A stretch of DNA of 64,000 bases from an uncultured Gammaproteobacteria bacterium (lineage in GTDB: Bacteria > Patescibacteriota > Microgenomatia > Levybacterales > GWA1-39-11). The notes beneath the pieces are model-generated. The model searched no databases. It was not told where the DNA came from and worked only from the letters and a program-made list of their open reading frames with translations. The stretch lies in the NCBI GenBank assembly GCA_964436385.1, contig CAYTCO010000002.1, positions 12,720 to 76,719 of the forward strand, given 5' to 3'. Every line of letters starts with the position of its first letter. Position 1 is the first letter of the stretch. Made by a program: the position numbers and the translations under genes. This document shows positions 1-64,000 of this stretch, piece after piece.

Positions 1-44
1 CCCGCCAGATAATAAAAAATCTAGATTTGATTTGCAGCCTTCAA

Positions 45-1166
45 TCAAGACTCTTTCGCATTGTCCCGTATTCTGTAATACATATTTGATCTTGATTGGT
101 ATTCTCGTGTTCTACCATTTCCATCGTCAAATTTCCAAGAGTATTCATTGGCATTTAAATCCAAATCCTTTTCGGGAATAGCTTTAATGTATGGTTTTGG
201 TTTTCCATCTGTTCCGCTTTCTGGATTTGTAGTATCAAGCAAGTACCATTTTCCATCTATTTCGACCGCATTGTTAGCATGGGCTCCGGGCGTCCTCCCG
301 TCAAAAGAAGCATTTGATTTCATAAGCCTAGATGTAATTCCAAGACTCTGAAGAAGCACCTGTGTCACAAGTGCATGGTGCCGACATACAGCTAGTTTTT
401 GATCCGCAATATCGGAGAGCATTACCGTGCCATACATCACTGATTCGGCATTTTCAGAAACCCCGAAATTATAAGGCATTGAAGTGTAGACAAAATCCAT
501 TACTTCAGAAACAACATCACTTTCCCACTCATCTGTGTCTTTACCTTCAGTTTCTTGTATCGTAAGCACCTTTTTGAATAGTGGTTGAGCCTGCTTAAAA
601 AGCTCCTTCTTGTTAATCCTAATTCTTTCACGGCTTCTTAGCTCATTATCCGTATTTCCGTCGCCGCCCATATCAGATAACCCATCGGGGATATAAGCTG
701 GGACTGCTTGCCTTACTATATCGTCAGGAGGAAACGCCGCTCTATCAAGCTTTATATTCAAATCTAGGTATGTATCCGTGTAGCGGCTCGCACGTCTTTC
801 TCGTTCTCTGGGTGCTTCTTTTTCGTCTCCTAATATGGCCAAAAGGTTGTTGCGTCCGTTTTCTAACTTTGAGAATGGGTCAATGTGAAATTCAGCAACC
901 AACCCATCAAACTCATTATCTGACAGATGTGAATTGCGATGGAATCTTTTGTTTCCAAACACATCGTACTCAACTACTGGTGTTGTACCGTAAAGCATTC
1001 CCAATGCAAGAGCTTGCTCTTGAGGCGGGCGTTTTGTAGAACGAGGACTAGATCCATCCAATCCCTCAACGTTATCCATACATAATTTATAACAGAAAGT
1101 AATGTGTCTGATATAATTACCCTCAATGAATATTTCAGTTGGAATAGTCAGGACGCAACCCAACAT
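45..1166 (-). CDS. transglutaminase-like cysteine protease domain protein (hypothetical)
   Basis: 373-aa ORF. The C-terminal part has an ordered Cys/His/Asp context (AVCRHHA ... GAHANNAVEIDGKWYLLDTT) like transglutaminase-core proteases. AAGGA lies about 6 nt upstream of the ATG. Confidence 0.5.
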   Translation of the reverse strand: MLGCVLTIPTEIFIEGNYIRHITFCYKLCMDNVEGLDGSSPRSTKRPPQEQALALGMLYGTTPVVEYDVFGNKRFHRNSHLSDNEFDGLVAEFHIDPFSKLENGRNNLLAILGDEKEAPRERERRASRYTDTYLDLNIKLDRAAFPPDDIVRQAVPAYIPDGLSDMGGDGNTDNELRSRERIRINKKELFKQAQPLFKKVLTIQETEGKDTDEWESDVVSEVMDFVYTSMPYNFGVSENAESVMYGTVMLSDIADQKLAVCRHHALVTQVLLQSLGITSRLMKSNASFDGRTPGAHANNAVEIDGKWYLLDTTNPESGTDGKPKPYIKAIPEKDLDLNANEYSWKFDDGNGRTREYQSRSNMYYRIRDNAKES

Positions 1167-1368
1167 TCAATTCCTTTTCAATTAAAAATAAAACTACCAA
1201 CGCCACGAAAATTCAGAGAAATAATTGCATTAGATAGTAGGGGAAAAAGTGTAGCATATCTATGAGCCTGACTTAGGGACAGGTTGAGTTTCCAGACCAT
1301 TAGGTAATTCAAAAAAAGGATGTTACTATAAAATAGACTGACTTGGAAGGATTTCTGCATTAACCAAT

Positions 1369-2505
1369 ATGGACAGTTCAATTACTATTGCGGAAGAGAA
1401 AACGTCTATGGAGCAACAAAACCAAAGTCCCGTAAAAGCGAGCGGTAATCAAGAGATAGAATCTGCCTATAAATTTACCTGGAGAAAGCTAATTTTGCTT
1501 GCTGTTCCTTTTCCTTTATTTAATTTACTTTCAGGAGTATATAAATTTTATCTAGTATTTTTGATTAATCCTGAGCCAATCAGTTTTCAGAAAACTTTAG
1601 TTGAAGTATTCGTTTCCTTCTTAATATCTCTAGTTATAGCTTTACTGGTTATTTTTTTGACAAGTAAAATTTTAAAAAAAGTAGGTTTTGGTAAAAAGTT
1701 AATCAAATGGACTGTTATAGCACTCGTAATTTCAGTAGCAATCCACTTAGTTCCTGGAATGCGCTTGTTCTTGGCATACGCAAACTCAATTCTTTTTGTA
1801 TTTGCAATTGGAGTTTTCTTTACAGTTTTTATTGTCCCAATCGTTATATTAAGGAAGAAGATACTGCAAGGGAGTAAGGTTGTATACCTAATTCTAATAG
1901 CAGTTTATAGTATTTTTTCGTTTAGCATATTCATGAATTCTCAAAGCATGGAATCTAAAAAAGAAGAATTGAAGCAAGAAGCAAAAACGGATCAACAAAA
2001 AGAAAACAATGAATCACTCAAGTTAAAATATCCAAATATAGTACACATGAAGCCTTCATATATTCCTAAAGAAGTTCAGAATTTAAAAGCAGAAGGATAC
2101 GAGGAGTATTATTCTGGTCTAATTTATACAAGAACTTATTGGTGTTCCAAAACAACCATCTTTTATTCAAGAACCACATTGGCAAATATTGAGAATAAGA
2201 AGCAGTTTGAAGAACTCAGAAGGTTTGCTAGCAATGAACCTCTTCAACTGAGTTCGGGTGGCCGTTCGAGAATAGCCGATTTTGATAACACCAAAGCCGT
2301 ACTACACCTTATGCCGAATCCACAGGTTAATGAAAGCAGTCTAACACTATATTGGTATTCAGAAGATGAAAAATTTGAGCACTCGGTATCCGGCGCACTG
2401 GACTGTCTAGTAACAGGTATTAAATCGAAAGCGCAACAATATATGGATGAAGCGGTGCTTACACGGGCAATTTCTGAACTTAAAAAAGTGGCAAAATCAT
2501 ACTAG
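1369..2505 (+). CDS. hypothetical membrane protein
   Basis: 378-aa ORF. The N-terminal half has several long hydrophobic helices and the C-terminal half looks soluble. No family recognised. Confidence 0.5.
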   Translation: MDSSITIAEEKTSMEQQNQSPVKASGNQEIESAYKFTWRKLILLAVPFPLFNLLSGVYKFYLVFLINPEPISFQKTLVEVFVSFLISLVIALLVIFLTSKILKKVGFGKKLIKWTVIALVISVAIHLVPGMRLFLAYANSILFVFAIGVFFTVFIVPIVILRKKILQGSKVVYLILIAVYSIFSFSIFMNSQSMESKKEELKQEAKTDQQKENNESLKLKYPNIVHMKPSYIPKEVQNLKAEGYEEYYSGLIYTRTYWCSKTTIFYSRTTLANIENKKQFEELRRFASNEPLQLSSGGRSRIADFDNTKAVLHLMPNPQVNESSLTLYWYSEDEKFEHSVSGALDCLVTGIKSKAQQYMDEAVLTRAISELKKVAKSY

Positions 2506-2539
2506 GGAATTCTGGTACTATATTCACTTCTTGAGTCTT

Positions 2540-2569
2540 TTCGATAATTAGCCTCAAATGTGTTAAAAT
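2540..2569 (+). promoter_or_regulatory. putative promoter of the ychF 5' stub (TTCGAT-18 nt-TAAAAT with TGT extended -10)
   Basis: TTCGAT at 2540-2545 and TGTTAAAAT at 2561-2569, 7 nt upstream of the stub ATG at 2577. Confidence 0.35.
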
Positions 2570-2576
2570 ATTAAAT

Positions 2577-2669
2577 ATGAATTTAAGTGTTGGTATTGTT
2601 GGGTTGCCGAATGTAGGAAAGTCTACATTGTTCAATGCTTTACTCAAAAAGCAGGCGGCTTTGGCTTAG
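2577..2669 (+). pseudogene. ychF: 5' remnant of a second ychF allele (30 codons then TAG)
   Basis: It translates to MNLSVGIVGLPNVGKSTLFNALLKKQAALA, identical to residues 1-30 of the intact YchF at 6938. There are 18 differences in 90 nt and all are synonymous. Similarity ends at 2667. Confidence 0.85.
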
Positions 2670-2710
2670 ATACGATATTTGTTCTTGACACGTGATGGTA
2701 TCATATAGTT

Positions 2711-3718
2711 ATGCGAAAGGAGGGTGGTTTTGATTCGGTGGCACTCGGAGAGTCTTTTCGGGAAAGGATAATTCGTCCTGAATCAAGAGAAATTTTCATA
2801 TCAAAAATTCCGCAAGAAGAGCTGGTTGATAGTACTCATGCATACATTAACTGTGACGGATTCGGAATAGTGAGGCGGGCCGTTACGCAAAGACCTGACT
2901 GGCCAGATATTGATATACTTCCGGAATTAGTTCCTGCAAAGCTAGGAATATCGGAAGAGGATGCATCACTTACGCAAATATTCAGAGTTGGAGCCTGTAA
3001 TTTTAGATGTTGGTATTGTTTTGTCGACTTTAGATATTTAAAGGCTGACTCTTCACGGGGTGATTTTAAGTCTCCAAGTGATTTAATAGATTTATATGAA
3101 CAAGAAGAGGTCCAAGCTCCTACATTTTACCTGACGGGTGGTCAACCTGATCTTGTGCCAGAATGGACGCTTTGGATGATGGATGAACTTGAAAAAAGAG
3201 GCATGGATAAGACTCATTTTTTATGGCAGGATGATAATCTAAGTTCGCTCTTTCTCTTTGAGAAGTTAACCCCTGAGCAACTCGATCGAATTGCGAAATA
3301 CCCCAATTATGCCCGAGCCACATGCATAAAGGGAATAAGCCCTCAGTCTTTTTCAAGAAATACGGGTGCAGCACCGGAATATTTCGATCTGCAAATAGAA
3401 GCATTGCGAAGGTTGGTGGAAGCAGGTATAGATACCTATACTTATATTACCTTGCTTGGAGAATCGGTCGCGGAAGCTAGAGAAGCGATTCCCTCTCTGA
3501 TGGATAAAATTCAAGAGGAGGTCCATCCAAATATGCTTCTTCGGGTATTTCCCTCGAAGGTAATTGATTTTCCTCAGACCGTACAAAGGGAAAAAGAGTA
3601 TCACATTCAGTTGATGGACAATCAGCAAGCAATGAGGGATATTTGGACAGAAGAGTTGGGAAAAAGATATACTCAGGAGTTATTAAGTCTACCAAAATCA
3701 GAAGTACCACTCACTTAG
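2711..3718 (+). CDS. radical SAM enzyme, subfamily unresolved
   Basis: 335-aa ORF with CNFRCWYC (CxxxCxxC) about 96 aa from the N-terminus, followed by YLTGGQPDL (a GGE-like SAM motif). There is no C-terminal Cys cluster, so no SPASM domain. TTGACA sits at 2685-2690. The exact start is uncertain: AAGGAGGG lies just inside the ORF. Confidence 0.8.
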   Translation: MRKEGGFDSVALGESFRERIIRPESREIFISKIPQEELVDSTHAYINCDGFGIVRRAVTQRPDWPDIDILPELVPAKLGISEEDASLTQIFRVGACNFRCWYCFVDFRYLKADSSRGDFKSPSDLIDLYEQEEVQAPTFYLTGGQPDLVPEWTLWMMDELEKRGMDKTHFLWQDDNLSSLFLFEKLTPEQLDRIAKYPNYARATCIKGISPQSFSRNTGAAPEYFDLQIEALRRLVEAGIDTYTYITLLGESVAEAREAIPSLMDKIQEEVHPNMLLRVFPSKVIDFPQTVQREKEYHIQLMDNQQAMRDIWTEELGKRYTQELLSLPKSEVPLT

Positions 3719-3724
3719 GAAAAT

Positions 3725-4354
3725 ATGCAAATTGAGCGGATACGACCAGTCGAAAATGCTTCTGATAAAAATAGGATTATTACCGTTACGGGAATATCAG
3801 GTGCGGGAAAGGACTATCTAGTTAAAAAGGCAAGCGAGCTCGAACCCGAATTACTAGGTGGCAAAATAGCAATTTTCAATTTTGGATCTGAGTTACTTGC
3901 AAGCATCCGCCAATCACTTGCTGATGCAGATTCCATTACACAAGATGCGTTAAAAGATATGCAGCTTGACGACCTAGATGCATATATTCAGCGAACGCTT
4001 GATAGACTTATAGGTTTTCAACCCAGTCTTCAGATGACTCATGTCGTTTTCAAGCAACGAGGTTCATATGTTATGAACCCTCAAAGCGAATTGCGTACAA
4101 AGGCACTCGAGTATTTGTTTATAGAGTCGGATCCGGATCAAATTAGCCAGTGGAGAATTGAAAATCAGGATAAAAGAAAAAGGGAGATAGAGCTTATGGA
4201 TGACATAAATCTACATCAAACAATTGCTAGATTGGGAACATACGCAATGGCAACAAGATTGGGTGCGGGGATGGTTATTGTGAAAAATGATCCCTCATTT
4301 ACTGATTCCATTGCTTGTGAAATGGTACAGGAATGCCGCGATTTATTATTATGA
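3725..4354 (+). CDS. P-loop nucleoside-monophosphate kinase, archaeal adenylate-kinase (AdkA)-like
   Basis: 209-aa ORF with Walker A GISGAGKD near the N-terminus. The C-terminal layout (LFIESDPDQISQWRIENQDKRKRE ... INLHQ ... VIVKND) resembles archaeal AdkA-type kinases. It starts 6 nt after the radical SAM stop codon. Confidence 0.6.
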   Translation: MQIERIRPVENASDKNRIITVTGISGAGKDYLVKKASELEPELLGGKIAIFNFGSELLASIRQSLADADSITQDALKDMQLDDLDAYIQRTLDRLIGFQPSLQMTHVVFKQRGSYVMNPQSELRTKALEYLFIESDPDQISQWRIENQDKRKREIELMDDINLHQTIARLGTYAMATRLGAGMVIVKNDPSFTDSIACEMVQECRDLLL

Positions 4355-4912
4355 AAATTGATATTCTTTTTTGAGATATTCCAGAAGTTTTTCGTAGTGA
4401 TCTTTATTTCTTTTATATATCTTCAGGTCAAGCATTTCTGCGATGGTTAGTTTTTCGTTCTCAGGTAAGAAAATCTTATCGGCATACCATCCGTCTTTTC
4501 CTTTGGCAGTGTAGGCAATAGATCCTCTTGGGAATGTACTAAATGAAACTGGTTTTGACCCTGGTACGCAGAATGCAACACAATATTCCCAATGTGCTTC
4601 TCGGTTACCTACTCCAGACATAAGATTAAGAAAGCCATCAGTTTCTATCCATTTTTCAATATGAGATAAATATGGTCCCGGAAATCCATGGAGAGCATCG
4701 ATGTAAAGTCCAACATCTTCACATATAACAGGTTTATTGAATGTTTGAGATGCCCATTTTGCTGAAAATTCTGCTACATCTGAATTATTGGTAGACTGTA
4801 TCTCTGGAGTTGTTTCATTGAGCTGAATAAAATTAAACTGAGTCGTCGATAGAGATTCCGAAAACTTTCTGAACTTATAGTTATTGCTAGTTACAAAATA
4901 TATGTCAGTCAT
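4349..4912 (-). CDS. non-canonical NTP pyrophosphatase, HAM1/ITPase family
   Basis: 187-aa ORF. The motifs FVTSNNYKFRKF, TPEIQ, CEDVGLYIDALHGFPGPYL and TIAEM match the ITPA/RdgB pattern. It converges on the kinase gene with a 6-nt overlap. Confidence 0.8.
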   Translation of the reverse strand: MTDIYFVTSNNYKFRKFSESLSTTQFNFIQLNETTPEIQSTNNSDVAEFSAKWASQTFNKPVICEDVGLYIDALHGFPGPYLSHIEKWIETDGFLNLMSGVGNREAHWEYCVAFCVPGSKPVSFSTFPRGSIAYTAKGKDGWYADKIFLPENEKLTIAEMLDLKIYKRNKDHYEKLLEYLKKEYQFS

Positions 4913-4939
4913 GCGAAGAGATTCGATAATTATCTGTTG

Positions 4940-4968
4940 ATTATATATGTGATAGGTTAGGAATTCAA
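4940..4968 (-). promoter_or_regulatory. sigma70-type promoter for the HAM1-like gene (TTGAAT-17-TATAAT)
   Basis: On the minus strand, TTGAAT (4963-4968), a 17-nt spacer and TATAAT (4940-4945) lie about 27 nt upstream of the start at 4912. Confidence 0.55.
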
Positions 4969-4980
4969 ATAATGGTACAT

Positions 4981-5009
4981 TTGACGGCTTAACATTTCTA
5001 TCCTATAAT
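4981..5009 (+). promoter_or_regulatory. near-consensus sigma70-type promoter for the 605-aa ORF (TTGACG-17-TATAAT)
   Basis: TTGACG at 4981-4986, a 17-nt spacer and TATAAT at 5004-5009. Only 11 nt separate the -10 box from the ATG at 5021, so the leader would be very short or absent. Confidence 0.6.
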
Positions 5010-5020
5010 ACCCAAATATT

Positions 5021-6838
5021 ATGAATTCATCAGAAGCTTTAATTAGCAGTCAAGTTGGTGCTGCCTACTTTTCGCTTGATCCTTACATGAAAAGAAGCTT
5101 TCAGCAGAGAATGAATATTGGTATTACATCTTGCGAATCGGAAAGTGGAGCAACACCTGAAATGTTAGCGGGTGCCCGAGATTTGGGCTTTAAAGAGCTC
5201 TCATTAGATTTGTTATTCGGTGCTATCAATTACAAATTGGCTCAGAATGGTATAGAACTACGTGCAGGAAATAATTATAAAAAAGAAAGAGGGCAGATTG
5301 TATCGAATATACTTGATGATATTCAAATTGAGAAAGGTCCTGATAGTTTTCGGATAGCCTTTCGTAGCGATGAGGATAAAGATACGAGCGAGAAAGGAAA
5401 ATCTCAGTTTGATGGAGAAGTAGCTGAAATAACTCGATTGATGAATGATAGGGCAATATATGGAAGGGTGCTTGGATTTGTAAAGAAATATTTGGCAGAA
5501 AATGTCGGCATTGTTGTGTCCCAGTCTGCTCCAGAACAATTGGTCGAAAACGGTTTAGGAATAGTTATATGTGACAAGGAAACAGAAGTAAAGCCTGACA
5601 TTAGAAGAAAAGCAAGCAAAGTATTCTTAGGTGGAAATAGGACAAGTGCAAAGTTTGCTTTGTTAAGAGAGATAGTATTTACCGAGGCAATTTTGGAGCA
5701 ACAGAAAGCATTAAAAAGGAGTATCGAAAATAGAAAAATAAATCTTGAACCGAAGTTTAAACTATCAGATTGGCCAAGAGACCCATTAATGACTTATATT
5801 AGGGAGTGTGTTGCACGGCAGACTGGTGATTTTCTTGGAAAAACAGAGATGTTATGTGATCCCCAAGATTTAAAGTATCAGGTGCTTTTTAGACTGACTA
5901 CATTTCCTGTTAAATCGCTTTTTCACGCGGGTCAGGAACTGGAGCAATATTTACAAGCAAATGGAAATTATCATGATTGGCGTAATATATTAAAAACTGA
6001 TCCCGATATTGTGAGAAGTTATTCCATGAATGATGACCTTGTTGAATTTGTAATTTCTGAACAGGCTGCAGTTATCCAAGAGAGAATGGAGAGAAGTCCA
6101 CTACCTCTTGAAAGCATTCTTACGCCTCGGGGCATTTTTGCTGAACCGGGTTGGGTAATTCAGAGGAAAAATGGTACCGTGAGGGCTGTAAAAGAGGAGG
6201 GGATTACGTCAGTTAGCGACAGTGTAGGTTTGCGTTTTGAGGAAATCGATCCTGCACTGGCTGCTCAAATTCATAACGACTTACACTATATACATACCCC
6301 AAGGGCTGATATCTCATTTGGTTTGTTTGTCGAAGGAGAAGAGCTTCCATTCTCAGCCCTTGCTTTTGAGAAAATAGACAGAGATTATAAGGCAAACACA
6401 TTAATACTTAATGGATACGATCCTCGCAAATGTTACGACCTTACACGACTTTATAGTAGGCCGGGCACACCAGGTAATACGAGTAGTAGCATGTTTTCTC
6501 TTGCATTTGGGTATCTGAAATCTAATTATCCAGAAATTCAGGCAGTTATGTCTTCATTTATGCCTAGTTATGCAACTGGTATATCAATGACTTCAGGGGG
6601 TTTTGATAATCCTGTTCTTATCAAGCCGCTAAAACATGTTTTTCTTCCAAAAGACTTGGGAAAAGTTAAAGCATTCGAACATTTAACAAAAAGGAGAATG
6701 GTCAGCAACGTGGCCAATTCTCTGGTTAGTCAAGTTCCCCTCCTTCCAACAGCAGAGTTGCTGTGCTCATTACATGGTCCAGCATTCTCTCCCGCGGAAG
6801 AAGTAAATAAATTTATGATTGAGGTGGTAAACCCATAA
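5021..6838 (+). CDS. hypothetical 605-aa protein; C-terminal third GNAT-like (tentative)
   Basis: Long uninterrupted ORF behind a strong promoter. The C-terminal segment (YDLTRLYSRPGTPGNTSSSMFSLAFGYLK ... ATGISMTSGGFD) resembles the beta4-alpha3-beta5 core of a GNAT fold. No family is recognised for the N-terminal 400 aa. Confidence 0.55.
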   Translation: MNSSEALISSQVGAAYFSLDPYMKRSFQQRMNIGITSCESESGATPEMLAGARDLGFKELSLDLLFGAINYKLAQNGIELRAGNNYKKERGQIVSNILDDIQIEKGPDSFRIAFRSDEDKDTSEKGKSQFDGEVAEITRLMNDRAIYGRVLGFVKKYLAENVGIVVSQSAPEQLVENGLGIVICDKETEVKPDIRRKASKVFLGGNRTSAKFALLREIVFTEAILEQQKALKRSIENRKINLEPKFKLSDWPRDPLMTYIRECVARQTGDFLGKTEMLCDPQDLKYQVLFRLTTFPVKSLFHAGQELEQYLQANGNYHDWRNILKTDPDIVRSYSMNDDLVEFVISEQAAVIQERMERSPLPLESILTPRGIFAEPGWVIQRKNGTVRAVKEEGITSVSDSVGLRFEEIDPALAAQIHNDLHYIHTPRADISFGLFVEGEELPFSALAFEKIDRDYKANTLILNGYDPRKCYDLTRLYSRPGTPGNTSSSMFSLAFGYLKSNYPEIQAVMSSFMPSYATGISMTSGGFDNPVLIKPLKHVFLPKDLGKVKAFEHLTKRRMVSNVANSLVSQVPLLPTAELLCSLHGPAFSPAEEVNKFMIEVVNP

Positions 6839-6874
6839 TGATTCAAGCTTAGTGAACTAAAATCATATTAGTTT

Positions 6875-6883
6875 TGTTATAAT
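6875..6883 (+). promoter_or_regulatory. extended -10 element (TGTTATAAT) upstream of intact ychF
   Basis: TGTTATAAT lies 54 nt upstream of the ATG at 6938. No good -35 element. Confidence 0.35.
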
Positions 6884-6899
6884 TACCTTCATGAATCTA

Positions 6900-6919
6900 T
6901 CCTGCGGCGTTGCGCAGGA
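6900..6919 (+). other. GC-rich 7-bp hairpin in the ychF leader
   Basis: TCCTGCG-GCGTTG-CGCAGGA: a perfect 7-bp stem with a 6-nt loop. No U-tract follows. Confidence 0.4.
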
Positions 6920-6937
6920 CTGCATTCAAAATAAACT

Positions 6938-8044
6938 ATGAATTTGTCTGTCGGGATAGTTGGGTTGCCAAATGTTGGCAAGTCCACTTTGTTTAATGCT
7001 TTGCTTAAAAAGCAGGCAGCACTTGCTGCAAATTATCCTTTTGCAACTATTGAGCCAAATGTTGGGATCGTTGCAGTTCCTGATGACAGACTTGCGGTTC
7101 TTGCAAACATCACAAAAGAAGAAGAGGGGATGACTGACCTTCCACCAATAAAGCCCGCAATGGTTGAATTCGTTGATATTGCAGGTCTTGTTAAGGGAGC
7201 CTCTGAAGGAGAGGGCCTTGGAAATAAATTTTTATCCCACATAAGAGAGGTAAAAGTAATAGCTCATGTTGTGAGGGTTTTTGAAGACGGAGATGTAATA
7301 AGAGAAGGAAGTGTGTCACCTCTTGATGACTACTTGACGATTCAAACCGAGCTTATCCTCTCCGATTTACAAACAATAGAAAATAGCAAAAAGAAAAAAG
7401 AAAAAAGCAAAGAAGAGCTTCTTGAAAGGATCGATAAAATGTTGAATGAAGGAATTCCTGCAAGAAAAATGGAATTTTCTGAAGAAGAGCTGGAGTTTGT
7501 TGACACCCTCTCTTTATTGAGTCGAAAGCCAGAAATAATAGTTTTGAATGTTTCCGAAAATGATTATTCAGAGTCAAAGTTTGAATCTATTATTAAAGAA
7601 TATTCTTCTCATCTCGTAAATAACCAATCACCAGCCACCAGTCATCAATTCGTTGTCGTTTCTGCAAAGATAGAGTCAGAGCTTGCTTCACTTGGCGAGG
7701 AAGACGCAAAGCATTATCTTTTAGAGTTAGGCGTTGAGAAGTCAGGTCTTGAAAGACTTATCCAAAAGGCTTATGAGAAATTGGGCCTCATGTCATTTTT
7801 AACATGCGGTGAAAAAGAGGTCAGGGCATGGACAGTAAAAATTGGCGCAACAGCCGTTGAGGCTGCTGGAGAGATACACACGGATTTTATGGCGAAATTT
7901 ATAAAAGCGGAAGTAGTTTCGTATGCTGATTTTGTTGGGCTGATTGGATGGAAGGGTGCAAGAGAAAAGGGTAAAGCCGGGCTTCAAGGAAAAGAATACA
8001 TAATGCACGACGGCGACGTAGTCGAATTTAAGATTGGTAGATAA
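6938..8044 (+). CDS. ychF: ribosome-binding ATPase YchF
   Basis: 368 aa. G1 motif GLPNVGKST, the typical YchF N-terminus and the TGS-like C-terminal end (MHDGDVVEFKIGR). Confidence 0.95.
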   Translation: MNLSVGIVGLPNVGKSTLFNALLKKQAALAANYPFATIEPNVGIVAVPDDRLAVLANITKEEEGMTDLPPIKPAMVEFVDIAGLVKGASEGEGLGNKFLSHIREVKVIAHVVRVFEDGDVIREGSVSPLDDYLTIQTELILSDLQTIENSKKKKEKSKEELLERIDKMLNEGIPARKMEFSEEELEFVDTLSLLSRKPEIIVLNVSENDYSESKFESIIKEYSSHLVNNQSPATSHQFVVVSAKIESELASLGEEDAKHYLLELGVEKSGLERLIQKAYEKLGLMSFLTCGEKEVRAWTVKIGATAVEAAGEIHTDFMAKFIKAEVVSYADFVGLIGWKGAREKGKAGLQGKEYIMHDGDVVEFKIGR

Positions 8045-8082
8045 TTTGTATATCTTCTACGCTTTGCGAAGTTTGGCAAACC

Positions 8083-8109
8083 GTTGTCGAATTTAAGATC
8101 GGGCGTTAG
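8083..8109 (+). pseudogene. ychF: 3' remnant of a second ychF allele (VVEFKIGR-stop)
   Basis: GTT GTC GAA TTT AAG ATC GGG CGT TAG encodes the same last 8 residues as the intact ychF (8018-8044). All five codon differences are silent. Confidence 0.6.
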
Positions 8110-8252
8110 TTATCGCTTTCCCCGTTGTGTTCAGGGTGCTTGCGATTATGTCTTGTGGCAACTTCATAAATCCCGACGCCTGCTGCGACAACTCCTACTG
8201 CTGCTACCTCAGCTATTGAGTGTAGGTTTTTGGAGTTAAAGACAGCTTCCAT
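8106..8252 (-). CDS. possible small membrane protein (48 aa)
   Basis: ATG-to-TAA ORF not in the supplied track: MEAVFNSKNLHSIAEVAAVGVVAAGVGIYEVATRHNRKHPEHNGESDN, with one hydrophobic helix. No clear RBS. Confidence 0.3.
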   Translation of the reverse strand: MEAVFNSKNLHSIAEVAAVGVVAAGVGIYEVATRHNRKHPEHNGESDN

Positions 8253-8359
8253 GGTTCTTGCAAAATTTCCCTTTGTGCTGCCTACTTCTGAGAATGCATG
8301 AACACCTTTGACTCATAACGCCTGATTCTAACAGAGGGTGGCCTTAAGTTCAAGGTTTT

Positions 8360-8368
8360 TGGTATAAT
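8360..8368 (+). promoter_or_regulatory. extended -10 promoter element (TGGTATAAT) for the 8377 ORF
   Basis: TG at 8360-8361 and TATAAT at 8363-8368. Only 8 nt separate the -10 box from the ATG at 8377, implying a leaderless or near-leaderless mRNA. Confidence 0.45.
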
Positions 8369-8376
8369 CCGCGAGT

Positions 8377-9159
8377 ATGAATGCAGAAAATACCCCCGAA
8401 ATACCGCAGGAAGATTTATTCCTTTCTAGAAATTACCCTGTAACTTTGAGTGTTTCAGCAGGCAATATGACAACTATAGTGTCATTAATTAAAGAAGCTG
8501 ATCCAACTAATTTTGATTTTGCAAAGAACGAGCATTTTAGAAACTGGAGTTCTTCAAGCATTATTATTGAAAAGGCGGTTGAAAATTCTGAAGGTAACCC
8601 TGGATTTACTGTTTCAATTTTGCCATCAGAAATAGAAGCGCTTGATAGAGTGCGAATCGATACATATTTTGCTGATGAAAGTGAGTCCGATAGCATGGTA
8701 GCCGTAATTGGTGAGCTCAAAGAAGATTACGACACTGTACTATTAAAAGTTAACCCTAAAGCAGAGCCATACTTTGAGAGCACAAAGGAAACCAGATTTC
8801 TGGTGAATGAAAATGTTGGTGAACTTATAAAAAAGACTTACAAAACCTACTTTGAGCTATTGGATGGCATGAATCCAACTGAAGAAGAAAAGAAGATGGT
8901 CGAATCATTTGCTAAAGCGTTGACGCAAATTGAGGGAAGAAAAGATGTTAATATTTGGATAGTTCTAACACAAGGGGACATGGAGAGGATAACGTCAGAA
9001 ATTTTTGAGCAGATGGCAATTTTGTCAAAAGAAAAACCCGACAGTATAGATTTGGAAGATTTTAGAATATCATTTAGGACTTTAGTCAATACATTTGTTA
9101 CGTGGGGTGGGAAAGAAACAAAGTCATACCGCGAATTTAAGCAATTGCAAAAAAAATAA
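8377..9159 (+). CDS. hypothetical acidic protein
   Basis: 260-aa ORF with a promoter-proximal ATG. No recognisable motif. Confidence 0.55.
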   Translation: MNAENTPEIPQEDLFLSRNYPVTLSVSAGNMTTIVSLIKEADPTNFDFAKNEHFRNWSSSSIIIEKAVENSEGNPGFTVSILPSEIEALDRVRIDTYFADESESDSMVAVIGELKEDYDTVLLKVNPKAEPYFESTKETRFLVNENVGELIKKTYKTYFELLDGMNPTEEEKKMVESFAKALTQIEGRKDVNIWIVLTQGDMERITSEIFEQMAILSKEKPDSIDLEDFRISFRTLVNTFVTWGGKETKSYREFKQLQKK

Positions 9160-9180
9160 CTTAAGTAATAATATATTCAT

Positions 9181-9513
9181 ATGGGTGATTGTATTTTTTG
9201 CGAAATTGTAAGAGGGGACATTCCAAAGGACTTTAAATTCAAGGACGAGAACGTACTTGCATTTGATGATATACATCCCGTTGCGAAAGTTCACGTTCTA
9301 TTTATCTCAAAAGAACACGTAAATGCATTTGAAGAGCTTCATGACGATGATGTATTAAGCTCGATAAGAAAAGGTATCCAAAAAGTTGTTGAGCAAAATG
9401 ATTTGGTTGGAAAAGGATATAAGATTATAGCTAATGGAGGCGGCGGACAAGTAATTAATCATCTCCATTTTCATCTAATAGGCCCTACTGGTCTTAATGC
9501 TCCTGTTAAATAA
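9181..9513 (+). CDS. HIT-family (HinT-like) nucleotide hydrolase
   Basis: 110 aa. N-terminal CIFCEI and the histidine triad HLHFHLIG. Confidence 0.9.
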   Translation: MGDCIFCEIVRGDIPKDFKFKDENVLAFDDIHPVAKVHVLFISKEHVNAFEELHDDDVLSSIRKGIQKVVEQNDLVGKGYKIIANGGGGQVINHLHFHLIGPTGLNAPVK

Positions 9514-9645
9514 TATTTAATATTTATTATTTAGTATTTAATATAAATTTAGGTTTTTTGCGGAGGTTTAAATTCAGGTAGAAATGTAATATAATAAATC
9601 CGTCTTAGAGTAAATGAGACATATGAAAGGTGGTGTTTTGTATTT

Positions 9646-9831
9646 ATGGTTTTTGTAAAAAAACAACCGGGCGATAGTCCCGACCAAATGATTAGAAAAT
9701 TTAGTAGAAAAGTGATGTCTGAGGGCATTATCCACGAGATGAAGAAAAGAGAATTTCATCTCAAGCCATCACTTGCTAAGAAATTTAGAAAAGAGCTTGC
9801 CCGAAAGATGAACAAGCATAATAACTATTAG
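9646..9831 (+). CDS. rpsU: 30S ribosomal protein S21
   Basis: 61 aa and basic. The pattern MIRKFSRKV...GI..EMKKREFHLKPS matches the S21 family. GAAAGGTGGTG lies upstream. Confidence 0.8.
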   Translation: MVFVKKQPGDSPDQMIRKFSRKVMSEGIIHEMKKREFHLKPSLAKKFRKELARKMNKHNNY

Positions 9832-9922
9832 TTGGGATCGCTAGGATAAAGAAGTAAGAATAAAGTATAAAGAACCCCTTAATACTTGCTTCTTAATACT
9901 TAATTCTTTTCCCGTTTTGTCT

Positions 9923-10309
9923 ATGAATAGTATTTCAATCCCCATTTACGTGGAGAGTCGGTATAAAGTTAATCGCAAAAAGATTAAGGAGAAAATTATT
10001 ACCGTTCTTCTAAAACAGAATATAAAAAGTGCAGTTGAAGTATCAGTTGCTGTTATTGGGAATCGAAAGATGAAAGCTTTAAATAAGCAGTATAGGCAGA
10101 TTGATAAGCCAACAAACGTTCTTTCATTTTCTCAAAATGAAGGAGATGTAGTTATGCAACCTCCTGACAAGCTTTACCTTGGGGATATTGTAATATGCTA
10201 TCCCGTAATTATCGAAGAGTGTGCAAGAGACAACATGCTAATTGATGAGAAAGTGAATGAGTTAGTCGAGCACAGCCTCATGCATCTTTTAGGATTTCAC
10301 CACAGATAG
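9923..10309 (+). CDS. ybeY: rRNA maturation endoribonuclease YbeY
   Basis: C-terminal zinc motif HSLMHLLGFHH (HxxxHxxGxxH). The track ORF starts at TTG 9917; the ATG at 9923 is more likely. Confidence 0.9.
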   Translation: MNSISIPIYVESRYKVNRKKIKEKIITVLLKQNIKSAVEVSVAVIGNRKMKALNKQYRQIDKPTNVLSFSQNEGDVVMQPPDKLYLGDIVICYPVIIEECARDNMLIDEKVNELVEHSLMHLLGFHHR

Positions 10310-10413
10310 AAGAATAAAGTGCTAAGAATTAAGTATTAAGGGTTTACTCCACAATTTTTATCATTTATACTGCTTGTGCTTTATACTTGCTTCTTTATTC
10401 TTAATTCGAATCT

Positions 10414-11880
10414 ATGGTTTACTACCGCAAATACAGACCTCAAAAAATCTCTGAACTAGATCTTGATACCGTCAGGGAAAAATTAACAGCAATCTTGTCA
10501 TCTAAAGAACTTCCTCATGCATTTCTTTTTACAGGAAGTAAAGGTCTTGGTAAGACATCTGCTGCTAGGATACTGGCAAAAGCAATCAATTGCGAAGCTA
10601 GGGCAGGGGGCACAGGGCAGAGATTGAGTACTCCGACCTCCGAACTAAGCCCTAGTATTGAACCGTGCAACGAATGTGAAGCATGTGCCTCAATTACTAA
10701 TGGATCAAATATTGACGTCTTAGAAATTGATGCTGCTTCAAATGGTGGAGTGGAGGAGATAAGAACTCTGCGTGAAAGAGTAAAATTTGCTTCATCAACA
10801 CTTCGTAAGAAAGTCTACATAATCGACGAAGTGCATATGCTATCAACTGGAGCATTTAACGCACTATTAAAAACGCTTGAAGAACCACCACCACATGTAG
10901 TTTTTATTCTTGCCACGACAGAACTTCATAAATTGCCAGCAACTATTGTATCTCGGGCTTTTCAAGTTCAATTTGAAAAACCAACTACCGAGCAAATAGC
11001 AAGAAGTCTCCAGAGAATAGTTGAGGGGGAAGGTCTTGTGGTAGAGGGCGGAGTCTTAGAAAAAATTTCTGAAATATCCGACAACGCATTTAGGGATGCA
11101 GCTAAAAATCTTGAGGAATTGATGCTGGCATCAAAAAACGAGAAGTTAACTCTAGACCTTTTTGACAGTGTTTTTAGAACGAGTGGATTAGAGGAGGCGG
11201 TGGCAGAGCTTCTGGTAGCTTTATCATTCCGTGATGCAAAAAAAGGGCTTGAGATTATAGTTTCTCTTTCAAATTCAGGTGCAGATTTCAAAATCGTAAC
11301 AAGTAGAATAGTCGATCATTTAAGAGAGCTTTTAATGTTGAGAAATGGGATCGAAAGTAATGCGACTGACATTAAAGATTTAAATCTCACAAATATAAAG
11401 GAATTATTAGAGCTTTCTAGTGAGGCATATGCAGAGCTTAAAATGTCAGTAATCCCCAGTCTGCCACTGGAGCTTATGATTGTGAAGTATTGTATTTTGG
11501 ACAGGGAAGAGGTCGGAGATCGGAGGGCGGAGGAGACAGAAGGCATAAGACATAAGACAGAAGGCAGAAGACAAGAGACAGTAGAGATTAGACAGGAGAA
11601 AAAAAACCAATCACCAATAATCACCAGTCACCAATCACCAACCACGAATTTGCTTCCAAAGCTTATTGCTGAGTTGAATCGAATAAACAAACCTGGGGCG
11701 GCGCTTTTAAGATCTGCAAAAGAGGCAGTACTTTCAGGGGATAGTCTTGCAATTTTAACTCCATTTCCAATACATGCTGATAGATTAAAGTCGGAAAACG
11801 TTCTTTCCGACCTAAAACAAGCTGCAGAGGTAATAGTTGGAAAAAAAGTAGAGGTTGTTATTTCAACTAATGTTGACTAG
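10414..11880 (+). CDS. dnaX: DNA polymerase III subunit gamma/tau
   Basis: 488 aa. YRPQKISEL, Walker A GSKGLGKTS, a Cys-rich zinc module, Walker B IIDEVHML and the TLEEPP and SRA motifs. Confidence 0.9.
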   Translation: MVYYRKYRPQKISELDLDTVREKLTAILSSKELPHAFLFTGSKGLGKTSAARILAKAINCEARAGGTGQRLSTPTSELSPSIEPCNECEACASITNGSNIDVLEIDAASNGGVEEIRTLRERVKFASSTLRKKVYIIDEVHMLSTGAFNALLKTLEEPPPHVVFILATTELHKLPATIVSRAFQVQFEKPTTEQIARSLQRIVEGEGLVVEGGVLEKISEISDNAFRDAAKNLEELMLASKNEKLTLDLFDSVFRTSGLEEAVAELLVALSFRDAKKGLEIIVSLSNSGADFKIVTSRIVDHLRELLMLRNGIESNATDIKDLNLTNIKELLELSSEAYAELKMSVIPSLPLELMIVKYCILDREEVGDRRAEETEGIRHKTEGRRQETVEIRQEKKNQSPIITSHQSPTTNLLPKLIAELNRINKPGAALLRSAKEAVLSGDSLAILTPFPIHADRLKSENVLSDLKQAAEVIVGKKVEVVISTNVD

Positions 11881-11881
11881 C

Positions 11882-11912
11882 AAAACCCCCCTCCGCATAA
11901 AGCTTCGGGGGG
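11882..11912 (-). terminator. stem-loop terminator serving the minus-strand islet genes (possibly bidirectional)
   Basis: CCCC(CC)TCCG-cataaagctt-CGGGGGG. On the minus strand the stem is followed by TTTTG. It lies between the dnaX stop (11880) and the stop of the 104-aa ORF (11947). Confidence 0.5.
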
Positions 11913-11946
11913 CGTTGCACAATGAGAATTTATGGATTTGCTCGGA

Positions 11947-12261
11947 TTACCCGATGCCTGTCTGGACGAGCACAATAAGGGCGATCATCAGGATGGCCGA
12001 AAGGATGAAGAGCAACTCACCGGTTAGCTCCTCCGGATCACCCTTGTTGGCATTCCAGCTCATGACCGCTCCAGCGAATACGCCCCCAATAAGAGAGAGT
12101 GCGATCGGGTAGACGAGAAGATCGAAGTACCCGGCGAACAGGATCACGAGTAAGAAGCAGGCAACATTTACGACGAAATAAATTGCCGATAGAATCTTGC
12201 CCCCAGGATTGCTGTTTCTGCTAGTCCACCAGCCTATGCTGAACATTGGTGTATGATTCAT
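11947..12261 (-). CDS. small membrane protein (104 aa, about 3 TM helices)
   Basis: ORF in the ~50% GC islet. GGGAGGTGAGAAA sits immediately before ATG 12261; the track's upstream start at 12276 would include this RBS. Confidence 0.55.
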   Translation of the reverse strand: MNHTPMFSIGWWTSRNSNPGGKILSAIYFVVNVACFLLVILFAGYFDLLVYPIALSLIGGVFAGAVMSWNANKGDPEELTGELLFILSAILMIALIVLVQTGIG

Positions 12262-12314
12262 TTTCTCACCTCCCATCGGTGAAGACTTGGTGCCCCGTGT
12301 TACCGGGACTTTTT

Positions 12315-12527
12315 CTAGAACTCTTCGAGCTCGTTTTCTTTAAGGCTCAGTCCAGACATGAAAGCGATCAGTATCAGGACGCAAGCCACAACGGCTAAGG
12401 CTAGTGCCAAGGTTTTGTTCCAGTCATTTTGGTAGGTTGCAACAATTACCCCTCCCGCAATTGCGGCAAAAGCAAGCGCAACCACAACAAGTGTCCAGGT
12501 GACTTTAGCATTTGTGTGCGAAAACAT
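12315..12527 (-). CDS. small membrane protein (70 aa, 2 TM helices)
   Basis: AGGAGGTGAGAAA sits immediately before the ATG, so the 15 nt GGAGGTGAGAAAATG are identical to the neighbouring ORF. Two hydrophobic helices. Confidence 0.55.
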   Translation of the reverse strand: MFSHTNAKVTWTLVVVALAFAAIAGGVIVATYQNDWNKTLALALAVVACVLILIAFMSGLSLKENELEEF

Positions 12528-12588
12528 TTTCTCACCTCCTTTCAGAAGTAAGCTTGGTATTCTGCCGTGCTCCGTTTGACGGGGATGC

Positions 12589-12774
12589 TCAGGAAATGAT
12601 GTAAAGGATACAACAGCCAGGATGACGGTCGTTTAATGGGCTTTTGCAGGATTGCTCGTGCCCAATGTCGGTAAAAGTCCTACAGTCCATGCAGTAAACT
12701 GAACAAACTGTAAGGTCACAGACGCTGCAAGTTCTAGGCTTGCCTTCAAGAACGGGTTCTTTCGTAACTGCCAT
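12589..12774 (-). CDS. small cysteine-rich protein (61 aa, 8 Cys)
   Basis: GGAGGGAGAAC precedes ATG 12774. Sequence MAVTKEPVLEGKPRTCSVCDLTVCSVYCMDCRTF...GCCILYIIS. The track start at 12801 would include the RBS. Confidence 0.45.
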   Translation of the reverse strand: MAVTKEPVLEGKPRTCSVCDLTVCSVYCMDCRTFTDIGHEQSCKSPLNDRHPGCCILYIIS

Positions 12775-12977
12775 GTTCTCCCTCCATGGTTTCCACCTCA
12801 TACACAGATATGTACAAAGCGGAAACCACGTGGGGTTTATCCATAAATTTCAAAGTGCCAGCCTCGCAAAGACTCGTGCGAGTCTAGGCGGGCAATAAAA
12901 ATCTTTGAGGCAAATCATAGAAAGCTTGTTCTTTGGTAACCTCAAAAATACTTGGATATTATACACCACGCGTCACC

Positions 12978-13493
12978 CTATAGGAGTTTTTCCTTAATCA
13001 TTGCTTGCACCCAAGGAGCGAGTTGGGAATAGAGTCTTGATTTTTTGTCATACAATTCTTTTTTTGAAACTACTGAATACCCATAGGCAACATCCGTAAC
13101 AATCGTTGGAAGTTTTTTTATCTCACAAACAACCACGTTGCACACTTCGTGCTCTGTATAAATACTAAATTTATCCCTAGCTTTGTAGTATATCGTTCCT
13201 AGGTCATTAGGCTTTCTTAAAAGACTTTTTTTATCCAAATTCCACTCCCTTTTTAAAGTCAAAAGAGTTGCTTCAATCGTGTCTTGTAGTTTTTCTCCGT
13301 CATAGACTTGATGAGAGGAAGAGGTAACATCCAATACTCCATCAAATACAGGATGTTTTCTGTGCTGGACAATAAGATCTCCTTTGTAAAAAATCGCAAC
13401 GGTAAAAGCACGATGCAAAACCGCTTTTTCGTGGGCCTCCCAGCGTTCAATTGCTCCCAATATGTTGCCGCGTTTGTCGCATTTGGCAATCAT
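12978..13493 (-). CDS. idi: isopentenyl-diphosphate delta-isomerase, type 1 (Nudix-like)
   Basis: HEKAVLHRAFTVAIFYKGDLIVQHRK ... SSSH ... YTEHEV matches the IDI-1 pattern. Start chosen at MIAKCDKRGN; the longest ORF extends to 13556. Confidence 0.75.
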   Translation of the reverse strand: MIAKCDKRGNILGAIERWEAHEKAVLHRAFTVAIFYKGDLIVQHRKHPVFDGVLDVTSSSHQVYDGEKLQDTIEATLLTLKREWNLDKKSLLRKPNDLGTIYYKARDKFSIYTEHEVCNVVVCEIKKLPTIVTDVAYGYSVVSKKELYDKKSRLYSQLAPWVQAMIKEKLL

Positions 13494-13574
13494 GATTTTT
13501 TGTTTGTAATAAGCACTCTTTGAGTTTTTCATAAAAGGATTATATAACATCCCCATTATGTTATACTATGCCGC

Positions 13575-14696
13575 GTGAGCTTACGAGATTATTTAACTGC
13601 AAAAAAAAGACGGGAATTTCTGGAACTTGAAAATAAGATAGATCTATCTCCAATGGCATCTCAACTCGAGGAAAATCCTGACGTTCATTGTGAAAATCTA
13701 ATTGGAAGTATCCAAGTGCCAATTGGCGTTGCCGGGCCGCTTCTTATTAACAAAAAGCATGTTTATATTCCTCTTGCAACAACTGAAGGAGCACTTGTTG
13801 CATCTGTAAGTAGGGGCGCAAAAGCTCTATCTCTAAGTCACGGAGTCATTTCAAAATCTTTATATCACGGGACTACCAGAGGTCCCGTTTTTGAAACTAA
13901 TAGTGTTGAAAAAGGTTTGATGCTTAAGGAATGGATAAATACAAATAAAACTTTGATTGCAAAGGAAGCCGCAAAAACTTCAGGCCACATTCTTTACAAA
14001 AGCGCGAAAGTAAAAATTATAGGAGGCAACACTTTTATTCGTTTTGTTTTTGACACAGATAACGCAATGGGCATGAATATGGTAACTATTGCCACTGAGT
14101 CGATCGTAAAGCTTATCGAGAAAAAAACTAAAATAATATGTCTTGCTGTAGCTGGCAATTTTGATTTGGATAAGAAGCCTTCGTGGCTCAATCAGATTGA
14201 GGGACGAGGATTTGAAGTCTGGGCGGAGGGTACAATCAGCAAAGATGTTCTTCACGAAGTCCTACATACAAATGCTAAGGATTTTTACAAAACATGGTTT
14301 TCAAAGTGCATGTTAGGGTCTCACGCATCGGGATCCATGGGGTTTAACTCACATTTTGCAAATGTTGTAGCTGGAATTTTTATTGCAACAGGACAAGATC
14401 CGGCACATGTTGTTGAAGCAAGTCAGGGCATAACCACATGTGAAGTACGCGGAGAAAATCTTTTCATATCTATCAATATGCCGTCACTCATGGTTGGAAC
14501 AGTTGGTGGTGGAACGGTTTTGCCAACTCAAAAAGCGTCCCTTGGGATTATGGGGATTACACCAAAAACTTCATCAAGAGTTCTTGCGGAGTATATAGGA
14601 GGAGCCGTTTTGGCAGGCGAGCTTTCTTTGATTGCCGCTTTATGTACGAGAACTCTAGGTGCTGCTCATAAGAGACTAGGAAGGAGAAAAAAATGA
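13575..14696 (+). CDS. mvaA: HMG-CoA reductase, class I (archaeal/eukaryotic type)
   Basis: 373 aa. The motifs EGALVASVSRGAK, DAMGMNMV and VGTVGGGT. GTG start 7 nt after TATACT (13562-13567). Confidence 0.95.
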   Translation: MSLRDYLTAKKRREFLELENKIDLSPMASQLEENPDVHCENLIGSIQVPIGVAGPLLINKKHVYIPLATTEGALVASVSRGAKALSLSHGVISKSLYHGTTRGPVFETNSVEKGLMLKEWINTNKTLIAKEAAKTSGHILYKSAKVKIIGGNTFIRFVFDTDNAMGMNMVTIATESIVKLIEKKTKIICLAVAGNFDLDKKPSWLNQIEGRGFEVWAEGTISKDVLHEVLHTNAKDFYKTWFSKCMLGSHASGSMGFNSHFANVVAGIFIATGQDPAHVVEASQGITTCEVRGENLFISINMPSLMVGTVGGGTVLPTQKASLGIMGITPKTSSRVLAEYIGGAVLAGELSLIAALCTRTLGAAHKRLGRRKK

Positions 14697-15736
14697 GTGG
14701 AATTGTCGGATACGGAGTCTATATTCCAAAATACAGAATAAAAGTTGAAGAAATTGCAGCAACTTGGAAAAAGGATGCTAGCGAAATCATATCTGGTCTG
14801 AAGGTGCACCAGAAATCTGTTCCTTCAGAAGACGAGGACGCAGTAACAATGGGTATTGAAGCCTCTAGAAATGCATTAAGTTATGCAGGACTAAGCGCCA
14901 ATAAGATACAAGCCGTTTTTGTTGGTTCTGAGAGTCATCCATATGTTGTTAATCCAACGTCAACTACAATTGCAGATCTACTAGGCTTTGGTCATAATTT
15001 ATTTGCAGCCGATTTTGAATTTGCTTGTAAGGCGGCAACAGCAGCGCTTCAGCTAACTGCTTCTTTCGTAAAAAGTAAATCTATTGACTACGGACTTATT
15101 ATTGGAAGTGACACTGCTCAGGCAAAACCTCATGATGCTCTTGAGTACACTGCTGGTTCTGCAGCTGCTGCATACTTAGTCGGAGGATTACAGTCTGAGA
15201 TAATAGCAAAAATTATAGATACTGTTTCATATTCCTCCGACACACCCGATTTTTGGAGAAGAGAGGGAATAAAATTCCCATCACACGCAGGACGATTTAC
15301 AGGAGAGCCTGCTTATTTTGCTCATATCTTTGGTGCATCAAAAATAATTTTTAAGAAAAACAAAGTGAAGCCCGAGGATTTTACTTACTGTGTTTTCCAC
15401 ATGCCCAACGGAAAATTTCCAAGAGTCGCTGCCCGTGAGTTAGGATTTTCAGATCATCAGTTAGCACCTTCTCTAATTGTTGACCATATAGGAAATCCAT
15501 ATTCTGCTTCGGCTCTTACTGGCCTTGCAGCAGTATTGGATATTGCAAAACCGCATGAGAAGATTTTTGTTGCGTCCTACGGTTCAGGGGCCGGCTCTGA
15601 CGCTTTCATCTTGGAAGTAACACAAAATATATCAAAAAAGGATCGGAGTAAAATTACTGTTTCATCATATCTTGAGCAATCGGAATATATATCATATATA
15701 GAATTTTTAAGAAAAACATATCTTCATCTTTTATGA
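14693..15736 (+). CDS. mvaS: HMG-CoA synthase (archaeal-type, short form)
   Basis: 347 aa. GYGVYIPKYRI, SEDEDAVTMG, a thiolase-fold Cys region and SYGSGAGSDAF. ATGA overlap with the HMGR stop. Confidence 0.9.
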   Translation: MSGIVGYGVYIPKYRIKVEEIAATWKKDASEIISGLKVHQKSVPSEDEDAVTMGIEASRNALSYAGLSANKIQAVFVGSESHPYVVNPTSTTIADLLGFGHNLFAADFEFACKAATAALQLTASFVKSKSIDYGLIIGSDTAQAKPHDALEYTAGSAAAAYLVGGLQSEIIAKIIDTVSYSSDTPDFWRREGIKFPSHAGRFTGEPAYFAHIFGASKIIFKKNKVKPEDFTYCVFHMPNGKFPRVAARELGFSDHQLAPSLIVDHIGNPYSASALTGLAAVLDIAKPHEKIFVASYGSGAGSDAFILEVTQNISKKDRSKITVSSYLEQSEYISYIEFLRKTYLHLL

Positions 15737-16878
15737 AAATAGGAATAATCGGTTACTCAACAAGCGAATTTGGTGAACTTTGGGAAAGATCTCCAAGAGA
15801 TCTGGCGTCTGAAGTTATGAGAAGCGCGCTTTCTTCTTTTCACATTGATAAGAAAAATATTGACGCACTTTATGTTGGTAATATGCTTTCCGGAATTTTG
15901 GGAAATCAGGCAAATCTTTCAAGCCTTTACGCCGAGGAACTGGGAGTAGGGGTGGCTTCAGTTAGAGTTGAAGCTGCTTGCGCATCTGGAAGCGTTGCCT
16001 TGCATAACGCAATTCAAGGGGTAAAGAGCGGAACCTACAAGACTGTTATGGTTCTTGGGATCGAGAAAATGACAGATCATCCTCAAGACGAAGTAGTAGC
16101 AGGTCTTATGGCAGCTGGAAGCGACGAGGAAAGAGGAAGCGGTATAACATTTGCTGGTCTTTATGCTCTCATGGCTGTTTCTTATATGGAGAAATATAAA
16201 ATTACTGAAGAAGAACTTGCTTCAATACCTGTTAAGAATCATTTTCATGGGAGCTTTAATCCAAAGGCTCAATTTCAAAATATTATAACAATTGACCAGG
16301 TGATGAGAAGTGCAAAAGTAGCCGATCCCTTAAAGCTTCTGGATTGCTCTCCGATATCTGATGGTGCATCCTGTGTTGTTATATCCTCAGATCCAAAGCT
16401 TCTTAAGAAGGGTTCTGTGCAAATTGTTGCAAGCCAAATTGGAACCTCAAGCGTAGGACTTTGCGGGCGAGAAGATCTCACTTCATTGTCATCTGCAGTT
16501 ATGGCAAGTAAAAAAGCTTATGCGCAAGCACGCGTTAAGCCAGATCAGATAAGTGTTGCGGAAGTCCATGACTGTTTTTCAATAGCTGAGGCAATAGCTC
16601 TTGAGGACTTAGCATTTTCAAAAAGGGGAATGGGTGTTATTGATGTTATGGAGGGAAAAGTCACACTTGGTACTGGCAAGTTGATTGTTAATCCATCTGG
16701 CGGACTTAAAGCATGCGGTCATCCTGTTGGCGCAACAGGTATAAAGCAAATAATAGAGATCACCCAACAGCTTGAAGGAAAAGCGGGAAAAAGACAAGTT
16801 AAAAATGCTTCAATTGGACTTACGCACAACGTTGGTGGGTCAGGAGCTGTTGCTGCTGTCCACATTTTAAGAATATGA
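15733..16878 (+). CDS. acetyl-CoA acetyltransferase (thiolase), archaeal-type
   Basis: 381 aa. VEAACASGS (active-site Cys), GHPVGATG and NVGGSGA. ATGA overlap with the upstream gene. Confidence 0.9.
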   Translation: MKIGIIGYSTSEFGELWERSPRDLASEVMRSALSSFHIDKKNIDALYVGNMLSGILGNQANLSSLYAEELGVGVASVRVEAACASGSVALHNAIQGVKSGTYKTVMVLGIEKMTDHPQDEVVAGLMAAGSDEERGSGITFAGLYALMAVSYMEKYKITEEELASIPVKNHFHGSFNPKAQFQNIITIDQVMRSAKVADPLKLLDCSPISDGASCVVISSDPKLLKKGSVQIVASQIGTSSVGLCGREDLTSLSSAVMASKKAYAQARVKPDQISVAEVHDCFSIAEAIALEDLAFSKRGMGVIDVMEGKVTLGTGKLIVNPSGGLKACGHPVGATGIKQIIEITQQLEGKAGKRQVKNASIGLTHNVGGSGAVAAVHILRI

Positions 16879-17177
16879 GTATTGTTACAACACCAGTAAA
16901 AATTTGGCGAAGAAAGAAAAAATTGTCGGAACTTATTGGCAAAAAAGGGACTGTTGTAAGCTTTACAACTGTGAGAGTTGCCCCAAAAGGATTTGGTAAA
17001 TACGCACCTTATATTGTGGCGATTGTTGCTCTTTCTTCAGGCCAAAAAATGATAGGGCAGGTTGTTGAATGTGAGAATGTAACAATCGGTCAGAAAGTCG
17101 TTGCAATTTTAAGAAGATCTTTGACGGAGGACAGGAAAGAAACCATTTCTTACGTAATTAAATTTAGACCCATATGA
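16875..17177 (+). CDS. DUF35-like OB-fold protein (thiolase/HMGCS scaffold)
   Basis: 100 aa directly following the thiolase with an ATGA overlap. OB-fold-like GTVVSFTTVRV...YIVAIVAL..G. No zinc-ribbon Cys residues. Confidence 0.7.
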   Translation: MSIVTTPVKIWRRKKKLSELIGKKGTVVSFTTVRVAPKGFGKYAPYIVAIVALSSGQKMIGQVVECENVTIGQKVVAILRRSLTEDRKETISYVIKFRPI

Positions 17178-18106
17178 CTCACTTCGCCAAAGCCTCTGCT
17201 CCCGGAAAAATTCACCTGATCGGAGAGCACTCGTCTGTATATGGAAAGCCAGCAATTTTATGTGCGATCAACAAGCGAGTAGTTGTTGTGTTAAAAAGAA
17301 CAGCAAAAGACAACTTTTTTAAAGATGATAAGATTGCGCGCGAAGCAGTTATTTCCATAAGATCTTACATCAAAGAAAAATACAAAGTAAAAAACATTCC
17401 TGTTTGGATAGACGTAACTTCTACTATCCCGGTTGGCAGGGGGTTAGGCTCTTCAGCATCGCTTAGTGCGGCAATTTCCCAGGCATTTTTTAGTCTTTAC
17501 AGGATAAATGCAGGTCCAGATGAAGTATTTAACGCAGCTTACGCAGGTGAAAAAATCTTTCATGGCAATCCTTCTGGAGGAGATTTGGCTGTCTGTGTGT
17601 ATGGCGGGGTTATATGGTTTCGTAAAGAAACAGAGAACATAAAACTCATTAAGAAGATTAAAGTTGATCCATCAACATTTAAAAATGTACTTCTTGTCGA
17701 TTCTGGAAAGCCAGTCGAAAGTACGCGCGAAATGGTTGTTGATATAGTAGGTAAAAAAGAAGTTGGAAAGTTTTTAATTGACCAAGAAAAATTGACAAAG
17801 GAGGTTTCGGATTCATTAATTAATAACAAACAAAAACTTCTACGAGAATCAATAGTGTCTTCAGGTAATAATTTAGAGAAGCTTGGGGTTGTTGGAAAAC
17901 AGGCTCAAAAAATAATTTTTGATCTTAGTAATTTGGGTGACAGTGCAAAGGTGTCAGGCGCTGGAGGATTTAAAGAAGGATCGGGTATAATTCTTGTTTT
18001 TTGTAAAAATATTTCAAGAACAAAAAAGTATTGTAAGGAGCCAGAAAATCCATTAGAATTCATGGAATTCAAGCTTGAAAGCAAGGGGGTAATAATTGAA
18101 AAATAA
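17174..18106 (+). CDS. mvk: mevalonate kinase (GHMP family)
   Basis: APGKIHLIGEHSSVYG, GRGLGSSASLSAA and HGNPSGGD, the MVK-type motifs. Confidence 0.8.
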   Translation: MTHFAKASAPGKIHLIGEHSSVYGKPAILCAINKRVVVVLKRTAKDNFFKDDKIAREAVISIRSYIKEKYKVKNIPVWIDVTSTIPVGRGLGSSASLSAAISQAFFSLYRINAGPDEVFNAAYAGEKIFHGNPSGGDLAVCVYGGVIWFRKETENIKLIKKIKVDPSTFKNVLLVDSGKPVESTREMVVDIVGKKEVGKFLIDQEKLTKEVSDSLINNKQKLLRESIVSSGNNLEKLGVVGKQAQKIIFDLSNLGDSAKVSGAGGFKEGSGIILVFCKNISRTKKYCKEPENPLEFMEFKLESKGVIIEK

Positions 18107-19073
18107 AATCACCATATCAGCGCCGGGGAAACTAATGTTATTTGGAGAACACGCTGTAGTGTATGGTTATCCATGTATTGTGACTGCGGTTGACCAACGA
18201 ATATTTGTGACTGTTGAACAAACCAATACTGGAAATTTTGAATTGGAAGCGCCAGATGTTCAAGTTGAAGGCTATAAGAAACCAATTGATAAGTTGGGAG
18301 AAGGAGAGATCCCAAAAGGAACGCAATTTATCGAAGTTGCAGTCAAAAATGTTTTCAAAAAGTACAAACCAAAAACTCCTGGTTTAAAAATCAAGACCCG
18401 TTCTGAATTTTCTTCAAAATTTGGATTTGGATCATCCTCTGCTTCAACAGTCTGTGCAGTTAAAGCCATCTCAGAATTATTATCACTAAAGTTAACATCA
18501 AAACAAATTTTTGATTTGTCATTCAAAACGGTTCTGGATATTCAGAAAAAGGGATCAGGGTTTGATGTTGCAGCAGCAGTATATGGTGGGACATTATATT
18601 TTGTAATCGGTGGCAAAAAAATCGAACCACTAAAAATTAAGTTACTTCCATTGATTGTCGGTTATTCCGGAATGAAAGCAGATACTGTCGAACTTATCAA
18701 TAAAGTATCAAAAAAAGCAGATCTATACCCAGCGGAAATTAAAGGTATTTATAATTTGATTGGTGGAATCGTTGAAAAAGCTAGGGTTTTAATTGAAAAA
18801 AATAAATGGGAAGAAGTAGGACAGCTTATGGATGTCAACCAGGGCTTGTTGGAAAGCCTGGGTGTAAGTATAGACAAGCTTTCTAAGATGATCTACGGTG
18901 CACGCGATAATGGAGCATATGGCGCGAAGCTTTCTGGAGCTGGAGGAGGAGACTGCATGATCACTCTTTCAAGTGATAAAAATCTATTTGCAGTTGAAAA
19001 GGGTATTAAAAAAGCAGGGGGACTTGTGCTTAATGTTAAAACCAATGTACAGGGAGTAAGAATCGAAAAATGA
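18096..19073 (+). CDS. second GHMP kinase, putative phosphomevalonate kinase
   Basis: APGKLMLFGEHAVVYG (MVK-like N-terminus), FGFGSSSAS and KKGSGFDVAAAVYGG. Sits between mvk and mvaD with an 11-nt overlap. Confidence 0.6.
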   Translation: MKNKITISAPGKLMLFGEHAVVYGYPCIVTAVDQRIFVTVEQTNTGNFELEAPDVQVEGYKKPIDKLGEGEIPKGTQFIEVAVKNVFKKYKPKTPGLKIKTRSEFSSKFGFGSSSASTVCAVKAISELLSLKLTSKQIFDLSFKTVLDIQKKGSGFDVAAAVYGGTLYFVIGGKKIEPLKIKLLPLIVGYSGMKADTVELINKVSKKADLYPAEIKGIYNLIGGIVEKARVLIEKNKWEEVGQLMDVNQGLLESLGVSIDKLSKMIYGARDNGAYGAKLSGAGGGDCMITLSSDKNLFAVEKGIKKAGGLVLNVKTNVQGVRIEK

Positions 19074-20053
19074 ATACGAAAGCAACAGCCATAGCCCCAT
19101 CAAATATTGCATTCATTAAGTATTGGGGTAAGAAAGACGAGATTCTTCGACTTCCTGAAAATGGAAGTATTTCGATGAACTTATCCAATCTTACAACGAC
19201 AACGACCGTCGAGTTTTCTTCAAAATTTTCAAAAGACAGTATTCGCTACAATGGAGCTTTTCAAAAAACCGAAAATAATAGGGCGATTGAGCATATCAAC
19301 AGGATTCGAAAAATTGCGAAGGTAAAAACGAAGGTCAAGATAGTAACGGAGAATAATTTCCCAGGTGGAACTGGTCTTTCATCATCTGCTTCGGGGTTTG
19401 CTGCTTTAACACTTGCTGGTGTTGAGGCATTGGGATTAAAACTTTCAGAGAAAGAGCTTTCAATTTTAGCCCGTCAAGGATCTGGATCGTCATGCAGATC
19501 AATTCCTGATGGGATTTCTGAATGGCTCGATGGAAACGATAGTCAGAGTTCCTATGCTCGCTCTATTTTCCCGAAAGACTATTGGGATATCGTAGACGTT
19601 GTTGCAATCGTTAGTACAGAAGTTAAAGACGTAGCAACATCTGAGGGACAAAAAGGAGCACGTCAAAGTCAATTTTTTAAAGTAAGGTTAGAAAGTATGG
19701 CCAAAAAAATAAAAGAATGTAAAAAACTTCTTGCAAAAAAAGATTTTGTATCATTTGGAGAACTGTTAGAGTCAGAGGCCCTAGAGCTTCATTCCATTAT
19801 GCTTACGTCTCATCCGTCACTAATATATTTATTGCCTGAAACATTAAAAATTATGAAACTTGTTAAGAAGTGGAGAAGTGAGGGGCTTGAAGTTTACTTT
19901 ACTTTAAATACTGGGCAAAATATTCATCTTATTGCACAAAAAAAAGATGAAGAAAAAGTCATTAACAAACTAAAAAAGTTGCCATTTGTTCTTAAGATAA
20001 TTCCAAACGATCCCGCAGACGGAGCAAGAATAGTTGATAGGCATTTATTTTAG
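19070..20053 (+). CDS. mvaD: diphosphomevalonate decarboxylase
   Basis: APSNIAFIKYWGKKD, GTGLSSSASGFAAL and GSGSSCRS. Confidence 0.9.
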   Translation: MNTKATAIAPSNIAFIKYWGKKDEILRLPENGSISMNLSNLTTTTTVEFSSKFSKDSIRYNGAFQKTENNRAIEHINRIRKIAKVKTKVKIVTENNFPGGTGLSSSASGFAALTLAGVEALGLKLSEKELSILARQGSGSSCRSIPDGISEWLDGNDSQSSYARSIFPKDYWDIVDVVAIVSTEVKDVATSEGQKGARQSQFFKVRLESMAKKIKECKKLLAKKDFVSFGELLESEALELHSIMLTSHPSLIYLLPETLKIMKLVKKWRSEGLEVYFTLNTGQNIHLIAQKKDEEKVINKLKKLPFVLKIIPNDPADGARIVDRHLF

Positions 20054-20121
20054 CTTGAGTTATTATCCTTTATTTTGTAAGATTAACGAAGTATTTTAAT
20101 TAAAGGAGGTGTTAGATTTTT

Positions 20122-20409
20122 ATGATGAATCCATTCAAACAAGCAGCAGAGATTAAAAAACTCAGAGATCAAGCAAAGAAAATCCAGGACGAACTTTCTC
20201 AGATTGAGGTAGAAGCAGAAAAAGGAAGAGTAAGAGTAGTTATGTCTGGGGATATGAAAGTAAAATCCGTTGAGATTAATGGAGAAGAAATGAAGGATGC
20301 TCGTGAAGCATTCAATGAAGCAGTAGACAGGGCACAAAAGAAGAGTGCTCAAAAAATGCAGCAAATGGGAGCAGGACTTCAAGATTTACTTGGAGGACTT
20401 GGACAATAA
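20122..20409 (+). CDS. ybaB: nucleoid-associated protein YbaB/EbfC
   Basis: 95 aa. Q-rich N-terminus with the pattern ...EVEAEKGRVRVVMSGDMKVKSVEI. AAAGGAGGTG upstream. Confidence 0.8.
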   Translation: MMNPFKQAAEIKKLRDQAKKIQDELSQIEVEAEKGRVRVVMSGDMKVKSVEINGEEMKDAREAFNEAVDRAQKKSAQKMQQMGAGLQDLLGGLGQ

Positions 20410-21308
20410 TGATATTTTTTGGTGACGAGCAAAATAAATCACTGTCTGAGGGAATTGCATCTCATTTAAAAACGGACCCTATTTACCCTGATGTAGTTGT
20501 TTTTTCTGATGGTGAAAGGCGTGTGGCATTGACCGAAAAGGTCTTGAGCCAGGATGTTGTATTTCTTAAAACCGCCTCTATTACTCCAAATATTGACTCT
20601 CAAGTAATCGAAACAGCGTTTCTCATCGATGCCATGAAAAGGAATGGTGCCAAGTCAATTACTGGCATCATGCCTCATTTTCCTTATGGACGAGGAGATC
20701 ATCTATTTGGAGATGGAGAATCAGTGCCCCTTGAAGTTGTGATTCATACTTACGAATCAGCAGGGCTTACCAAAATAATTTTTGTTGACCCTCATACAAT
20801 CAGAATGGGGGATATGTTTAAGGTTCAAGTGGAACATGTAAGCGCCCTTCCGGTTTTGGCTCTTAAAATTAAAGAATTGGGATTTAATCCATCAGATTCA
20901 GTGCTTGTCAGCCCAGACATGGGTGGGTTAAGACGGGTAAAGGCTCTATCAGAGTACTTGGACAACGCGCCATTTATTTCACTTGAAAAAGAGCGGGATC
21001 ACGAGACAGGAAAAGTGCAAGTAGAAGGACTAGACGAGCGAGTGGCCCCGAATTGTTATGTAATTGATGATGAGATAGCAAGCGGAGGTACAATAATTAC
21101 TGCATTAAATGAGCTTGAGAAGCAAGGGGCAGAGAAAGTCTATGTTTTGGCGACGCACGCTGTTTTTTCTGGTAAAGCACCCGAGGTTTTGCAAAATTCA
21201 AAAGCATCAAAAGTGATTGTTACTGACAGTATTCCTGTTCCAGTTGCAAAACAATTTGAAAAGCTTGAGATATTAGGTCTGGGAAGTTTGATTTCGGAGA
21301 AGATTTAA
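20409..21308 (+). CDS. prs: ribose-phosphate pyrophosphokinase
   Basis: 299 aa. FSDGERRV, the MPHFPYGRGDH region and the PRPP-binding YVIDDEIASGGT. Confidence 0.85.
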   Translation: MIFFGDEQNKSLSEGIASHLKTDPIYPDVVVFSDGERRVALTEKVLSQDVVFLKTASITPNIDSQVIETAFLIDAMKRNGAKSITGIMPHFPYGRGDHLFGDGESVPLEVVIHTYESAGLTKIIFVDPHTIRMGDMFKVQVEHVSALPVLALKIKELGFNPSDSVLVSPDMGGLRRVKALSEYLDNAPFISLEKERDHETGKVQVEGLDERVAPNCYVIDDEIASGGTIITALNELEKQGAEKVYVLATHAVFSGKAPEVLQNSKASKVIVTDSIPVPVAKQFEKLEILGLGSLISEKI

Positions 21309-22055
21309 AACCTCCTCGTGCAGAATAGAGTTAGAGGCCACAATATTTTGTGAAATCCTTTGAAGATCACGTCCTTCCATATCCGTTACTCTTCCACCTG
21401 CTTCGCGAATAATTACAACTCCAGCAGCAATATCCCAATAATTAAATTTAGTCTTAAAGTAAAAATCTATATGTCCTTCGGCAAGTGCTGCCAAGTGAAG
21501 CGCACCGCTTCCAAATATTCTAACCCCTCTTACTTTTTGACAGATATCCAAGAGTTTTTGAAAATCTCCCAGTCTTACATCAAGCTTGGAAGAGTTCTCA
21601 GTTGAAAAGAGGGTGTTTATTAAATCATTTTGCGGGGAAACAGAAATCTTTTCTCCATTTAGGGTTGCACCTTCGCCCTTTACGGCAACAAATAATTTGT
21701 CATAGACGGGTTGGTAAATAACTCCCAACACTAATTCACCATCATGCTCAAGAGCTATTGAGACGCAGTATTCATTTATTCTTCTCTCATAATTTATAGT
21801 TCCATCAACAGGGTCAATAACCCACATATAGGATGAGGAATTTTCTACGTCTCCATTTTCTTCAGATAAGATACTGTGGTCGGGGAATGAGGCCCTTATT
21901 TTTTCAACTATTAGTTTTTCTGAAGCAGTATCTGCTTCTGCCAAGATGTCATAGGTTCCTTTCATCGTGAATTCTATTTTCTTTTTTGAGAGAGATAGGG
22001 CGAGTGCTCCCGCTTCTTTTGCTGCTTCAATTGCTATATTTTTAAACTCGTCCAT
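21273..22055 (-). CDS. inositol monophosphatase family protein
   Basis: WVIDPVDGTINY and the GSGALHLA/WDIAAG motifs. Start set at MDEFKNIAIEAA; the track ORF extends to 22097. Confidence 0.85.
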   Translation of the reverse strand: MDEFKNIAIEAAKEAGALALSLSKKKIEFTMKGTYDILAEADTASEKLIVEKIRASFPDHSILSEENGDVENSSSYMWVIDPVDGTINYERRINEYCVSIALEHDGELVLGVIYQPVYDKLFVAVKGEGATLNGEKISVSPQNDLINTLFSTENSSKLDVRLGDFQKLLDICQKVRGVRIFGSGALHLAALAEGHIDFYFKTKFNYWDIAAGVVIIREAGGRVTDMEGRDLQRISQNIVASNSILHEEVLNLLRNQTSQT

Positions 22056-22119
22056 GTGATAATAATAGCACTTGCAAATATTCTTGCAATTGGCCAAACG
22101 TACATGTTAGTCTATTTAT

Positions 22120-22464
22120 ATGGATCCGAATTCTGTTCCTTCAGTTGTCGAAAACGTAGAGAAAGACTTGCTAGCGGAAATTGTCGCCAACCTTAAAAGA
22201 AACAAGCTTGATCAGGAAAAAGCACATCTTTTAGCTAAAGAATTTCTTTCCTATTTGCCACCTAAAGATTTTGAGGGCATGATCGCGATACTCCAAAAAA
22301 TGTCAGGACAATATGATGAAGCGCGAGGGGTTCTTATCAAATATCAAGCAATAGCTCAAAAGAATGAGGATTTGGAGAAGGCAAGTCAAATGGCACAGCA
22401 CATAAATCAAGGAAATATTGAAAAAGCGATAGAGATAGCGAAAGGAGGTCGAAATGCCGGGTGA
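22120..22464 (+). CDS. hypothetical small helical protein (module copy 1, gene A)
   Basis: 114 aa. The N-terminal motif DLLAEIVANLKRNKLD...LAKEF is shared with the ORF at 24034. Confidence 0.5.
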   Translation: MDPNSVPSVVENVEKDLLAEIVANLKRNKLDQEKAHLLAKEFLSYLPPKDFEGMIAILQKMSGQYDEARGVLIKYQAIAQKNEDLEKASQMAQHINQGNIEKAIEIAKGGRNAG

Positions 22465-23662
22465 GGGAGGAATGGAAGGCGGAGCTCCTGCTGCTATTGA
22501 AGGAGCCGCTGGGGCTACAGGTAAGGCCGTTAAAACAGCATCAGAAAGTCTTGGTGGAGCACTTGAAAATCTTGGCGAAGCACAAGGAGCAGCTGCCGCT
22601 CTAGGTAGTCTTGCCGAGACTGGTGCTGGAGAAATACCTGGTCAAGATATAGACAAGTGGATAGGCGATCCTCTAAAAGAGACCGGTGCAGGGGAAATTC
22701 CTGGACAAGACATCGACAAGTGGGTAGTAGAACAGCCCTCAACGGCTCAAGAAGCAGTGCCAGCTCAGATACCAAGTATTGGAAAAGCTCCTGCGGTAGC
22801 TACCCAAGCAGAAGCAGTTCCAAACTCCACACAAGCAGGCGTAGGTGAGATTTCACCAGGTGATGTTGCAAGAGCGCTTGAGAAACCTGCCGCCGGACAA
22901 CCTGCAAAACCTGAAGCAACTCCAAATAAAGTTATTCCTGGAGCTTCCGAGGCAACAACTCCTGCCGTATTAGCCCCAGAACAAACAATTGATGATCCAG
23001 TCGACAGAGTTGCTGCACAGGCGACAGAACGACCTGCTGTTACTCAACCAACAGAAACTGTCCAAGCGGCTGCTGAGGCTCCAAACCCAGCAGTTGAAAC
23101 AGCGGCGGAAGATGTTGCAAGCCCTGGCACTATAGAGGCGGAACAAAACAGCGGCGAAACAGAGGAAGCAACAGAAATAACACCTGAAGATATAGCTAAG
23201 GCAGACGCAGAAGGAGCAGAAAATGATGCAGCTGCAGCTCAGGAAGCAGAAGCCGTTACCGAAACAGCAGTCGAGGCAAGAAGTATAGAACAGCAAACAG
23301 AAGAAATGGTTACCCTTACAGAGCAATTAAAAGGTCTTCGAGAACAACAGACTGAGATAGCAAATAAAATTGATGAGGCCATGGCCAAGATAGACTCTCT
23401 TCGAGATGCAATTAGGCAAGCTATGGAAAAAGCTCCGCCTGAGCAAAAACAACAATTCAGCCTATTGCTAAGATTAATTCAAGCCTTCTTTGACATGTTT
23501 TATATAGACGCCAGAGTAGAGGGTGGCGGAATACGTCAAGCGAGGAACAGAGAAATTCAAGAGAAAAGAGCAAATACACAACAAAAACCTGCTGACACCA
23601 AAACCCCACCACCTCCACCTCCTCCAGCTCCAGCACCAGCATCCGCACCTCTAATTTTCTAG
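22454..23662 (+). CDS. hypothetical Ala/Glu/Pro-rich protein with coiled-coil and poly-Pro tail (module copy 1, gene B)
   Basis: 402 aa. AAAGGAGG lies 5 nt upstream, and the gene overlaps its upstream neighbour by 11 nt. Internal duplicate ETGAGEIPGQDIDKW occurs twice. C-terminal PPPPPPPAPAPA. Confidence 0.5.
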   Translation: MPGEGGMEGGAPAAIEGAAGATGKAVKTASESLGGALENLGEAQGAAAALGSLAETGAGEIPGQDIDKWIGDPLKETGAGEIPGQDIDKWVVEQPSTAQEAVPAQIPSIGKAPAVATQAEAVPNSTQAGVGEISPGDVARALEKPAAGQPAKPEATPNKVIPGASEATTPAVLAPEQTIDDPVDRVAAQATERPAVTQPTETVQAAAEAPNPAVETAAEDVASPGTIEAEQNSGETEEATEITPEDIAKADAEGAENDAAAAQEAEAVTETAVEARSIEQQTEEMVTLTEQLKGLREQQTEIANKIDEAMAKIDSLRDAIRQAMEKAPPEQKQQFSLLLRLIQAFFDMFYIDARVEGGGIRQARNREIQEKRANTQQKPADTKTPPPPPPPAPAPASAPLIF

Positions 23663-23755
23663 TTTTTTCATAAAAAACCCAATTGTTACCTTCCTGTTAG
23701 GAAGTTATGACGTTGATGTCAAGATTTAACCTCATTTCGAGCGTAAACTGCCAGT

Positions 23756-23998
23756 ATGAAACAGAATAACGCTGAGATTCTAAAAACAAACGCGACTGAG
23801 ACACACGACATGAAAGAAATGCTTTCAACTGCCAGAGAAAACGTAAGACAAGAAGAATTAAGAGCAAGTGAGGCAGAAGAGGAGGCAAGAAGTCTTGAGC
23901 TTGAGTTAATGCAAGCAGAAGCTGCTCACGAAGCAAAAGAAGAAGCTGAGAAAAAAGGCAAAGAAACAAGCGAAAAGACATCAGAACTAACAGGATAA
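23756..23998 (+). CDS. hypothetical Glu/Ala-rich coiled-coil peptide
   Basis: 80-aa ORF with low-complexity composition. An antisense ORF of similar size exists, so coding status is uncertain. Confidence 0.35.
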   Translation: MKQNNAEILKTNATETHDMKEMLSTARENVRQEELRASEAEEEARSLELELMQAEAAHEAKEEAEKKGKETSEKTSELTG

Positions 23999-24033
23999 CT
24001 GAAAACCGATAACTGAAAACTGATAGCTAACAT

Positions 24034-24459
24034 ATGGATTACAAAAAATTACAAATAAATTTTGAAAGAGAGTTGCTTTTGCAGATTGTAATAAGTATGC
24101 GAGAAAAGAAACTTGATAAGAAAGGAGCCAAAAAAGTTGCAAAAGCATTTATGCCTGCAATGGCAAGCATTGATGAGGCAGCTTTTATAGAAAAAACTGC
24201 TAGACTTTGCGAATTCTATCCAGAAATTCTTGAAGCATTTTTAAAAACAATAAAAGAGTATGACGAAGAACTAAAAACTAAAAACCTAAAACTAACAAGA
24301 GAAGGTATAAGGAAGTCCTCCGAATTTTCCCGCGAGGCTCCGGGCATTGTTCATGCACGCCTCGAGGAGCAATTTTTGGAGGACGTAAATGGTTCTAAGA
24401 CTCAAAAATTTCGTCAAGAACCATTAACGGAGGGAGGTGAAGAATATGGAAGCAATTGA
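24034..24459 (+). CDS. hypothetical small helical protein (module copy 2, gene A)
   Basis: 141 aa. ELLLQIVISMREKKLD...VAKAF parallels the ORF at 22120. Confidence 0.5.
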   Translation: MDYKKLQINFERELLLQIVISMREKKLDKKGAKKVAKAFMPAMASIDEAAFIEKTARLCEFYPEILEAFLKTIKEYDEELKTKNLKLTREGIRKSSEFSREAPGIVHARLEEQFLEDVNGSKTQKFRQEPLTEGGEEYGSN

Positions 24460-25138
24460 AACACCTTTGGCACAAGGAGTTGCAGCACCAATTACCCCCA
24501 CGGCACATACCGTTGAGGCACCGCGTAGAACAAGTGAAGACGTTTCTGATACGGCAAACGCTGAAAGTGTAGAAAGTAATGAGGGTCGAGATTTTGATTC
24601 GGACTCAATTCTTGAATCTGTAAAAGACGAAGGGGTTGAAAAAACGCTTCAGGACTTAGCATCAGATGAGCCCGAACAAGAAAAAAACGGGGACGAAAAG
24701 GAAATTAACGATGATCAAGATGAGACAAAAGAGGAAGAAAAGACTCCTCTAGAGTTAAAATTTGAAAATCTTAGCAAGAAATTTGAGGAGCAGAACAATG
24801 AGCTAAAAGAGGTTCAAAAGAAAGTGTCTCGCTTAGAGGAAACTTCGCTTTCTAAAGAAGATTTCTTGGAGGCACTCTTAATTCTTGCAGAGCTAAAAAA
24901 GGCAGAAGAGGAAGAGGACAAGTTGAGTCTTTTGGAGCTTTTCATCAAAGCCATGACCAGGATCTTAGTTGAGGTAGCACCAAAAGAAGACGGAGAGTAT
25001 GAAGACGCAGAGCCAGTAGATATTAAGCAGGGACACGAAAAGAGGGAAAAGAAGAAAAAGAACGTTAATGATATAAGAGCAGAGTTAATGGCAAAGGGCT
25101 TGATAAGACGCCCCGCCGTTGAAAACCAGGCTGCCTGA
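24437..25138 (+). CDS. hypothetical acidic coiled-coil protein (module copy 2, gene B)
   Basis: 233 aa. GGAGGGAGGTG upstream and a 23-nt overlap with the upstream gene. The C-terminal SLLELFIKAMTRIL parallels SLLLRLIQAFFDMF of the 22454 product. Confidence 0.5.
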   Translation: MKNMEAIETPLAQGVAAPITPTAHTVEAPRRTSEDVSDTANAESVESNEGRDFDSDSILESVKDEGVEKTLQDLASDEPEQEKNGDEKEINDDQDETKEEEKTPLELKFENLSKKFEEQNNELKEVQKKVSRLEETSLSKEDFLEALLILAELKKAEEEEDKLSLLELFIKAMTRILVEVAPKEDGEYEDAEPVDIKQGHEKREKKKKNVNDIRAELMAKGLIRRPAVENQAA

Positions 25139-25152
25139 CGGTATACTGAGGT

Positions 25153-26376
25153 ATGCGATACACAAAATTGTTTACCTCAACCCTCAGGCAGCCTCCCCGT
25201 GAAGCAGAAACCACAAACCACAAGTTATTAACCCAAGCAGGATATGTCGATCAGCTTATGGCTGGTGTATATAGTTATCTTCCACTTGGTCTTTCCGTTC
25301 TTCGAAATATAGAACAAATTGTAAGAGAAGAAATGAATGAAATCGGTGGTCAGGAAATTCTAATGCCCGTTTTGCATCCAAAAGAAAATTGGGTAACAAC
25401 CGGTGGATGGGACAGTATAGACGTGCTTTTTAAGATCAAATCTAGGACTGAAAAAGATTATGCTCTGGGTCAGTCTGAGGAGGAGGTCGTAACGCCTCTT
25501 GTTATGGGAAAGGTAAATACACACAAAGATTTGCCTGTAGCAGTCTATCAGATCCATTGGAAATATAGAGATGAGTTGAGGGCAAAATCCGGGATTTTAA
25601 GAGGGCGTGAATTTTTTATGAAGGATATGTATTCTTTCCATGAATCCCAAGAAGATTTTGATTCTTATTACAGAACCGTTAAAGATGCTTATATGAAAGT
25701 ATTTGAAAGGCTGGGCTTAACTTCCAAAGTAACAGAAGCCTCAGGTGGTGCATTTAGTAAGAAAATTTCTTATGAATTTATGGTCCTGACTGATGCTGGT
25801 GAGGACGACATTTTGTACTGTGAAGCCTGCGATTTCTGTGTGAACGTTGAAGTTAATCAAGGCAAAAATGAGGGTGATACATGTCCACGATGTTCTAATT
25901 CAAATCTTAAAAAGGCTCGTGCTTCTGAGGTTGGAAATGTATTTGATTTGGGTCAAAAATATGGGAAAGATTTTGATATGTCTTTTCAGGGGCGGGATGG
26001 ATCAAAGCAATATCCTATTATGGGGTGCTATGGAATAGGAATATCTCGGATTATGGGAGTTATAGTTGAGAAGAGTAATGACGAGCGAGGTATTATATGG
26101 CCAGCAAGCGTTGCTCCTTTTAGCGCTTATCTAGTCTCGATTGGTCGGGACGAGGAAGCAAATGTACTTTACGAAGAGCTTTCTAAGAAGGGAATTAAAG
26201 TCTTGTATGACGATAGAGATAAAAATCCTGGAGAAAAATTTGCAGATTGTGACCTAATGGGAATTCCAAATAGGCTTGTCCTTTCATCAAAGCTTGAGGA
26301 GGGAAAAGTAGAGCTTAAAAAAAGAGCAGAATCAGAGGTTTCGATAGTTTCAAAAGAGGAATTATCTTTTATTTAA
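25153..26376 (+). CDS. proS: prolyl-tRNA synthetase (short bacterial type, no INS editing domain)
   Basis: 407 aa. Class II motifs (FRDE-like RDELRAKSGILRGREF; GCYGIGISR) and a C-terminal anticodon-binding domain. A short 4-Cys insert sits where the INS domain normally lies. Confidence 0.9.
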   Translation: MRYTKLFTSTLRQPPREAETTNHKLLTQAGYVDQLMAGVYSYLPLGLSVLRNIEQIVREEMNEIGGQEILMPVLHPKENWVTTGGWDSIDVLFKIKSRTEKDYALGQSEEEVVTPLVMGKVNTHKDLPVAVYQIHWKYRDELRAKSGILRGREFFMKDMYSFHESQEDFDSYYRTVKDAYMKVFERLGLTSKVTEASGGAFSKKISYEFMVLTDAGEDDILYCEACDFCVNVEVNQGKNEGDTCPRCSNSNLKKARASEVGNVFDLGQKYGKDFDMSFQGRDGSKQYPIMGCYGIGISRIMGVIVEKSNDERGIIWPASVAPFSAYLVSIGRDEEANVLYEELSKKGIKVLYDDRDKNPGEKFADCDLMGIPNRLVLSSKLEEGKVELKKRAESEVSIVSKEELSFI

Positions 26377-26782
26377 TAGGAGTAAGATGTGGATGTTTTC
26401 TGCTTGCTAGATCAGCTACATCTAAGCATATATTCAAAGAATAAGTTATCCAGTCTATTGATGCGTCAGCTTCAATCTTTGTATGAAGTCCTTCAGCATC
26501 TTGGCTGGTTAATTCACGACTTATTGAGTTTTGGGACGGATCAAAATAGATTAAAGTAACCTCTTCATCGGACGAAATCTGATCAATTATAATAGTGCCT
26601 GCTAATGGCGGACATTTTGATAGCAAAACTCCAACGTGGGACCTTATTCTTTGGGCGGTTTTGTCATATTCTTTTTGCAGTGCAGTAATTTCATCTTCAA
26701 TTACGTTTCTTGCTTGAAGAGACTCTGCTCCAATATTTGCTTTGAGTTTTCCCGATTCAATTCCTGGACCCATAAAGAACAA
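26369..26782 (-). CDS. hypothetical protein
   Basis: 137-aa ORF downstream of the repeat protein on the same strand. No motif recognised. Confidence 0.45.
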   Translation of the reverse strand: MFFMGPGIESGKLKANIGAESLQARNVIEDEITALQKEYDKTAQRIRSHVGVLLSKCPPLAGTIIIDQISSDEEVTLIYFDPSQNSISRELTSQDAEGLHTKIEADASIDWITYSLNICLDVADLASRKHPHLTPIK

Positions 26783-26827
26783 TTATAGCATGAAAATTGA
26801 TTGTGAAAAATGAAACTAGCGTCGCAT

Positions 26828-27439
26828 TTATCTTTGTATAAGACCTAATACAATTGCCCAGAAGATTCCCCAAACGACAATAAATACAACTCCAAGAACG
26901 ACAAGTACAGGAAGTGAAATCTTAGCTTTCTTCTTTGCCTCACCTGCTGCAGGGGCTGCACCTGGAACTGGCTTTATGGTACCGCCATTAAAAGAGAAAG
27001 TATTCCCTTCACTAATTGGTCTTGCTGGAGTACTTGTTAAAGCTTGTTCTGCATTTGTTCCAAGGGGTGCGCCTAGACTCGGAGAGGCTGGCCCGCCTAG
27101 ACTCGGAGAGGCTGGCATTTCGGGTACACTGGCCATCGTGGGTTGTGTGGGAGCTGGCTCTGGCCCGCCTAGACTCGGAGAGGCTGGCATTGGTTGTTGG
27201 GGTTGTACCCCTAAAGATGGCATTTGTGGAGACATATCAGCTGGTGGCCCGCCTAGACTCGGCGAGGCTGGTGGCGGAACGGTTGTGGATTGCGCTGGGC
27301 TTTGAACAGATGTTGGCCCGCCTAGACTCGGCGAGGCTGGAAGAGCTCCATTGCCTGATACTGGTACCCCCTTGGTATTCATTACTCTGTCATAAATTTC
27401 TTTTAGCTCTGGCGTGAGGTTGGTTTTCTTTACATCCAT
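26828..27439 (-). CDS. Pro-rich repeat protein with C-terminal transmembrane anchor
   Basis: 203 aa with five ASPSLG(G/A)P motifs and a C-terminal hydrophobic helix, LPVLVVLGVVFIVVWGIFWAIVLGLI. Confidence 0.6.
   Translation of the reverse strand: MDVKKTNLTPELKEIYDRVMNTKGVPVSGNGALPASPSLGGPTSVQSPAQSTTVPPPASPSLGGPPADMSPQMPSLGVQPQQPMPASPSLGGPEPAPTQPTMASVPEMPASPSLGGPASPSLGAPLGTNAEQALTSTPARPISEGNTFSFNGGTIKPVPGAAPAAGEAKKKAKISLPVLVVLGVVFIVVWGIFWAIVLGLIQR
27071..27340. repeat. five dispersed copies of a 21-nt unit GCCTAGACTCGG(A/C)GAGGCTGG
   Basis: Copies at 27071-27091, 27095-27115, 27167-27187, 27251-27271 and 27320-27340. Four are extended to GGCCCGCC.... They encode the ASPSLGG motif on the minus strand. 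Confidence 0.85.
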
Positions 27440-27470
27440 ACATATTAAGTTTAGCTACGTTTGAACTTAC

Positions 27471-27499
27471 TTGTCAAGAGACTTGGCGTAGGGTATACT
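27471..27499 (+). promoter_or_regulatory. sigma70-type promoter (TTGTCA-17-TATACT) for the DHH gene
   Basis: TTGTCA at 27471-27476, a 17-nt spacer and TATACT at 27494-27499, 24 nt upstream of ATG 27524. Confidence 0.55.
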
Positions 27500-27523
27500 A
27501 CTCAACTTTGCTACAATAACACT

Positions 27524-28474
27524 ATGCGAAAAATTATTACACATAAAAGTTGCGACATAGACGCGATTTCAAGCGTTTGGCTTTTGAAACGCTTTTATCC
27601 TAATTGGGATGGGGCAGTAGTGGAATTTGTGAATGCAGGAGAAGGTCTACCTGGTCATTTGGAGGTTAATGCTGGAGATTTTGAAAAGGCCATAGAGACC
27701 ATTGATGGTATTGAGACTATTCACGTTGACACCGGAATGGGCGCTTTAGATCATCACCAAACAGCAGACAACAATACTTGCGGAGCAAGCCTAACACTGC
27801 AGTTTGTTTTAACTAATCACGAATCAAATCTTCACAAGCATGAAATAAAGCTTGAAGCTGTTAAAAGAATTGTCGAGCTTGTTATTGACGATGATCATTT
27901 CCAAGAAGTGTATTATCCGGACTCAAATCACGATATATATGAATTTGGAATTATATCAATAATTCAAGGGTTTAAGCTTATGCACCAAAAGGATGACAGT
28001 GCACTTGTTGAATTTATTTTCCAAACACTTGATGCAGTTTTGCAAAATTTAGAAAAGAAGATTTGGGCAGAGCGTGAAATAAAAGAAAAAGGAATTGAAT
28101 TTGAATCCAAATGGGGAAAAGCAATGGCCGTTGAGACCATAAATGACGAAGTCTTAAAATCAGCGCAAATGATGGGGTATGTAGTTGCTTTACGAAAAGA
28201 TCCTGAAAATGGAGTAGTGAGAATTAAGGCAATGCCGGACAAAAGACAGAAGACAGAAGACGGGAGTCAGAGGGTAGAGGAATTGGGAATTGATTTTACA
28301 CAGGCTTACGAAAAATTGAAGGAAATGGATCCTGAGGCTTCTTGGTTTTTGCACGCATCCAAAAGAATGCTTTTAAACGGATCCTCCAAAAATCCTGAAA
28401 TGAAGGGTAGTTCTCTCACCCTGCAGGAGGTAGTTGGTGTTCTTGTCCAACGAAGAATTGATCTTCTTGGATAG
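27524..28474 (+). CDS. DHH-family phosphoesterase-like protein
   Basis: ITHKSCDIDAISS (DHH motif I/II-like) and HVDTGMGALDHHQ (DHH motif III). Start moved from 27461 because the promoter lies inside the longer ORF. Confidence 0.6.
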   Translation: MRKIITHKSCDIDAISSVWLLKRFYPNWDGAVVEFVNAGEGLPGHLEVNAGDFEKAIETIDGIETIHVDTGMGALDHHQTADNNTCGASLTLQFVLTNHESNLHKHEIKLEAVKRIVELVIDDDHFQEVYYPDSNHDIYEFGIISIIQGFKLMHQKDDSALVEFIFQTLDAVLQNLEKKIWAEREIKEKGIEFESKWGKAMAVETINDEVLKSAQMMGYVVALRKDPENGVVRIKAMPDKRQKTEDGSQRVEELGIDFTQAYEKLKEMDPEASWFLHASKRMLLNGSSKNPEMKGSSLTLQEVVGVLVQRRIDLLG

Positions 28475-28630
28475 GCTCTTTCAGGCATATGCCATTACGC
28501 ATATTATAGACATATAGTTCCTTACAACCTGTTGCAGGAGAAGCTCTTGCTAATACGAAGTTATCCAAGTGCATTAATCATTCTTTTAGGATCAGTTCCA
28601 AATTGTGGGATGTTGTTAGCAATGCTTCAC

Positions 28631-28654
28631 CTTCGTTTATTCGAATAAACGAAG
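28631..28654. repeat. perfect 24-bp palindrome CTTCGTTTATTC/GAATAAACGAAG
   Basis: Self-complementary over all 24 nt. It lies 19 nt beyond the stop of the TrpR/YerC-like gene. Confidence 0.8.
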
Positions 28655-28672
28655 ATGGATAGTTCGAAACAA

Positions 28673-29128
28673 TCAAATTTTTAGCTGACGTTCTTTTTTC
28701 CGAAGATTTTTCCCTTTTTGACTTTTCTTTCTCCAACTTTCAGACTCATATTGCTTGGGTAAGGAAAATTCTAGTGATATTAATTCTAATTTGTTCCACG
28801 TCCTTTCCAGTTTTTCATCCTTCAATATTTTGCTTACGGCCTTTCTATATCCAGTTGCTCCAGATTGTAATTCTTTATCAACACCTGAAACTGTTGACTT
28901 GGATACTTTCAAGGTGTCATCTATCTCTTCGTAATTAAATCCTTTGGTTAAAAGTAGTGCTATGGCAAGTCTTTTTGAAATCATAACCTGTTCGGTTTGG
29001 GTTAATAGACTTTGAAGAAACTCAACTATTGCAGGTCTTGTAGAAAGAACGGCAATATAATTCACAAATATTTCGTTGACGCGTTGTTCGATTTCAGGGT
29101 CTATTTTTCTTCTAGATATCCTTCCCAT
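28673..29128 (-). CDS. TrpR/YerC-YecD-like DNA-binding protein
   Basis: 151 aa. LLTQTEQVMISKRLAIALLLTKGFNYEEIDDTLKVSKSTVSGV fits the TrpR-like helix-turn-helix family, with a basic tail. Confidence 0.65.
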   Translation of the reverse strand: MGRISRRKIDPEIEQRVNEIFVNYIAVLSTRPAIVEFLQSLLTQTEQVMISKRLAIALLLTKGFNYEEIDDTLKVSKSTVSGVDKELQSGATGYRKAVSKILKDEKLERTWNKLELISLEFSLPKQYESESWRKKSQKGKNLRKKERQLKI

Positions 29129-29135
29129 ACTGTTG

Positions 29136-29149
29136 TTCGAATATTCGAA
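29136..29149. promoter_or_regulatory. perfect 14-bp palindrome TTCGAATATTCGAA directly upstream of the TrpR-like gene (candidate operator)
   Basis: Located 8 nt upstream of the start codon at 29128 and followed by TAATCGAAG. Confidence 0.4.
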
Positions 29150-29198
29150 TAATCGAAGTAGTAATCTTGTAATACAAGAAAATTAAATTATTATTAAA

Positions 29199-29717
29199 TT
29201 ATTCGCGTTTGGGGGTTTGGGGTCCTGTGACAAGATTGACAATTTGACTTAGCACAACGCTCGTAAACCTTTTCATTGATTGAGTTCGGTTAAGTTCAAG
29301 GATGCCTAGTACATTCTCGCTTGGAATTGGTGCAGAACTTTTTGAAGTCATAGGATAAGGAGTCAATTTAACCGCCAAGGACGATCTGGCAAATTTTTCA
29401 ATTGGCTTAAATACTACTAATGCAGGAGTTCTGCTCTCGGGGCTTCCACCGAAGCTATAATTTGGATTTGTTGCCGCGTATGCATGTTGTATTGCTTCGA
29501 CTACAAGACTATCGATTTCACGTCGTATATCATGGTAAAGAGTTCGATTTAGATTTGGAGGCTGGACGTTGTACCACACATCAGAATCCAAACCAACTAG
29601 ACTATCGGGCAATAATCCTGTTTCTTTTATGGATTTAGCACGGGCCAAATTAGTGCCGTGAACAGCAATTCCCTCGTCAGGAAGTGATTGGAAAAAATTG
29701 ACGACTTGCTCTCTCAT
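29199..29717 (-). CDS. hypothetical protein
   Basis: 172-aa ORF that starts immediately after the prfA stop. No motif recognised. Confidence 0.5.
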   Translation of the reverse strand: MREQVVNFFQSLPDEGIAVHGTNLARAKSIKETGLLPDSLVGLDSDVWYNVQPPNLNRTLYHDIRREIDSLVVEAIQHAYAATNPNYSFGGSPESRTPALVVFKPIEKFARSSLAVKLTPYPMTSKSSAPIPSENVLGILELNRTQSMKRFTSVVLSQIVNLVTGPQTPKRE

Positions 29718-30647
29718 TTATTCAGCACCAATTTCTTCCTTTTCGGCGGTTTTTAAATCATTTAGCATTTCATCAATTTCTCCGTCCATGAAAGTTGGGA
29801 GATTGTGGTAAGACTTTCCAATTCTGTGATCTGTAACTCTATCTTGCGGAAAATTATATGTACGTATTTTCTCATTTCTCATGCCGGATCCAACCTGAGT
29901 AGACTTAAGTTCAGAAACTTCCAAGTGCTGTTTCTCAACTTCTGCTTCCCACAATTTAGAACGGAGTAGTTCCATTGCGTTTTCTCGATTCTGGTTCTGT
30001 GAGCGTTCACGGGATGCCGTAACAATAATTCCTGATGGGACATGTTTGACTCTTACCGCTGTACTGACCTTGTTAACATTTTGACCTCCGTGCCCTCCAG
30101 CTCTGAAAGCCTCAAATTCTATGTCATCAGGTCTGATATGTAGATCAATGTCTTTTAACTCAGGTAGGATGCTAACAACAGCAGTTGAGGTATGCACGCG
30201 TCCTCTTTTTTCGGTGAGAGGGACTCTTTGGACTCTGTGAACCCCAGATTCAAATTTAAAAAGTCCGAAAGCATTCTTGGAGATAATCTTAATACTGTCC
30301 TCATCAATCATTTCTTTCTGAATATTGTGCCTTTCACAATAACGCAAGTACATTCTCAAAAGCTCTCGGGCAAAAATAGATGCTTCATCTCCTCCAGCAG
30401 CACCTTTCACCTCAATAATTGCATTCCGCCTGTCTAAAGAAGCACTTGGATCAGGCTTTTCATCGTAACTTTGGGCTTCAAATTGAGAGGTGTCGACATG
30501 TTTTTCTAGTTCTTCTTTTTGCTTTTTAAGACTTTGAATCTCCTCATGAGCAAGAACACTCATCTCAGAATCGCCCAATAGCTTTTCAGCTTCGGTGATT
30601 TTGAAATCAATTTCGTAAATTTGTGCAAGGATGTTGTCAGTGTTCAT
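29718..30647 (-). CDS. prfA: peptide chain release factor 1 (short form)
   Basis: GGQ motif (GGHGGQNVNKV) and an RF1-type PxT tripeptide context (RVPLTEKRGRVHTS). Confidence 0.85.
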   Translation of the reverse strand: MNTDNILAQIYEIDFKITEAEKLLGDSEMSVLAHEEIQSLKKQKEELEKHVDTSQFEAQSYDEKPDPSASLDRRNAIIEVKGAAGGDEASIFARELLRMYLRYCERHNIQKEMIDEDSIKIISKNAFGLFKFESGVHRVQRVPLTEKRGRVHTSTAVVSILPELKDIDLHIRPDDIEFEAFRAGGHGGQNVNKVSTAVRVKHVPSGIIVTASRERSQNQNRENAMELLRSKLWEAEVEKQHLEVSELKSTQVGSGMRNEKIRTYNFPQDRVTDHRIGKSYHNLPTFMDGEIDEMLNDLKTAEKEEIGAE

Positions 30648-30720
30648 AATTGGAATTTGTAGAATTGAAACATTGGAGTTTGTTTCGGATTTCGAATTTA
30701 GGATTTCGAATTTAAGGGTG

Positions 30721-31011
30721 TTAACCCTTTTTTAGTGCTTCAAGCATCTCTCGGAGAGTTTTTGGAGAGTTATCTCTATCGTCTTCTTTTTGTGCTTTTT
30801 TAATTAAAGGACGAGCCTGTTCCATTTTCTTTTGGAACTTCTCAATTCTAGATGCTGTGTCAACGAATTTTTGCTGTCCAGTGTAGAATGGGTGGCAATT
30901 GTAACAAAGCTCAATTGTGATTCTTTCGCTTGTTGAGCCCACGTTAAAGGTATTTCCGCAGGAGCAGATTACATTTGCGTCAAAATATTTTGGATGTATC
31001 GCAGCTTTCAT
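30721..31011 (-). CDS. rpmE: 50S ribosomal protein L31
   Basis: MKAAIHPKY, the CSCG...CYNCHPFYTG zinc motif, and a C-terminal basic/acidic extension. Confidence 0.9.
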   Translation of the reverse strand: MKAAIHPKYFDANVICSCGNTFNVGSTSERITIELCYNCHPFYTGQQKFVDTASRIEKFQKKMEQARPLIKKAQKEDDRDNSPKTLREMLEALKKG

Positions 31012-31080
31012 AAGTTCCTATTATAGCCTATTTTTATACTTAAATCAATAAATGTGTACTTAATTCTTAATTCTTGCTTC

Positions 31081-31989
31081 TCACTTCTTTAAAAATAGGT
31101 GGAAGGGGTGCCAGTGAAATCTGCCCTCTGATTGAAAAATTCCCCATATAACCAGCACTGAGCCGATAACAAAAGCAGTGTCAGGGAATTCCCCCAGAAG
31201 AGGGGCTGCAATTAGTATAGTTACTACCGGATCCATGTAAGCAAAGACACTAACGTCGGCAGCCGTGAGGTACTTCAGTGCATAAGTCTGCATAAGATAT
31301 GCAACAAGCGTTGATAGAAAAACTCCGAATAGGAGCCCGATCAAGCCTTGAAAAGAGAGGTCATTCAAAAACCCAAAGTGTTCAACCTCCTTTGCAAACA
31401 TAGGAATGAATCCGACGCTTCCAATTACAAATGACCAGAATGTTATTGTTGCTGCGTTATTTCTCTTCATAACCTGCCTAACAAGAACTATAGAAATAGC
31501 AGCAGCAAGCATTGCAAAGACATAATAAAGATTTCCAATCGCAGCAATGTTCCCATTTTTAAAGAAGGGAAATATAAGAACCAATATCACTCCTAAGAGA
31601 CCTACCACTGATCCAATTACTAAATTTTTTCTTGGTTTTTCTTGCAAGAATAGAAGGGAGTAGAAGACAATAAATATTGGAGCCGAGCTCCCTATCAGAG
31701 CAGCATTTATGCTGGGGGACTGCATCAGACCCAGGAAAAAGAACGTTATATTGACAGTTATTCCCAAAAAACCAAGGACAACAAGCTTAAGTCTGTCTTT
31801 TGGGTGCACCCAAAGCTTAGTTCTAACGAAAGGGAACATTATGAGGGCGGGGAGTGCAAACCGCAGAAAAGCAAGAGTGAAAGGATGGATATCATCAAGT
31901 GCCCATTTGAAAATTGGAGGAGCAGCACCCCAAATCATATTGGCTGCAATAAGTGCAAGAACAGCAAGCTGGGATTTAGATAATTTCAT
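31081..31989 (-). CDS. EamA/DMT-family transporter
   Basis: 302 aa with about 10 hydrophobic helices and the duplicated EamA-like architecture. Confidence 0.8.
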   Translation of the reverse strand: MKLSKSQLAVLALIAANMIWGAAPPIFKWALDDIHPFTLAFLRFALPALIMFPFVRTKLWVHPKDRLKLVVLGFLGITVNITFFFLGLMQSPSINAALIGSSAPIFIVFYSLLFLQEKPRKNLVIGSVVGLLGVILVLIFPFFKNGNIAAIGNLYYVFAMLAAAISIVLVRQVMKRNNAATITFWSFVIGSVGFIPMFAKEVEHFGFLNDLSFQGLIGLLFGVFLSTLVAYLMQTYALKYLTAADVSVFAYMDPVVTILIAAPLLGEFPDTAFVIGSVLVIWGIFQSEGRFHWHPFHLFLKK

Positions 31990-32003
31990 TCCGTTAAAGA
32001 TAA
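31988..32003. repeat. left copy of a perfect 16-bp inverted repeat (ATTCCGTTAAAGATAA)
   Basis: Reverse complement of 32254-32269. It overlaps the EamA start codon and the GIY-YIG pseudogene stop. Confidence 0.8.
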
Positions 32004-32253
32004 AAAACGTTTCAGTCTGTTTGCGAGATATCTCCTGCCCATGCCACTTTTTAAGTATTTTTCTCGTGCTGTGGCATCTTATTTAGTGAGGCAGGCCTCA
32101 TAATATATTAGTTCATATGGTCCTTTATTGCGAGTATAAGTTGATTTGTTGTTTTGGTGTTCGGAGAAACGTTTTCGTAAATCGCTAGTGTAGCCTGTGT
32201 ACCATTTTTTTGTTGCTAAACTTCGTAGCAAGTAAATATAGTAGAATTTGTGG

Positions 32254-32269
32254 TTATCTTTAACGGAAT
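32254..32269. repeat. right copy of the perfect 16-bp inverted repeat (TTATCTTTAACGGAAT)
   Basis: Reverse complement of 31988-32003. It overlaps the hisS stop codon and GIY-YIG codons 2-6. Confidence 0.8.
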
Positions 32270-33432
32270 TCATTCGGCAGGTCTTCTAAAGATACGGTTT
32301 TTTTAACGATTTCGCCTGCCTGTGATTTCGTTCTTATCTCGACTTGGTTGTTTTCAAGAGGAATTGCAATGAATTTTATATTTTTTTTCTCTGCAAATTT
32401 AAATTGTTTGTCAATCTTCGAATTAAAGTCTAGATATAATTCTGCGTTAACTCCTTTTGCGCGAAGAACATTTACAATATTTGAAACCGTTTCTTGATTT
32501 TCGTTTTGATTGATAACAAGAAATCTCGAAGTTGTAAGATCCTTCGGAAACAAGTTATTTGCCTCCATTGCTTCAAGTAATCTATCAAATCCGAAAGCAA
32601 ATCCTACTGCGGGAATATCTTGCCCTGAGAACATACCAATTAATCCGTCATATCGACCGCCTCCACCAACCGAGCCAGCATCAAATCCTTCAATTTCGAC
32701 CTCAACTATAAGCCCAGTGTAATAATCCAATCCTCGAGCAAGTGTCGGTTCAAAGAAAACATAATTTTTTTGTGATCCAAGTATCTTTTCTAAATTTTCA
32801 GTAGGTTTTGAATTTCTGACTTTCTCAAGTAATCCCTCGTCAAGCCCTGCATTTCGAAGTTCAGACTTCACTCCCTCTTCGCCAATCTTTTTTAACTTAT
32901 CAATAATAATAATTGCCCGATTATCCATTCCCTCAAAGACATGTCTATCGTTAACCAAAACTTTAAAGTTTTGGAAGCCCAAAGTCGTCAGACACGAAAT
33001 TACTGTATATAGGACTTCATTGTCAGAAAGGTAGGAGTTGGTTCCTGCGATGTCTATATCGCATTGTAAAAATTCACGATATCGGCCTTTCTGAGTGTTC
33101 TCAGCTCTCCAAACATTTTGAATTTGGTATCTCTTGAATGGCATAGGGAGATCATTTGTGTATTGCGCTATGACACGAGATAGAGGGACGGTCTGGTCGT
33201 ATCTCATGGCAACATTTCGATCCCCGTTATCTTTGAAACGGTACATCAATTTGTCACCTTCTTCACCGTATTTACCCATTAGAATTTCCTCTAGCTCAAG
33301 AGCTGGTGTTTCTAGGGGTTCAAAACCATAAGATTCGAATACCTTTTTCAGGGTTTCTATTACATACTGGCGTTTTCGTGCTTCTTTTGGTAAGAAATCA
33401 CGAAACCCTTTTAATGTTTTTGGTTCAATCAT
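32260..33432 (-). CDS. hisS: histidyl-tRNA synthetase
   Basis: 390 aa. GFRDFLP, RYREFLQCDID, GGGRYDGL and a C-terminal anticodon-binding domain. Confidence 0.9.
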   Translation of the reverse strand: MIEPKTLKGFRDFLPKEARKRQYVIETLKKVFESYGFEPLETPALELEEILMGKYGEEGDKLMYRFKDNGDRNVAMRYDQTVPLSRVIAQYTNDLPMPFKRYQIQNVWRAENTQKGRYREFLQCDIDIAGTNSYLSDNEVLYTVISCLTTLGFQNFKVLVNDRHVFEGMDNRAIIIIDKLKKIGEEGVKSELRNAGLDEGLLEKVRNSKPTENLEKILGSQKNYVFFEPTLARGLDYYTGLIVEVEIEGFDAGSVGGGGRYDGLIGMFSGQDIPAVGFAFGFDRLLEAMEANNLFPKDLTTSRFLVINQNENQETVSNIVNVLRAKGVNAELYLDFNSKIDKQFKFAEKKNIKFIAIPLENNQVEIRTKSQAGEIVKKTVSLEDLPNEFR

Positions 33433-33449
33433 GGTTCAATTATACAGGC

Positions 33450-33641
33450 TTACTGACTTCTTTCAATGTTTTCCTCAATGTATTTTCTAGTGCTAATTTC
33501 GGCAGCACGATCAATAGTTCGAAGTAGTTGTGCTAAGGAGGGGGGATAAGCTCTTCGCATGCCCTCAACTTGCTGTTCAACTTCTGCATCCAATTCATAA
33601 AGATTTGGAGTTGGTTTTTGTTGTATATTTTCTTTTTCCAT
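33450..33641 (-). CDS. hypothetical small protein (63 aa)
   Basis: AAAGGGGG lies about 7 nt upstream of ATG 33641. The ORF overlaps the hisD 3' end by 47 nt. No motif recognised. Confidence 0.35.
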   Translation of the reverse strand: MEKENIQQKPTPNLYELDAEVEQQVEGMRRAYPPSLAQLLRTIDRAAEISTRKYIEENIERSQ

Positions 33642-34932
33642 ACTGACCCCCTTTCCCGAAGCGGATTGACGTAGCATTTGCATGGGCTGGAAGTTGCTCT
33701 ACAGTGGCTACAGTTTCAATTGACTTTTTGATTGTGAAAAGACCTTTTTTTGTGCATTTTTGGACCTGCATCCATTTTCCAAAGGAATCAACTCCAAGTG
33801 GGGGGTACATTTTCGCAAAGCCCCCGGTTGGTAAAACGTGATTTGCACCTGTTGCATAGTCTCCACTTGATTTAGTAGACCAATCTCCAAGGAATACAGA
33901 ACCTGCATTTGTGATCTTTTTGAGGACTGATTCGGGATTTTTGGTCATCAATTCTAAATGCTCTGGTGCATACTCATTGCAAAAATTAATTGCCTCATCT
34001 ATTGAATTAACTACGCTAACAAGCCCATATCTCTTCAAAGATTCTAAAATGCGGTCTTTGGTGTAGAGCTTTTTTGTTTGGATTTTAATTTCACGAATCG
34101 TTTGTTCTGCAATGGATTGTGAAGTGGTCAAAAGGACACATGCAGAATCTTCGCCATGTTCGCCATCGGCAAGTAGGTCTGCGGCAATATATGCAGGATT
34201 TGCTGTCTCATCTGCAATAATAAAAACTTCAGAAGGTCCTGCAGGCATGTCGATGCTAACTGTCTGCATTGCAAGGATTTTTGCTGCTGTGACTGATGCA
34301 TTTCCGGCACCAAATATTTTGTATACTTGCGGGATTGTTGTTGTGCCGTATGCCATCGCTGCAATTGCCTCAGCACCTCCAATTTTGTAAATTTTCTTTA
34401 TTCCTACCTCATTTGCAGCAACCAAAGTAGGAGCTGGTATTTTTCTGTTTCTTGCTGGTGAACACATAATAATTTCTTGACATCCTGCAATCTGGGCTGG
34501 AATAGCGCTCATAAGAACAGAGGATGGGTAGATAGCCTTGCCACCAGGGATGTATAGGCCGACCTTATCAATTGGACGCCAAACCCGATATACTTTTATT
34601 CCTGTTTCGGGATAAACAGTTGTATCAACTTTTCTCGGAAGCTGTGCCTTGTGGACCGAGGCAATATTTTTCTTCATTTGACGTATTCCTGATATAAAAT
34701 CGGCATCAACAGTCCCATACGCTTCATCTATTTCCTCTGTAGTTATTTGGAGTGGTAGTGGAGCACCAAATCTTTTTACGATCATTTCAAGGAGTGCTAG
34801 GTCTCCTTTCTCGCGTACTTCATTCATTATTGACTGAACGTTTGGCAGTATTTCTGTATTTTGACCTACAGACCGTTGCATAATGCGTTTATAGTCTTTT
34901 GCCTTTATATTATTAAGTTTTGTAATGTTCAT
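33595..34932 (-). CDS. hisD: histidinol dehydrogenase
   Basis: YIPGGKAIYPSSVLM, GGAEAIAAMAYGT, IDMPAGPSEV, YAPEHLEL and GDYATGANHVLPTGG. Start moved to ATG 34932 because the longer track ORF runs through a terminator hairpin. Confidence 0.85.
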   Translation of the reverse strand: MNITKLNNIKAKDYKRIMQRSVGQNTEILPNVQSIMNEVREKGDLALLEMIVKRFGAPLPLQITTEEIDEAYGTVDADFISGIRQMKKNIASVHKAQLPRKVDTTVYPETGIKVYRVWRPIDKVGLYIPGGKAIYPSSVLMSAIPAQIAGCQEIIMCSPARNRKIPAPTLVAANEVGIKKIYKIGGAEAIAAMAYGTTTIPQVYKIFGAGNASVTAAKILAMQTVSIDMPAGPSEVFIIADETANPAYIAADLLADGEHGEDSACVLLTTSQSIAEQTIREIKIQTKKLYTKDRILESLKRYGLVSVVNSIDEAINFCNEYAPEHLELMTKNPESVLKKITNAGSVFLGDWSTKSSGDYATGANHVLPTGGFAKMYPPLGVDSFGKWMQVQKCTKKGLFTIKKSIETVATVEQLPAHANATSIRFGKGGQYGKRKYTTKTNSKSL

Positions 34933-34950
34933 ATTTTTTGTTATAGTCAC

Positions 34951-34978
34951 AAAAAAACCGCCTATTGGGCGGTTTTTT
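34951..34978 (-). terminator. rho-independent terminator (bidirectional A/T-flanked hairpin)
   Basis: AAAAAAACCGCC-TATTG-GGCGGTTTTTT. On the minus strand it follows the TrpR-like gene that ends at 35047. Confidence 0.7.
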
Positions 34979-35046
34979 AGTGGTTTTTCCACTAAATTAC
35001 ACCGCTTTAGAAGCGATGTAGTGGTGTGTATAACTTAATTTATTAT

Positions 35047-35325
35047 TCATATTCTTTTTAGGACTATTTTGTATCCTCCCATTCCATTTGTTAGCCATTT
35101 TTGAATTCTGGCAATCGTAGTGCTACTCATCCCTGTTAATTTTGCAATTTCCAAGTATGGTTTTTTCTCTTGTAAGAGTTTGGCAACCTCAAGACGATTT
35201 GAAAATTCTTTAATTTCCGCCTCGGTTAGTAAATCTCTTAAAAGCTTTTTGCACTCCTCTTCTGTTTTGAGAGAGAGTAGTGCTTTATAAAGCTGCTTTG
35301 ATTTATGGTCGGATAGTAAATCCAC
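35047..35325 (-). CDS. TrpR/YerC-YecD-like DNA-binding protein
   Basis: 92 aa. LLRDLLTEAEIKEFSNRLEVAKLL...YLEIAKLTGMSSTTIARI. Confidence 0.65.
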   Translation of the reverse strand: MDLLSDHKSKQLYKALLSLKTEEECKKLLRDLLTEAEIKEFSNRLEVAKLLQEKKPYLEIAKLTGMSSTTIARIQKWLTNGMGGYKIVLKRI

Positions 35326-35375
35326 TTTATTAAGATAAAGTATAATACTTTATTTAACTAAAGTCAAGCTTTAGT

Positions 35376-35738
35376 CTAGCCTTTGAAGTTTCGGCCTTGT
35401 TCTGCGCGGCCGATTGCTTGACGGCTTGCTTCATCTAGTTTTTTCTTAGGCTTTCCGTTTTGCATTTCATCCATTTTCTCATGAGGAGCTATCACTTCAG
35501 GACCTTTCTTCTGTTCATTTTGGGCTCTAATAGCTTGGATTTCAGCTTCAAGCTCTTTAATTCTGGCGTGGGTTGCTGCTTTTTCTATTCTCTTTTCTTT
35601 TTCACGCTCCTCAGTATCATGCTTTAATACTTGGCCGGCAGCACTGGCCACTATGCCTTTCGGAACAGAGGCAATTTGCTTTACGGTTTCGCGACCCAAA
35701 TCCTGCAGGCCTCCTTTTATTGAATCACCATCACCCAT
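35376..35738 (-). CDS. hypothetical Lys/Glu-rich coiled-coil protein
   Basis: 120-aa ORF. No motif recognised. Confidence 0.45.
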   Translation of the reverse strand: MGDGDSIKGGLQDLGRETVKQIASVPKGIVASAAGQVLKHDTEEREKEKRIEKAATHARIKELEAEIQAIRAQNEQKKGPEVIAPHEKMDEMQNGKPKKKLDEASRQAIGRAEQGRNFKG

Positions 35739-35822
35739 AAGTTATTATTTATTATCTAATATTTAACATATATTAGAAAGACCGGATAATAAATAGTAAA
35801 TATTAAATGTTAAATATTGTAA

Positions 35823-36950
35823 TCACTGCGTTGGGGCTTCTTTAAGTACCACCTTAATGTCTTTTGTCTCCCCATTTGTGTAAAGAGAAATTGCAAGACT
35901 GTCGCCGACCTTTTTCTTTGAAATGAGGATTGCAAGAGTGCTGTCAGTTGCATTTATTTGTTTGCCATCAATTTTTGTGATGATATCTCCAACTACAATT
36001 CCCGCTTCTTCAGCAGATGAGTCTTCAATTACTTGCTGGACAAGTGCTCCTTGAGGAATTTCATTAAGCAAAGCTGCTCTTTGTGAAATTATGCTATATG
36101 AAATACCTAAAAATGGTCTTGAGAATTGGCCGGTATTATTGAAGTTGTCGAGTGATTCTTTGACGATATCAATTGGTATTGCAAAACCTATATTTTGTCC
36201 TTGGCCAGAGACAGCAGTATTGACTCCAATCACTTGCCCGCCGGCATTGAGAAGAGGTCCACCTGAGTTACCTGGATTTATCGCAGCATCTGTTTGTATA
36301 ACGTTATCAAGCCTCTCAGTAAATCCTCTAAATGAACTGCCTGCAGTTATTCCTCGTCCAAGTCCAGAGACAACACCAGTCGTAACAGTGTTTCTAAATT
36401 CACCAAGAGCTGTTCCAATTGCAATTACTGATTGGCCAACTTGAAGATTCGAAGATGATCCAAGTGAAATCTCAGGGAAACCTGTTGTAGGTGGATTTTT
36501 TACAGAAATGATGCTTATATCATTTGACGGATCTCTATAAATTTTATCAACATCATACTTTTTCCCTTTTTCATCAACTACGAAATATTGTCCCTGAGCA
36601 CTAACAACATGCTTGTTTGTAACAATAATTCCTTCTTTTTTAATTACAAATCCTGTTCCTATATATTGTTCTTGCTCTTTTTCACTTTCTTCCTCAACCT
36701 CCCCAAAATATTGAGAGAAGGGATCGAAAGTGCTTGTAGCATTGTCTTTAATGCCGATGGTCACAACTGTAGGGCTCACTTTTTTTACAACATCAATAAC
36801 GTTTGATTCTTCATTGACGATCTTTACTTTTTCCTCTGAAATGACGTTTTTAAGACTTAGAAGATTTGGAAGACTTTTGGACTTTAAGATAATGTCCCAG
36901 GAAAAAGCTATGACAATAAGAATGATCAGTAAAGCCAACAGTTTTTTCAT
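35823..36950 (-). CDS. htrA: HtrA/DegP-family serine protease with PDZ domain
   Basis: N-terminal TM helix, TNKHV (His), a DISII Asp region, GNSGGPLLN (Ser) and a C-terminal PDZ domain. Confidence 0.9.
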   Translation of the reverse strand: MKKLLALLIILIVIAFSWDIILKSKSLPNLLSLKNVISEEKVKIVNEESNVIDVVKKVSPTVVTIGIKDNATSTFDPFSQYFGEVEEESEKEQEQYIGTGFVIKKEGIIVTNKHVVSAQGQYFVVDEKGKKYDVDKIYRDPSNDISIISVKNPPTTGFPEISLGSSSNLQVGQSVIAIGTALGEFRNTVTTGVVSGLGRGITAGSSFRGFTERLDNVIQTDAAINPGNSGGPLLNAGGQVIGVNTAVSGQGQNIGFAIPIDIVKESLDNFNNTGQFSRPFLGISYSIISQRAALLNEIPQGALVQQVIEDSSAEEAGIVVGDIITKIDGKQINATDSTLAILISKKKVGDSLAISLYTNGETKDIKVVLKEAPTQ

Positions 36951-37090
36951 AATAATGATTAGATCACATCAACTTTAAATTATCCTTAAAAAAGTAAAGT
37001 TGTCAAGAATGTACTTGTTGTACTTGTAATTTAAGTTCGCATACGGTATTATATGTTGAATCTTTGACCGTGTGGTTGGAGATTTTTTAC

Positions 37091-37366
37091 ATGTCAAGAA
37101 AATACAGATTAGTTCTAATATTTAAAAGCGAAATCAAAAAAGAAGCTAAAGAAAAGCTCATAACTCAAATTAAGGGTTGGGGAGGGAAAATTTCTGCTGA
37201 AAAAGTAACCGAACTCGGCGAGAAGAAATTTGCTTACCCAATAAAAGGGGCGTTAAAAGGAGACTATGTATTGGTTGAATTTGAAAGCGACTCAGTTTCA
37301 AGTGAATTAGACAGCAAGGTAAGAATTCATGAAGACATATTAAGACATCTATTGGTTAGAGACTAG
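37091..37366 (+). CDS. rpsF: 30S ribosomal protein S6
   Basis: MSRKYRLVLIFKS...FAYPIKG...GDYVLVEFE, in an rpsF-ssb-rpsR arrangement. The track ORF starts earlier, at 37064. Confidence 0.8.
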   Translation: MSRKYRLVLIFKSEIKKEAKEKLITQIKGWGGKISAEKVTELGEKKFAYPIKGALKGDYVLVEFESDSVSSELDSKVRIHEDILRHLLVRD

Positions 37367-37368
37367 GT

Positions 37369-37869
37369 ATGGCACGAAGCTTAAACAGAGTACAATTGAT
37401 CGGAAACTTAACGCGAGATCCGGAGTTGAGGTACACACCTCAGGGAACAGGAGTTTGCACATTTGGGTTGGCGACTAACAGAAGCTGGACTACTGACAAC
37501 GGAGACAAAAAGGATGAAGCAGAGTACCATAAGATTGTTGCTTGGAATAAGTTGGGAGAACTTTGTTCACAACTTCTTTCAAAGGGAAGAAAGGTTTATG
37601 TTGAGGGGAGACTCGCAACGCGAAGCTGGACGGGTCAGGATGGAGTACAAAAAACAACCACAGAAATTGTGATTGACGACATGATTATCCTAGATTCGAG
37701 AAAAGAAGGAGTTGAGCAGACCGCTCCGCAAGACATGTCATACGGCGAAGGGGTAGAGGATCAAGATTCGGAAGAGTCAAAACCGAAGGCAAATAAAGCT
37801 GAAAAAAAAGAAGAGAAGGTAGAAAAAGTTGAATCAGACGAAGTAAACCCTGATGATATACCTTTTTAG
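37369..37869 (+). CDS. ssb: single-stranded DNA-binding protein
   Basis: OB-fold N-terminus (LNRVQLIGNLTRDPELRYT), an acidic tail and the terminal DDIPF. Confidence 0.9.
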   Translation: MARSLNRVQLIGNLTRDPELRYTPQGTGVCTFGLATNRSWTTDNGDKKDEAEYHKIVAWNKLGELCSQLLSKGRKVYVEGRLATRSWTGQDGVQKTTTEIVIDDMIILDSRKEGVEQTAPQDMSYGEGVEDQDSEESKPKANKAEKKEEKVEKVESDEVNPDDIPF

Positions 37870-37908
37870 GAAATAGACAAAAGACATTAGACAGTAGACA
37901 AATAAATT

Positions 37909-38160
37909 ATGAAGAAAAACAAGATAGTTAAAAAGAGAAGGAATATGAGAGAAGTTGCAAAAGAGTGCTTCTTTTGTAAAGAGAAAAGAAATCCAGACTT
38001 TTTGGATAGTGAGAACTTGAAGAAATTCATCTCAGAACGCGGTAAAATTCAAAGTCGTCAAAGAACTGGTGTGTGCAGCAAGCATCAAAGAAAATTAACA
38101 GTTGCAGTTAAGCGTGCAAGACTTCTTGCGCTTCTACCATTCATAGTAAGGGCCGAATAA
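37909..38160 (+). CDS. rpsR: 30S ribosomal protein S18
   Basis: CFFCKEK...[36 protein letters not shown]. Confidence 0.9.
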
Positions 38161-38314
38161 TTATTCCGCTGTCTTTATCTACTTGTTTCATAACGTTTAG
38201 AAATAGTATTATTAGTACTACGTTTCTTGTTTTGATTTCAGTTGATTTTAAGTTACCTAGAATATTCTTGTTTCTGACTGATCACCAAACACTAAAAACT
38301 AATCACTAATTTTA

Positions 38315-39607
38315 ATGAGATCACAAATAAAACTTCGAGTTTTTCAACTTATTGTCATAGTCCTTCTCTCTCTAGGAATCGGGTTTATCATAGGAAATTA
38401 CAAAATTACAGCTTCCTGGAACAAATACAAACCAATAATAGGAATAACAAATCAAAATCCACCCGACTCAAAAAATCTTGACATGAAGCTTTTCTATGAC
38501 GTTGTTGAAAAGCTTAACCTCATGTATTTTGATAAATCAAAAATTGATGCCAACAAAATGGTAGGTGGTGCAATAAGCGGCATGGTCTCAAGTCTTGGAG
38601 ACCCATATACATCTTATTTCCCACCAAAAAAACATGAAGAATTCAAAACCCAAATGGCAGGAGAATTTTCAGGCATTGGGGCCGAGCTTTCTGTAAACGA
38701 GCAAGGCATAATAATTGTTGTTTCTCCTCTTGATGGTTCTCCTGCACAAAAAGCTGGAGTTAGAAGCGGCGATAGTATTATAAGAGTTGAGGGAAAGTCG
38801 ACTGGTGGTTGGGATTTAGCAAAAGCTGTTGAAAATATACGCGGCCCCAAAGGGTCGAAAGTTAAAATAACAATTGTTCATGCGACAGAAAAAACTCCAA
38901 TAGACCTGACCATAACACGAGACACAATCCAAGTTAAAAGCGTTTCTAGCTGGATAAAGCAATTTGATTGCAGTAAAAATGATACCTGTGTTCCAACAAC
39001 CAACTGTGCGTCTTGCGCAACAATTGCTTATGTTAGGATTTCTCAGTTTGGAGACAAGACAAATGACGAATGGCTTCAAGCTGTAAATAAGATATTGCCT
39101 GAGGTAAAGAAGATCGTAAATTTCAAGGGAATTGTTTTGGATGTTAGAAATAATCCAGGAGGATATATGCATGATGCTGTTTATATAGCATCAGAATTTG
39201 TAAAGAGCGGACCGATTGTTAAGCAAAGAGATGGTAATAACAACACGGAATCGATGGATGTTAATAGGACCGGGGTTCTACTTGAAACACCTCTCACCGT
39301 TCTTATAAATAAGGGTTCTGCTTCTGCTTCAGAAATAGTTTCTGGAGCCCTTCAAGATTATGGTCGCGCAAAATTGGTCGGTGAACAATCTTTTGGAAAA
39401 GGGACAGTGCAGCAAGCAGTTGACGTTGAAGGGGGGGGTAGTGTGCATATATCAATCGCAAAGTGGTTAACACCAAAAGAACGTTGGGTTCACGATAAGG
39501 GACTTACCCCAGATATTTTAATCGCTTATGATGCTTCAGAATCTGCAAAAATGAAAGATGAGACCGATAATCAAATACGACGAGCAGTCTACGAACTCGC
39601 AAAGTAA
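38315..39607 (+). CDS. ctpA: carboxy-terminal processing (S41) peptidase with PDZ domain
   Basis: N-terminal TM helix, a PDZ domain (GDSIIRVEG), LDVRNNPGG and GSASASEIV...GTVQ. Confidence 0.85.
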   Translation: MRSQIKLRVFQLIVIVLLSLGIGFIIGNYKITASWNKYKPIIGITNQNPPDSKNLDMKLFYDVVEKLNLMYFDKSKIDANKMVGGAISGMVSSLGDPYTSYFPPKKHEEFKTQMAGEFSGIGAELSVNEQGIIIVVSPLDGSPAQKAGVRSGDSIIRVEGKSTGGWDLAKAVENIRGPKGSKVKITIVHATEKTPIDLTITRDTIQVKSVSSWIKQFDCSKNDTCVPTTNCASCATIAYVRISQFGDKTNDEWLQAVNKILPEVKKIVNFKGIVLDVRNNPGGYMHDAVYIASEFVKSGPIVKQRDGNNNTESMDVNRTGVLLETPLTVLINKGSASASEIVSGALQDYGRAKLVGEQSFGKGTVQQAVDVEGGGSVHISIAKWLTPKERWVHDKGLTPDILIAYDASESAKMKDETDNQIRRAVYELAK

Positions 39608-39681
39608 GCCGGGCTTGCTTTGCTAATGAAACTCGCAAAGTAAGCCGGGCTTGCTTTGCTAATGAAACTCGCAAAGTAAGC
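39595..39681 (+). repeat. 36-bp tandem repeat, about 2.4 copies, duplicating the ctpA 3' end plus a hairpin
   Basis: The unit ACTCGCAAAGTAAGCCGGGCTTGCTTTGCTAATGAA starts at 39595, 39631 and 39667 (partial copy). Each full unit contains the hairpin GCAAAGTAAGC-CGG-GCTTGCTTTGC. Confidence 0.85.
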
Positions 39682-39717
39682 TTGACTCCTGTTTTTTAAA
39701 TGTAAAATTCAATTAAT

Positions 39718-39966
39718 ATGACACATGAACTGCGTCCTTATTCTGAGCGAAATCCTATGGTAGTATCTGCTTTTCGTAGTATGCTTTCAATCGAACAAAG
39801 ACATGCTTCTAAGCTATCTCAGGCAATTGAAGTCGTTCTGGAAAATAGAAGTGGAAGAGAGAATCCTGCATCAGGTGGTGTTTATGATGGACTACAGCAA
39901 GAACTGAGCAGTGCAAATGAAAACGTCGTGATGTACGCAGCGGAAATAGCAATAGCACGAAAGTAA
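39718..39966 (+). CDS. hypothetical protein
   Basis: 82-aa ORF. No motif recognised. Confidence 0.4.
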   Translation: MTHELRPYSERNPMVVSAFRSMLSIEQRHASKLSQAIEVVLENRSGRENPASGGVYDGLQQELSSANENVVMYAAEIAIARK

Positions 39967-40021
39967 TTCCACTTACTTTACCACCTCAAATCAGGTATAA
40001 TTAACCTCATAGCAAATAAAT

Positions 40022-41413
40022 ATGCAACTATACAATACATTTACCAGGGAACTTGAGGAATTCAAGCCAATTGCGGGCAAAAAAGTTACCATTTACACTT
40101 GTGGACCAACCGTCTATCGGGATGTTCACATCGGAAATCTCAGAACCTACTTAACAACTGATATCTTAAGAAGAGTTTTGAGGGCAAACGAGTATGAGGT
40201 TACATCAGTTATGAATATAACTGACGTTGGTCACTTTAGGTTTTCAAATGACAGCAACAAAGTTATCGATCCCGTGATTGAGGAAGCAAATAAAATGGGA
40301 GTAACGCCACTTGAACTTTCAAAGACCTATACAGACAAATTCCTAAAAGACGCAGACAAACTAAATATAATGCATCACGATGAGTTGCCAAAAGCCTCTG
40401 ACCACATTGAGGAAATGATAGAGGTAATAAAGGTTCTAATTGAGCGTAGTTTTGCATACGAGACAGGTGGTAACGTTTATTTTAAAGTCGAGAAATTTGC
40501 TGATTACGGAAAGTTATCCGGTAACACATTGGATAAGATGGACCAGCTTTTAGAAGCTGTAAGAGTAAGCGTTGAAACAGACAAGAAGGATAGTGCTGAT
40601 TTTGCTTTGTGGAAAAAGGCGGAGGATAGAGTTATGACTTGGGAGAGCCCCTGGGGAATGGGAGTGCCAGGATGGCACATTGAGTGTAGTGTTATGTCAA
40701 TGAAATATTTGGGCGTGTCGATTGACATTCATGCAGGCGGTGAAGATTTGGTCTTCCCTCATCATGAAGATGAAATAGCTCAATCAGAGGCTTTTTCAGG
40801 TGAGAAATTTGTCAATAATTGGGTGCATACAAGCTTCTTGTCTGTTGATGAAGAGAAAATGTCCAGGTCAAAGGGAAATGTTTTTATCCTTTCGGATCTT
40901 ATAAAAAAAGGATTTAACCCTTTAGCATTTAGATACTTAACATACCAGACGCATTATAGAGCAAAGATGAATTTTACATGGGAGGGCTTAGAAGCAGCAT
41001 CCACTGCTCTTAAAAAACTTTATGATATTGCAGGTAAACTTCCTGAAGGTGAAGGGTATGCCGATAAATATGAAGTAGAGTTTCTGCATGTTCTAAATCA
41101 GGATTTAAATATGCCAAAAGCTTTGGCAATTCTATGGGCGATGTTAAGGTCTGATATTCCAGATGAAAAAAAAGCAGCTGCGCTTTCTCGGATGGATGAA
41201 GTATTAGGTCTTAACATACTTGAAACTTCAAAGATAATGAATGATGTGCCCGAAAGCGTATTGACTCTTTCTCGCGAGAGGGAAAAGCTAAGATACGAAG
41301 GTAGATTTATGCTAGCTGATCAGCTTAGGCATAAGATAGAAGCAATGGGATTTGAGGTTTTGGATAGTCGTGAAGGGAAAAAAGAAATTACAAAAATTAC
41401 CCGCAAGATTTAG
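40022..41413 (+). CDS. cysS: cysteinyl-tRNA synthetase
   Basis: CGPTVYRDVHIGNLR (HIGH region), WHIECS and KMSRSKGN (KMSKS). Confidence 0.95.
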   Translation: MQLYNTFTRELEEFKPIAGKKVTIYTCGPTVYRDVHIGNLRTYLTTDILRRVLRANEYEVTSVMNITDVGHFRFSNDSNKVIDPVIEEANKMGVTPLELSKTYTDKFLKDADKLNIMHHDELPKASDHIEEMIEVIKVLIERSFAYETGGNVYFKVEKFADYGKLSGNTLDKMDQLLEAVRVSVETDKKDSADFALWKKAEDRVMTWESPWGMGVPGWHIECSVMSMKYLGVSIDIHAGGEDLVFPHHEDEIAQSEAFSGEKFVNNWVHTSFLSVDEEKMSRSKGNVFILSDLIKKGFNPLAFRYLTYQTHYRAKMNFTWEGLEAASTALKKLYDIAGKLPEGEGYADKYEVEFLHVLNQDLNMPKALAILWAMLRSDIPDEKKAAALSRMDEVLGLNILETSKIMNDVPESVLTLSREREKLRYEGRFMLADQLRHKIEAMGFEVLDSREGKKEITKITRKI

Positions 41414-42180
41414 TCTAGCTTCACATGTGACTGCATCTCTTTGGATGGAGGAACGTCCTCAAAATGAATTATTCTAATTGCCGAAAGCATATTCTTGTCA
41501 GTTTTGCCTAAGAATCCAATAGCAAGGACTCTTGCATTCTCCTCAAGCTTTGAGAAGCCTGATTTAACAAGGTTGCCGTCGATATCAGCAAGGCTGGTTT
41601 TGGTTGAGCTTTGAATATCGACAGTTTTCTTCTCTCCTTTGGCATTTACGATCACTATCTGGAACTCATCCTCATCAACGGATTGAATTGCTCCCTCAAA
41701 GTAAAAAGGAATCGTGTTTATGGTATTAACACTCCTTGCAAGCAGCCGCTGGGTTTCTTTATTAAATATTCCAACGAAAGAATAAGTACTGCCTTTTTTA
41801 AGATCTGAAATTCCGGCATCATCATCTGATATGTCGAATTTAGTGAGCTCATCAACGTCAACCTGTCTGATATTTTCCTTTATGTCTTTGACGGTTATTT
41901 TCATGCCAGACACTTCAGTAATAGTTGCAACAATTCCTCTTTTCTCAACAAGGTTAAGTTCGGCAACTTTACTTGCAACAATATCTTTAATCTTTTGAAC
42001 CTTTTCAAGTTCTTCGTCATTTTCAGGTACAGGATTTGAAGGTTTTGCAGAAGGAGTAGGGGAAGCTTTTGTGCTCTGCGCAAGAATAGGAGCTGGTAGC
42101 TGGTAGCTAGTAGCTAGGGCAAGGACTAATAGTATTAATAATATTTTTTTAAAGTTTTTCATTTTTGTTCTAACTCCCAA
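41410..42180 (-). CDS. hypothetical secreted protein
   Basis: 256 aa with an N-terminal signal-like helix (KKILLILLVLALATS). No motif recognised. Confidence 0.5.
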   Translation of the reverse strand: MGVRTKMKNFKKILLILLVLALATSYQLPAPILAQSTKASPTPSAKPSNPVPENDEELEKVQKIKDIVASKVAELNLVEKRGIVATITEVSGMKITVKDIKENIRQVDVDELTKFDISDDDAGISDLKKGSTYSFVGIFNKETQRLLARSVNTINTIPFYFEGAIQSVDEDEFQIVIVNAKGEKKTVDIQSSTKTSLADIDGNLVKSGFSKLEENARVLAIGFLGKTDKNMLSAIRIIHFEDVPPSKEMQSHVKLD

Positions 42181-42202
42181 CTTCTAATCCCAAACTCCCA
42201 AT

Positions 42203-42631
42203 CTAGAATTCCTCTGTCGAGTATGTTACTGTTCTTATGTCTTCCGCAGAGTTTCCAGATGGTGCTATCGCTCTTGTTCTTATTTCATTTGCTCCGGCAT
42301 CAATATCTATTGTAGCCGAGAAATCACCGTCTCGCGATGGCTTAATCTGTATATCTTCAAGGTTTGTTGAGATAACAATCAAATTCTCAGGATTTGAAGA
42401 TCCCTTTATGGATAATGTTCTTTTGTTGGTAAGGGACTCATCTTTTGGTTCTGAAATCGTTATAAAAAGTCCGCTTTCGTCCTTATTTTGCTGAGGAGTA
42501 ACTGTAACTGTTTGGGTCGTTGTTGGTGTATCGTTGATCTTTTTTGTCGACTGGTAAATAAAGAACCCGGCTGAAGTTATGAATAGACCTGCAACTATTG
42601 CAACAAAAATTATTATTAAGCGTTCCTTCAT
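42203..42631 (-). CDS. hypothetical membrane-anchored protein
   Basis: 142 aa with an N-terminal TM helix and a beta-rich C-terminal domain. Confidence 0.5.
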   Translation of the reverse strand: MKERLIIIFVAIVAGLFITSAGFFIYQSTKKINDTPTTTQTVTVTPQQNKDESGLFITISEPKDESLTNKRTLSIKGSSNPENLIVISTNLEDIQIKPSRDGDFSATIDIDAGANEIRTRAIAPSGNSAEDIRTVTYSTEEF

Positions 42632-42770
42632 ATGTTTATTATAAACGGCAGGAAATAAAATGGTCGAATAAATTCGAGGTACGGGCTAGGAGATATTAGT
42701 AGATTCTATACATCTTGTCAAGGCAGAGTAGTTAGTGTTAAGATATATAACTTCTGACAGGAAACCTAAT

Positions 42771-43268
42771 ATGGAGCTTTCACAACCAGCAAATTCAACA
42801 TTAAAAATAAATACAAAAAAAGGTTATATTCTTGTTGACCCTGACACCTCTGAGGAAGCGAAGATTGTTATTCTTAGTGATGATTCCGAAAAAGACATTG
42901 TGCAGACATCAGATAATTTAGTAATTTATGGACCAGGGGATTATGAAGCAAGTGGAATACTTATAAAAGGAACTAGAAACGATTTTGAGACAATGTACTC
43001 AGTCGATACAGGTGAGGGTAGGGTATTAGTTGTTCAGTCGGGTTCAATTTCAAAGCTAGCGGATGAAGAGGACTATGATGCAGTGGTTGTAAGATCTGTT
43101 TCTGAAGTGGATGAGGCGGCATTATCCGCAATCACCTCAAAGCTAGTCGTTGTATATGGGGATCCGTCCTTTATTCCCGAGGCAGTCAAAGCAAATATGG
43201 TAAATAAAATTAATTTAAAGAAATTGGACGAGTTGACAACCAACGTAGTGTACCTGGAAAAGAAATAA
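42771..43268 (+). CDS. hypothetical protein
   Basis: ORF upstream of dnaB. Start set at MELSQP; the track start is 42735. No catalytic motif recognised, and it is not L9. Confidence 0.45.
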   Translation: MELSQPANSTLKINTKKGYILVDPDTSEEAKIVILSDDSEKDIVQTSDNLVIYGPGDYEASGILIKGTRNDFETMYSVDTGEGRVLVVQSGSISKLADEEDYDAVVVRSVSEVDEAALSAITSKLVVVYGDPSFIPEAVKANMVNKINLKKLDELTTNVVYLEKK

Positions 43269-43382
43269 GCACGAAGCACGAATTTCGAAGCACGAGACAA
43301 ATTCCAATAATAAAATCTCAAAAACACAAAGTTTCGAATTTCATATTTTTAATTTCGAATTTCTTTTTCAAAAAAAAGAAAT

Positions 43383-44705
43383 ATGGCAGTAGTAAGAATT
43401 CCCCCTCACGACGAAGAAGCGGAGCAGGCTGTACTGGGTGCAATCCTAATTGATAAAGATGCAATAATTGCAGTTAGTCAATTAATCTCTCCCGAGAATT
43501 TTTATGATGACAGACATAAGGAAATTTATGCTGCCATGATGTCTTTGTATGAGGAGAGAAAACCTATCGATCTACTTACCTTAACTGACGTTTTAAAAAA
43601 GAAAAAGAGATACGATAAGATCGGTGGTAGCGGTTATCTTTCTTCGTTAACAAATATCGTCCCAACAGCTGCAAATAGCGAATATTACGCCGGAATTATT
43701 AGAGAAAAATACGTCAGACGAAGTCTTATACAAATAAGTTCTGTGATTACCGAAGATGCTTTTACTGATGATATGGAAGCAAATGAAATTCTTTCAACTT
43801 CGGAGCAGCAAATATTTAAGATCTCGCAAGAACATGTTAAGCAAGGATTCATTCACATAAAAGAAACACTAGCTGAAAGTTTTGATAGGCTTGAAGAGCT
43901 GCAAAAGACTGGTGCTGGACTTCGAGGTGTAGAAACCGGTTTTACAGATCTTGATAATTTACTTTCAGGTTTACAGGCATCAAATCTTATAATTCTGGCA
44001 GCACGTCCTGGACAAGGAAAAACAGCATTTGTTATCAATATAGCGCAACATGTGGCAATCGCAAACAAACTTCCAGTAGGTGTATTTTCTTTGGAAATGA
44101 GCAAAGAAGAGTTGGTTGATAGACTTTTAGTAAGTCAAAGCGACATAGATGCTTGGAAACTAAAGACTGGAAGACTACAGGAAGAAGACTATGACAAGCT
44201 GTCTGTTGCTATGGGTGCTCTTGCTGAAGCACCAATTTTTATAGACGACACACCAGGGCTTTCAATACCTGAGATGAGAACCAAAGCTCGTCGTTTGCAA
44301 AGTGAACACAATCTCAAGCTTCTAATCGTTGATTACTTACAACTTGCAAACCCAGGCAAAAAGTTTGAGAACAGAGTGAATGAGGTAAGTTACATTTCTC
44401 AAAGTCTTAAGAATATGGCAAGGGAACTAAAGATCCCTGTTATCGGAGTCTCGCAGTTGTCTCGTGCAGTCGAGCAGAGGGGTGGAGGGAAGCCTCAGCT
44501 TGCAGACCTTCGTGAATCAGGGGCTATTGAGCAGGACGCTGACGTTGTAATGTTTTTGTATTCTGGAGACGAAGAGTTTACGTCTCAGCGCATTGTTAAT
44601 GTTTTGGTCGCAAAGCACAGAAACGGTCCGGTAGGAGAGAAGGAACTTCTTTTCAGAGGTGACCGCATACGCTTTTATAATGTAGAACACTCGACAAAAG
44701 TCTAA
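43383..44705 (+). CDS. dnaB: replicative DNA helicase DnaB
   Basis: PPHDEEAEQAVLGAIL, Walker A ARPGQGKTAF, Walker B LLIVDYLQL and SQLSRAVEQR. Confidence 0.95.
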   Translation: MAVVRIPPHDEEAEQAVLGAILIDKDAIIAVSQLISPENFYDDRHKEIYAAMMSLYEERKPIDLLTLTDVLKKKKRYDKIGGSGYLSSLTNIVPTAANSEYYAGIIREKYVRRSLIQISSVITEDAFTDDMEANEILSTSEQQIFKISQEHVKQGFIHIKETLAESFDRLEELQKTGAGLRGVETGFTDLDNLLSGLQASNLIILAARPGQGKTAFVINIAQHVAIANKLPVGVFSLEMSKEELVDRLLVSQSDIDAWKLKTGRLQEEDYDKLSVAMGALAEAPIFIDDTPGLSIPEMRTKARRLQSEHNLKLLIVDYLQLANPGKKFENRVNEVSYISQSLKNMARELKIPVIGVSQLSRAVEQRGGGKPQLADLRESGAIEQDADVVMFLYSGDEEFTSQRIVNVLVAKHRNGPVGEKELLFRGDRIRFYNVEHSTKV

Positions 44706-44750
44706 ATCTCCCCATTGACTCCTTCGTTCAATTTCTGTTCAATTAGTGTA

Positions 44751-46742
44751 ATGCCTAAGTCGAATTCATCTAAATCTACCGAAGGTCATCCAAGGATTTT
44801 AATAATTCTCGTTATTCTCGTTGCAATAATTGGAGCGTTGTCTATTGCTTACGTTCTTTTCTCAAAGAACGGATACCTTACACAGAAAGTTGCAAGTATT
44901 CCAAAGATTACAAAGCCCTCACCTGATATGTCTCGTGCCCGTACGATGACAGTTGATCCTTCATCAGAAAATGTTATGCAGGTAACAACAAGAGAAAAAG
45001 TTGTCATCACTCTTACTATTCCAAAGGGAGCCATTGATAAAAAGCAAAACATAAAGATGATTCCATACTATTACAACGATAAAAGTGAGGACCCAAGCGC
45101 TGGTGTTATTTTAAGTCCCGGCAATCTTTCATTTAAGCAGCCAGTCACACTATTCTTTGATCTTTCCGATAGCAAGCTTAGAACAGATGGGCCTGAAAAT
45201 GTAGGAAAAATGGAAACCGTTAGGACAACAGGTACTTCACAAGTCCTGATGATAGATCAAAACGCATCTGAGCTGATACCTACTCTTGTTGCTCGAGAAG
45301 TTGAGACAAGTACTCAGCTTAGGGCTCGTATTTTAACCGGGGGTGGATACCTTTTTTCAGTAAATGGACGTGATCAGAAGAGATGGGCTGAGAATGCTAT
45401 GAAAAAGGAAAAGGTAAATTCACTCAGTATTCTTGAGGCGTCAAGGGTTCTTTTGTCTTCAGGTGTAAGTCTGGACAAGAAAGATCGAAGCAAGGCAAAC
45501 GCTGCAGCTGACAAAATTTTAGGTAAAAAACTTCCACCTCCGCATGAAATGGTTGCTGCATTATCTGTAAAAAAGCTTTTGTCAGACACAAAAACAAGTT
45601 TTAATTTGGTTCCCAAGGCATTAGCCCAAGAGGGTTACATTCCTGCAGCTTCATCAACACCTCGCCAAGTTATTGAATTGATGTGCAAGTCAAAGGGTTA
45701 TATGGTCGAAGACTATGTTGGGTTTGCTGCTGCTGCCGCAACTTATGGATACGGTGACCTTCGAGATAGATGCATGACGGTCGCGCTCAATAAAGCAGCG
45801 GATGATGCTCGCAAGCTTCTGGCGGATAAAAATGCAAGCATAAAGTCCATGCTTATTGGACTTAAGAACCTTCAATTCTTGGGGATTGATGAAGCCGATG
45901 CTCTTGGAGAAAAGCTTATGGAGAAGATTAAATGGAAGGCTGAGGATGAGGCAAAGAGGGTAGCATATGATATAGATTCAAAACCTGTGGAATTAGCAAC
46001 AGAGCTTCAGAAGTTGCAAACACTGGGAGTTGAAGGTGCAACTGCCGAAATATTGACTGAAAGGTTGGTTGAGATACTAGATGAGCAGGAGGCAAATATG
46101 CCAACTCCACCACCTGAAGATTACGAAGAGGAATCGGATTACAGCGAGGAGCAAATTCTTGTCGATCAGGCATGGACAATTATTGGAATTGAACTCCTCA
46201 AAGTTATGGGGATTACCGATATTAGCGAAGAGGGTCTTAAGGAGAAGTTCAAGGAAATGTCAGACAACACAACGTTGTTAAATGAAGCGGCATATGAGAT
46301 GTGCAAAGAGCTGGGCGGAGAGGATTGTGACAGTAATTACAATAAGGCAAAAAGTGATCTCGAGGATGCATTGGAAGAAGGGTACAGAGTTGCTGAAGAG
46401 ATAGGATCAGTTCAGAACAGCGAATATGAGGAGCCAGACTATGATGATGCTGGTGGGAATTATTATTTTGAGGAGGATTTGACTCCGACACCGGGAGATG
46501 GAGATTCTGAATCAATGGAGTGGGAATATGAAGATCCTTCAGATCAGTATGAGGATGATCATGTGCAGGAGGAGGAGAGCGAAGAAATATACATGATGGA
46601 ATCTCAAAGCACAGAAGAAGAGAGTGGATCGGAAGATGAAAGCGAGACAGAAAGCTCTGCCGAGGAAGAAGTTGAAGGTGCAAGTACATCAAATCCTATA
46701 CAAATCCTCATTCAGTACATTTCAAAAGTATTTAGCAACTAA
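44751..46742 (+). CDS. hypothetical membrane-anchored protein with a highly acidic C-terminus
   Basis: About 663 aa starting at MPKSNSS. One N-terminal TM helix and an E/D/S-rich tail. Confidence 0.5.
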   Translation: MPKSNSSKSTEGHPRILIILVILVAIIGALSIAYVLFSKNGYLTQKVASIPKITKPSPDMSRARTMTVDPSSENVMQVTTREKVVITLTIPKGAIDKKQNIKMIPYYYNDKSEDPSAGVILSPGNLSFKQPVTLFFDLSDSKLRTDGPENVGKMETVRTTGTSQVLMIDQNASELIPTLVAREVETSTQLRARILTGGGYLFSVNGRDQKRWAENAMKKEKVNSLSILEASRVLLSSGVSLDKKDRSKANAAADKILGKKLPPPHEMVAALSVKKLLSDTKTSFNLVPKALAQEGYIPAASSTPRQVIELMCKSKGYMVEDYVGFAAAAATYGYGDLRDRCMTVALNKAADDARKLLADKNASIKSMLIGLKNLQFLGIDEADALGEKLMEKIKWKAEDEAKRVAYDIDSKPVELATELQKLQTLGVEGATAEILTERLVEILDEQEANMPTPPPEDYEEESDYSEEQILVDQAWTIIGIELLKVMGITDISEEGLKEKFKEMSDNTTLLNEAAYEMCKELGGEDCDSNYNKAKSDLEDALEEGYRVAEEIGSVQNSEYEEPDYDDAGGNYYFEEDLTPTPGDGDSESMEWEYEDPSDQYEDDHVQEEESEEIYMMESQSTEEESGSEDESETESSAEEEVEGASTSNPIQILIQYISKVFSN

Positions 46743-46765
46743 TGCGGGAGTGAGTTTGATTCCTG

Positions 46766-47158
46766 CTAAACTTTAACCCCGCGTCTTTTTAGCTGCTTTG
46801 ACTTTTTCAATGAATGTTTTTCGCACCGGAATTCAGGATATCTATCTTTAGATTTGTCATAATTTGATGCTTGAACAAGTCTGTAGCCTCTACATAACTT
46901 TCCACAATCGACACATCTCACATTTTCTCGTACTTCCCACTGAGAGGAAAGACTTTTTGAGGTAAAGATAAAACTATCTACCCAGAAGAATATAAGTCCA
47001 CCGATGAAATTGGCAATAGTTGCAGCAACCCAGTCTTCAGTTGTCCCAAAAATTGAAGGGGAGTGCTTGAACCAAGCGACTATTGGTGCTAGTAGTGGGG
47101 TAGACAATTGCCAGCGGATTAGATAAAGAGCGTAGCGTTTGTAATTTACCTTTATCAT
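46766..47158 (-). CDS. hypothetical membrane protein with C-terminal Cys4 motif
   Basis: 130 aa with 2-3 TM helices followed by CVDCGKLC...CEKH. Confidence 0.45.
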   Translation of the reverse strand: MIKVNYKRYALYLIRWQLSTPLLAPIVAWFKHSPSIFGTTEDWVAATIANFIGGLIFFWVDSFIFTSKSLSSQWEVRENVRCVDCGKLCRGYRLVQASNYDKSKDRYPEFRCEKHSLKKSKQLKRRGVKV

Positions 47159-47205
47159 CTATTGGCTAATAACTATTGTCTAATAACTATCGACTAATTT
47201 AGATG

Positions 47206-47290
47206 TGCCGCGGGAGGGACTCGAACCCTCATGACCAAAAAAGATCATTAGTTTTTGAGACTAACCTGTATACCATTCCAGCACCGCGGC
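47206..47290 (-). tRNA. tRNA-Leu (anticodon CAA), class II with long variable arm
   Basis: Manual cloverleaf: acceptor GCCGCGG/CCGCGGC, D stem CTG/CAG with a GG loop, anticodon stem TTAGT/ACTAA with loop CTCAAAA, a 17-nt variable arm (TGATC-TTTTTT-GGTCA), T arm GAGGG-TTCGAGT-CCCTC and discriminator A. CCA is not encoded. Confidence 0.9.
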
Positions 47291-47292
47291 TT

Positions 47293-47541
47293 CTATTTTC
47301 CAAACAGATTCTTCTTCATCCAGCGGCGTCCTGCCGCAGATTTGAGATATCTTTCTCTTAACACGGATTCTTCTCTGGTTTCGAATAACTCTTTGTGAAT
47401 CAAAACCCAAGGTTTAAACTTCTTTGTAAACGAACTTTCACCTCGATTATGTTCCCATAAACTATTTTCCAAATTACTTGTATATCCAACATATGTTTTA
47501 TCTTTAAGTTTGCTTAATAAAATATACGTTATATATTTCAC
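47293..47541 (-). CDS. GIY-YIG nuclease-family protein (UPF0213-like), intact
   Basis: 82 aa with a GTG start. YILLSK...TYVGYTSNLENSLWEHN and RERYLKSAAGRRW. It starts inside the duplicated tRNA D-arm sequence. Confidence 0.75.
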   Translation of the reverse strand: MKYITYILLSKLKDKTYVGYTSNLENSLWEHNRGESSFTKKFKPWVLIHKELFETREESVLRERYLKSAAGRRWMKKNLFGK

Positions 47542-47603
47542 CTGTATACCATTTCCGCCTCGGCTCGTTTCACTCGCCTTGCGAGACGGGCCAGCACCGT
47601 GGC
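47541..47603 (-). pseudogene. decayed duplicate of the tRNA-Leu 5' half (acceptor 5' strand plus D arm) with a 37-nt insertion
   Basis: On the minus strand, GCCACGGTGCTGG, a 37-nt GC-rich insert and AATGGTATACAGG match tRNA positions 1-26 (GCCGCGGTGCTGGAATGGTATACAGG) with one mismatch. Confidence 0.75.
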
Positions 47604-47663
47604 GTTTGTCTTTTGAACTTATTTATTATAATATACTCAAGTCCTTTTCGCTAAGGTATTCAA

Positions 47664-50231
47664 ATGATTAAAAAGCAATCCTCATCAGTATTTCTGCCCA
47701 ACCATATTTTACCTAGCCATTACGATATTTTTCTAAGCCCAGATCTTGATAATTTTGTTTTCGAAGGCGAAGAGTCGATAAGTATTGAAGTTAAAAAACC
47801 TGAGTCATTAGTCCTTTTACATTGTGCTGAGATTGAGGTTCTGGAAGCGCTAGTTTTAGTTGGGAAGAGATTAATTTCTTCTAAGAAAATTTCTTACAGC
47901 AAAAAATCCGAAACGGTATCGATCACATTTTCATCAGTTATTCCAAAAGGAAAAGCAAAAATAAAACTTAAATTTGCAGGTATTCTTAACGACAAAATGA
48001 GAGGATTTTACAGAAGCCGCTACGAGCACGAAGGTAAGACGTATCATATGGGTGTTACTCAATTTGAATCAACAGATGCCAGAAGGGCTTTCCCATGCTT
48101 TGACGAACCGGCAAAAAAAGCTACGTTTGACGTTTCATTAAGAGTGCCATTTGATAGAACTGTTATTTCAAACACATTGGAAGAAGAGGTTGTCGAGCAT
48201 GAAGGTGGTTATAAAGTGGTCAAATTTGAACGTTCACCAAAAATGTCTAGCTATTTACTCGCCTTCATAATTGGTCATTTTGAATACGTTGAGAAGACAA
48301 CAAAAGAAGGGGTTAAAGTCAGGGTGTACGTTACTCCCGGAAAGAAGCACCAGGCTAAATTTGCATTAGAGGTGGCGGTTAAGGTAATGAGTTTTTACCA
48401 CAATTACTTTGGAATTGCTTATCCACTTCCGACAATGGATCTGATAGCAATTCCAGATTTTGCTAATGGAGCGATGGAAAATTGGGGAGCCGTAACATAC
48501 AGGGAATCGGCATTACTTTTTGACGAGGATCATTCATCCCTTCACACGAAGCAGTGGGTTGCAATAATTATTGCGCATGAACTTGCTCATCAGTGGTTTG
48601 GCAATTTAGTAACGATGAAGTGGTGGACTCATCTTTGGTTGAATGAGGGATTTGCATCGTTCATGGAGTATGTTGCGGTTGACAAGCTTTTTCCAGAATG
48701 GAATATTTGGACACAATTTGCCTTTACAGAACAAGCAAAGGCTTTATCTTTGGATGGTATGACGAATACTCATGCAATTGAGATTCCCGTACATCATCCT
48801 GGTGAGATAAGTGAAATCTTTGATGCGGTTTCGTATTCAAAAGGAGCCTCGGTTATTAAAATGCTTCAGGACTATATAGGTGAGGAAAATTTTCAAAAAG
48901 GCCTTCAGGTGTATCTTAAAAAGCACCAATATGACAATGCCGAAACTGAGGATTTATGGCGTGCATTGCAGAAGACTTCAAAAAAGCCAGTCGAGAAAAT
49001 TATGAAGAATTGGACATCAAACCCTGGATACCCATTGTTAACCTTAAGTAAAAAGAAGGATAAGCTAATGATTTCTCAGGAAAGATTCTATTCAAGTATT
49101 TCAAAGAAGAATAGGAAGGGTGAAAAATGGTTGGTTCCCATATCAATTATTTCAGATGATACTAAAAAGGAGATTAGTTTGCTTGTTGATCATGAAGCAA
49201 AAACAATTGATGGATTTTCAAAAAGTTCATGGATTAAGGTTAACTCAAATGACACAAGTTTTGTTAGGGTTAAGTATCCATTAGAACTTGCTGTTACCTT
49301 AGAAAAACCAATCAGGGAACTAGATCAGAAGTTGGGAGAAGTGGGGAGATTTGCTTTGGTGAGAGATGCTTTTGCTTTAGTTGAAGGTGGCTATGGCCGT
49401 TCAGATGAAGCCTTAAGATTGTTGTCCTATTACAATGATGAAAATAGTTACATTATTTGGGCAGAAATTGTAACTCACCTCTTGGAATATAAGAATTTAC
49501 TTTCAAATCAGAACACAAGTAAGATGTTTGATAATTTTTCCTTAAAACTGCTTTCTGGTATTGCCGAAAGAGTGGGAAGTGCAAAGAGCAAAGGCGAAAC
49601 TCATGAACAGACTTTACTTAGAAGCACTGTATTATTTGCTTTTGGTGCCTTTGGTGATAAAAAAACAATTGATTTTGCAAAGAAATTGTTTGTTGCTGCG
49701 ATGGCGGGTAGGAAAATTGATTCTGATTTAAAGTCGGCCTCATATGCATTAGTGGCTTTGTATGGTGGAAAAGTCGAGTTTGAGAAGTTATTGGATATTT
49801 ACTTAAAGATTGGATCTGAAGAGGAGAAAGACAGGGCTCTTCGCGCCATGTGCTCATTTTCAGACAGAAAGTTTTTGAAGAGAGTCTTGATGATAGGTTT
49901 TTCAAAAGATGTTAGGGCTCAGGATGCATTTAAGGTTGTGTATCTTATGTCAGGTAATCCGAAAGCTATAGATTTGGTTTGGGAGTATTTGAAGGAACAT
50001 TGGGAGGAGGTAGTCGAGAGATTTGCAGGTGGACACCTTTTCTCAAGGTTTATCTCACCTTTTTCAAAATTTACGAGTTACGAAAAAGCTGATGAGGTGG
50101 AGCAATTTTTCAAGAAACACAAACAAGAAGGTGTGGAAAGAACTTTAGCACAAACACTTGAAAAAATTCGATCAAATGCAGCACTTCTTGAAAGAGATGG
50201 GAAGTTGATCGAGAATTTGCTAAAAGGCTAA
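47664..50231 (+). CDS. pepN: M1-family aminopeptidase N
   Basis: 855 aa. GAMENWG, HELAHQWFGNLVT...WLNEG (HExxH+E) and a C-terminal ERAP1-like helical domain. Confidence 0.9.
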   Translation: MIKKQSSSVFLPNHILPSHYDIFLSPDLDNFVFEGEESISIEVKKPESLVLLHCAEIEVLEALVLVGKRLISSKKISYSKKSETVSITFSSVIPKGKAKIKLKFAGILNDKMRGFYRSRYEHEGKTYHMGVTQFESTDARRAFPCFDEPAKKATFDVSLRVPFDRTVISNTLEEEVVEHEGGYKVVKFERSPKMSSYLLAFIIGHFEYVEKTTKEGVKVRVYVTPGKKHQAKFALEVAVKVMSFYHNYFGIAYPLPTMDLIAIPDFANGAMENWGAVTYRESALLFDEDHSSLHTKQWVAIIIAHELAHQWFGNLVTMKWWTHLWLNEGFASFMEYVAVDKLFPEWNIWTQFAFTEQAKALSLDGMTNTHAIEIPVHHPGEISEIFDAVSYSKGASVIKMLQDYIGEENFQKGLQVYLKKHQYDNAETEDLWRALQKTSKKPVEKIMKNWTSNPGYPLLTLSKKKDKLMISQERFYSSISKKNRKGEKWLVPISIISDDTKKEISLLVDHEAKTIDGFSKSSWIKVNSNDTSFVRVKYPLELAVTLEKPIRELDQKLGEVGRFALVRDAFALVEGGYGRSDEALRLLSYYNDENSYIIWAEIVTHLLEYKNLLSNQNTSKMFDNFSLKLLSGIAERVGSAKSKGETHEQTLLRSTVLFAFGAFGDKKTIDFAKKLFVAAMAGRKIDSDLKSASYALVALYGGKVEFEKLLDIYLKIGSEEEKDRALRAMCSFSDRKFLKRVLMIGFSKDVRAQDAFKVVYLMSGNPKAIDLVWEYLKEHWEEVVERFAGGHLFSRFISPFSKFTSYEKADEVEQFFKKHKQEGVERTLAQTLEKIRSNAALLERDGKLIENLLKG

Positions 50232-50259
50232 TTCCCAGGTAGAATAGTAGCTTCAGAGT

Positions 50260-50814
50260 ATGATTTCAGTAACGGATCTAAAATCAGGGGTTGCGTATCA
50301 AGAAGATGGCCAAATTCTTCAGGTAATCTCATACGAACACATAAAAATGGGTAGGGGAAGTGCCAACATTAAGGTTAAGGTTAGAAACTTAATGAATGGC
50401 TCAACTCTTGAAAAAAGTTATATTAACGGAGCAAACGTTGATGATATTTATCTTGAAAGCAGACAACTGCAATTTCTCTATAAGGATACTCAAACAGCAA
50501 ATTTCATGGATCCTAAGACATACGAGCAGTTAGAGGTTCCTTTGCAGAGTTTGGCTGGACACGAGTTTCTTATCGAGGGTGAGAACGCAATAGTGCAGAT
50601 GCATAATGGTCATGCCTTGTCTTTGCAATTGCCTCCAAAAGTAGCTCTAAAGGTAGCAGATACCGCACCTGGGGTAAAGGGAAATAGTGCCTCTAACGTT
50701 TACAAAGATGCAACTCTTGAGAATGGCATGAATGTTAGGGTTCCTCTTTTTATAAATCAGGGTGACAGTATTGTTGTAGATACCAGGGATGGAAGTTATA
50801 CTAAGAGAGCTTAA
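50260..50814 (+). CDS. efp: elongation factor P
   Basis: 184 aa. The KMGRGSANIKVKVRNL region and the three-domain length typical of EF-P. Confidence 0.95.
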   Translation: MISVTDLKSGVAYQEDGQILQVISYEHIKMGRGSANIKVKVRNLMNGSTLEKSYINGANVDDIYLESRQLQFLYKDTQTANFMDPKTYEQLEVPLQSLAGHEFLIEGENAIVQMHNGHALSLQLPPKVALKVADTAPGVKGNSASNVYKDATLENGMNVRVPLFINQGDSIVVDTRDGSYTKRA

Positions 50815-50825
50815 AATTCCTTAGT

Positions 50826-52100
50826 ATGCGGTTCAAAAAATTTTCTGACAACAATCTTTTAGCTCTTCTTCTTAGACCCCAATTTGTTGTATTTGCTCTC
50901 TCCGTAGTTTTTTCACAGATTGCTAGTAACATGCTCAATTTGGTTCTCATTGTGCTTACATATAACATTACGCAATCCAGTTTTGCTGTCTCAGTGCTAG
51001 TTCTTGCTTTCTTACTGCCTCAAGTACTGTTTAGTTTTTTGGGTGGGATTATTGCGGATGCTAAAAACAAAAGAAAAATACTTATCTTTGGAAATTTAGC
51101 ACGAGCCTTGATTCTTGTTGTCTTCTTTTTTGTGAAAGATACGCTTGCATTCATATACATATTTATGCTGGTTGTTGCTGTTGTCACACAGTTTTATATT
51201 CCGGCGGAAGCTCCATTCATTCCTCACTTGGTTAAGAAAAAGCAACTACTGGCTGCAAATGCTATATTTGGTGTCTGTCTTTTTGGATCTATATTAATTG
51301 GCTATGTTGCTGCAGGGCCTGCTATGAGAATTTTTGGAAGCAACGGTGTATTCATTTTTATGGCAGCTCTTTTTGTGTTGTCATATGTTTGCGTACAATT
51401 TATTCCGAACGTGTCGCTCTCAAATAGAAAACTTAGAACAGAAAAAACTGTAATAGGGAATGCGATACGCTTATACAAGCTTGTTCTGGCAGAATTTATT
51501 GAAGTTCTTCATCTTTTACGTGAGAAGAGAAGCGTTGCTAGCTCGTTTTTATTCCTGGCACTTTCGCAGGTAATCATTCTAGTTCTTGCAACAATTATTC
51601 CTGACTATGCTAGAAAAACATTACAAATTCCAGCTGAGGATATATCACTAGTAATTTTTGCTCCCGCAGCTTTTGGTATGCTTGTTGCATCATTTGTGAT
51701 CGGTAGTAAGTTTGTGAAATTTAGTCATGAGCGGACAATTGATATTGGTATATTTCTTTCAAGTTTTATTTTAGTTCTTTTTGGGATTATCGATCAACAA
51801 AAACAAGTAAATTTAGTCTATTTTGCCCTTGCTGTAACGTTTTTGGCAGGGGTTGCAAACGCATGTATTTTTGTACCCGCACAGACAATAATTCAAACAA
51901 ATGTAAGCCATAAATCTTTGTCGAAGGTTTTTGGGCTGTTGTTTTTAGTCGTTGGAATCGTAGCATTTGTGCCTTTAATAATAACGGGTGTTTTTGCTGA
52001 TGTTTTAGGTGTTAGGGTTGTCCTTAGTGGCATTGGTTTTTCGTTGTTGGTTTTGGGACTTATTAAGTTAGTCGTTCTTAAAGACAAGATATCTATATGA
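50826..52100 (+). CDS. MFS-type transporter
   Basis: 424 aa with about 12 TM helices and a G..AD....RK-like loop (GGIIADAKNKRK). Confidence 0.7.
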   Translation: MRFKKFSDNNLLALLLRPQFVVFALSVVFSQIASNMLNLVLIVLTYNITQSSFAVSVLVLAFLLPQVLFSFLGGIIADAKNKRKILIFGNLARALILVVFFFVKDTLAFIYIFMLVVAVVTQFYIPAEAPFIPHLVKKKQLLAANAIFGVCLFGSILIGYVAAGPAMRIFGSNGVFIFMAALFVLSYVCVQFIPNVSLSNRKLRTEKTVIGNAIRLYKLVLAEFIEVLHLLREKRSVASSFLFLALSQVIILVLATIIPDYARKTLQIPAEDISLVIFAPAAFGMLVASFVIGSKFVKFSHERTIDIGIFLSSFILVLFGIIDQQKQVNLVYFALAVTFLAGVANACIFVPAQTIIQTNVSHKSLSKVFGLLFLVVGIVAFVPLIITGVFADVLGVRVVLSGIGFSLLVLGLIKLVVLKDKISI

Positions 52101-52753
52101 TCTTACTTTATCTTTTTGCCATTTTTCTTTCTCTTTTTATTTTATATGCCGTTTCTAGGCATGATTTTGTCCTTCTTAGACAGAGTATCTCCTTAAGACA
52201 AGTCTTTGATAATGTTTTCATAAGCCTTTTTGTTTTTTTTATCACATCGCGTTTTTTTCACATCATTTACTCGCAATCATATGAGTTAATTAATCCTTTA
52301 AAATTTTTCTATCTAACCAAGCATTGGGGTATTTTGCCATATGCAGGTTTTGTTGGCGTAGTTATTGCGATTTTATGTCTCTACAGAAAAAAGAAAAATA
52401 AGCTTCGCGTTCTGGATATTTATTTCATTTCGTTTACTCCAATTATTATTCTCGATATTTTACTTAAAGAGAATAGTTTTATTATGTTGTCTATAAAAGT
52501 AGTTTCGGTAATTGTTCTTGTTCTTTTTTATGGCTGGTTTATTAAGATTCATAACAAATTTACAACGAAAGATGGATTCATAACCTTAATGACGGCAATT
52601 ACATACTCTCTGGTTTCACTTGCTTTCTCGTTTGCATCAAGTGGTATTTTTTCGCAGAAATACTTATGGTTTAATATCAGTCTTGTATTGGCAACTATTA
52701 CTTCAAGCATTTTTCTAGTACTCGTACAGAAAGATTTTTTCAATAAACAATGA
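52097..52753 (+). CDS. hypothetical polytopic membrane protein
   Basis: 218 aa with about 6 TM helices. ATGA overlap with the MFS gene. No catalytic motif recognised. Confidence 0.5.
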   Translation: MILLYLFAIFLSLFILYAVSRHDFVLLRQSISLRQVFDNVFISLFVFFITSRFFHIIYSQSYELINPLKFFYLTKHWGILPYAGFVGVVIAILCLYRKKKNKLRVLDIYFISFTPIIILDILLKENSFIMLSIKVVSVIVLVLFYGWFIKIHNKFTTKDGFITLMTAITYSLVSLAFSFASSGIFSQKYLWFNISLVLATITSSIFLVLVQKDFFNKQ

Positions 52754-53490
52754 ATCCTCAAATAATATTTTCCGATGCTAATCTTGTTGTAATAAACAAA
52801 CCAAGCGGAATGATTGTGAATAAGGCCGATACCAATCGGGATCTTTTTACTATTCAGGATTGGATACTGCAAAACTTTAAACTTAAAACCGAAAGCTTAA
52901 AAGATGCCGCTGATTCTGAGTTTATAAAACGCGGTGGAATTGTACATAGGTTAGATAAGGAGACAAGTGGTGTTCTCATTATCGCTTTGAATGAGGATGC
53001 TTTTGTTTTTTTGCAACAGCAATTCAAAGAAAGAGAAGTTAAGAAAGAGTACGTTGCGCTTTGTCATGGGAAGATGATAGAAGAAGGGGAAATAAATGTT
53101 CCCATAGGGCGCCTCCCCTGGAATAGAACAAGATTTGGCGTAATTCCTCGGGGACGGGAGTCCTATACAAAGTTCAAAACTTTAAGTCATTATGTCTTCA
53201 AGGAGGGAAGGGTGAGTGAAGAGTTGAGTTTAGTGAGGGTGTTGCCACTAACCGGTAGAACGCATCAAATAAGAGTTCACATGCAATACGCTGGACATCC
53301 AATTTTTGCTGACTCATTGTATGGTGGAAGGAAAGCTTATGCTAGGGACAAGAGATACTTAAACAGACACTTTCTCCATGCACAAAAATTGACAATAAAG
53401 AACCCAGAAACAAAAAAATTAACCACTTTCGAAGCCCCGCTGTCCCAAGAGCTTGTTTCTTTTTTGAAATTGTTGACTGTCGTGCGGTAG
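52750..53490 (+). CDS. RluA-family pseudouridine synthase
   Basis: HRLDKETSGVLIIA (catalytic Asp motif) and GRTHQIRVH. Confidence 0.85.
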   Translation: MNPQIIFSDANLVVINKPSGMIVNKADTNRDLFTIQDWILQNFKLKTESLKDAADSEFIKRGGIVHRLDKETSGVLIIALNEDAFVFLQQQFKEREVKKEYVALCHGKMIEEGEINVPIGRLPWNRTRFGVIPRGRESYTKFKTLSHYVFKEGRVSEELSLVRVLPLTGRTHQIRVHMQYAGHPIFADSLYGGRKAYARDKRYLNRHFLHAQKLTIKNPETKKLTTFEAPLSQELVSFLKLLTVVR

Positions 53491-53505
53491 TATAATATTG
53501 TTCAT

Positions 53506-55212
53506 ATGGTTCACATAAGCTTCATAAACGAAATAATAATTCTTATTATTGCTGCATTTATCGGTGGATTTATTGCTCGCTCAATAAAGCTTCCTCCTGT
53601 CGTTGGATATATAATTAGCGGAATTATTTTTGGAATGGTTGGCAAAGCCTTCGTACCTTCCTACGATAATTTATTTGCACTTTCTCAAATGGGTATTTCA
53701 CTTCTCTTGTTTACGTTGGGATTTGAGATATCGCTCAAAACATTTAGAAGATTAAACAGGAAAATATTTTATATTGGATTACTACAAATAGTTTTGACAA
53801 GCCTTTTTGTTCTACCGGTGTTACTGCTTTTTAACTTCGGGTTCCAAATTTCAGTTCTCTTCGCTTTGCTTTTTTCCTTTTCATCAACTGCAGTTGTACT
53901 TAAAATTCTTGAGGAGAAGGGTATGGTTACAAATTTCCCTGGCAATAACGTATTCGTGGTACTTCTTATTCAAGACCTTTTTATTGTGCCGATTATATTT
54001 CTTATGCCATTGGTATTTAGTTCCCAATTTGAATTTCCGGCGAGTCTGGTAAATTTTGTTATTTCCGCAGCAAAACCACTTATAGCATTTGCTCTTATTT
54101 ATATATTTGGAAGGGTTCTTTTCTCAAAAATTTTCACTATTTTATTTCGTTATCCTCAGCAAGAACTTACTATACTTGCAACTCTTTTTACGGCGGTATT
54201 ATCTATTGGAGTTCTAACATACGCCGGACTTCCCGAGGCAATTGCAGCATTCTTTGCTGGGGTCTTAATATCAGAAGAAGGTAAAAATCTAGCACCTTTA
54301 TCTGCGATCAAACCTTTAAGGGATATACTTCTTGTTCTATTTTTTGTAATGGTTGGAATGATGATTGATGGGAATTCATTAATTTCCAACCTACCTGTTA
54401 TTGTCGTTACAACGACACTTATTCTGTTAATAAAATTCTTTGTTACATTTTTCATTTTAAGGGCTTTCAAATTTATTCCAAGTGCTAATATTTTTATATC
54501 CTCTTATATTGCCAACATTGGAGAGTTTGCCCTCGTTATTGCACAAATTGCTTTAGTTGCAAACTTCATAAATGTACGAGACTACGAAAGCTTGCTTGGT
54601 ATATTCATTATGTCTCTTATTATGATACCTGTCGTTACAAAGAGCACTAGGTATATCCACGAAAGATATAAAAATACTGCAATGGTCAAGAAATTTATGG
54701 GAGATTCGCATTTTTTCATGCGTTCGGCGTATGACAAAGTTGAAAACCATGTGATAATTCTTGGGCATGGAAGAGTAGGGCAAGAAGTTAGAAATCTGCT
54801 CGACATGAGTGAAACTCCATATGTTGTAGTAGATTTTGACAGGCGGGCTATAGATAGCTTGTTGAAAAATATGAAAAATGCACTCTACGGAGACCCTACG
54901 GATAGCGATGTATTGAAGGGAGCAGGAATCAAAAGGGCCAGAATATTAGTTGTAGCTCTTCCTGATGGGTTTACTCAAAAGCTTATTGTTAAAAAGGCTC
55001 TTGATATCAATCCCAAGCTTGTAATATTGTGTAGATCTCACGTGGATGAAGATAAGTATGAGCTAGTTAATCTTGGGGTGAACACAATTGTAATCCCCGA
55101 ATTTGAAGCAGGTCTTCGTATTGGGAAAAAAGTACTCGAACTACTTGGATTTTCCGACAAGAATACAGTTGAATTGCTCCGAAAACTTCGCAAGTTTCAT
55201 TACATACGCTAA
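53506..55212 (+). CDS. CPA2-family cation:proton antiporter with C-terminal RCK/TrkA-N domain
   Basis: 568 aa with about 12 TM helices, followed by a Rossmann motif, ILGHGRVGQEV. Confidence 0.8.
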   Translation: MVHISFINEIIILIIAAFIGGFIARSIKLPPVVGYIISGIIFGMVGKAFVPSYDNLFALSQMGISLLLFTLGFEISLKTFRRLNRKIFYIGLLQIVLTSLFVLPVLLLFNFGFQISVLFALLFSFSSTAVVLKILEEKGMVTNFPGNNVFVVLLIQDLFIVPIIFLMPLVFSSQFEFPASLVNFVISAAKPLIAFALIYIFGRVLFSKIFTILFRYPQQELTILATLFTAVLSIGVLTYAGLPEAIAAFFAGVLISEEGKNLAPLSAIKPLRDILLVLFFVMVGMMIDGNSLISNLPVIVVTTTLILLIKFFVTFFILRAFKFIPSANIFISSYIANIGEFALVIAQIALVANFINVRDYESLLGIFIMSLIMIPVVTKSTRYIHERYKNTAMVKKFMGDSHFFMRSAYDKVENHVIILGHGRVGQEVRNLLDMSETPYVVVDFDRRAIDSLLKNMKNALYGDPTDSDVLKGAGIKRARILVVALPDGFTQKLIVKKALDINPKLVILCRSHVDEDKYELVNLGVNTIVIPEFEAGLRIGKKVLELLGFSDKNTVELLRKLRKFHYIR

Positions 55213-55257
55213 ATATGGAAAAGAATTCATTTCCGATTTTTTTTACGTCCATTAATT

Positions 55258-56067
55258 ATGTTGCCTGAACGAATAGCTAGCTTTCTTTACCTTAAGATAT
55301 TTTTTCTGATTGTAGTGCTTGTTGTTATTGGGGCTGTTATATTTAAGTTGACAAGTGAAGTAACGGGGTCCTCATTTAGGAATAATTCCTTTTCTCTACT
55401 CATAGTCTCCAAGGAGTCAAAGTTGATTTACGTTGACAAGGAGGCAAAAAATGTCATGTTCTTAGCTTTAGGGGATATTGAGCGTTATGTTAAGGGAAAA
55501 AATCCACTTGAGGCTTCATTTGCGTTGGGGATTCCGATTAACGCCATTTTAGTCGATAAAAATCCACCTTTAAATTTAGGTGAATTTATCGATCCGGGAA
55601 ATGAAGTAAGGTTGATTTTTGGACAAAACGTAACATTTAAAGGCTTAAATAGATACGATATCTATCGAATTGCAAACGCAATTCGTGGTGCTGGAAAGGA
55701 TAGCAGGCTTGAGTTAAGAGTTAATCTTTTTGATCAGGACCAGGTGAAGGAGAAGGTTGGAGATTTATTTACTGATTCAACAATAAGAAATCAGGATATT
55801 TCAATACAAATTGATAATGGGACGACCATTAATGGGCTTGGAAGTATATTGGCTGTAATTTTAGGACGTGAAGGTTATAATGTTATCGCTGTTAGAACTG
55901 CACGTCCAGAAATTTCTTCATACATTGCTTTTGACGGAGAGCATAACTCCTATGTTGATTCTTTGAGGGGATTGACAAAATTTGACATAAAAAAAGAAAA
56001 AAGATCTCCAGCCGCAGATGTTACAATATTTCTAGGTGATGATATTGATGCAATGTTATCTCCGTAA
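55258..56067 (+). CDS. membrane-anchored protein with LytR_C-like C-terminal domain (tentative)
   Basis: N-terminal TM helix. The C-terminal segment IQIDNGTTINGLGSILAVILGREGYNV resembles LytR C-terminal domains. Confidence 0.4.
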   Translation: MLPERIASFLYLKIFFLIVVLVVIGAVIFKLTSEVTGSSFRNNSFSLLIVSKESKLIYVDKEAKNVMFLALGDIERYVKGKNPLEASFALGIPINAILVDKNPPLNLGEFIDPGNEVRLIFGQNVTFKGLNRYDIYRIANAIRGAGKDSRLELRVNLFDQDQVKEKVGDLFTDSTIRNQDISIQIDNGTTINGLGSILAVILGREGYNVIAVRTARPEISSYIAFDGEHNSYVDSLRGLTKFDIKKEKRSPAADVTIFLGDDIDAMLSP

Positions 56068-56070
56068 CGC

Positions 56071-56223
56071 ATGATTATTACTGTTTCTTTGATTCTTCTT
56101 GTTATTTCATTTCTTCTTGCTCTAAGGAGTCTCTCTTCAGAACTTACAAAATCCCCCCATTCAAGTCAATTACAACGGGAGCTTACTAAGGGAAAGCCAG
56201 TCTATTTAATTGATAAAGTCTAA
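56071..56223 (+). CDS. possible small membrane protein (50 aa)
   Basis: ATG 3 nt after the upstream stop. MIITVSLILLVISFLLAL forms a TM helix. Not in the supplied track because it is under 60 aa. Confidence 0.3.
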   Translation: MIITVSLILLVISFLLALRSLSSELTKSPHSSQLQRELTKGKPVYLIDKV

Positions 56224-56828
56224 AAAGAGGATTGGTTAAAGAATTTCTTGGATCTCTTTACTTCTTTTATGAATATGCTGACATTTTTTTCATCAACGCT
56301 CTTAATGCATGCTTGATACTCGTTACCACCCTTAATAAACGAAATAAGACGTATCCCTACGCTGTCTGGAAGCATTCCAATAAAGGTTTTGTCAGTTGTC
56401 AAAGCAAAAATCTTTGATCGCTTAATTGTAAGCTGAATTTCGTCTCCATGCTGAAGGCTCATAAGAGTTCTTTTGTCCGTAATGTTTGTTAAATCGACAG
56501 TTTTTGTTTTGCCAGCTTCTTGGATGAACACATTGTCCATATGATTGGTGTGTACCACAGCTGAAACGCCATTTTTCTGAGATGCAAGAGCGCTCAGTTT
56601 CTTGAGATTCTTGGTTGCAATAGGGTTGGTTCTGTCGATTTCGATAATACTTGTGTAAATTCTATGAGCGTCCTCAAATTTACCAGCCTGCATATATGCG
56701 TATGCCAACCGTTTCATTGTATCGATATCTTTTATCGAAGTTTCCAATAGCTCCTTGTTAATTAGGATTGCATCTTCCCAATTATTATCCAGAGCTAATT
56801 TAATTGCTTGATCTTTGAGGGATGTCAT
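56220..56828 (-). CDS. TPR-repeat-containing hypothetical protein
   Basis: 202 aa. The N-terminal 90 aa have a TPR-like A/Y/G pattern (AYAYMQAGKFEDAHRIY). Confidence 0.45.
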   Translation of the reverse strand: MTSLKDQAIKLALDNNWEDAILINKELLETSIKDIDTMKRLAYAYMQAGKFEDAHRIYTSIIEIDRTNPIATKNLKKLSALASQKNGVSAVVHTNHMDNVFIQEAGKTKTVDLTNITDKRTLMSLQHGDEIQLTIKRSKIFALTTDKTFIGMLPDSVGIRLISFIKGGNEYQACIKSVDEKNVSIFIKEVKRSKKFFNQSSF

Positions 56829-57012
56829 GGGGTAATTTTTGATTGTCCCATTGTAGATAAAACAAAAAAAAATGTCAAGAAAGAGTAAGCGAAACTGTGA
56901 TTAATGGTTGGTGATTAGTGGTTATTTATGGTCAATTTGACTATTATGCTGTATACTATCTCCTGTTCGAGAGTATATCTTAATCACCAATCTTCGAACA
57001 CCAATCACTAAC

Positions 57013-57732
57013 ATGTCAGGTCATTCTAAGTGGGCAACGATCAAACGCGCAAAAGGAATAACGGATGCGAAGAGAGGTCAAGCTTTTACAAAATTATCAA
57101 ACGCACTAACCATTGCAGTTAAGCAGGGTGGTGGGAATACGGATCCAAATTTTAACGCGTCACTGCGGATTGCCATAGATAAAGCAAAAGCTGCAAATAT
57201 GCCAAAAGACGGCATTGAGCGGGCAATAATGAAGGGTTCTGGAGCTGGCGGTGGTTCTGAGCTCTTTGAAGTGCTTTATGAAGGCTTTGCTCATGGAGGA
57301 GTAGGGCTTTTGGTAGAAGCAGTAACTGATAAAAAACAAAGAACTGTTGCTGAAGTTAAATCAACTTTGGAAAAAAATGGAGCAACTATGGCTGGACAAG
57401 GTGCCGTAAGCTACCTTTTCCAAAGAGTAGGTGAAATAATCATAACGACAAAAGGTAATGTGGATGAAATTCTTACCATTGCTATGGATTGCAACATAAC
57501 TGACTATGAAGAGGTTGACAACGTGATTGTCCTTTATACAGATCCAACCAATCTCTCAACTTCAAAAAAACACTTAGAAGAGGCAGGACTTAATATAGAC
57601 GATGCAGGGCTAATTTATAGACCTAACTCAACAATGAGTGTTGACGATGCGACTTCTGAGAAGATATTGTCTCTTATAGAAAAACTTGAAGATATGGACG
57701 ACGTACAAAAGGTTTATACTAACCTACTATGA
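57013..57732 (+). CDS. yebC: YebC/PmpR-family transcriptional regulator
   Basis: MSGHSKWATIKRAKG and GKAFTKL-like motifs, with the family-typical length. Confidence 0.9.
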   Translation: MSGHSKWATIKRAKGITDAKRGQAFTKLSNALTIAVKQGGGNTDPNFNASLRIAIDKAKAANMPKDGIERAIMKGSGAGGGSELFEVLYEGFAHGGVGLLVEAVTDKKQRTVAEVKSTLEKNGATMAGQGAVSYLFQRVGEIIITTKGNVDEILTIAMDCNITDYEEVDNVIVLYTDPTNLSTSKKHLEEAGLNIDDAGLIYRPNSTMSVDDATSEKILSLIEKLEDMDDVQKVYTNLL

Positions 57733-58244
57733 TTATTTTGGGAATCGATCCAGGCACTAACCGAACGGGGTGGGGTGTAATTACTAAGAAGGTAACAGAG
57801 AAAAAGGATACAAAAATTACTTACGTAGGTCACGGCTGCATAATAACAGAGAAAATAAACACAATGCCCGAGAGACTGTTATTGCTTCATGTAACATTAA
57901 ATGAATTGGTTAAAAAACATAATCCTGACTGCTTGATTGTCGAGAATATCTTTTTTGGGCGCAATGTTAAGACAGCCATTTCAGTAAGTCAGGCCAGGGG
58001 AGTGATAATGCTTTCTGCAGCCCTTTTTGATTTACCTGTTTTTGAATATGGTCCAAGCACAGTAAAGTTAACTCTAACAGGTAGTGGTAAAACAGACAAA
58101 AAAGGAGTCCAAGAGACAGTGAGAACATTTCTCAATTCCAACGATACAGTGCTCTCATTCAATGGTAAGAAAGATAAAAAAGATTTCGATGATAGCGCAG
58201 ATGCTCTGGCAATTGCTATCCATCACGCTATAAAATTAGTCTAA
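57729..58244 (+). CDS. ruvC: Holliday junction resolvase RuvC
   Basis: ILGIDPGTNRTGWGVI, VENIFFG and C-terminal DSADALAIAIHH. ATGA overlap with yebC. Confidence 0.9.
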   Translation: MIILGIDPGTNRTGWGVITKKVTEKKDTKITYVGHGCIITEKINTMPERLLLLHVTLNELVKKHNPDCLIVENIFFGRNVKTAISVSQARGVIMLSAALFDLPVFEYGPSTVKLTLTGSGKTDKKGVQETVRTFLNSNDTVLSFNGKKDKKDFDDSADALAIAIHHAIKLV

Positions 58245-59041
58245 TGGATCGCGTACTTCGTCTATTTCAACTCAATAAACGCCAAAAATTCGTCGTTGCA
58301 GTGCTGATTTTGTCTTGTGGCGTTTTCTTAAGTGAATATTTTACCGGCCTTAAATTGGCATTGAGTGCTTTGACTCTTGCCATAGCAACAGACTTGATGC
58401 TTCTTTTTGTGTTGAGAAAAGACATAAAAAACACATTCTTCGGTCCCATCCTGGTGTTGCCCTTTTTCTTTAGTCTTGCTTTCCCTTTTTTCTACACATT
58501 GGTTCCTGAAAGATTACTAAGTAGACTTATTATTACCCTAATTTATGCTTTTGGACTCTATTCACTTTTTCTAACGCAAAATATATTTGCGGTATCGGGA
58601 ATAAGAACGATCAATCTTTTAAGAAGTGCTCGAATTGTAGCATTTGTTATAACTCTTTTAGTATTCTATTTCTTAGTAAATTTCATATTTTCGTTGAGAT
58701 TTCCGCCTCTCTTAACACCTCTTGTTCTGTTGCCGATCGCTTTTTTTATGAACATACAATCACTTTGGACCTATTCTCTTGATACATCTCAAGTTAAGGC
58801 TATAGCAATTTTTTCAGGAGTTATTGCCATATGCATCCTTCAACTGTCTTATGTCCTGGTGTTGTGGCCTGTTAACGCTTCTGTTTATTCTCTTTTTCTG
58901 ACAGGCATTTTCTATACATATTCTGGCCTTTGTCACGCGTGGCTTGAGAGGCGGCTGTTTAAAGGAATACTGTGGGAGTATATTTGGGTAGGATTTATAT
59001 CAGTTCTATTTCTGGTTATCTTTTCTAAGTGGGGAGTTTAA
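58244..59041 (+). CDS. hypothetical polytopic membrane protein
   Basis: 265 aa with about 7 TM helices. Its start overlaps the ruvC stop. Confidence 0.55.
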   Translation: MDRVLRLFQLNKRQKFVVAVLILSCGVFLSEYFTGLKLALSALTLAIATDLMLLFVLRKDIKNTFFGPILVLPFFFSLAFPFFYTLVPERLLSRLIITLIYAFGLYSLFLTQNIFAVSGIRTINLLRSARIVAFVITLLVFYFLVNFIFSLRFPPLLTPLVLLPIAFFMNIQSLWTYSLDTSQVKAIAIFSGVIAICILQLSYVLVLWPVNASVYSLFLTGIFYTYSGLCHAWLERRLFKGILWEYIWVGFISVLFLVIFSKWGV

Positions 59042-59223
59042 GTGATGCAAAAAACTACCATTAACATCCCATAGTATATTAATCTAGTTAAAATTACTCC
59101 TTAATTTCTCCTACAAAATTGTCTTCTTCATACTAAATATTAAATAATAAATATTAAATATTTAACAACAAAAGCGGTGTGGTGAAGTAGAGGAATAGAG
59201 TGTTCTAAGTTCAAATGATATAG

Positions 59224-59252
59224 TTAGATATAGTGGTGTAGCGTCCTATAAT
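59224..59252 (+). promoter_or_regulatory. candidate promoter (TTAGAT-17-TATAAT) firing into the ORF-poor region
   Basis: TTAGAT at 59224-59229, a 17-nt spacer and TATAAT at 59247-59252. The -10 block GCGTCCTATAATA is duplicated at 59265-59277. Confidence 0.4.
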
Positions 59253-59541
59253 AATTAATCATGCGCGTCCTATAATACGAAAAAAGTTCGAAAGTTTCTT
59301 AGTGTTGAGATCATAATTGGGAAGTATGATCTAAACTTTAACAAATGCCTGCATTGATGTTTAGGCTTAGTAGGAGAGCCCCTCCTTACATGGTAAGCAA
59401 ACCGCACACATTCTATTCTAAAACGTGTACAAACAACCTCAAAAGTATCAAAATAGATCGATTTATCAATATAAATTGCGACAAAGACACGAAGAAGAAT
59501 AGAAGGGTTTCACGGAAAATGTGGATATCTTTTCACGGTTT

Positions 59542-60171
59542 TGAGGCTAGAGAATGTTTTTTGGCATGTTCTGAGGGAGCAGAAGCGGACGGAGAATGAC
59601 AAAGATAGCCTCGTTTTGAGGCTAAAAACGCTTCTTTTTGAGGCTAAAGTACTCATATAACAGCACCTCTGGCCCGAGAGTGAGAACAGAACACCCAAAG
59701 AATAGTAAAATTTAAGCTCAAAATGCGAGACGGAAAAGCTACATAAAATCAAGAATTCAAGTCTCTTGAGCGTAGTAAGTACTTCCCCGAGGGAGTGGTC
59801 GTTGTAGAGCTATACTATATGTCGCACAATAATACTTTTACGACATGATATGCACTTCTGAGGCTAAGGCCTTTTCGACCTCTTATGGTTTTAAATGCAT
59901 GAATTTCAACCCGAATTTCGTGTGCTGTGCAAAGGGTACAAATAGGGTTTTATAGCCTACTTTTCCCACTCGTAATGCATTGTTTTTACCCTCTTACTAT
60001 AGGTTTTTAATTGAGCATGGCCAGATTATGCTTTCTGCGGAGCTTTTTTGTTAGTTTTTCTATATTAAATAGTAAATATTTAATATTTGTTATTTAAGAA
60101 GAGGTAACTTTATTGCACCTTACTATTTCAAGGGCCTTAAATCGCATCCTGGAGGGTCTGGCGTGAGGCTA
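59542..60171 (+). repeat. five same-strand copies of TGAGGCTA(A/G)
   Basis: Exact 8-mers at 59542, 59617, 59639, 59859 and 60164, plus the inverted TAGCCTC at 59606 and the near-copy TGAGCCTAA at 60591. Confidence 0.8.
59581..59640 (+). terminator. two-tier hairpin followed by a T-tract (candidate terminator/attenuator)
   Basis: Outer stem AGAAGCG (59581-59587) / CGCTTCT (59629-59635). Inner stem TAGCCTC (59606-59612) / GAGGCTA (59618-59624) with loop GTTTT. TTTTG follows. Confidence 0.4.
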
Positions 60172-60182
60172 AAATAAAGATC

Positions 60183-60518
60183 TTACTCAATTCCAAATTC
60201 GGCTTTTTCTTTGTCTGAAAAGTACCAAAGTGGTTGCTGGGAATCGTCTGGAGCGACGTTTTTAAAAAATTGTTCCCAGTAAGAAATTTCCATAAAAGGA
60301 GAATCTAAATTTACATTGTTATAAGACAATTTTCCAGGCGCATAATACCTAGGCACAATAATTTCGACAACATTAGGTTTAAGCTCTTTTATAAAGGCAG
60401 TATTTTCAGCTTCGATTGCTTCAATTCTTTTAGACCTTGCTGAAGCTATAAATGGTAACTGTTCAAGTAATTTTATGAGAATATTGTACCACTTAGTTGC
60501 ATGACTTATGTCGCACAA
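60183..60518 (-). CDS. hypothetical protein (111 aa, TTG start)
   Basis: Protein-like composition, but a non-ATG start and no RBS. Its start sits inside the repeated 12-mer ATGTCGCACAAT. Confidence 0.35.
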   Translation of the reverse strand: MCDISHATKWYNILIKLLEQLPFIASARSKRIEAIEAENTAFIKELKPNVVEIIVPRYYAPGKLSYNNVNLDSPFMEISYWEQFFKNVAPDDSQQPLWYFSDKEKAEFGIE

Positions 60519-60601
60519 TGAGAGTAGGGTGCTTAATGTGCGACGCCTATTATCCTCAAGTTGACTACTTTCTTGTTCGGGTGCACAATTTGAGCCTAAT
60601 T

Positions 60602-60904
60602 ATGTCTGTAGAAGTAAGGATTGGTGTAGAGCCACAACAACTATCGATTGATTGCCCTCCTCCGCAATCTCCAGCCTTCATCGCTCTTGCTCCAGGCGAG
60701 CGACTTACGATTATTGCAAGTCCAGACGGCAATGGTTTTGAGCTTGAAAGACAACAAAGGCAAGTACATACAGAGTTTAATCTAAATAGAGAAATAAGTA
60801 CTGTGAATTATGACAGCGTTACTAAGCACTTGGCACCAAAAGAAAGAATTGTTCTGGCTACTCTTGAGGATAACATGCATTCAGTTTGCATAGAGGATTG
60901 CTAA
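60602..60904 (+). CDS. hypothetical protein (100 aa)
   Basis: Start set at MSVEVRIG; the track ORF extends to 60497 across the divergent region. No motif recognised. Confidence 0.4.
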   Translation: MSVEVRIGVEPQQLSIDCPPPQSPAFIALAPGERLTIIASPDGNGFELERQQRQVHTEFNLNREISTVNYDSVTKHLAPKERIVLATLEDNMHSVCIEDC

Positions 60905-60975
60905 GTGTTTCTAGTGGCTCTTCTCTTATGTCGTAAAACGTTGAATGATTCAGACTTGTAGTTTATAGTTTATCT

Positions 60976-61932
60976 GTGGAAGATAAAAAGACCCTACCCT
61001 CAAAGCTAGATAAACACATTCACACATACCTTGAGTATTTGGAAATTGAGAAAAACGCCTCAAAGCTTACAATCCGTAACTACAAATTCTACCTGAGTCG
61101 CTTTACTGGTTGGTTTGAGGCTAATCACGCTCAAAAAAACATAAATGACATAAATATTGAGTTAATTAGAAGATATAGAATATGGTTATCTGACTATGTT
61201 GATGACAAAGGAATAACTCTAATGCGTGTTACCCAGAGTTATCACATAATAGCACTTCGCTCTTTCTTACGATTTTTAATCAGAAACGATCACGATACTT
61301 TATCTCCTGAAAAAATAGATCTGCCAAAAGGTGAAAGCAAAAGCCTAAAATTTTTGGGGCGTGATCATTTGCGTGAGCTTATGAATTCAGTTGACACCTC
61401 AACGGAAAGAGGTCTTCGTGACCGCTCAATACTTGAATTGCTATTCTCAACTGGTCTTCGGGTATCTGAGTTATGTAGGCTTAACAGGGACCAAATGAAC
61501 TTCAAAACTCAGGAATTTGGAGTAATTGGGAAAGGTGGGAGAGCAAGAATAGTCTTCCTGTCAGACACCGCTATTTTTTGGTTACAAAAGTATTTTGAAG
61601 TTCGGGAAGACAATTTTCAACCTGTATTTATTAGGTACGCAAAAGGAATAGATCCGATAAATCAGGGAGAGCGGATGAGGCTTACTCCCCGCTCTGTTGA
61701 GCGAATTGTCAGTAAATATGTAAGGCGTGCAAAGCTCCCGGTTGATGCGACACCCCACACCCTTCGTCATAGTTTTGCAACTGATCTTCTATATAATGGG
61801 GCTGATTTGCGCTCAGTTCAGGAAATGCTTGGTCACAAAAATATAAGCACAACGCAAATTTATACTCATGTAACTAACCCACAACTTAAAAATGTCCACC
61901 GCAAGTTTCATCAAGGGAATAAAAGACAATAA
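60976..61932 (+). CDS. tyrosine recombinase, XerC/XerD-like
   Basis: 318 aa with a GTG start. The N-terminal SAM-like domain (YLEYLEIEKNAS..T), then GLRVSEL, HTLRHSFATDLL and LGHKNISTTQIYTHV (catalytic R-H-R-Y context). Confidence 0.85.
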   Translation: MEDKKTLPSKLDKHIHTYLEYLEIEKNASKLTIRNYKFYLSRFTGWFEANHAQKNINDINIELIRRYRIWLSDYVDDKGITLMRVTQSYHIIALRSFLRFLIRNDHDTLSPEKIDLPKGESKSLKFLGRDHLRELMNSVDTSTERGLRDRSILELLFSTGLRVSELCRLNRDQMNFKTQEFGVIGKGGRARIVFLSDTAIFWLQKYFEVREDNFQPVFIRYAKGIDPINQGERMRLTPRSVERIVSKYVRRAKLPVDATPHTLRHSFATDLLYNGADLRSVQEMLGHKNISTTQIYTHVTNPQLKNVHRKFHQGNKRQ

Positions 61933-61938
61933 TTTAAA

Positions 61939-63090
61939 ATGGAAATAGCAGAAAAACCATCGTTTATGAAAAAGTTAGCCAATACATCACGGGCTGTTGT
62001 AGCTGCTACTGCATTTACTTTTGGAAATACCCCAGTACATGAATTACAAAATCCGAGTATCATGGTTGATGCAAGTAGCTATCAAGCACATGAACTACCC
62101 GAGCTAAAATACAAGCTGTATGTAGGAGGTCTTGCAAGCTCAAACGAAAACTACCCAGCCACGGAATTTGGATTCAACACTCATGTCTACGCCAATAAAA
62201 ACACAGTTAGTCCGAACCTTTTAGATCTTGATAGATTCAAGGGTACAGTTAACGATTTAAGTGAAAATAATCAATCATGGATACGTTTTAATATTCCTAG
62301 ATGGGAAGGTGCGAGACTAGTTGATGGAAATCTAGCTTGGGACGAATCAGAAATGAAAGTTTTTGATGAAGCGGTTGGATATGCAAAAGATAAAAAACTT
62401 CAAGTGTTTTTAGTTGCAACCCCACCACCAGTTGAGCCCACGACAGATAAGGATGAATATGCAAGAATAACCCATGACTACTTTTCTTACATGGCCGATA
62501 GATATAAAAACTCTGTCGACGTTTGGCAAATTAATAATGAAATAGATGTTCATCACCCCGCTGATTATTCCTATAACGAGTTTGAAAAACGAGATAAAGA
62601 GTTTATTGAGGCACACGTTAAGGCTGCAAGCGATGCTATTAGATCAAAAGACCCGAGAGCAAATATTGCAGTAAATGTTACTGGCTGGCCTGTAACGGAT
62701 GAGGTACAAGACAATTGGGAGGAATTTATTGAGCCTCTTCTCCCTTACGTAAATGCAATTTCTCTTGATTTATATCCTGATGGAAATACTGCTCAAATTG
62801 AAAGTTTGTCAGATCGGGTTGAGGATATGCGCAAAAAATATAAATTACCAATATATGTTTCAGAAACGGGAATATGTACAGTCGGATGTTATTTGAATGG
62901 CATGAGTCAAAAGGAGATATTAATTCGTATTCTTGAGGATCTAAAGGAGGCAAAGCCGAAAGCAATCATTCTTTATCAATATACAGATGAAGATCTTAAT
63001 AATAAAGTGGAGGGAAGTTTTGGAGTGACTGATGTCGATGGTAATAAGAAAAAAGGATACGAAGAGATTCTTTCGAAAATGCAGAAATGA
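61939..63090 (+). CDS. putative clan GH-A (TIM-barrel) glycoside hydrolase
   Basis: 383 aa. WQINNEID (an NE acid/base-like motif) and YVSETG (a nucleophile-like motif), spaced about 120 aa apart, with a hydrophobic N-terminal segment. Confidence 0.5.
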   Translation: MEIAEKPSFMKKLANTSRAVVAATAFTFGNTPVHELQNPSIMVDASSYQAHELPELKYKLYVGGLASSNENYPATEFGFNTHVYANKNTVSPNLLDLDRFKGTVNDLSENNQSWIRFNIPRWEGARLVDGNLAWDESEMKVFDEAVGYAKDKKLQVFLVATPPPVEPTTDKDEYARITHDYFSYMADRYKNSVDVWQINNEIDVHHPADYSYNEFEKRDKEFIEAHVKAASDAIRSKDPRANIAVNVTGWPVTDEVQDNWEEFIEPLLPYVNAISLDLYPDGNTAQIESLSDRVEDMRKKYKLPIYVSETGICTVGCYLNGMSQKEILIRILEDLKEAKPKAIILYQYTDEDLNNKVEGSFGVTDVDGNKKKGYEEILSKMQK

Positions 63091-63102
63091 TATAATTTTG
63101 AT

Positions 63103-63783
63103 ATGAACAATGATGCAAGAGGACTACTTATTCAGGCCGAACAAGCACGTGAAAGAGGTGATTTTAAACGCTCCTTGGAGCTTCTAGCTACTGCTATTGT
63201 AGCTATTCAAGAGGAGCAAAAAGAGGCAAATATGGTAGACGCACTCTCCTCTCAAGCGCTAGCTTACAGACATTTATTTAACAAAACAGGTTCAAGACAA
63301 TTTATAATTCTTGCAATGTATGCAGCGCTGGCAGCAGTTAAGTTGGCGGAAGATCTTAATGACCCTACCCCACTTGCTATTGCCTATTACAATTTAGGAA
63401 AAACACAAGAAAGCATGAATTTGCTTGATGAAGCACTGACCTCTTACAAAGAGGCGGTAGGTAGGAAAGTTGATCGACCTGCGATGGTCTCTGAAATGAG
63501 AACCAGACTGGCAGTTTTGGAATACAAAATGGGAGACAAGAAAGCCATGGATAGATTTGAAACTGCGCTTGCAGAGCTTAAGAATTCCGGGGATCGTGAC
63601 AATTATGCCAAAAGTGTCTGGATATCAGGTGCTTATATGCATATGTCAGAAGCTTTGATTGGAAAAGAAAACGATAAAGCAATTGGACTATTAGACGAGG
63701 CTAAAAAGGTAATAAACACTGATATGCGTCTAAAACTTCGAAAAATTCAAATAGAAAGATTGTTTCAAAAACTAAACGCTTGA
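63103..63783 (+). CDS. TPR-like helical-repeat hypothetical protein
   Basis: 226 aa with repeated A/L/Y-rich helical pairs (AIAYYNLGKTQESMNLLDEALTSYKEA). Confidence 0.45.
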   Translation: MNNDARGLLIQAEQARERGDFKRSLELLATAIVAIQEEQKEANMVDALSSQALAYRHLFNKTGSRQFIILAMYAALAAVKLAEDLNDPTPLAIAYYNLGKTQESMNLLDEALTSYKEAVGRKVDRPAMVSEMRTRLAVLEYKMGDKKAMDRFETALAELKNSGDRDNYAKSVWISGAYMHMSEALIGKENDKAIGLLDEAKKVINTDMRLKLRKIQIERLFQKLNA

Positions 63784-63802
63784 GCTTCACTCTGTTTTTG
63801 AC

Positions 63803-64000
63803 CTATCTCTTCCCTTTCCCAAAATTAACGTTAACCGCGTTTCCATTTACCCCGACACCAATATGAGTCCAATTATCTAGTTGATTACTGTCATGAGAAG
63901 GATCTGCCCCAAATAGACTTTTTACTATTTTATCTCCATTCATGGGCCCTGATACGTATGCAGAATTTTCGCCTAACGAGTTAAATCCTGATCTTTCAAA
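63803..64000 (-). CDS. 3' end of a CDS that continues beyond the window
   Basis: Open frame from the window edge to TAG (63803-63805). It encodes ...NWTHIGVGVNGNAVNVNFGKGKR. The family is unknown. Confidence 0.35.
   Translation of the reverse strand, partial: FERSGFNSLGENSAYVSGPMNGDKIVKSLFGADPSHDSNQLDNWTHIGVGVNGNAVNVNFGKGKR

Follow-up and report, generated by a model that had tools for sequence, protein, structure and literature searches.

A small GIY-YIG nuclease cassette, probably selfish, in the tRNA-Leu(CAA) gene of a Levybacteria-like bacterium

In a Levybacteria-like bacterium (Patescibacteria), the gene for tRNA-Leu(CAA) has probably been invaded by a selfish cassette of about 313 nt, which would use the tRNA promoter for its expression and spread by homing. 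The whole stretch of DNA that was analysed, called the window here, is 64 kb long, and this gene is the only tRNA gene found in it. On the minus strand, the native tRNA leader is followed by tRNA nt 1-13, a 37-nt palindrome, tRNA nt 14-27, an ORF encoding a GIY-YIG protein, 2 nt, and a complete tRNA-Leu(CAA). The tRNA pieces upstream of the ORF are referred to as the orphan fragment. The features, all on the minus strand, are:

47205..47290, minus strand: intact tRNA-Leu(CAA), the functional copy (ARAGORN; Rfam RF00005, 57.7 bits, E=1.6e-11, full length)
47293..47541, minus strand: GIY-YIG ORF, 82 aa, Slx1/UPF0213-like (Pfam PF01541, E=1.5e-13)
47540..47553, minus strand: distal part of the orphan fragment, a copy of tRNA nt 14-27, AATGGTATACAGGT (AATGGTATACAGG(T)), an exact 14-mer that occurs twice in the window
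47554..47590, minus strand: GC-rich imperfect palindrome of 37 nt, CCCGTCTCGCAAGGCGAGTGAAACGAGCCGAGGCGGA, located in the D-loop of the orphan and recognized from its sequence
47591..47603, minus strand: proximal part of the orphan fragment, the original tRNA nt 1-13, GCCACGGTGCTGG, with A4 for G4, a 13-mer that occurs twice with one mismatch
47604..47650, minus strand: native tRNA leader and putative promoter, TTGAGTATATTATAATAAATAAGTTCAAAAGACAAAC, near-identical in the empty-site relative L170

The GTG start codon of the ORF, at position 47541, overlaps nt 26-27 of the orphan fragment. The stop codon ends at 47293 and is separated from the start of the tRNA by two nucleotides (AA). The palindrome contains CTCGC-AAG-GCGAG, and its outer stem is formed by CCGTCTCG and CGAGGCGG. 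The insert carries the GIY-YIG ORF as its single ORF and has no tyrosine or serine recombinase; its repeat is the tRNA 5' end. The initial annotation of this DNA had listed the same parts in the same order, including the one mismatch and the hairpin-containing 37-nt insert of the upstream copy, and all of them were found as placed.

The presence of the tRNA 5' part on both sides of the nuclease gene, also claimed at that stage, is far beyond chance. Both AATGGTATACAGGT, searched exactly, and GCCGCGGTGCTGG, searched with up to one mismatch, have exactly two matches in 64 kb, with 0 expected for either (100 shuffles). A search of both copies with a tRNA covariance model had been suggested as a check. 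The Rfam model detected the tRNA-Leu, and the half-copy went undetected even at E<=10; this does not refute the duplication because the 27 nt of the half-copy are interrupted by 37 nt. The region of the orphan and palindrome (63 nt), folded alone as DNA, gave -10.2 kcal/mol (z=-0.64), which is not exceptional; the case for a hairpin rests on the comparison across loci. A consensus scan called no sigma-70 promoter at the leader and no terminator between the leader and the tRNA. At three other loci (L002, L003 and L008), TATAAT boxes precede the orphan at the corresponding position, and the leader presumably acts as a promoter.

The orthologous locus occurs in an empty and a filled form. In four related Levybacteria-like contigs (L170, L171, L173 and L174), the same M1-peptidase gene and leader are followed directly by an uninterrupted tRNA-Leu(CAA), and the half-copy, the palindrome and the ORF are all absent from the locus. 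In L170, the leader TTGAGTATATTATAATAAATAAGTTCAAAAGACAA runs straight into the tRNA. The filled alleles are those of the window and of its sister strain L172. The four empty relatives indicate that the approximately 313 nt were gained in the lineage of the window. The initial annotation had proposed the insertion of a GIY-YIG element into the tRNA gene, with the 5' copy preserving an intact tRNA, and had named a half-copy in relatives without the ORF as a finding that would refute this. The proposal is supported, as these relatives lack the half-copy as well. Its view of the upstream piece as a decayed duplicate has to be reversed, since the piece is the original 5' end and still lies in its native leader context. 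The A4 of the window orphan is a recent point mutation because L172 has G4; L172 also has AGG (Arg) at codon 27 of the ORF. The window tRNA is identical to the L170 tRNA at nt 1-45 and in both acceptor strands. If the D-arm DNA were the target, the filled allele of the window, being identical to the empty one at nt 1-45, would have to escape cutting in some way, and this was counted against homing.

One more contig, L001 (529 nt, 0.73x coverage), matches the window exactly as far as tRNA nt 45 and diverges beyond it. Its 3' part matches the tRNA of the L171/L173 type (acceptor GGGCGAG/CTCGCCC), and both tRNA types share an identical stretch of 39 nt. L001 was considered as the element in a different tRNA-Leu allele. 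This was rejected, because the matching 3' part and the 39 nt common to both types make an assembly chimera the simpler reading.

The arrangement is not confined to one gene. A homologous ORF abuts a tRNA on the same strand in 64 of 80 genome loci from Patescibacteria, Flavobacteriaceae and other groups, and the mirror layout ('3' type', with the ORF downstream and a 3' orphan) is found in another 5-7 loci. The tRNA genes colonized are those for Leu, Arg, Ala, Met, Gln and Asn, and the orphan matches the local tRNA type. Orphan segments are identical to the real tRNA at 720 of 736 nt, the match being perfect in 42 of 54 loci. Depending on the locus, the orphans are about 20 to 60 nt long, and at one locus (L085) the orphan is entirely absent. 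Tandem arrays reach four units (L015), and there are ORF-less remnants (L049, L145) and decayed ORFs (L113, L163). Of the contigs with the flavobacterial ftsZ-yqeY-tRNA-Arg(TCG) locus, about 58 are empty, having neither orphan nor palindrome, and a minority carries 1-3 units, decayed ORFs or remnants; the empty L106 and the filled L103 have a common flank there. Two loci of the same MAG, L084 and L085, have ORFs that are 99.6% identical, the identical stretch starting precisely at the palindrome. The ORFs of L086 and L105, at the same locus, have a dS of about 0.43.

In L017, nt 1-22 of the orphan represent a different, canonical D-arm allele (GCTC type), whereas the segment after the palindrome and the functional tRNA are both of the GCGC type. 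This switch is what one would expect of a palindrome that lies where resident and imported DNA meet. In L016, the acceptor strand of the orphan differs from that of the functional tRNA. A 'type II' tRNA-Arg allele is found in 16 of 21 filled loci against 15 of 67 others, in counts that ignore kinship. Judged from these sequences, the cassette family is widespread in Patescibacteria and Bacteroidota. The same layout at many tRNA genes in two phyla looks like an undescribed family of selfish elements. The arrangement was not found described in Rfam, NCBIfam, PADLOC, open-access papers or bioRxiv, and an earlier description elsewhere is possible.

The palindrome interrupts every tRNA-matching orphan fragment compared, and its family is defined by the motif CC[CT]GCC...GGC[AG]GG. 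This motif is present in 58 of 78 regions upstream of the ORFs versus 29 of 4034 control windows (0.7%), and occurs as a single copy in the 64-kb window. The corresponding place is occupied by a homologous palindrome in L002, L003, L008, L010, L012, L013, L067, L072 and others, the subtype of the window being that of L013 and L072. The 37-nt insert, earlier taken for a disruption or a sign of decay, thus belongs to a conserved family that holds the same position at dozens of homologous loci. The insertion had also been placed 'after the D arm'; the informative boundary is the palindrome in the D-loop, at nt 13/14. Close relatives carry the palindrome in both orientations. Those of L033 and L035 are exact reverse complements except for 1 nt, and forms 1 and 2 of the CPR palindrome are likewise oppositely oriented, which points to an element acting at the DNA level. 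Some orphans contain two or three palindromes (L031, L113, L158). Two roles were rejected. As a terminator, the palindrome lacks a T-run and would block tRNA expression; as a Shine-Dalgarno sequence, the GAGG of its 3' arm is 17-22 nt away from the start codon.

Residues 2-76 of the window protein align with positions 1-76 of the 78 in the Pfam PF01541 profile at 51.2 bits (cut-off 22.6). A profile search of the PDB gave 1ywl (E=2e-11), 1zg2 (2.7e-9) and SLX1 (4e-4); UvrC and I-TevI were not among the matches. The 82 residues comprise the catalytic domain and a basic tail of about 12 aa, with no accessory or DNA-binding domain. A DNA-binding domain is what gives I-TevI and the Seg proteins their long recognition sites, and its absence from an 82-aa protein was counted against a homing function. 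Comparisons of family ORFs gave dN/dS of 0.08-0.23. The protein is, by these comparisons, a predicted minimal Slx1/UPF0213-like nuclease under purifying selection. Strong purifying selection at a dS of about 0.4 also fits a role beneficial to the host, and this too was counted against the selfish reading.

The window protein has all of the residues Y6, Y17, G19, H31 and E63 that are invariant in the family alignment (A2); they comprise the Tyr of the 'GIY' and 'YIG' motifs, a Gly, a His and the metal-binding Glu. At codon 27 it has AGT (Ser), whereas at least 90% of the family has R27 in the same alignment, the catalytic Arg of helix 1, equivalent to R27 of I-TevI. The window copy is a family member by descent, is probably catalytically impaired and, having lost this Arg, may be inactive. 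With Arg27 changed to Ser and one mutation in the orphan, it appears to be a young copy that is starting to decay. NCBIfam gave nothing above its cut-offs, and only weak sub-threshold matches of two homologs to TIGR01453 (group I intron endonuclease). PADLOC gave marginal matches for one homolog (E about 0.008), and the family profile retrieved no relative from the viral contigs of IMG/VR.

In the proposed selfish cassette, the resident 5' end of the tRNA gene (nt 1-13) would have stayed on its native leader and would be followed by the palindrome, nt 14-27, the ORF and a complete tRNA. With this complete gene, which begins 2 nt after the ORF, the host keeps a working tRNA. The ORF, having no promoter or terminator of its own, would most likely be transcribed from the promoter of the tRNA and form a long 5' extension of the precursor, from which an RNase P cut at position +1 would free the tRNA. 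Family members use two mirror layouts, one with the ORF upstream and a 5' orphan and the other with the ORF downstream and a 3' orphan. Spread would most likely occur by recombinational repair initiated by the nuclease, i.e. homing with co-conversion. A filled allele would serve as template for the repair of an empty tRNA gene that had been broken close to where the palindrome lies; the palindrome, the ORF and the donor's tRNA would be copied, and the resident piece would be left behind as the orphan. The part played by the palindrome is the weakest element of this scheme. It might be the boundary structure of the element, serving either as a cruciform substrate of a structure-specific nuclease or as a spacer that splits the orphan, so that the latter offers no target and no long direct repeat through which the ORF could be deleted.

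Other routes of insertion were considered. Target-site duplication by a staggered cut was rejected, the palindrome lying inside the left repeat and the repeat length ranging from 20 to 60 nt. Integration of a circle of the Campbell type gives the 5'-type layout and leaves the multiple palindromes and their regeneration at new tRNA types unexplained. Simple homing also leaves unexplained the palindromes at new tRNA types and the occurrence of two or three of them per orphan.

It is doubtful, though conceivable, that the minimal nuclease is guided by nucleic-acid structure in place of a DNA-binding domain and that the palindrome is itself a mobile unit, inserted by the nuclease at several preferred positions in tRNA-derived DNA. 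These positions would be nt 8-11, 16-18, 22, 31/32 and the T-loop, which partly coincide with loops or helix junctions. In one version, the bulged palindrome would be a handle for the protein and the tRNA-derived arms would form an RNA or extruded-DNA guide; in the other, tRNA genes would be recognized when their single strands fold into a cloverleaf-like shape.

A functional RNA composed of the orphan arms and the hairpin is given a similarly low probability. Such an RNA might act as a guide, placing the tiny nuclease by pairing with pre-tRNA or with the DNA of a tRNA gene, or as a 5'-UTR regulator of ORF expression or pre-tRNA processing. The orphan does lie 5' of the ORF, on the same strand and just past the tRNA leader, but in the mirror layout it is 3' of the ORF, and L085 has none. 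The orphans are near-identical to the real tRNA even where the ORFs have diverged to the dS seen for L086/L105, which makes them unlike freely decaying pseudogene pieces; recent insertion or gene conversion from the adjacent tRNA would, however, also explain such identity. A guide would suit a nuclease that has no recognition domain of its own. Against this, one and the same site can have the hairpin in either orientation, hairpins differ in position and number and orphans in length, and no Rfam family matches.

The gene may instead serve the host, as an Slx1-like nuclease retained beside tRNA genes for its action there, for example on stalled forks or R-loops at highly transcribed ones, with the duplications and palindromes arising as by-products of local breakage and repair. 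This is improbable. The strong purifying selection and the relationship to the structure-specific nuclease SLX1 agree with it, and unequal recombination alone could yield the tandem amplification. Presence and absence among close relatives are nevertheless patchy at two independent loci, decayed ORFs and ORF-less remnants exist, the window copy has lost the catalytic Arg, and one MAG has near-identical copies in two places. Furthermore, the palindrome sequence is conserved across phyla, implying that it is inherited with the element and is not a repair scar formed de novo.

An interrupted or split tRNA, with nt 1-13 as the 5' exon and an ORF-containing intron (group I, group II or bulge-helix-bulge) that extends through nt 13 of the downstream copy, is very improbable. 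Splicing at 13/14 would yield an identical mature tRNA, and group I introns are common in tRNA genes of Patescibacteria (PMC13011429). According to the same survey, the introns are almost confined to the anticodon loop, and GIY-YIG genes are not reported among the intron-encoded homing endonucleases (PMC13011429). No intron ribozyme matched at E<=10 in Rfam searches of positions 46700-48000 or of 13 related loci, tRNAs being the only hits at permissive thresholds. The orphan is variable in length and sometimes absent, and splicing is unneeded because the downstream tRNA is complete and has a 5' end of its own. Chance similarity, or an ordinary decaying local duplication beside an unrelated ORF, can be regarded as already refuted and has a negligible probability: the insignificant single-sequence fold and the failure of the Rfam tRNA model to see the half-copy are outweighed by the repeat statistics, by the same architecture at dozens of loci with different tRNAs and by the conserved palindrome.

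If the selfish-cassette reading is true, a compact nuclease parasite of bacterial tRNA genes has gone unnoticed, even in Patescibacteria, whose genomes are tiny, and in the common marine Flavobacteriaceae. Such a parasite would spare its host by rebuilding the tRNA and would use the promoter of the tRNA. It would account for many small 'GIY-YIG domain' ORFs beside tRNAs and for the odd tRNA fragments adjoining them, and would supply a rule for annotation. Several problems would become approachable: how an 80-aa nuclease finds its target with no recognition domain, what role the bacterial Slx1/UPF0213 proteins have, and how the conserved flip-flop palindromes originate and move. Cultivable Flavobacteriaceae with filled and empty alleles open the mechanism to direct testing; cultivable carriers include Leeuwenhoekiella blandensis MED217, Pseudozobellia thermophila and Maribacter stanieri. 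Should guidance by structure prove true, the cassettes would form a mechanistically new class of bacterial mobile elements, able to re-target to any tRNA gene.

The cassette was compared with several known systems. Presence or absence at a conserved site, as for free-standing homing endonucleases, is seen at the window locus and at the flavobacterial yqeY/tRNA-Arg locus, and the long-recognition DNA-binding domain of such enzymes is missing. Covariance models found no ribozyme core of a group I or group II intron. The recombinase and tRNA 3' repeat of integrase-type tRNA islands are absent, as are the HUH/Y1 transposase and the strand-specific or dispersed hairpins of IS200/IS605 and REP/RAYT. 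The single domain of about 80-100 aa typical of prokaryotic Slx1-like/UPF0213 proteins (COG2827) is present.

In phages and islands that encode tyrosine integrases, attP carries the 3' end of a tRNA. As in these elements, the tRNA is regenerated from element-borne sequence and a partial tRNA repeat remains at the far end. Unlike them, the cassette has no integrase, measures about 313 nt, usually duplicates the 5' part of the tRNA and has a repeat interrupted by a palindrome.

Paquin and colleagues reportedly described, in 1994, a mitochondrial endonuclease ORF associated with a partial duplication of atp6 in Allomyces. In fungal mitochondria, free-standing GIY-YIG and LAGLIDADG ORFs are known to accompany duplications of C-terminal parts of atp6 and cob (PMC6279837). 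There, as here, an essential gene has received the ORF at its end, one intact copy survives through partial duplication of the target, and the left-over fragment lies beyond the ORF. The fungal targets are organellar protein-coding genes and the nucleases are larger, whereas the present targets are bacterial tRNA genes, the duplication is 5' or 3', and a GC-rich palindrome in the fragment is obligatory.

T4 SegB is a free-standing GIY-YIG homing endonuclease whose gene lies in a phage tRNA cluster (PMC2330249). Both systems have a GIY-YIG gene among tRNA genes and outside an intron, and both are thought to spread by cutting the ORF-less allele and co-converting the neighboring tRNA region. SegB is a larger phage protein; the present one is an 82-aa Slx1/UPF0213-type domain encoded in a bacterial chromosome, and the IMG/VR search yielded no relatives of it. 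In contrast to SegB, the ORF is inside the tRNA gene, the tRNA is regenerated and the orphan contains a conserved palindrome.

Fungal double-hairpin elements and bacterial REP/RAYT are palindromic mobile or repeat DNA. The GC clusters of yeast mitochondria are of the same kind (PMC4478555). Like all of these, the palindrome is short, GC-rich and imperfect, behaves as an insertion in AT-rich DNA, can multiply locally and occurs in both orientations. It differs in that it is not dispersed (one in 64 kb, and the motif in 0.7% of control windows), in its tie to the GIY-YIG ORF and to tRNA-derived sequence, and in the absence of a tyrosine or HUH transposase.

The closest sequence relatives are SLX1 and UPF0213/YhbQ (COG2827; PDB 1ywl and 1zg2), which are also minimal single-domain GIY-YIG proteins (PMC1564403). 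SLX1 cuts branched or stem-loop DNA, whereas nuclease activity of the present protein is predicted. The 2006 survey of the GIY-YIG family makes no mention of a linkage to tRNA genes (PMC1564403). The hallmarks that set this subfamily apart from SLX1 and UPF0213 are the C-terminal KSAAGRRW(M/R)KxN motif and the near-obligate link to tRNA genes.

The locus lies at 47205-47650 of the window, on the minus strand, and is made up of the following parts, in order.

Leader, conserved and AT-rich: minus strand, first element within 47205-47650, read from the sequence.
GCCACGGTGCTGG: minus strand, next after the leader, tRNA nt 1-13, nt 4 being A rather than G.
CCCGTCTCGCAAGGCGAGTGAAACGAGCCGAGGCGGA: minus strand, GC-rich insert of 37 nt between the copies of tRNA nt 1-13 and nt 14-27.
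AATGGTATACAGGT: minus strand, after the insert, tRNA nt 14-27.
GIY-YIG ORF of 82 codons: minus strand, GTG start overlapping nt 26-27 of the orphan fragment, Pfam E=1.5e-13.
AA: minus strand, dinucleotide spacer between the ORF and the tRNA.
tRNA-Leu(CAA), complete: minus strand, after the AA, called by ARAGORN and by Rfam (57.7 bits).

The order of orphan (the leftover tRNA fragment), insert, ORF and intact tRNA, as described in the initial annotation, is borne out by the sequence, the tRNA calls, the Pfam match and the repeat counts. Each repeat half occurs exactly twice in the window, where none is expected by chance, and the tRNA-Leu(CAA) is the only tRNA that ARAGORN and Rfam find within the 64 kb. 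The complete tRNA is recognized by tRNA models; the half-copy is not detected by the Rfam tRNA model, and the folding of the window's single orphan sequence is non-significant. Both results are uninformative for a 27-nt fragment that is split by an insert.

The adjoining M1 aminopeptidase gene places the organism among the Levybacteria-like Patescibacteria. Four relatives (L170, L171, L173 and L174), with peptidases 67-76% identical to that of the window, have their peptidase gene and tRNA-Leu(CAA) arranged divergently, as in the window, and have neither the ORF nor the half-copy nor the GC-rich insert. This argues that the insert is a gain in the window's lineage, in agreement with the earlier suggestion that an element entered the tRNA gene while the tRNA was kept intact. 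The upstream piece had been regarded as a 'decayed duplicate'. This is not the case, however, because in L170 the leader TTGAGTATATTATAATAAATAAGTTCAAAAGACAA, which is nearly identical to the window leader, is joined directly to a tRNA whose nt 1-45 and both acceptor strands are as in the window. The upstream fragment thus represents the gene's original 5' end, now separated from the present tRNA by about 313 nt.

The sister strain L172 has a peptidase identical to that of the window and a filled locus. Its orphan, with G4, copies the tRNA perfectly, and codon 27 of its ORF reads AGG (Arg), compared to AGT (Ser) in the window. Since L172 has both G4 and Arg27, the window copy has acquired one orphan mutation and one ORF mutation very recently. 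Arg27, the catalytic arginine, is nearly invariant across the family, and the Ser27 mutation probably disables the nuclease. Another locus, L001 (1-529; ENA ERZ25038552, coverage 0.73), is identical to the window across the orphan, the ORF and tRNA nt 1-45, after which it has the variable arm, T-arm and 3' acceptor strand (CTCGCCC) of an L171/L173-type tRNA-Leu(CAA). Owing to this switch of tRNA type its acceptor stem is unpaired. L001 is probably an assembly chimera, formed through a 39-nt stretch common to both tRNA types; if real, it would represent a fresh invasion of a diverged allele.

Homologous proteins, 48-64% identical to the window ORF, are encoded in unrelated gene neighborhoods. 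Their ORFs are always 2 nt upstream of a tRNA-Leu gene or overlap it, and each is preceded by the 5' part of the same tRNA, split by a GC-rich hairpin whose ends are conserved (GG|CCCGCCTCG...CGAGGCGGG). A family scan with the motif [FL]KSA[AT]GRRW, using one genome per species, confirmed 129 loci, 80 of which were fetched. In 64 of these 80 the ORF leads straight into a tRNA on its own strand. The abutting tRNAs are Ala(GGC) (20), Arg(TCG) (17), Arg(ACG) (15) and Leu (8), plus Met, Gln and Asn, and the loci come from Patescibacteria, from many Flavobacteriaceae and other Bacteroidota, and from a few MAGs labeled otherwise. The orphan is of the local tRNA type in every case. Its left segment is identical to the tRNA at 720 of 736 nt and perfect in 42 of 54 loci, figures that are biased upward because the search criterion favors matches. 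The tRNA's own U8-A9-G10 is often the ORF stop codon, and in most flavobacterial copies (e.g. L017 2498-2755 and L033 2495-2740) the stop lies within the tRNA, at nt 8-10 or 21-23. With the stop inside the tRNA, RNase P cleavage of the precursor would leave a non-stop mRNA, a possible means of limiting the amount of nuclease.

Of the regions upstream of the ORF, 58 of 78 contain the palindrome motif CC[CT]GCC...GGC[AG]GG, compared to 29 of 4034 control windows; the median folding z-score is -3.1. The palindrome is usually 28-40 nt long (mode 32) and is preferentially positioned after nt 8-11, 13, 16-18 or 22 of the orphan; two or three palindromes are found in the orphans of L031, L059, L113 and L158. 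Close relatives can have the palindrome as exact reverse complements at the same site: those of L033 and L035 differ by 1 nt, and forms 1 and 2 of the Patescibacteria palindrome are related in this way too. The orthologous loci L022 and L030 have ORFs that are 90% identical, yet their palindromes differ in type and position. These changes of orientation and type favor a DNA-level element with a turnover faster than that of the ORF. The flips also fit cutting and rejoining of a cruciform, for which the adjacent nuclease of structure-specific type may be responsible. Flip/flop pairs that include the bulge and loop occur upstream of the ORF, at one site in closely related elements, in L033 and L035, L050 and L087, and L002 and L049.

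The layout of the cassette is variable. Tandem arrays of two to four near-identical orphan-palindrome-ORF units precede one tRNA in L015, L022, L023, L031, L032, L048, L061, L075 and L103. Because L015 contains an array (2441-3752, with a period of 315 nt) and the related L016 a single unit, the number of units must change fast, with unequal recombination between orphan and tRNA 5' end as a possible route. L049 is a remnant without the ORF. A mirror arrangement, the 3' type (L029, L040, L043, L056, L074, L078, L079 and L121), consists of the intact tRNA with its terminator, followed by the ORF and, beyond it, a 3' tRNA fragment that carries another terminator copy and is interrupted by palindromes in the T-arm or anticodon loop. 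One palindrome is in three tandem copies in L078, and three ORFs lie downstream of the tRNA in L121. At the empty site of L174 (~1215-1300, minus strand), downstream of tRNA-Leu(CAA), the tRNA 3' end and 30 nt of flank are directly repeated, with the unit CGAGTCCCTCCCGCGGCACACTGAATAATCATGACTCGCTGCAAGGCTAA occurring twice, separated by CGCCCGCAGAC. This repeat may be the scar of a 3'-type or integrase-type element.

In Flavobacteriaceae the element is often at the conserved ftsZ-yqeY-tRNA-Arg(TCG) locus. A YqeY metagenome scan returned 80 contigs, about 58 of which are empty: yqeY is followed by a 9-102 nt AT-rich spacer and the tRNA, with no orphan, GC palindrome or ORF. A minority contains one to three units (L103, L105, L116, L121, L126 and L158); decayed ORFs (L113 and L163) and a remnant (L145) are also found. 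The empty L106 and the filled L103 have their flank in common up to the tRNA. These comparisons show that orphan, palindrome and ORF come and go together. Two main tRNA-Arg(TCG) alleles (L090-L169, L015-L088) differ in the D-stem and T-loop, one being GTTC/GAAT with TTCGAATCC and the other GCGC/GCGC with TTTGAATCC. Of the filled loci, 16 of 21 have the GCGC-type allele, compared to 15 of 67 others; about six of these 15 carry remnants, decayed ORFs or 3'-type arrays. The excess, in counts that are not phylogenetically controlled, is suggestive of hitch-hiking or target preference. An unrelated 107-aa ORF, similar by eye to DksA/TraR-type zinc fingers (two Cys pairs near the C-terminus), lies between yqeY and tRNA-Arg in L097, L113, L117 and L146 and is missing from that place in other flavobacterial contigs.

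A family profile search matched two UPF0213 structures, 1ywl and 1zg2, and also SLX1, though less strongly; the ORF product is a member of the 'minimal' prokaryotic Slx1-like branch of the GIY-YIG superfamily. In a 2006 survey, the sole hint of a link to RNA was a fusion to a tRNA Gm18 methyltransferase (PMC1564403). The dN/dS of 0.08-0.23 between related loci, at dS up to 0.55, indicates that the protein is kept functional. No NCBIfam model reached its cut-off, two homologs matching TIGR01453 weakly; PADLOC gave only marginal matches, for one homolog, and a search of viral contigs gave no relatives. The window has another GIY-YIG ORF of this family (32013-32273, minus strand; 39% identity, KSGMGRRYL motif), which is probably a pseudogene because of an in-frame TAA. 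It has no adjoining tRNA; on one side it overlaps hisS (32260-33432) and on the other an EamA transporter gene (31081-31989). A perfect 16-nt inverted repeat (ATTCCGTTAAAGATAA / TTATCTTTAACGGAAT) encloses it, the left copy of which includes the hisS stop codon. At the ychF locus (6938-8044, plus strand, and 8084-9159), the initial annotation's parallel case, tblastn with the window GIY-YIG protein found no relative; a 260-aa ORF lies downstream of ychF.

The cassette is very probably a selfish element that invades tRNA genes, the tRNA being regenerated. Less certainly, the tRNA promoter would drive the ORF, whose transcript would form part of the pre-tRNA. Spread by nuclease-initiated recombinational repair with co-conversion has about an even chance of being correct. 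After repair from a filled donor, the DNA would be resident as far as the palindrome and imported past it. In L017, nt 1-22 of the orphan have a canonical but different D-arm of the GCTC type, as in some empty alleles, whereas the GCGC type is found in the post-palindrome segment and in the functional tRNA. In L016 the acceptor strand of the orphan is unlike that of the functional tRNA, and the latter has a perfectly paired stem of its own. A break repaired in this way would leave such a trace. In L084 and L085, from one MAG, the ORFs are 99.6% identical and the identity begins exactly at the palindrome; L085 has no orphan at all. The orphans of L086 and L105 are both still 22/22 at a dS of ~0.43, and so the orphans are young (repeated homing), homogenized by conversion, or functional. 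The proposal is weakest on what the palindrome does. It might be a boundary structure and nuclease substrate, shield the orphan from cutting, or break a direct repeat that would otherwise delete the ORF, each of which is doubtful at best.

Within the searchable literature the tRNA-gene GIY-YIG cassette appears to be undescribed. A 2026 survey of Patescibacteria tRNA introns mentions neither GIY-YIG genes nor the cassette arrangement (PMC13011429), and Rfam 15 has no model for this arrangement. Like the cassette, tRNA-targeting integrative elements enter an essential gene while one intact copy stays, and fungal mitochondrial endonuclease ORFs with partial atp6/cob duplications keep an intact copy of the essential gene (PMC6279837). 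The same insertion logic, with an intact copy kept, is seen in T4, where SegB is encoded within the phage tRNA cluster (PMC2330249). Unlike these three systems, the cassette has a minimal Slx1-type nuclease, targets bacterial chromosomal tRNA genes of many kinds, occurs in two mirror layouts, and contains a flip-flop palindrome that is conserved and obligatory.

Follow-up and report, generated by a model that had tools for sequence, protein, structure and literature searches.

A probable chromosomal dif site within a long array of conserved motifs in Candidatus Levybacteria

Background

To our knowledge, the classical chromosomal dif of bacteria needs no accessory sequences and has no conserved accessory flanks. 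As a class, dif sites are defined by two 11-bp arms and a 6-bp spacer, and by their location at the terminus (PMC5357621). In the archaeal XerA/dif system (Thermococcales and Sulfolobales; Cortez et al. 2010, PMC2958812), a 28-bp site of 11-6-11 layout in the terminus region is served by one Xer-type recombinase; the flanks of archaeal dif are conserved, flanking inverted repeats have been proposed as binding sites for partners, and crenarchaeal dif lies close to xerA (PMC2958812). In streptococci and lactococci xerS adjoins difSL (PMC5357621) and, together with XerH/difH of Helicobacter and Campylobacter, this pair exemplifies a linked recombinase-site module at the terminus with near-symmetric arms (PMC5357621, PMC1914069). 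No paper on a dif site or on Xer control in Candidate Phyla Radiation (CPR) bacteria was found in the full-text literature searched.

The locus analyzed here lies in a stretch of 64 kb (64,000 nucleotides, hereafter the window) from a Candidatus Levybacteria (CPR/Microgenomates) chromosome. An initial annotation, made from the letters alone, had singled out an ORF-poor region (59042-60182) dense with short repeats and hairpins, and had offered a structured ncRNA, an iteron-type origin or partition site, and an array of recombinase accessory sites as possible readings. From sequence comparison with related loci, we propose that this region is probably a dimer-resolution locus at the replication terminus, in which the 28 bp at 59819-59846 are the chromosomal dif of a Xer/dif module.

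With the archaeal system the locus shares a 28-bp 11-6-11 site in the terminus region, presumably the use of one Xer-type recombinase, conserved sequence around dif and, as in Sulfolobales, a recombinase gene near the site. It differs in its bacterial host and in its much longer flanks (~1.2 kb), which hold several phased motif families including a DnaA box. The XerS and XerH modules resemble it in their linkage, terminus position and near-symmetric arms, but difSL spans 31 bp with an 11-bp central region, as opposed to the classical 11-6-11 of the present site, and difH has arm sequences of its own; moreover, variable genes separate the present site from xer by 0.26-3.5 kb, so that the two are not immediately adjacent. 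Classical XerCD/dif of E. coli and B. subtilis is likewise a 28-bp 11-6-11 site located at the terminus and at a GC-skew switch, and its recombinases have the same domain architecture. The XerC and XerD arms are distinct there, whereas the outer arm positions are perfectly palindromic here, and the present locus shows one nearby xer gene whose product does not carry the XerD RQ motif.

Results and Discussion

A conserved 28-bp dif-like site

The genes of the locus are chromosomal housekeeping genes (dnaB, dnaX, aminoacyl-tRNA synthetase genes and ruvC, according to Pfam and a gene-context survey), and the site always has the same immediate neighbours: yebC, ruvC and the DUF5656 gene are followed by the 28-bp site and then by a XerA/C/D-like tyrosine recombinase gene. 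The DUF5656 gene (58244-59041, plus strand) encodes a membrane protein (Pfam DUF5656, 1e-07; synteny), and this neighbouring protein was used to find the related Levybacteria loci, each of which spans 13-16 kb of sequence. The 1141 nt that follow it are, as had been claimed, the longest stretch of the window lacking a convincing coding sequence, here measured as the interval between successive ORFs of 100 aa or more. All the motifs listed in the initial annotation are present at their positions; not every one of them is significant within the window alone, and the list had overlooked the 28-bp site itself.

This site (59819-59846, plus strand) reads ATGTCGCACAA-TAATAC-TTTTACGACAT, that is, two inverted 11-bp arms, complementary at 9/11 positions, around a 6-bp central region. 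It is the most conserved element of the ORF-poor region. The window contains a single copy, even with six mismatches allowed, and all 27 DUF5656-anchored loci with enough sequence carry one copy in the same orientation with at most one mismatch, while the flanking proteins in those loci are much less alike (50-88% identity for DUF5656 and 66-86% for Xer). In blastn alignments the site stands out as an island of 96-100% identity amid DNA of roughly 65% identity. A 26-nt core (positions 2-27, two of them degenerate) has exact matches in 114 metagenome stretches, one per stretch; since these stretches were picked by exact match to the core, they are uninformative on its conservation.

The arm variants found among relatives, C7>T and A22>G, raise the symmetry of the arms. 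Compared with the dif sites of E. coli and B. subtilis, 13-15 of the 28 positions are identical. Palindromic geometry of the 11-6-11 type is by itself not rare, with 16 such 28-mers in the window vs 10.6 in shuffled sequence. The rule of Kono et al. for dif asks for more than four complementary pairs between positions 7-12 and 17-22 (PMC3025954); the site of the window has three of six and the T7 or G22 variants have four of six. The outer six arm positions are complementary throughout (6/6), so that it is the inner positions that are less palindromic than in classical dif. Arm and spacer geometry, location at the terminus, a Xer-family recombinase with conserved catalytic residues and conservation among relatives are all found at this locus, as expected of dif.

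Position at a probable replication terminus

Upstream of the site, GC skew is positive between -9 and -1 kb in each of 52 non-redundant loci (mean +0.10), and between +5 and +13 kb it is negative in 7/7 loci (mean -0.05). In the binned profile, whose downstream bins comprise 7-16 loci each, skew drops at the site (+0.13 before, +0.04 after) and reaches zero between +4 and +5 kb. The flip is thus placed 4-5 kb downstream of the 28-bp site, not exactly at it. Loci from genomes with ±6 kb of sequence gave no clear pattern when taken alone, and the pattern appeared after pooling loci with longer flanks. In the window and its extension, skew is positive over 1-65 kb and negative over 66-69 kb. Genes upstream point towards the site, and in most loci the switch to the minus strand occurs 1-4 kb downstream. 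The skew analysis that had been suggested for locating an origin or terminus hence yields a terminus pattern, with skew passing from positive to negative and genes converging.

These data bear directly on the reading of the region as a replication origin, an iteron array or a partition locus, which would rest on its DnaA box, its AT-rich blocks and TTTCACG repeats that resemble parS, and which we regard as highly improbable. A perfect TTATCCACA does occur in 47/72 loci, the direct repeats are helically phased, and AT-rich blocks mark both edges of the region in the window. Against this, each locus has one DnaA box and no cluster of them, the AT-rich blocks are not conserved, skew and gene orientation are those of a terminus, and dnaA, dnaN or a rep gene was not found nearby. 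The 16-bp parS palindrome TGTTNCACGTGAAACA has no match within three mismatches in 59042-60182, and the TTTCACR copies repeat directly and form no palindrome.

The linked recombinase and the variable segment

The recombinase gene (60976-61932, plus strand) encodes a protein of 318 aa, the presumed enzyme for the core site, and its description as a Xer-like tyrosine recombinase is borne out by concordant Pfam, NCBIfam and solved-chain matches. Pfam identifies Phage_integrase (3e-42) and Phage_int_SAM_1 domains. NCBIfam scores are 247 bits for XerC, 244 for XerD, 207 for XerA and 125 for XerS, and those for XerC, XerD and XerA lie below the equivalog cut-offs, so that the protein is to be taken as a member of the Xer family and not as an assignable ortholog. 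Its XerC and XerD scores exceed that for XerA, in which it differs from the archaeal enzymes, but the nearest solved chain is P. abyssi XerA (4A8E, 1e-39), followed by E. coli XerD (3e-33); XerH (6e-11), like XerS, is a weaker match. The RHR and Y regions of the active site align with those of solved Xer chains. In the same alignment a K (LKNVH) takes the place of the XerD RQ motif, and this residue may correspond to the 'XKX' motif described for XerA (PMC2958812).

In nearly all loci with enough sequence, xer lies downstream of the 28-bp site, at distances of 257 to 3465 nt (~1.1 kb in the window), and each related locus of 13-16 kb shows one xer gene close to the site. Provided that the site is dif, the adjacent Xer-family recombinase would bind both nearly symmetric arms, and strand exchange across the TAATAC spacer would convert chromosome dimers, arising from RecA/RuvC crossovers, into monomers at division. 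Site and xer gene would then constitute one genetic module, comparable to XerS/difSL, XerH/difH and crenarchaeal XerA/dif. From these comparisons we infer that recombination takes place at the site and that a single recombinase carries it out, as well as whatever role the flank motifs may have.

Further Xer half-sites are distributed in a polar manner: those resembling the right arm occur only upstream of dif (-700 to -200), and those resembling the left arm only downstream, with a peak at +500 to +700, just before xer. In the window, one half-site (ATGTCGTAAAA, 60928-60938, plus strand) lies 38 nt upstream of the xer start codon, a placement that suggests autoregulation. A split dif-like site (60508-60544, plus strand) consists of inverted Xer arms, ATGTCGCACAA and ATGTGCGAC, 17 nt apart; it lies between two divergent orphan ORFs and is kept in loci L001, L002, L011, L012 and L014. 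The orphan ORFs (111 aa on the minus strand and 135 aa on the plus strand) belong to a strain-specific insert at 60183-60904, outside the conserved module, and searches for their homologs gave none in the 101 related loci and no Pfam, NCBIfam or PHROG match.

The genes that lie between the right flank and xer vary across lineages and even from one near-identical strain to another. Such variability is what would be expected if the 28-bp site were an attachment or exchange site at which an integrase moves variable genes in front of xer, as in an integron, a dif-module or an IMEX-type cassette locus, a reading that we consider distinctly unlikely. The spread in dif-xer distance fits it, and so do the segments bounded by arm-like half-sites and the split site, and a mild enrichment of contig ends within 100 nt of the site. 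The inserts, however, do not have a second full site at their borders, and the full site precedes the left-arm-only sites, whereas integration at dif should leave them in the opposite order, judging from the IMEX mechanism (PMC5357621). Viral contigs searched with the 26-nt core gave no match to the site. The recombinase scores 122 and 69 bits against integron-integrase models with cut-offs of 265 and 435 bits, respectively, as opposed to 247 bits against XerC. In about 100 lineages the site and both its flanks keep their place beside core genes, where the skew switches. We set the contig ends aside as evidence of integration, since contig breaks are expected where co-assembled species share an identical 28-mer, and assembly collapse on a 28-mer common to co-occurring species is the simpler account. 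The integrase reading and a chromosomal dif do not exclude each other, given that mobile elements can also exploit a genuine dif.

Conserved motifs in the flanks

Conserved short motifs span ~900 nt upstream and ~330 nt downstream of the 28-bp site, ~1.2 kb in all. The motif families comprise GAGGCTA half-palindromes, a TTTCACR pair, one DnaA box, GATATAGTTTGATA and CCYATAAT/CCYATAGT. The order and orientation of the motifs differ between lineages.

The most abundant family had been noticed as TGAGGCTAR on the plus strand at 59542, 59617, 59639, 59859 and 60164, with an inverted TAGCCTC at 59606 and a near-copy (TTGAGCCTAA) at 60590. Its seven copies in the window compare with 0.79 expected, and none of 100 shuffles reached seven. 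Across related loci, the density of the GAGGCTA heptamer between -900 and +400 is 0.1-0.6 per 100 nt against a background of 0.007, a 10-80 fold enrichment, and neighbours in the same orientation are spaced 10-11 or 20-21 nt apart, which indicates helical phasing. A TAGCCTC-GTTTT-GAGGCTA palindrome with another TTTTGAGGCTAA 22 nt downstream was identified at 59606-59647 (plus strand) in repeat and motif scans. When one mismatch is allowed, seven of the eight window copies of the quasi-palindrome TTKAGSCTMAA fall within 1.6 kb; a motif scan places a degenerate copy, TTTAAGCTCAAAA, at 59711-59723 (plus strand). Downstream of the core site, 13 nt past it, TGAGGCTAA (59859-59867, plus strand) is conserved at +41 in close relatives. 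A KOPS-like reading of GAGGCTA was rejected, because the motif keeps the same orientation across dif instead of inverting there.

Pair spacing and motif counts in relatives define a module at 59508-59550 (plus strand), formed by TTTCACGG, the DnaA-box-like TGTGGATAT, a second TTTCACGG and TTTTGAGGCTAG. The two TTTCACGG copies (59508 and 59531) enclose TGTGGATAT (59520-59528; ATATCCACA on the other strand), as described in the initial annotation. Within the window alone neither element is significant, with three copies of TTTCACGG vs 1.6 expected and one DnaA-like box vs 1.07, and they gain meaning only because they are conserved in relatives: the members of the TTTCACR pair are 23 nt apart in 49/74 neighbouring pairs from related loci, TGTGGATAA (TTATCCACA on the other strand) is found in 47/72 loci and ACTTTTCAC in 48/72.

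Members of the CCYATART family occur on both sides of the core site. Just past the DUF5656 stop codon there is an extra copy, TCCCATAGTA (59067-59076, plus strand), that is conserved in 14 close loci. Further on, at 59210-59276 (plus strand), TTCAAATGATATAGTTAGATATAGT is followed by two copies of TCCTATAAT (59244 and 59268), the duplicated GCGTCCTATAATA stands at 59241 and 59265 as listed, and the segment includes a promoter-like TTAGAT-17-TATAAT; motif counts in relatives give TGATATAGT in 59/72 loci and TCCTATAAT in 33/72. On the right side, the CCYATAGT motif CCTATAGTAAG (59994-60004, minus strand; TTACTATAGGT on the plus strand) is present in 68 loci. Its distance from the core site is nearly fixed, at ~+164 to +186 in most lineages and at ~+200 to +215 in two; the median position of CCCTACTAT is +166, with an interquartile range of 165-171.

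Two further segments are recognizable by alignment. The first, at 59434-59485 (plus strand), holds a degenerate TAGCCTCAAAA (in the window, CAACCTCAAAAG), the palindrome TTGATTTATCAA and ATTGCGACAAA, a right-arm-like Xer half-site that reads RCGACAT in relatives. The second is a right-flank island, GCACC..TTTCAAGGGCCTTAAATCGCATCCTGGAGGGTCTGGCGTGAGGCTAAA (60115-60173, plus strand), with 80-96% blastn identity in relatives; AATCGCAT lies at +270 to +325 in 37 loci.

The larger structures that had been noted fared less well on comparison. AT-rich blocks are indeed present at both edges (59130-59172 and 60051-60100), and they are direct and inverted repeats of each other, but they are strain-specific and unalignable in relatives. 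The same applies to the nested hairpin reported at 59291-59338, the arms of which (59295-59318 and 59322-59345) are 79% complementary. As for the 'two-tier hairpin' at 59581-59640, its inner palindrome is conserved in sequence and the remainder is lost on comparison with relatives.

RNA and coding potential of the region

The initial annotation had also envisaged a structured ncRNA of about 380 nt or more. The comparison does not support an RNA of this kind and size (at least 380 nt): Rfam match, consensus structure and covariation are all lacking, and the motifs reorder and flip between lineages. An Rfam scan produced no match at gathering score; with the limit relaxed to E = 10, no hit within the region had an E-value below 5. 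In RNAalifold runs on both strands of five blocks of 180-300 nt, with 13-14 relatives, no consensus structure emerged (0 to -7.7 kcal/mol), and the sole prediction coincides with the palindrome conserved in sequence. For the block with the 'two-tier hairpin' the covariation term was 0.06, with both sides changed in one of six pairs. Single-sequence folds of either strand were uninformative. Two structures proposed by eye or by pairing were likewise discarded: the AATCGCAT island as a covarying hairpin, for which alifold predicts nothing and in which one sub-clade replaces the 3' arm, and a long-range helix in which the CTACYCTACTATRGG motif would pair with sequence just past dif, the duplex energies of which are no better than those of shuffles and in which a T/C change on one side goes uncompensated. 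Conserved small ORFs were not found in the region, the only candidates to emerge being an antisense frame at the DUF5656 3' end and a frame that runs through the conserved site.

A different RNA reading, which seems to us unlikely, would have the flanks encode one or two ncRNAs converging on the 28-bp element, with GAGGCUA words as RNA motifs, for instance in a protein sponge. One transcript would start on the plus strand from TTAGAT-17-TATAAT near 59227-59252 and the other on the minus strand from the CCTATAGT element near 59990. The TTAGAT-17-TATAAT pair is present as described, but the simple -35/-10 interpretation, GATATAGTTWGATA plus CCTATAAT, is applicable in only about half of the lineages. 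Its spacing is 17-19 nt in 18/37 loci, in about 14 of which the DnaA box follows the -10 by 6-27 nt; in the remainder the spacing ranges from 1 to 28 nt, and in many lineages the second motif is inverted. Also in keeping with converging transcripts are the nearly fixed CCYATAGT (+165 to +175), an excess of promoter-like sites in 58800-61000 (13 vs 6.3 expected) and a strand asymmetry of the kind expected of convergent sense strands: in 101 loci purines prevail on the plus strand upstream of dif and pyrimidines, strongly so, from +50 to +200, and the purine skew of that strand between the core site and CCYATAGT is -0.16 to -0.28. Yet neither strand offers an Rfam family, a consensus structure or covariation, and the apparent long-range pairing beside dif does not exceed that of shuffled controls, nor do changes in it compensate one another across lineages. 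The supposed -10 is CATAGT or CATAAT in half of the lineages, where the conserved first T is missing, and its distance from the -35 varies from 1 to 28 nt. Furthermore, GAGGCTA and CCYATAAT are found in both orientations at equivalent places, and the order of motifs is variable; orientation in both senses and shuffled order fit double-stranded DNA sites rather than RNA words. The promoter-like pair, whose spacing is kept in about half of the lineages, and the strand asymmetry after dif do leave room for transcription across the region, and some motifs, a minority, may be promoters directed towards dif. Under the dif assignment, a false candidate can be removed from lists of 'large ncRNAs'.

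A possible role for the flanking array

The conserved short motifs give the flanks the appearance of DNA to which proteins bind, perhaps at accessory or architectural sites. Among the early readings, an array of recombinase accessory sites comes closest, in that a probable core site is present and the repeats behave like protein-binding DNA; the accessory role itself is what we infer. If this is their nature, proteins of either kind would assemble on the motifs into a nucleoprotein platform at dif, which could control when or where Xer acts, or else position the terminus. Since classical dif does without accessory sequences, such a role has no direct precedent in bacteria.

Two systems offer possible analogies in the way they work. 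In plasmid cer and psi, which act with PepA and either ArgR or ArcA, a Xer core is likewise combined with conserved protein-binding DNA, and control or topology might be served in a comparable manner here. Their accessory DNA, however, amounts to ~180 bp on one side, that of XerC, against ~900 nt and ~330 nt at a chromosomal terminus in the present case, and the motifs are unrelated. The likeness to MatP/matS of enterobacteria would reside only in the concentration of short palindromes around dif. In enterobacteria 23 matS sites are dispersed through about 800 kb, whereas 3-8 copies occupy about 1.3 kb here, and the sequences are unrelated. On a more speculative note, the ~1.2-kb array could be a 'resolution platform' that replaces or supplements control by FtsK/KOPS in these ultra-small CPR bacteria. 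The accessory proteins loaded there, possibly DnaA among them, would set the place of the terminus and make the licensing of a XerA-like single recombinase depend on the state of replication or of the cell cycle. We hold this extension to be rather unlikely as it stands.

Should the dif assignment hold, the site would provide an exact 28-bp terminus marker for genomes of the Levybacteria type, of use in closing and checking metagenome-assembled genomes and in growth-rate (peak-to-trough) estimates. It would also mean that a bacterial Xer system resembles the archaeal XerA type, and that a chromosomal dif is surrounded by a long conserved set of candidate accessory sites, absent from the classical bacterial models, through which the control of dimer resolution in minimal cells might be revealed. 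The conserved array is unusually long, and its hosts are a poorly known group of tiny bacteria. The elements that such a platform would bring together are phased GAGGCTA quasi-palindromes, a TTTCACR-N16-TTTCACR arrangement enclosing a perfect DnaA box, CCYATART motifs inverted between the two sides and polar Xer half-sites.

Gene context of the intergenic region

Among the spaces that separate ORFs of 100 aa or more in the 64-kb window, the longest (59042-60182) is bordered by a DUF5656 membrane-protein gene (58244-59041, + strand) and by two small orphan ORFs that precede a tyrosine-recombinase gene (xer; 60976-61932, + strand). Every motif listed here by the initial annotation was confirmed at its coordinate, and TGAGGCTAR is enriched: the window has seven copies (0.79 expected), five of them inside the gap. 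Seven of the eight window copies of the quasi-palindrome TTKAGSCTMAA (one mismatch allowed) fall in 59541-61125. The TTTCACGG pair and its DnaA-like box are indeed present, but not significant from the window alone, and the AT-rich edge blocks are low-complexity repeats, direct and inverted. An extra TGAGGCTAA lies within the xer coding sequence (61116-61124), 140 nt past the start codon; it occupies the same place in the related locus L014 and roughly the same in L021, and may reflect either coding constraint or a real site.

Judged by its flanking proteins, the window belongs to Candidatus Levybacteria (CPR/Microgenomates). Scanning species-representative genomes with the DUF5656 protein yielded 32 related loci, which share the order yebC, ruvC, DUF5656, a gap of 0.25-1.5 kb, variable genes and xer. 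In a metagenome set comprising 101 lineages once near-duplicates were dropped, yebC and DUF5656 lie upstream and xer downstream in nearly all lineages with enough sequence, and this synteny still holds where identity has dropped to 25-45% for DUF5656 and 48-65% for Xer. The loci of two near-identical strains (L001 and L002) show about 99% identity in the flanking genes and only about 94% in the gap, and differ in the small ORFs preceding the recombinase gene. Many species-representative MAGs of the clade (L010-L041; TPA assemblies) are titled 'uncultured Gammaproteobacteria'; their DUF5656 and Xer proteins share 80-88% identity with those of the window, their gene order is that of Levybacteria MAGs, and the titles are probably wrong.

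A dif-like core site and its presumed recombinase

A blastn comparison of the window with the 32 related loci reveals a single island at 96-100% identity (59818-59847), set in DNA about 65-70% identical and between proteins 50-60% identical. The island holds a 28-bp core site (59819-59846, + strand), ATGTCGCACAA-TAATAC-TTTTACGACAT, in which two 11-bp inverted arms enclose a 6-bp spacer, the layout by which dif sites are defined (PMC5357621; PMC2958812). Exactly one copy, in constant orientation and with at most one mismatch, is found in 27/27 protein-anchored loci of sufficient length, and the window contains just one even at six mismatches. Two variants are common, C7>T and A22>G, and either one increases arm symmetry. 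An exact search with the 26-nt core (positions 2-27, two degenerate positions) matched 114 metagenome stretches, with one copy apiece, and no viral contig. Identity to the E. coli and B. subtilis dif extends to 13-15 of 28 positions, a level similar to the 14 of 28 published for archaeal dif (PMC2958812). Palindromes of 11-6-11 geometry are not exceptional by themselves (16 in the window versus 10.6 in shuffles); the case for dif rests on conservation, context and position. Contig ends are mildly enriched within 100 nt of the 28-mer in the loci L042-L155 (eight downstream and four upstream, against some 3-5 per 100-nt bin elsewhere), probably through assembly-graph collapse on a 28-mer common to co-occurring species.

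The xer product (318 aa) has SAM-like and catalytic domains as in phage-integrase and Xer proteins alike. A cassette or integration site is a less well supported reading of the core site. The protein scores 247 bits for XerC, 244 for XerD and 207 for XerA, all under the equivalog cut-offs, and only 122 bits with the integron-integrase model. Its nearest solved structure is Pyrococcus abyssi XerA (1e-39), followed by E. coli XerD (3e-33), and the catalytic regions align. At the position of the XerD RQ, the recombinase has K-N and XerA has K-E; in the scheme of Cortez et al., the XerA motif reads XKX and that of XerD RQX (PMC2958812). The K-N motif would imply that the recombinase is independent of FtsK. 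PDB chain 9i5v_14, labelled 'Ribosome-associated translation inhibitor RaiA', also aligns to the recombinase over its full length (2e-26), a label probably misassigned within a large complex entry.

Probable location at the replication terminus

GC skew is positive over 1-65 kb of the window and negative in a 66-69 kb extension drawn from an overlapping contig. With loci oriented on the core site, pooled skew averages +0.06 to +0.14 for 12 kb upstream, declining to +0.04 at the site itself and to zero by +4 to +5 kb; between +6 and +12 kb it lies at -0.02 to -0.06. It is positive over -9 to -1 kb in 52/52 non-redundant loci and negative over +5 to +13 kb in 7/7. Upstream genes are oriented towards the core site, and in most loci the downstream genes lie on the minus strand after xer plus one or two more genes. 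Such a pattern marks a replication terminus rather than an origin. An origin or partition locus, one of the initial readings, is less well supported. The window also encodes dnaB, dnaX and aminoacyl-tRNA synthetases, and is therefore chromosomal.

The best-supported reading is an Xer/dif dimer-resolution module at the terminus, with site and recombinase gene linked, an arrangement already described for XerS/difSL, XerH/difH and crenarchaeal XerA/dif (PMC5357621, PMC2958812). A module of this kind placed right behind ruvC makes functional sense. At its core, the finding is one more member of a very well-known system; a full-text literature search, limited to the library covered, turned up no account of dif or Xer control for CPR bacteria.

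Conserved motifs in the flanks

Aligned across 14 close loci, the flanks consist of short, highly conserved islands between unalignable DNA of variable length. The motif families built from the commonest 9-mers over 72 full-length non-redundant loci are TGATATAGTTTGATA (59/72 loci), ACTTTTCACG (48/72), TGTGGATAAC (47/72), whose opposite strand is a perfect DnaA box (TTATCCACA), TTTGAGGCTAAA (42/72), ACGAAAAAAATACGAAA (34/72), TCCTATAAT (33/72), CCCTACTATAGG (30/72, nearly always at +165 to +175 from the core site) and AAATCGCAT (21/72, near +305). The GAGGCTA/TAGCCTC heptamer reaches 0.1-0.6 per 100 nt within -900 to +400, versus 0.007 elsewhere. Copies of GAGGCTA in the same orientation are spaced by 10-11 or 20-21 nt, TTTCACR pairs by 23 nt in 49/74 cases, and GAGGCTA and CCYATAAT appear in both orientations at equivalent places, with a motif order that varies by lineage. 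Based on this helical phasing, the quasi-palindromes, the orientation flips and the motif shuffling, the approximately 1.2 kb around the core site appears to behave like double-stranded protein-binding DNA, and its motifs are putative accessory or architectural sites. The conserved flanks and flanking inverted repeats of archaeal dif have likewise been proposed as partner-binding sites (PMC2958812). A chromosomal dif surrounded by such a long conserved motif array, which includes a single conserved DnaA box, has no direct bacterial precedent.

The initial annotation had also listed a structured ncRNA as a possible reading, which is not supported: no Rfam family matched in the region, and RNAalifold produced no consensus structure for five blocks on either strand. 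Where a 'two-tier hairpin' had been described, the only prediction is a sequence-conserved TAGCCTCA-TTT-TGAGGCTA palindrome (covariation term 0.06). Two candidate helices picked by eye failed controls, and a search for a conserved small ORF found none. Unstructured ncRNAs are a less well supported account of the flanks. A promoter-like pair whose 17-19 nt spacing is kept by roughly half of the lineages and, in about 14 loci, a DnaA box 6-27 nt after the -10 element remain compatible with transcription, as does a conserved pyrimidine-rich tract on the + strand at +50 to +200 (59870-60000 in the window). Over the 101 loci, this tract shows a purine skew of -0.16 to -0.28 and a GC content of about 0.28-0.35, and extends to a fixed CCYATAGT motif at about +170, a conserved strand asymmetry.

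Additional half-sites and the variable segment

Extra Xer-arm half-sites are polar: those of right-arm type occur upstream only (-700 to -200), and those of left-arm type downstream only (+300 to +1000), typically 20-50 nt ahead of the xer start. The window carries a degenerate half-site at 59475-59485 and a single one, ATGTCGTAAAA, at 60928-60938, which lies 38 nt ahead of the xer GTG and abuts a predicted TTGAAT-17-TATAGT promoter. Most lineages have an equivalent half-site 20-50 nt before xer, and these are candidate autoregulatory elements. A split site (60508-60544), with inverted Xer arms ATGTCGCACAA and ATGTGCGAC separated by 17 nt instead of 6, lies where the two orphan ORFs diverge, between their starts, and is kept in the related loci L011, L012 and L014. 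Its spacer exceeds what a normal crossover site allows, and hence it may be an operator.

Comparison of the loci L010-L155 identifies the stretch from the end of the right flank (about +330) to xer (60183-60904 in the window) as a variable-gene hot spot; core site and xer lie between 257 and 3465 nt apart, depending on the lineage. The orphan ORFs of the window (111 and 135 aa) have no homolog in the 101 related loci and no family match; by eye, the same segment elsewhere holds trehalase-like genes (about 465 aa), RelE/Phd-like pairs, and GH18-like and transaldolase-like genes. Such a hot spot is compatible with terminus plasticity and is no argument against dif. Among other ORFs of the window, 44715-46742 (+; 675 aa) and 22454-23662 (+; 402 aa) have no Pfam match (E up to 1e-05), and a 605-aa ORF (5021-6838, +) shows a weak match to Pfam Mom over residues 404-511 (E 1e-06, 29 bits versus a cut-off of 27.1).
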